11,520 bases of DNA, from the IMG/VR virus record IMGVR_UViG_2974636330_000001, positions 85,023 through 96,542 of that record. One strand, given 5' to 3'. Position 1 is the stretch's first letter; each line of letters opens with the position of its first letter. This DNA is from a virus. Its lineage: Duplodnaviria; Heunggongvirae; Uroviricota; Caudoviricetes. The position numbers were made by a program, and so were the translations under genes. Positions 1 to 11,520 of the stretch are shown one piece after another. Under the pieces are notes generated by a model. That model ran no database searches and was not told where the DNA came from. It saw only the letters and a list, made by a program, of their open reading frames with translations.

Positions 1-2
1 AC

Positions 3-467
3 GACAGCCTCGGTCAGGCCATGGAGCTGGTCCACAAGTCGGCGATGGGTCTGGCGCTGTGGAACTACCTGCAACAGAAGTTTGGTGAAATGGACTGGCA
101 GGTGGTGGCGGAAGAGTTCCGTGCGATCATCCTCGTTGACGTGTACCGCCATCTGAATGGCGAGGGCGACACGAAGACCCCGCAGAAGATTCGCAACCCG
201 GTGACCGGCAACGTCTTCCATCGTCTCGCCATCAAGGGCGATATCGTTGGCGGCGTCCGCATCTGGCACAACGGCGGCTTGAACTTCGGCTTCCGCTTCC
301 GCCTTGCAGGCATGGACAAGGACGACCACACCAGCGTCCCGTTGATCGCCCGCAAGAAGGCGCTCGACTCGATCAAGATGGCCGAGGAAGTGGTGAAGAA
401 GTTCAACATCGCTGAACCGACCGTGGAAGAAGAAACCAAGATTCGCAAGCACGTCACCGTGAAGTAA
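3..467 (+). CDS. Hypothetical protein, probably 5'-truncated by the window edge
   Basis: The frame is open from base 3 (DSLGQA) through ATG 21 to TAA 465-467. Codon usage is GC3-rich like the other + strand genes. No clear RBS before ATG 21 and no recognisable motif. Confidence 0.7.
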   Translation, partial: DSLGQAMELVHKSAMGLALWNYLQQKFGEMDWQVVAEEFRAIILVDVYRHLNGEGDTKTPQKIRNPVTGNVFHRLAIKGDIVGGVRIWHNGGLNFGFRFRLAGMDKDDHTSVPLIARKKALDSIKMAEEVVKKFNIAEPTVEEETKIRKHVTVK

Positions 468-494
468 CCTGCGAAAAATTGGTAGTTAAAGGCG

Positions 495-522
495 AAAACC
501 TCTTGCGCAAGCGGAGGTTTTT
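495..522 (+). terminator. Intrinsic terminator-like hairpin overlapping a promoter
   Basis: AAAACCTC-TTGC-GCAA-GCG-GAGGTTTTT: stem with one bulge and a G-U pair, GCAA (GNRA) loop and a T run, just downstream of the stop at 467. Confidence 0.6.
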
Positions 523-530
523 GCTATTCT
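503..530 (+). promoter_or_regulatory. Sigma70-like promoter cassette P1 (TTGCGC-N16-TATTCT)
   Basis: -35 at 503-508, -10 at 525-530, GGCGAA at 491-496. Same layout as five other sites in the window. Confidence 0.7.
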
Positions 531-546
531 AAGTACATCGGAACCC

Positions 547-557
547 CAATGGAGTGA
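547..557 (+). promoter_or_regulatory. Conserved leader/RBS motif CAATGGAGTGA, copy 1
   Basis: Identical 11-mer at 547, 4158, 6045, 10040 and 10407, each 3-7 nt before a start codon. Contains the GGAG Shine-Dalgarno core. Confidence 0.85.
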
Positions 558-560
558 GTG

Positions 561-2498
561 ATGTTTGTCAGCATTTTCAGTAAGGAACAGCAGACCATCG
601 AGAATCTCGGTGGTAAAGGCTTCGGTCTGTGGCAGATGCAGCAGTCGGGCCTGAATGTCCCCCCGGCGCTGATCATCCCGACCGAGTTCTGCATCGAGTA
701 CCTCGCCAACCCGACGAAAGTGCGGGGCTGGATCAAGGACAAGTTGCCGGAAGTCCGTGAGTTCTTCGTGGAGCAGTTCGGCTACATGCCGCTGCTGTCT
801 GTCCGCTCCGGCGCTCGCACGTCGATGCCGGGCATGATGGACACGATTCTCAACGTCGGCCTCGACCCGCACACCACGCAGTTCTGGGTGGACAAGCTGG
901 GTCCGGCCTGCACCATGGACAGCCGCGAACGTCTGATCGAAATGTACGGTTCGGTGGTTGATGAACTGGACCGCGAAGACTTCGAAGGTCTGGACGTTGC
1001 GGGCCGACTGGCTCTGTACAAGGAACACACGGGCCACGACTTCCCGGAGGCAGATGACCAGATTCTCGGGGCCATCGAAGCCGTGTTCCGCAGCTGGAAC
1101 AACGACCGCGCCAAGGTGTACCGGAAGATGCACGGCATCCCGGAAGAGTGGGGCACGGCGGTGACCCTGCAAGCGATGGTGTTCGGCAACTACAACGACC
1201 AGTCGGCGACCGGTGTGCTGTTCACCCGCAACCCGGACAACGGGCTGGCTGAAGTGACCGGCGAGTTCCTGATCAACGCACAGGGCGAGGACGTGGTGGC
1301 GGGCATCAAGACCCCGCAGAAGCTGTACGACATGAAGGCGTGGAACGAGAAGGTCTACAACGAGCTGTTGGCCACGGTGATCGATCTCGAACTGAAGCGT
1401 AAGGACGTGCAGGACGTGGAGTTCACCATCCAAGATGGCAAGCTCTATATCCTCCAGACCCGTAACGCCAAGCGCAGTGCGCAGGCAGCGGTGAAGATCG
1501 CTCTGGACATGGTGGGCGAGAAGCTGCTGACCCCCACGGAAGCGATCAAGCGGGTGAGCCGCGCACAGTACGGCATGATGCGCCAGCCGATCCTCGACCC
1601 GAAGTTCAAGGACAAGGCAGAGTGGGAAGGCATCGCCGCCTGCTCGGGCGTGGCAACGGGCGTTGTGGTCCATTCGTCGCAGGCTGCAATTGATTGCAAG
1701 GTGCCCTGCATCTTGGTCACCAAGGAAACCACCCCGGATGATATCGCGGGCATGGTGGCCGCTCAGGCGGTGATCACGATGCAAGGTGGCAGCACCAGCC
1801 ACGCAGCGGTGGTGGCTCGCGGCATGAACAAGCCGTGCATCGTGGGCGTCGGCGCTGAAATCTCGGAGTTCAAGAAGGGTGTCGTGGTCAGTATCGACGG
1901 CGCAACTGGTCGTATCTGGCAGGGCGAAGTCCCGGTGATCGACAACAGTAAGTCGGAAGAACTGGAGAAGTTCAACCAGATGATGCTGGAGGCAGGCAAT
2001 GTCCAGATCATCAGCACCGACCACAACACTCCCTGCGCCATGCTGGATTTGACCGAGGTCATCCAGACGCCGGAAGTCGCGTTGGAGCGTATCCGTGGGC
2101 GGCTGCTCCAGAAGGGCGAGTTCATTGTCGATATCAGCCCGGGCGACACCGAGGCCGGACGTATGGTCAGCATGTTCTGTGACCCGGTGGATTTGCAGGA
2201 AGACCTGCTGGTGATGGTGGCCAAGAGCCTGACGAAGGAGCAGCTGGCCCGGGTGTCGTTCTCGACGGACTTCACCAAGGAGGTTCCGGGGGTGTCCTGC
2301 ATCAGTCGAGTGACCACGCTGGAGGCTCTGATCGAGAGCGACGGCAACTTTGAAATGGCCATGAAGGTGTCGAAAGTGGTCAAGAAGGTGCTGGCTTGGA
2401 AGGCCAACGAGAACTGCCACCCGATGGTGTTCGGCACGAGGACTGAAGGCAATTCGTTCCTCTCTCAGGAACAGGTGATCGCGGAGTTGCTGGCGTGA
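561..2498 (+). CDS. Pyruvate phosphate dikinase-like phosphotransferase (ATP-grasp plus phospho-His swivel domain; PEP/pyruvate TIM barrel absent, replaced by about 185 aa of unknown domain)
   Basis: PPDK motifs in canonical order: LGGKG, LSVRSGA..SMPGMMDTILNVG, LQAMVFGN, SATGVLFTRNP, GEFLINAQGEDVVAG, DVEFTI, LYILQTRNAKR, ETTPDDIAGM, GGSTSHAAVVARG (His codon 1800-1802), VSIDGATG. About 645 aa, against about 880 for canonical PPDK. ATG 561 fits the RBS spacing; GTG 558 is an alternative start. Confidence 0.9.
   Translation: MFVSIFSKEQQTIENLGGKGFGLWQMQQSGLNVPPALIIPTEFCIEYLANPTKVRGWIKDKLPEVREFFVEQFGYMPLLSVRSGARTSMPGMMDTILNVGLDPHTTQFWVDKLGPACTMDSRERLIEMYGSVVDELDREDFEGLDVAGRLALYKEHTGHDFPEADDQILGAIEAVFRSWNNDRAKVYRKMHGIPEEWGTAVTLQAMVFGNYNDQSATGVLFTRNPDNGLAEVTGEFLINAQGEDVVAGIKTPQKLYDMKAWNEKVYNELLATVIDLELKRKDVQDVEFTIQDGKLYILQTRNAKRSAQAAVKIALDMVGEKLLTPTEAIKRVSRAQYGMMRQPILDPKFKDKAEWEGIAACSGVATGVVVHSSQAAIDCKVPCILVTKETTPDDIAGMVAAQAVITMQGGSTSHAAVVARGMNKPCIVGVGAEISEFKKGVVVSIDGATGRIWQGEVPVIDNSKSEELEKFNQMMLEAGNVQIISTDHNTPCAMLDLTEVIQTPEVALERIRGRLLQKGEFIVDISPGDTEAGRMVSMFCDPVDLQEDLLVMVAKSLTKEQLARVSFSTDFTKEVPGVSCISRVTTLEALIESDGNFEMAMKVSKVVKKVLAWKANENCHPMVFGTRTEGNSFLSQEQVIAELLA
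1685..1698 (-). promoter_or_regulatory. Dispersed 14-bp pseudo-palindrome TGCAAT-CA-ATTGCA, copy 1 (TGCAATTGATTGCA on +)
   Basis: Exact reverse complement of the 14-mers at 5536 and 11498. Embedded in the dikinase CDS using locally unusual codons (gca att gat). Confidence 0.65.
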
Positions 2499-2543
2499 AA
2501 CCCGCTCTGTACAATGGCTGGAACCTGAAGGAACCCCAGCCCC

Positions 2544-2960
2544 ATGAGATCAGAGTGCCCGAAGTGCGGAAGTCAGTCCGCGTGGATCGAACAGACCCGG
2601 CAGGATACGACGCTTCGTTGCGTATGCGGCTACCTGAAAGTGCTTTCCACGAAGCTGGAGCGGATCGAAATCATCCGGGTGGACGTGGAAGCCGAGGCGA
2701 AGTTGCCTCGACGGAACTCGAATCTCTGGAACACGGTGAAGGTTTTGGAGGTGTACCAGCCAGCGTCGTCGGCGAGTATCACCCAGCGCCTGAACGACTT
2801 GAAGCTGGGCACCGAGTTCACGGTGAGTGATGTGAGTTCGTACCTCACCATCCTGCGCTCGAAGGGACTGGTCGTAACGACCGAAAGTCGCCGAGGGCTG
2901 GCCGGGGGGAGTACGTGGAAACTGAGTGATGTTTGTAACAGGCTGCTGGGAGTAGGGTGA
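2544..2960 (+). CDS. Zn-ribbon plus winged helix-turn-helix protein, putative transcription regulator
   Basis: N-terminal CPKC...CVCG. The C-terminal LWNTVKVL..ASSASITQRL..TVSDVSSYLTILRSKGLV..RRG..GGSTWKLS has the helix-helix-recognition helix-wing pattern. Start uncertain (see finding at 2483). Confidence 0.7.
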   Translation: MRSECPKCGSQSAWIEQTRQDTTLRCVCGYLKVLSTKLERIEIIRVDVEAEAKLPRRNSNLWNTVKVLEVYQPASSASITQRLNDLKLGTEFTVSDVSSYLTILRSKGLVVTTESRRGLAGGSTWKLSDVCNRLLGVG

Positions 2961-2961
2961 A

Positions 2962-3303
2962 ATGGCACTGTCAATTGGAGTGAAGAAGGGGAGTCAGATC
3001 AACATCGGCGGCGAGCGTATCGGAGGCCGCACGATCATGGACATGTACCAGCGTCCGAAGCTGATCGACTACACCCTGAAAGGTGGGCAAACGATGACGG
3101 TGGTGCAGGTGGACGGCACCGAGAAGATCGTCGTGGAGTTCTGCGGAAAGACCCTGACCCTGACCGACAAAGAGCGCGTGAAGTTGCAGGAAGGTGTGTT
3201 CGTCAGCTGCGGCCTGTCGAATGGCAAGGGGCAGGACTTCTACGGGCGTCTGGCATTCGAGGCTCCAAGGAGTGTGCGAATTGAGCGCATCCACACCCCC
3301 TGA
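2962..3303 (+). CDS. CsrA/RsmA-like RNA-binding protein, possibly a tandem (two-repeat) form
   Basis: C-terminal GRLAFEAPRSVRIER matches CsrA VRIGVNAPKEVSVHR, including the R44-equivalent Arg. N-terminal VKKGSQINIGG matches RRVGETLMIGD. At 113 aa it is about twice CsrA length. By-eye alignment only. Confidence 0.55.
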   Translation: MALSIGVKKGSQINIGGERIGGRTIMDMYQRPKLIDYTLKGGQTMTVVQVDGTEKIVVEFCGKTLTLTDKERVKLQEGVFVSCGLSNGKGQDFYGRLAFEAPRSVRIERIHTP

Positions 3304-3313
3304 CTACGAAGAA

Positions 3314-3670
3314 ATGAACGTCAGCACTTCGGTGCTGGAGTACGCTGAGAAGCAGGGCATTACCCTCACCCAGCTGTTGGACATGGTAGAAGCGTCTGCG
3401 CGGGTCAGCCACTCGCGGGGAAACAGGCGTTATCACAATTGGCTGTTTTTGGTCGAAAATAATCTCGTAAAAGGCATGTCACCACTTCACATGGTGGAGT
3501 CTTTTGCTACGATAAATCACCCCCCAACCCCGGGGCCGGGGGAGTTCTTGGTCTACGAAGACTGCGAGGACTGCGACGGCAAGGGATGCACCAAATGTGA
3601 CGGCATGGGCGAAGTCGCCATGATCCGTCGAACCCCAAAAGAACGTAATGGAGTAAGGTATGAACGGTAA
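3314..3670 (+). CDS. Hypothetical protein with C-terminal DnaJ-type CxxCxGxG zinc finger
   Basis: ATG 3314 follows the stop at 3303. CEDCDGKG and CTKCDGMG repeats. The ORF-track start at 3194 overlaps the previous gene and is unlikely. Confidence 0.7.
   Translation: MNVSTSVLEYAEKQGITLTQLLDMVEASARVSHSRGNRRYHNWLFLVENNLVKGMSPLHMVESFATINHPPTPGPGEFLVYEDCEDCDGKGCTKCDGMGEVAMIRRTPKERNGVRYER
3486..3513 (+). promoter_or_regulatory. Internal promoter cassette P2 (TTCACA-N16-TACGAT) inside the 3314-3670 CDS
   Basis: TTTTGC directly precedes the -10, as in P1 and P6. The -10 is identical to that of P3. AAAGGCA lies 7 nt before the -35 and GTCGAA a further 21 bp upstream. Locally AT-rich. Confidence 0.5.
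3646..3656 (+). promoter_or_regulatory. Variant leader/RBS motif TAATGGAGTAA
   Basis: Same core AATGGAGT and same 3-nt gap to ATG 3660 as most CAATGGAGTGA copies. The flanking C..G pair is replaced by T..A. Confidence 0.65.
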
Positions 3671-4130
3671 GTTGCCTCTGCGTCTGAATGATCGACAGTT
3701 CTTCTTCGTGTACGGTGGCCCGTACAAGCTGCGCCCGGCCAAGATGGTCGGCGTCAAGATGGCCATCGAAATCGACCGCCCCTTCGATATCGAAGTCCCC
3801 ACGGTGGATTTCCAAGTCCCGGCCATGGAAGACATGATCGAAGGCATCGACAAGGCCGTGACCGAAATCCTGAAGGGCAAGCCCCTCTACGTCGGCTGCA
3901 TGGGCGGCATCGGGCGCACCGGCCTGTTCCTCGCCTGCCTCGCCAAGGTGTTCGGTGAGAAAGACCCGGTGCTGTACGTGCGCAAGCACTACATTCCCCA
4001 CGCGGTGGAAACGATGGCGCAGCAGAAGTTCGTCGCCAACTTCAACCCGAAGCCGTGGACCCTGCGCAAAATCAAGATTGCAGGCTTTTTCTTGCGTATT
4101 TCGCGTAAAAATCTCTTGACCAAGGGCTGA
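3660..4130 (+). CDS. Cys-dependent dual-specificity/tyrosine phosphatase family protein (CX5R), paralog 1
   Basis: P-loop YVGCMGGIGRTG (Cys codon 3897). Upstream acid loop PTVDFQVP and downstream VRKHY..AVET..Q. Confidence 0.88.
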   Translation: MNGKLPLRLNDRQFFFVYGGPYKLRPAKMVGVKMAIEIDRPFDIEVPTVDFQVPAMEDMIEGIDKAVTEILKGKPLYVGCMGGIGRTGLFLACLAKVFGEKDPVLYVRKHYIPHAVETMAQQKFVANFNPKPWTLRKIKIAGFFLRISRKNLLTKG

Positions 4131-4143
4131 TTTTCGGTACGAT
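4116..4143 (+). promoter_or_regulatory. Promoter cassette P3 (TTGACC-N16-TACGAT)
   Basis: Overlaps the 3' end of phosphatase 1. Tandem GCGTA at 4094 and 4103 sits where other cassettes carry GGCGAA. Followed by ATACGTAT and the leader motif at 4158. Confidence 0.7.
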
Positions 4144-4157
4144 ATACGTATCGGGAA

Positions 4158-4168
4158 CAATGGAGTGA
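4158..4168 (+). promoter_or_regulatory. Leader/RBS motif CAATGGAGTGA, copy 2
   Basis: Exact copy, 3 nt before ATG 4172. Confidence 0.85.
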
Positions 4169-4171
4169 TCA

Positions 4172-5188
4172 ATGAAGTATCGGAGCAAAGACACTGTTGC
4201 GAGTCTGCTGGCAATCCCGCAGGCCCGGGCAGTGGACATGTCGCAGATCGACGCCGAGAAGGTCGCTGGTCGCATCCGTGAGTTCAAGAAGACCTGCAAA
4301 GAAGCGAGTCCGGAGGGCGAGGCTCTCCGGTTCTACGGTCTGAACCAGTGCATGGCAGTGATCGCCAAGAAGTACGGGCAGCACGGTGTACTGCCCCCGC
4401 ACTTGAAGGCAGTGGCCGAAGCCTACGTCAGGGAGTTGGTGGATCAGTCGGAGCGGCTGTTCTCCTACATGGTCCTGATCAACACCCGCGAGAGCCGCCA
4501 CGTCCACGGCGGCAAGGGTGACTTCGATGGGAAGTTCGCCAAGGAGTTCGGGAAGGAAGCGCTGAAGTTCAACGAGACGATCCGGGGCAGCGGTTCCAGC
4601 ACGGCGGTTGATCGCTTCATCACCAACCCCCCGAAGATGAAGATCGGCCCCTACCTGCGCTCTCTGGAGTGGTGTTTCTTCAACGGGTCGTTCAGCGGTG
4701 GCTTCGGCGGCAAGCCGTGGGGCAACATCGCCAAGACTCTGGCGGATGCCGTCAACGGCGTCACCAGCATGGAAATCATGGTGGACACGGCGTACACGCT
4801 GGCCCACAACAACGGCCCGATGTTCAACAAGGGCATGATGTACGGCCACTACGGCGAAACGATCTACCGGGTTCTGGACGTGCAGCGTTCGGGTCAGGTG
4901 GTTGAGTTGTGCCGCAGCGGGACGGTCTCCCAGTTCATCAAGAAGTCCGATTTGCTGCCGCTGTTCGATGCGGTAGTGAAGGAGTTCCCTGACGAGTTTG
5001 GCGAGTATGTTGACTGGATCAAGGTCGAGAAGCTCGGTTCGGTGAAGAAGTACCCGAACGAAATCAAGGAACAGAAGATCAAGTACGGGGAGCAACTTGG
5101 CCCTGAGTTCAAGAACATGAAGCCTTCCGGCAAGCTCGAAGTGTTCCCGGAAGTGTTCGTCACCCTGATGAAGAGGCAGGCAAAGTGA
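4172..5188 (+). CDS. Hypothetical 338-aa protein with enzyme-like motifs
   Basis: Strong RBS and typical codon usage. Motif-like segments RESRH, GGFGGKPWGNI and DTAYTLAHNNGPMFNK. No family assigned with confidence. Confidence 0.85.
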   Translation: MKYRSKDTVASLLAIPQARAVDMSQIDAEKVAGRIREFKKTCKEASPEGEALRFYGLNQCMAVIAKKYGQHGVLPPHLKAVAEAYVRELVDQSERLFSYMVLINTRESRHVHGGKGDFDGKFAKEFGKEALKFNETIRGSGSSTAVDRFITNPPKMKIGPYLRSLEWCFFNGSFSGGFGGKPWGNIAKTLADAVNGVTSMEIMVDTAYTLAHNNGPMFNKGMMYGHYGETIYRVLDVQRSGQVVELCRSGTVSQFIKKSDLLPLFDAVVKEFPDEFGEYVDWIKVEKLGSVKKYPNEIKEQKIKYGEQLGPEFKNMKPSGKLEVFPEVFVTLMKRQAK

Positions 5189-5973
5189 GCAAGGGCAAAG
5201 GATACAAGGGCAGGGGCATGACCATCGTCGGCGACCTGTTGGGAGGCAACAGCGGCACCACGTACCGTCGTTGCTACGAAGACCACCCGGTGATCGAGTT
5301 CGACAACGGCGAGGGCAAGCCGAAGGGCATCCTCGCAGGCGGCAACTGCGCCTACCCGATCCACAAGGATGCCGACGTGTACATCGGCCTCGACTACAGT
5401 TTCCGCCGCCAGTTCGGGTCGGACTATCCGTGGGAGCCGAAGAGCGAGAATGGCCCCATCGAGTTCGAATACCTGATCAGCGACATGCGCGCCCCGTCGA
5501 ACACCGACAGCGCCATGAAGATGATCGACTGGGTTTGCAATCAATTGCAAGCTGGCAAGAAGGTCCACATCGGCTGCATCGGTGGCCATGGCCGGACTGG
5601 CACGATCATCGCGGCCATCGTCTCCAAGCTGTGCGGCCTCGAAGACGCCATCACGTGGGTTCGCAAGAACTACTGCAAGAAGGCCGTCGAGTCCCGCGAG
5701 CAGATCGAATGGCTCAACAAGAACTACGGCATCAAGAAGGTGGGCGGTAGCAAGGAAGGCGGCAGTCATGCCCCGTTCCCCTCCACCAGCCACAGCAACC
5801 GCTACGACGAAAGCAAGTACAAGTCGAGCGGCAAGTCCAGCAGTAGCAGCCGCAGCAGTTCGTCGGGCGGCTACTCGGGGTATCAGGGTTCGCTGGTGGC
5901 GGAATCGTTCGGCGGCAAGTCGGAAAAGATCACCCCCATGCAGTCGAAGTCCAACGTGTGGAAAAGCCCGTAA
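5185..5973 (+). CDS. Cys-dependent DSP/PTP phosphatase (CX5R), paralog 2, with Ser/Gly-rich tail
   Basis: HIGCIGGHGRTG (codons 5575-5595 for CX5R), acid loop ISDMRAP, and VRKNY..AVES..Q. GTG start overlaps the upstream stop (GTGA); ATG 5218 is an alternative. Confidence 0.88.
   Translation: MSKGKGYKGRGMTIVGDLLGGNSGTTYRRCYEDHPVIEFDNGEGKPKGILAGGNCAYPIHKDADVYIGLDYSFRRQFGSDYPWEPKSENGPIEFEYLISDMRAPSNTDSAMKMIDWVCNQLQAGKKVHIGCIGGHGRTGTIIAAIVSKLCGLEDAITWVRKNYCKKAVESREQIEWLNKNYGIKKVGGSKEGGSHAPFPSTSHSNRYDESKYKSSGKSSSSSRSSSSGGYSGYQGSLVAESFGGKSEKITPMQSKSNVWKSP
5536..5549 (+). promoter_or_regulatory. Dispersed 14-bp pseudo-palindrome TGCAATCAATTGCA, copy 2
   Basis: Lies inside phosphatase 2, encoded by tgc aat caa ttg caa, where this genome otherwise prefers aac/cag/ctg. 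Confidence 0.65.
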
Positions 5974-5999
5974 AATAGGCGAACAAAGGCGAATAAATC

Positions 6000-6027
6000 T
6001 TGCCTTTGATGTGCGCGCCGCTATTCT
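6000..6027 (+). promoter_or_regulatory. Promoter cassette P4 (TTGCCT-N16-TATTCT)
   Basis: GGCGAA at 5978 and 5988 (10-bp period). Palindrome CTATACGTATAG at 6026-6037. Leader motif at 6045. Confidence 0.75.
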
Positions 6028-6044
6028 ATACGTATAGCGGAATC

Positions 6045-6055
6045 CAATGGAGTGA
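6045..6055 (+). promoter_or_regulatory. Leader/RBS motif CAATGGAGTGA, copy 3
   Basis: Exact copy, 3 nt before GTG 6059. A second GGAGTGA follows at 6062. Confidence 0.85.
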
Positions 6056-6058
6056 AAA

Positions 6059-11520: not shown

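What the first reader, a model, noticed from the sequence alone, without database searches (positions are those of the whole stretch)
561..5973. Candidate phage phosphorylation-cycle module: acceptor-less PPDK-like dikinase, two CX5R phosphatases and an unknown enzyme
Seen: a dikinase with intact ATP-grasp and phospho-His motifs but no pyruvate-binding barrel lies within about 1.2-2.7 kb of two paralogous CxGGxGRTG phosphatases that flank a 338-aa unknown. Established: the dikinase ATP-grasp/His-swivel core is reused with other acceptors in rifampin phosphotransferase and in plant glucan/phosphoglucan water dikinases, whose phosphates are removed by CX5R dual-specificity phosphatases (SEX4, LSF2). 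CX5R enzymes also act on RNA 5'-triphosphates and phosphoinositides. Inference: this is a phage writer/eraser system for a non-pyruvate substrate (protein, nucleic-acid end, sugar or small metabolite), possibly used in host takeover or counter-defence. I know of no description of it but cannot search the literature.
Basis: partly seen in the sequence, partly recalled or inferred. Interest (0 to 1): 0.85.

Follow-up and report, generated by a model that had tools for sequence, protein, structure and literature searches.

The report
Phage dikinase-phosphatase module beside polymerase
A large group of tailed phages, here Stenotrophomonas phage DLP5, always carries next to its DNA polymerase a fixed gene set: an ATP-driven phosphate-carrier enzyme that papers label a glycolytic "PPDK" but that cannot bind pyruvate, one or two cysteine phosphatases, and an enzyme-like protein of unknown fold. 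Its target is unknown.

Summary
The window is the last 11.5 kb of phage DLP5. The gene at 561-2498 encodes a PPDK-type dikinase. Every ATP-grasp and swivel-His catalytic residue is invariant in 48 relatives. Its C-terminal 185 residues fold as a small, fast-evolving barrel-like domain with no PEP/pyruvate site.

Two active-looking minimal Cys-phosphatases flank a 338-aa all-helical protein. That protein has 28 invariant residues and no match among solved folds.

The genes are not independently distributed. In 90 related loci the dikinase lies upstream in 73/73, a phosphatase upstream in 84/86 and downstream in 84/85, and PolA downstream in 78/79. The set belongs to the roughly 20-gene core shared by Stenotrophomonas, Rhizobium, Rhodobacter and Vibrio phages. 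All of this is one lineage, so the linkage may be inherited rather than functional.

Papers only call the dikinase a glycolytic auxiliary gene, which the sequence contradicts.

My best reading (about 0.45) is an ATP to His to non-pyruvate-acceptor relay serving nucleotide or DNA metabolism. DLP5 and DLP3 DNA resists most restriction enzymes. Host takeover or counter-defence is not supported.

This scan had already flagged the same cassette on other DNA. The substrate remains unknown.

The parts
561..2498 (+). PPDK-derived dikinase (645 aa from ATG 561). It has an ATP-grasp nucleotide-binding domain, a swivel phospho-His domain (His415) and a vestigial barrel-like C-terminal domain (residues 462-646).
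   Evidence: Pfam and PHROG matches. PDB alignment. NCBIfam short-PPDK model NF004531 scores 464.5 bits against a cut-off of 456, while TIGR01828 scores 466 against 843. Invariant residues. C-terminal domain model and fold matches. No barrel sequence similarity.
2544..2960 (+). 138-aa small protein with a weak N-terminal Zn-ribbon (Lar-like) match. It is an accessory to the block.
   Evidence: Pfam Lar_restr_allev E 0.0028, below the cut-off. A homologue was detected in 28 of 90 related loci.
2962..3303 (+). 113-aa small protein whose C-terminus resembles the CsrA RNA-binding motif. It is an accessory.
   Evidence: Pfam CsrA E 0.23 only. The motif was read from the sequence. A homologue was detected in 28 of 90 loci.
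3281..3670 (+). 129-aa small protein that overlaps both neighbouring genes.
   Evidence: ORF list. Start taken from the Summit annotation. A homologue was detected in 42 of 90 loci. Only weak CXXC-type Pfam hints.
3660..4130 (+). Phosphatase 1: a minimal Cys-phosphatase (156 aa) with D50, C80, R86, T87 and Q121. It is a core member of the module.
   Evidence: Pfam PF22785 29.7 bits and PF22784 29.3 bits against a cut-off of 27. The nearest solved relatives are Tk-PTP 5z59, DUSP23 and SsoPTP. Residues are invariant in 76 homologues. Present in all four sublineages.
4172..5188 (+). 338-aa all-helical protein of orphan fold with an enzyme-like set of invariant residues (R95, R106, E107, R109, H110, E201, D205, H212, N213, N219, K220, D236, Q238). 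It is a core member and the candidate acceptor-binding or catalytic partner.
   Evidence: Alignment of 57 homologues. Model pLDDT 93. No solved-fold match: Foldseek best E 0.31, VIA best Z 3.9. Only its own family appears in BFVD and AFDB. Co-occurrence.
5185..5973 (+). Phosphatase 2 (262 aa): a Cys-phosphatase paralogue with an N-terminal extension, extra invariant Cys and His residues (C30, H34, H128, H135, C164) and a Ser-rich tail. It is translationally coupled to the 338-aa gene and is absent from the Vibrio branch.
   Evidence: Pfam PF22785 31.8 bits against 27. PDB relatives. Invariant residues and the commonest -4 nt overlap with the upstream gene. Absence from J26 and SIO-2.
6059..6910 (+). 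283-aa protein made of an N-terminal domain, a Pro/Lys-rich linker and a conserved C-terminal domain of about 110 aa (S215, R217, E219, S244, H246).
   Evidence: Sequence. Conserved in RcZahn, TM16, J26 and 70 of 90 loci. No family assignment: a weak RsmE hit at E 0.0045, far below the cut-off, and nothing in PDB or Atlas.
7671..9881 (+). Family-A DNA polymerase with 3'-5' exonuclease. It is the invariable downstream neighbour and marks the lineage.
   Evidence: Pfam DNA_pol_A 4.3e-62. The PolA clade above 40% identity is the same set of phages that holds the module. PolA lies downstream in 78 of 79 loci.

Best explanation
This is a real, co-inherited phosphoryl-transfer module. It belongs to the core genome of one large siphophage lineage and sits immediately upstream of that lineage's DNA polymerase.

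Shown:
- The dikinase has a complete PPDK-type ATP-grasp and a swivel His domain.
- It has no PEP/pyruvate site, so it is not a glycolytic PPDK.
- Its C-terminal barrel-like domain is vestigial and evolves fast.
- One or two minimal Cys-phosphatases and an invariant-rich orphan-fold protein always accompany it.

Inferred mechanism:
1. ATP (plus Pi) gives AMP, PPi and enzyme-His415~P at the ATP-grasp domain.
2. The swivel domain then delivers the phosphoryl group to a non-pyruvate acceptor.
3. That acceptor is held by a partner protein rather than by the degenerate barrel. The best candidate is the 338-aa protein. The 283-aa protein's conserved Ser/His domain is the second candidate. The analogy is multi-subunit dikinases and the Enzyme I to HPr transfer.
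4. The Cys-phosphatases hydrolyse either the product or a competing phospho-compound.

The most likely field of action is nucleotide or DNA metabolism tied to replication, and to the heavy, chemically unidentified DNA modification of DLP5 and DLP3. It is not host signalling.
For: - Catalytic residues of the ATP-grasp and His domains are invariant in 48 homologues.
- TIGR01828 scores 466 bits against a cut-off of 843, and hhalign finds no barrel similarity. This excludes PEP/pyruvate chemistry.
- The C-terminal domain has 27% mean column identity and a single invariant Asp, while the 338-aa protein has 28 invariant, mostly charged or polar positions. The conserved active-site-like surface is therefore in the partner, not in the barrel.
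- Phosphatase catalytic residues are invariant.
- Strict co-occurrence and fixed order: 73/73, 84/86, 84/85 and 78/79, and the same 37-38 isolated phages.
- The 338-aa gene is translationally coupled to phosphatase 2.
- The module genes are among the roughly 20 genes shared by DLP5, RcZahn, TM16 and J26. All the others with a recognisable function are replication, recombination or virion genes.
- DLP5 DNA was cut by only 4 of 36 restriction enzymes (PMC5834331). DLP3 DNA was cut by 0 of 15 (PMC7326821).
- From my own knowledge, unchecked here: split dikinases such as phenylphosphate synthase place substrate binding on a separate subunit. PPDK's ATP-grasp interconverts a nucleoside monophosphate plus PPi with a triphosphate.
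Against: - No substrate evidence of any kind exists.
- All co-occurrence is within one syntenic lineage, so it does not prove a shared pathway.
- No gene fusions between parts were found in 90 loci.
- The amino-sugar cassette and the ThyX-like gene, which could explain the DNA modification, are not co-conserved with the module. Both are absent from the Vibrio phages.
- I found no report that Vibrio members have modified DNA.
- The phosphatases' nearest solved relatives are archaeal and DUSP23-type protein phosphatases. That leans towards a protein substrate.
- Earlier notes of this scan report similar cassettes in non-phage ultra-small bacteria (untested here). That would argue against a purely phage-DNA function.
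Confidence: 0.45

Rival explanations
1. Reversible protein phosphorylation or a phosphorelay. The dikinase passes phosphate from His415 to a protein, and the Cys-phosphatases erase the mark. The target could be the conserved Ser/His C-terminal domain of the 283-aa protein, the 338-aa protein itself, or a host protein.
For: - The nearest solved relatives of both phosphatases are protein phosphatases (Tk-PTP, SsoPTP, DUSP23).
- The PEP-utiliser family includes Enzyme I, which phosphorylates the small protein HPr (own knowledge).
- The 283-aa protein has invariant S215, R217, E219, S244 and H246 in a small domain.
- Earlier scan notes describe dikinase + phosphatase + small-protein cassettes in bacteria (untested here).
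Against: - No target has been identified.
- A minimal PTP fold does not fix substrate class.
- The 28 invariant polar residues of the 338-aa protein look like an active site rather than a passive target.
- Core status next to PolA is unusual for host-takeover kinases, which tend to be variable early genes (own knowledge).
Confidence: 0.25
2. There is no common pathway. The genes are neighbours only because the whole lineage inherited this gene order. The dikinase, the phosphatases and the 338-aa protein act on unrelated substrates.
For: - Every case of co-occurrence lies in one lineage with conserved synteny from terminase to portal.
- No fusions were found.
- Phosphatase 2 can be lost while the rest stays.
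Against: - Accessory genes around the block turn over freely. The small ORFs are present in only 28-42 of 90 loci, and the sugar cassette and ThyX-like gene are lost in the Vibrio branch. Yet dikinase, phosphatase 1 and the 338-aa gene are never separated at 30-45% protein identity.
- Kinase-type and phosphatase-type chemistry are complementary.
- Gene overlaps suggest co-translation.
Confidence: 0.15
3. Sugar or small-metabolite activation, like glucan water dikinase with SEX4/LSF2. The dikinase phosphorylates a sugar or a precursor of the amino sugar that the soil members probably attach to their DNA, and the phosphatases trim it.
For: - An amino-sugar cassette (deacetylase, epimerase/dehydratase, aminotransferase, methyltransferase, glycosyltransferase) is conserved in DLP5, DLP3, RcZahn and in part TM16, just upstream of the packaging genes.
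- DSP-type phosphatases act on glucans in plants (own knowledge).
Against: - The sugar cassette is absent from Vibrio phage J26, although the module is present there.
- No carbohydrate-binding module was detected in any module protein.
Confidence: 0.1
4. It is a true auxiliary metabolic PPDK that interconverts pyruvate and PEP to boost host glycolysis, as stated in the phage genome papers.
For: - Annotation in GenBank records and papers.
- The N-terminal 480 residues are about 46% identical in profile alignment to a canonical PPDK.
Against: - The PEP/pyruvate domain is missing in sequence.
- The equivalog model TIGR01828 is failed by a wide margin (466 against 843 bits).
- The replacement domain is half the size and has one invariant residue.
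Confidence: 0.02

Closest known systems
Pyruvate, phosphate dikinase (EC 2.7.9.1; C. symbiosum 1KBL/1DIK; TIGR01828)
   Same: It shares the ATP-grasp nucleotide-binding domain and the central swivel phospho-His domain, in the same order and with all catalytic residues (K22, D321, E323, Q335, R337, T453 and H455 equivalents). Alignment E 4.5e-102.
   Different: The 340-residue PEP/pyruvate barrel is replaced by a 185-residue barrel-like domain with no sequence similarity and no conserved catalytic set. The protein fails the equivalog cut-off. It is encoded with Cys-phosphatases and an orphan-fold protein beside a phage polymerase.
Short 'PPDK' of the PRK05878 type (NCBIfam NF004531; the short actinobacterial ppdK, from my own knowledge)
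   Same: It scores 464.5 bits against a cut-off of 456 over profile positions 17-490 of 534. The architecture is likewise limited to the ATP-grasp plus His domain.
   Different: The phage protein has an extra 160-185-residue C-terminal domain, and its gene context differs. The function of the short family is itself unknown to me.
Multi-subunit or repurposed PEP-utiliser dikinases: phenylphosphate synthase, HpeHI/CreHI, rifampin phosphotransferase, glucan water dikinase (own knowledge; lead from scan notes)
   Same: They use the same ATP to His~P to non-pyruvate-acceptor logic. In the split enzymes the substrate-binding function sits on a separate polypeptide, which is what I propose for the 338-aa protein.
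   Different: Here the ATP-grasp and His domains are on one chain in PPDK order. The His domain is not C-terminal as it is in rifampin phosphotransferase (NF041857 scores 40.9 bits against 999). The putative partner has an unrelated, unsolved fold. No phosphatase partner is known for those systems except GWD with SEX4/LSF2.
Minimal archaeal/DUSP23-type Cys-phosphatases (Tk-PTP 5Z59, SsoPTP 2I6I, DUSP23 4ERC)
   Same: They share the CX5R(T) P-loop of the C-x-G-G-x-G-R-T-G type, the general-acid Asp about 30 residues upstream, the distal A-V-E-T...Q motif and a size of about 150 aa.
   Different: Sequence similarity is low (E 6e-6 to 2e-8). Phosphatase 2 has an N-terminal extension with invariant Cys and His residues and a Ser-rich tail. 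The phage context is different and the substrate is unknown.
Polymerase-linked nucleotide-pool remodelling modules of phages with non-canonical DNA, such as T4 gp42/gp1/gp56 and PurZ/MazZ/DatZ with DpoZ (own knowledge)
   Same: These are lineage-core enzymes of phosphate chemistry encoded next to a lineage-specific DNA polymerase, in phages whose DNA resists restriction enzymes.
   Different: No component is homologous. No base-modifying enzyme has been recognised. The analogy is functional only and is untested.

Membership tests
Pyruvate, phosphate dikinase (TIGR01828 equivalog) | ATP-grasp nucleotide-binding domain with the catalytic Lys/Asp/Glu/Gln/Arg set | tested here: met
   PF01326 matches at 1.7e-43. 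K20, D286, E288, Q300 and R302 align to K22, D321, E323, Q335 and R337 of the C. symbiosum enzyme and are invariant in 48 homologues.
Pyruvate, phosphate dikinase (TIGR01828 equivalog) | Central swivel domain with the Thr-Ser-His phospho-carrier motif | tested here: met
   PF00391 matches at 7.9e-25. T413 and H415 align to T453 and H455 and are invariant.
Pyruvate, phosphate dikinase (TIGR01828 equivalog) | C-terminal PEP/pyruvate-binding TIM barrel, and a whole-protein score above the curated cut-off | tested here: not met
   TIGR01828 scores 466.3 bits against a cut-off of 843.45. The family profile aligns to a canonical 882-aa PPDK only up to its residue 518. The C-terminal profile compared with the canonical barrel gives hhalign probability 0.2. 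A barrel-like fold is retained, with Z 7.4-9.1 to PPDK, Enzyme I and PEP synthase barrels.
Short PPDK-like proteins (NCBIfam NF004531, PRK05878) | Whole-protein score above the curated cut-off | tested here: met
   The score is 464.5 bits against a cut-off of 456, covering residues 8-487 and profile positions 17-490 of 534. The margin is small, and residues 488-646 lie outside the model.
Cys-based PTP/DSP phosphatases (Pfam PF22785 Tc-R-P, PF22784 PTP-SAK) | CX5R P-loop with a catalytic Cys and Arg, plus a general-acid Asp | tested here: met
   C80, R86 and D50 (phosphatase 1) and C131, R137 and D100 (phosphatase 2) are invariant in 76 and 78 distinct homologues. PF22785 scores 29.7 and 31.8 bits against a cut-off of 27. 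PF22784 scores 29.3 (over the cut-off) and 24.8 (under it).
Rifampin phosphotransferase type dikinases | Domain order ATP-grasp, then substrate-binding domain, then C-terminal His swivel domain | tested here: not met
   The swivel domain is central (residues 383-451 of 646) and is followed by the barrel-like domain. NF041857 scores 40.9 bits against a cut-off of 999.
Glucan water dikinase with SEX4/LSF2 glucan phosphatases | Carbohydrate-binding modules on the kinase and/or the phosphatase | tested here: not met
   No CBM family appears among the Pfam hits for the dikinase, either phosphatase or the other module proteins at E up to 0.01-1.
Thymidine hypermodification systems (5-hmU DNA kinase plus aGPT-type pyrophosphorylase) | P-loop 5-hmU DNA kinase, aGPT-Pplase and a pyrimidine hydroxymethylase | tested here: inconclusive
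   None of the window's proteins matched such Pfam, NCBIfam or PHROG families. The only thymidylate-synthase-like gene in the genome is a divergent ThyX-like ORF (22.6 bits) that is not shared with the other sublineages. The 338-aa fold was not compared directly with an aGPT-Pplase structure.
Two-component dikinases (phenylphosphate synthase, HpeHI, CreHI) | ATP-binding subunit and His/substrate-binding subunit on separate polypeptides | tested here: not met
   The ATP-grasp and His domains are on one chain here. Only the proposed trans-acting acceptor partner resembles that design, and it is not shown.

The most novel reading that the evidence does not exclude
The module is the engine of a still-unidentified DNA or nucleotide modification shared by the whole lineage. 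The PPDK-derived dikinase would activate a nucleotide or a base in DNA by phosphoryl transfer. Alternatively it would rebuild a non-canonical dNTP from its monophosphate and PPi. The orphan-fold 338-aa enzyme would carry out a new group-transfer step. The Cys-phosphatases would remove the canonical competitor or the leaving phosphate. The co-inherited PolA would be adapted to the product.
Probability: 0.3. Interest if true: 0.85.

Novelty: new variant of a known kind. Interest (0 to 1): 0.62.

Why it matters
At least six phage papers and dozens of GenBank records present this gene as a glycolytic auxiliary metabolic gene. The sequence shows that it cannot be one. That misreading affects how marine and soil phage "metabolic reprogramming" is counted.

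The real function is unknown. It is evidently indispensable to a lineage of well over a hundred phages and prophages infecting Vibrio, Stenotrophomonas, Rhizobium, Rhodobacter and many uncultured hosts. Some of these phages are being developed for therapy and aquaculture.

The module pairs a well-understood phosphate-carrier engine with a protein of unsolved fold that has a clear active-site signature. At least two members have DNA that resists nearly all restriction enzymes. A few simple experiments could therefore reveal either a new dikinase substrate class or a new route of DNA modification.

Tried and rejected
- Fold of the 338-aa protein. PDB Foldseek gave a best E of 0.31. VIA-align against 48,161 chains gave a best Z of 3.9. 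The ESM Atlas by shape gave TM 0.33 or less, and by features nothing. BFVD and AFDB returned only its own family and a few unnamed weak hits. Pfam run on all 57 homologues returned nothing. "DUF5636", the name of the best AFDB hit, led to no useful paper.
- The C-terminal domain of the dikinase has almost no detectable sequence relatives. There were 2 by word search and 5 weak ones in 1.8 billion representatives.
- The 283-aa protein has no PDB, Atlas or Pfam assignment.
- PADLOC defence models gave no hits for any module protein.
- The ThyX-like gene as a co-conserved base-modifying partner was rejected. It is absent from RcZahn, J26, TM16 and SIO-2.
- The sugar cassette as an obligate partner was rejected. 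It is absent from J26.
- Rosetta-stone fusions between module parts: none in 90 loci.
- The one chromosomal locus without PolA (L016) turned out to be a decayed prophage end, not an independent context.
- Bacillus phage G gp139 is only a 365-aa fragment-like relative with no phosphatase nearby.
- Literature. No paper links the dikinase to DNA modification or describes the module. The SIO-2 paper is not held. I could not find restriction data for the Vibrio members.
- The lead from earlier scan notes, that bacterial versions fuse an all-helical domain to the dikinase, could not be tested.

Full report
**Identity of the window.** The window is 91% identical to Stenotrophomonas phage Summit and 83% identical to phage DLP3, both in genus Delepquintavirus. 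The genome held for it is a 96,542-bp virus record, and the window covers 85,023-96,542 of it. That length is the published size of phage DLP5 (PMC5834331). All genes in the window lie on the + strand.

**The dikinase.** ORF 558/561-2498 matches Pfam PPDK_N and the PEP-utilizers swivel domain, and PHROG 18609 "kinase" end to end.
- Residues 12-479 align to residues 13-528 of Clostridium symbiosum PPDK (E 4.5e-102).
- K20, D286, E288, Q300, R302, T413 and H415 correspond to K22, D321, E323, Q335, R337, T453 and H455. All are invariant in an alignment of 48 homologues of 45-84% identity.
- The protein fails the PPDK equivalog model (466 bits against a cut-off of 843). It just passes the model for short PPDK-like proteins, NF004531 (464.5 against 456).

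- It has hardly any detectable sequence relatives. Its mean column identity is 27%, with one invariant residue, D525.
- It nevertheless folds with pLDDT 95 into an eight-strand beta/alpha domain.
- Its structural neighbours are all TIM-type barrels. Among them are the PEP-binding domains of PEP synthase (Z 9.1, 180 residues aligned), Enzyme I (Z 7.7), pyruvate kinase (Z 8.0) and maize PPDK (Z 7.4). HpaI-type pyruvate aldolases also appear.
- These Z values are only a little above what unrelated models reach. I therefore call it barrel-like and plausibly a pared-down remnant, not proven homology.
- A profile of this domain finds nothing in a canonical PPDK barrel (hhalign probability 0.2). The whole-family profile aligns to a canonical 882-aa PPDK only up to residue 518.
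- The enzyme can therefore almost certainly charge its histidine from ATP, but it has no PEP/pyruvate site.

**The phosphatases.** The products of 3660-4130 and 5185-5973 pass the gathering score of Pfam PF22785.
- Their closest solved relatives are the minimal archaeal phosphatases Tk-PTP and SsoPTP, and DUSP23.
- The general-acid Asp, the Cys and Arg of CX5R, the following Thr and a distal Gln are invariant in 76 and 78 distinct homologues.
- Phosphatase 2 also has invariant C30, H34, H128, H135 and C164, and in DLP5 a Ser-rich tail.
- The PHROG label "thymidylate synthase" for this family is an annotation error carried by several GenBank records.

**The 338-aa protein.** It has 366 detectable relatives, mostly on metagenomic contigs of 80-105 kb.
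- 28 columns are invariant across 57 sequences of 36-76% identity. Most are charged or polar: R95, R106, E107, R109, H110, E201, D205, H212, N213, N219, K220, D236, Q238.
- The model is confident (pLDDT 93, all-helical with a terminal hairpin).
- It matches no solved structure, no Atlas cluster and no Pfam family. Only its own family appears in viral and AlphaFold libraries.
- It looks like an enzyme or a ligand-binding subunit of a fold not yet solved.

**Distribution.**
- Among 50,697 phage records, the phosphatase family occurs in 37 and the 338-aa family in 38. These are Vibrio siphophages of the SIO-2/VHS1/J26 type, the Delepquintavirus phages, two Rhizobium phages and Rhodobacter phage RcZahn. 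The dikinase also occurs in these records, on the same strand and in the same order. Its weaker or partial hits elsewhere look like ordinary bacterial PPDK on unverified contigs or are fragments.
- The same records form the PolA clade above 40% identity. The next polymerase is at 31%.
- In a survey of 90 further loci (80 IMG/VR contigs and 10 bacterial-genome contigs), the dikinase was upstream in 73 of 73 loci with enough flank. A phosphatase was upstream in 84 of 86 and downstream in 84 of 85. PolA was downstream in 78 of 79.
- The single chromosomal exception is a decayed prophage end.
- A whole-genome comparison of DLP5 with RcZahn, TM16 and J26 finds roughly 20 shared genes. These include portal, protease, scaffold, capsid, terminase, helicases, primase, RecA, exonuclease, RuvC, an RNase E-like protein, AAA ATPases and PolA. 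They also include the dikinase, phosphatase 1, the 338-aa protein and the 283-aa protein of 6059-6910.
- Phosphatase 2 is missing from the Vibrio branch.
- The small ORFs between the dikinase and phosphatase 1 are detectable in only 28-42 of the 90 loci. No fusions between parts occur.

**What this means.**
- All the evidence still comes from one lineage with conserved order from terminase to portal. Linkage alone therefore cannot prove a common substrate.
- What argues for function is the contrast between the never-broken core and the free turnover of everything around it, at 30-45% protein identity. The 4-nt overlap of the 338-aa gene with phosphatase 2 is also the commonest arrangement across the loci.
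- Core status among replication and virion genes, with no match to defence models, speaks against a host-specific counter-defence role.

**Which sphere of action?**
- DLP5 DNA was cut by only 4 of 36 restriction enzymes. DLP3 DNA was cut by none of 15. The chemistry is unknown.
- An amino-sugar cassette beside the packaging genes is shared with RcZahn, and in part with TM16, but not with J26. The ThyX-like gene is confined to the Stenotrophomonas phages. Neither can be the module's obligate partner.
- I found no restriction data for the Vibrio members.
- The phosphatases' nearest relatives are protein phosphatases.
- I therefore put a nucleotide/DNA-linked role first, mainly because of the polymerase linkage and core status. 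The margin over a protein phosphorelay is modest. In that rival, the conserved Ser/His domain of the 283-aa protein would be a natural acceptor, by analogy with Enzyme I and HPr.

**Mechanism proposed** (all steps inferred):
1. ATP (plus Pi) charges His415.
2. The swivel domain carries the phosphate to an acceptor bound by a partner rather than by the degenerate barrel. The partner, not the barrel, carries the conserved active-site-like residues. Multi-subunit dikinases such as phenylphosphate synthase set a precedent (own knowledge; lead).
3. The phosphatases hydrolyse the product or a competing compound.

**Literature.** The searchable papers treat the gene only as a glycolytic auxiliary metabolic gene. 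They include a 2025 paper that models PEP docking into it. None describes the module.

**Earlier notes of this scan.** The scan had already flagged the same cassette repeatedly on other DNA, including versions in ultra-small bacteria. I used those notes as leads only.
- I confirmed the polymerase linkage and the PRK05878 relationship.
- I disagree with the statement that the phage enzyme lacks any C-terminal barrel.
- I could not test the suggested equivalence between the phage helical protein and the bacterial fused helical domain.

**Verdict.** This is a real, undescribed variant of the repurposed-dikinase theme with an unknown substrate.

Noticed in passing
window 10657-11348 (also 10876-11002 and 11338-11464): There is a perfect 346-nt inverted repeat with no spacer (10657-11002 against 11003-11348), plus a 127-nt exact direct repeat, at the right end of the DLP5 record. 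The 263-aa ORF at 10703-11494 runs through it. This is either an assembly fold-back artefact or a real terminal palindrome. DLP5 is reported to persist as a phagemid.
   Followed up: partly
window 1685-1698 (-), 5536-5549 (+), 11498-11511 (+): The 14-bp near-palindrome TGCAATCAATTGCA occurs three times, against 0.01 expected. Two copies lie inside the dikinase and phosphatase 2 genes. Earlier scan notes describe it as a genome-wide spaced motif.
   Followed up: partly
window 2962-3303: The 113-aa product ends in a motif like the CsrA RNA-binding strand (A-P-R-x-V-x-I-x-R). The Pfam CsrA match is only E 0.23. In Vibrio phage J26 the gene in the corresponding position is annotated CsrA.
   Followed up: partly
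window 10002-10025: A strong GC-rich hairpin with T-runs on both strands lies just after the polymerase gene. It is the only convincing terminator-like site between 561 and 10400.
   Followed up: no
L016:4735-10451 (Thalassobaculaceae chromosome): This is a decayed prophage end. A chimeric 629-aa ORF joins an FAD_binding_3 domain to the PEP-utilizers swivel domain. It is followed by a Cys-phosphatase, a homologue of the 338-aa protein and an integrase. There is no co-oriented PolA downstream.
   Followed up: partly
L121:6713-7810 (Bacillus phage G gp139): A 365-aa PPDK-like fragment (part of the ATP-grasp plus the swivel domain) sits among nucleotide-metabolism genes (DHFR, a MazG-like gene, thymidine kinase). 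No phosphatase lies nearby.
   Followed up: no
G000:C1:73334-74227 (L022:1441-2334): A divergent ThyX-like ORF (22.6 bits to Pfam Thy1, borderline) lies just after the terminase gene. It has no detectable homologue in the Rhodobacter, Rhizobium or Vibrio relatives.
   Followed up: partly
PHROG 17568 and GenBank records of DLP3, SIO-2, sm030, 29Fa.3 and CAU_VPP01: The Cys-phosphatase family is labelled "thymidylate synthase" in PHROGs and in several phage records. Nothing in the sequences supports that name.
   Followed up: yes
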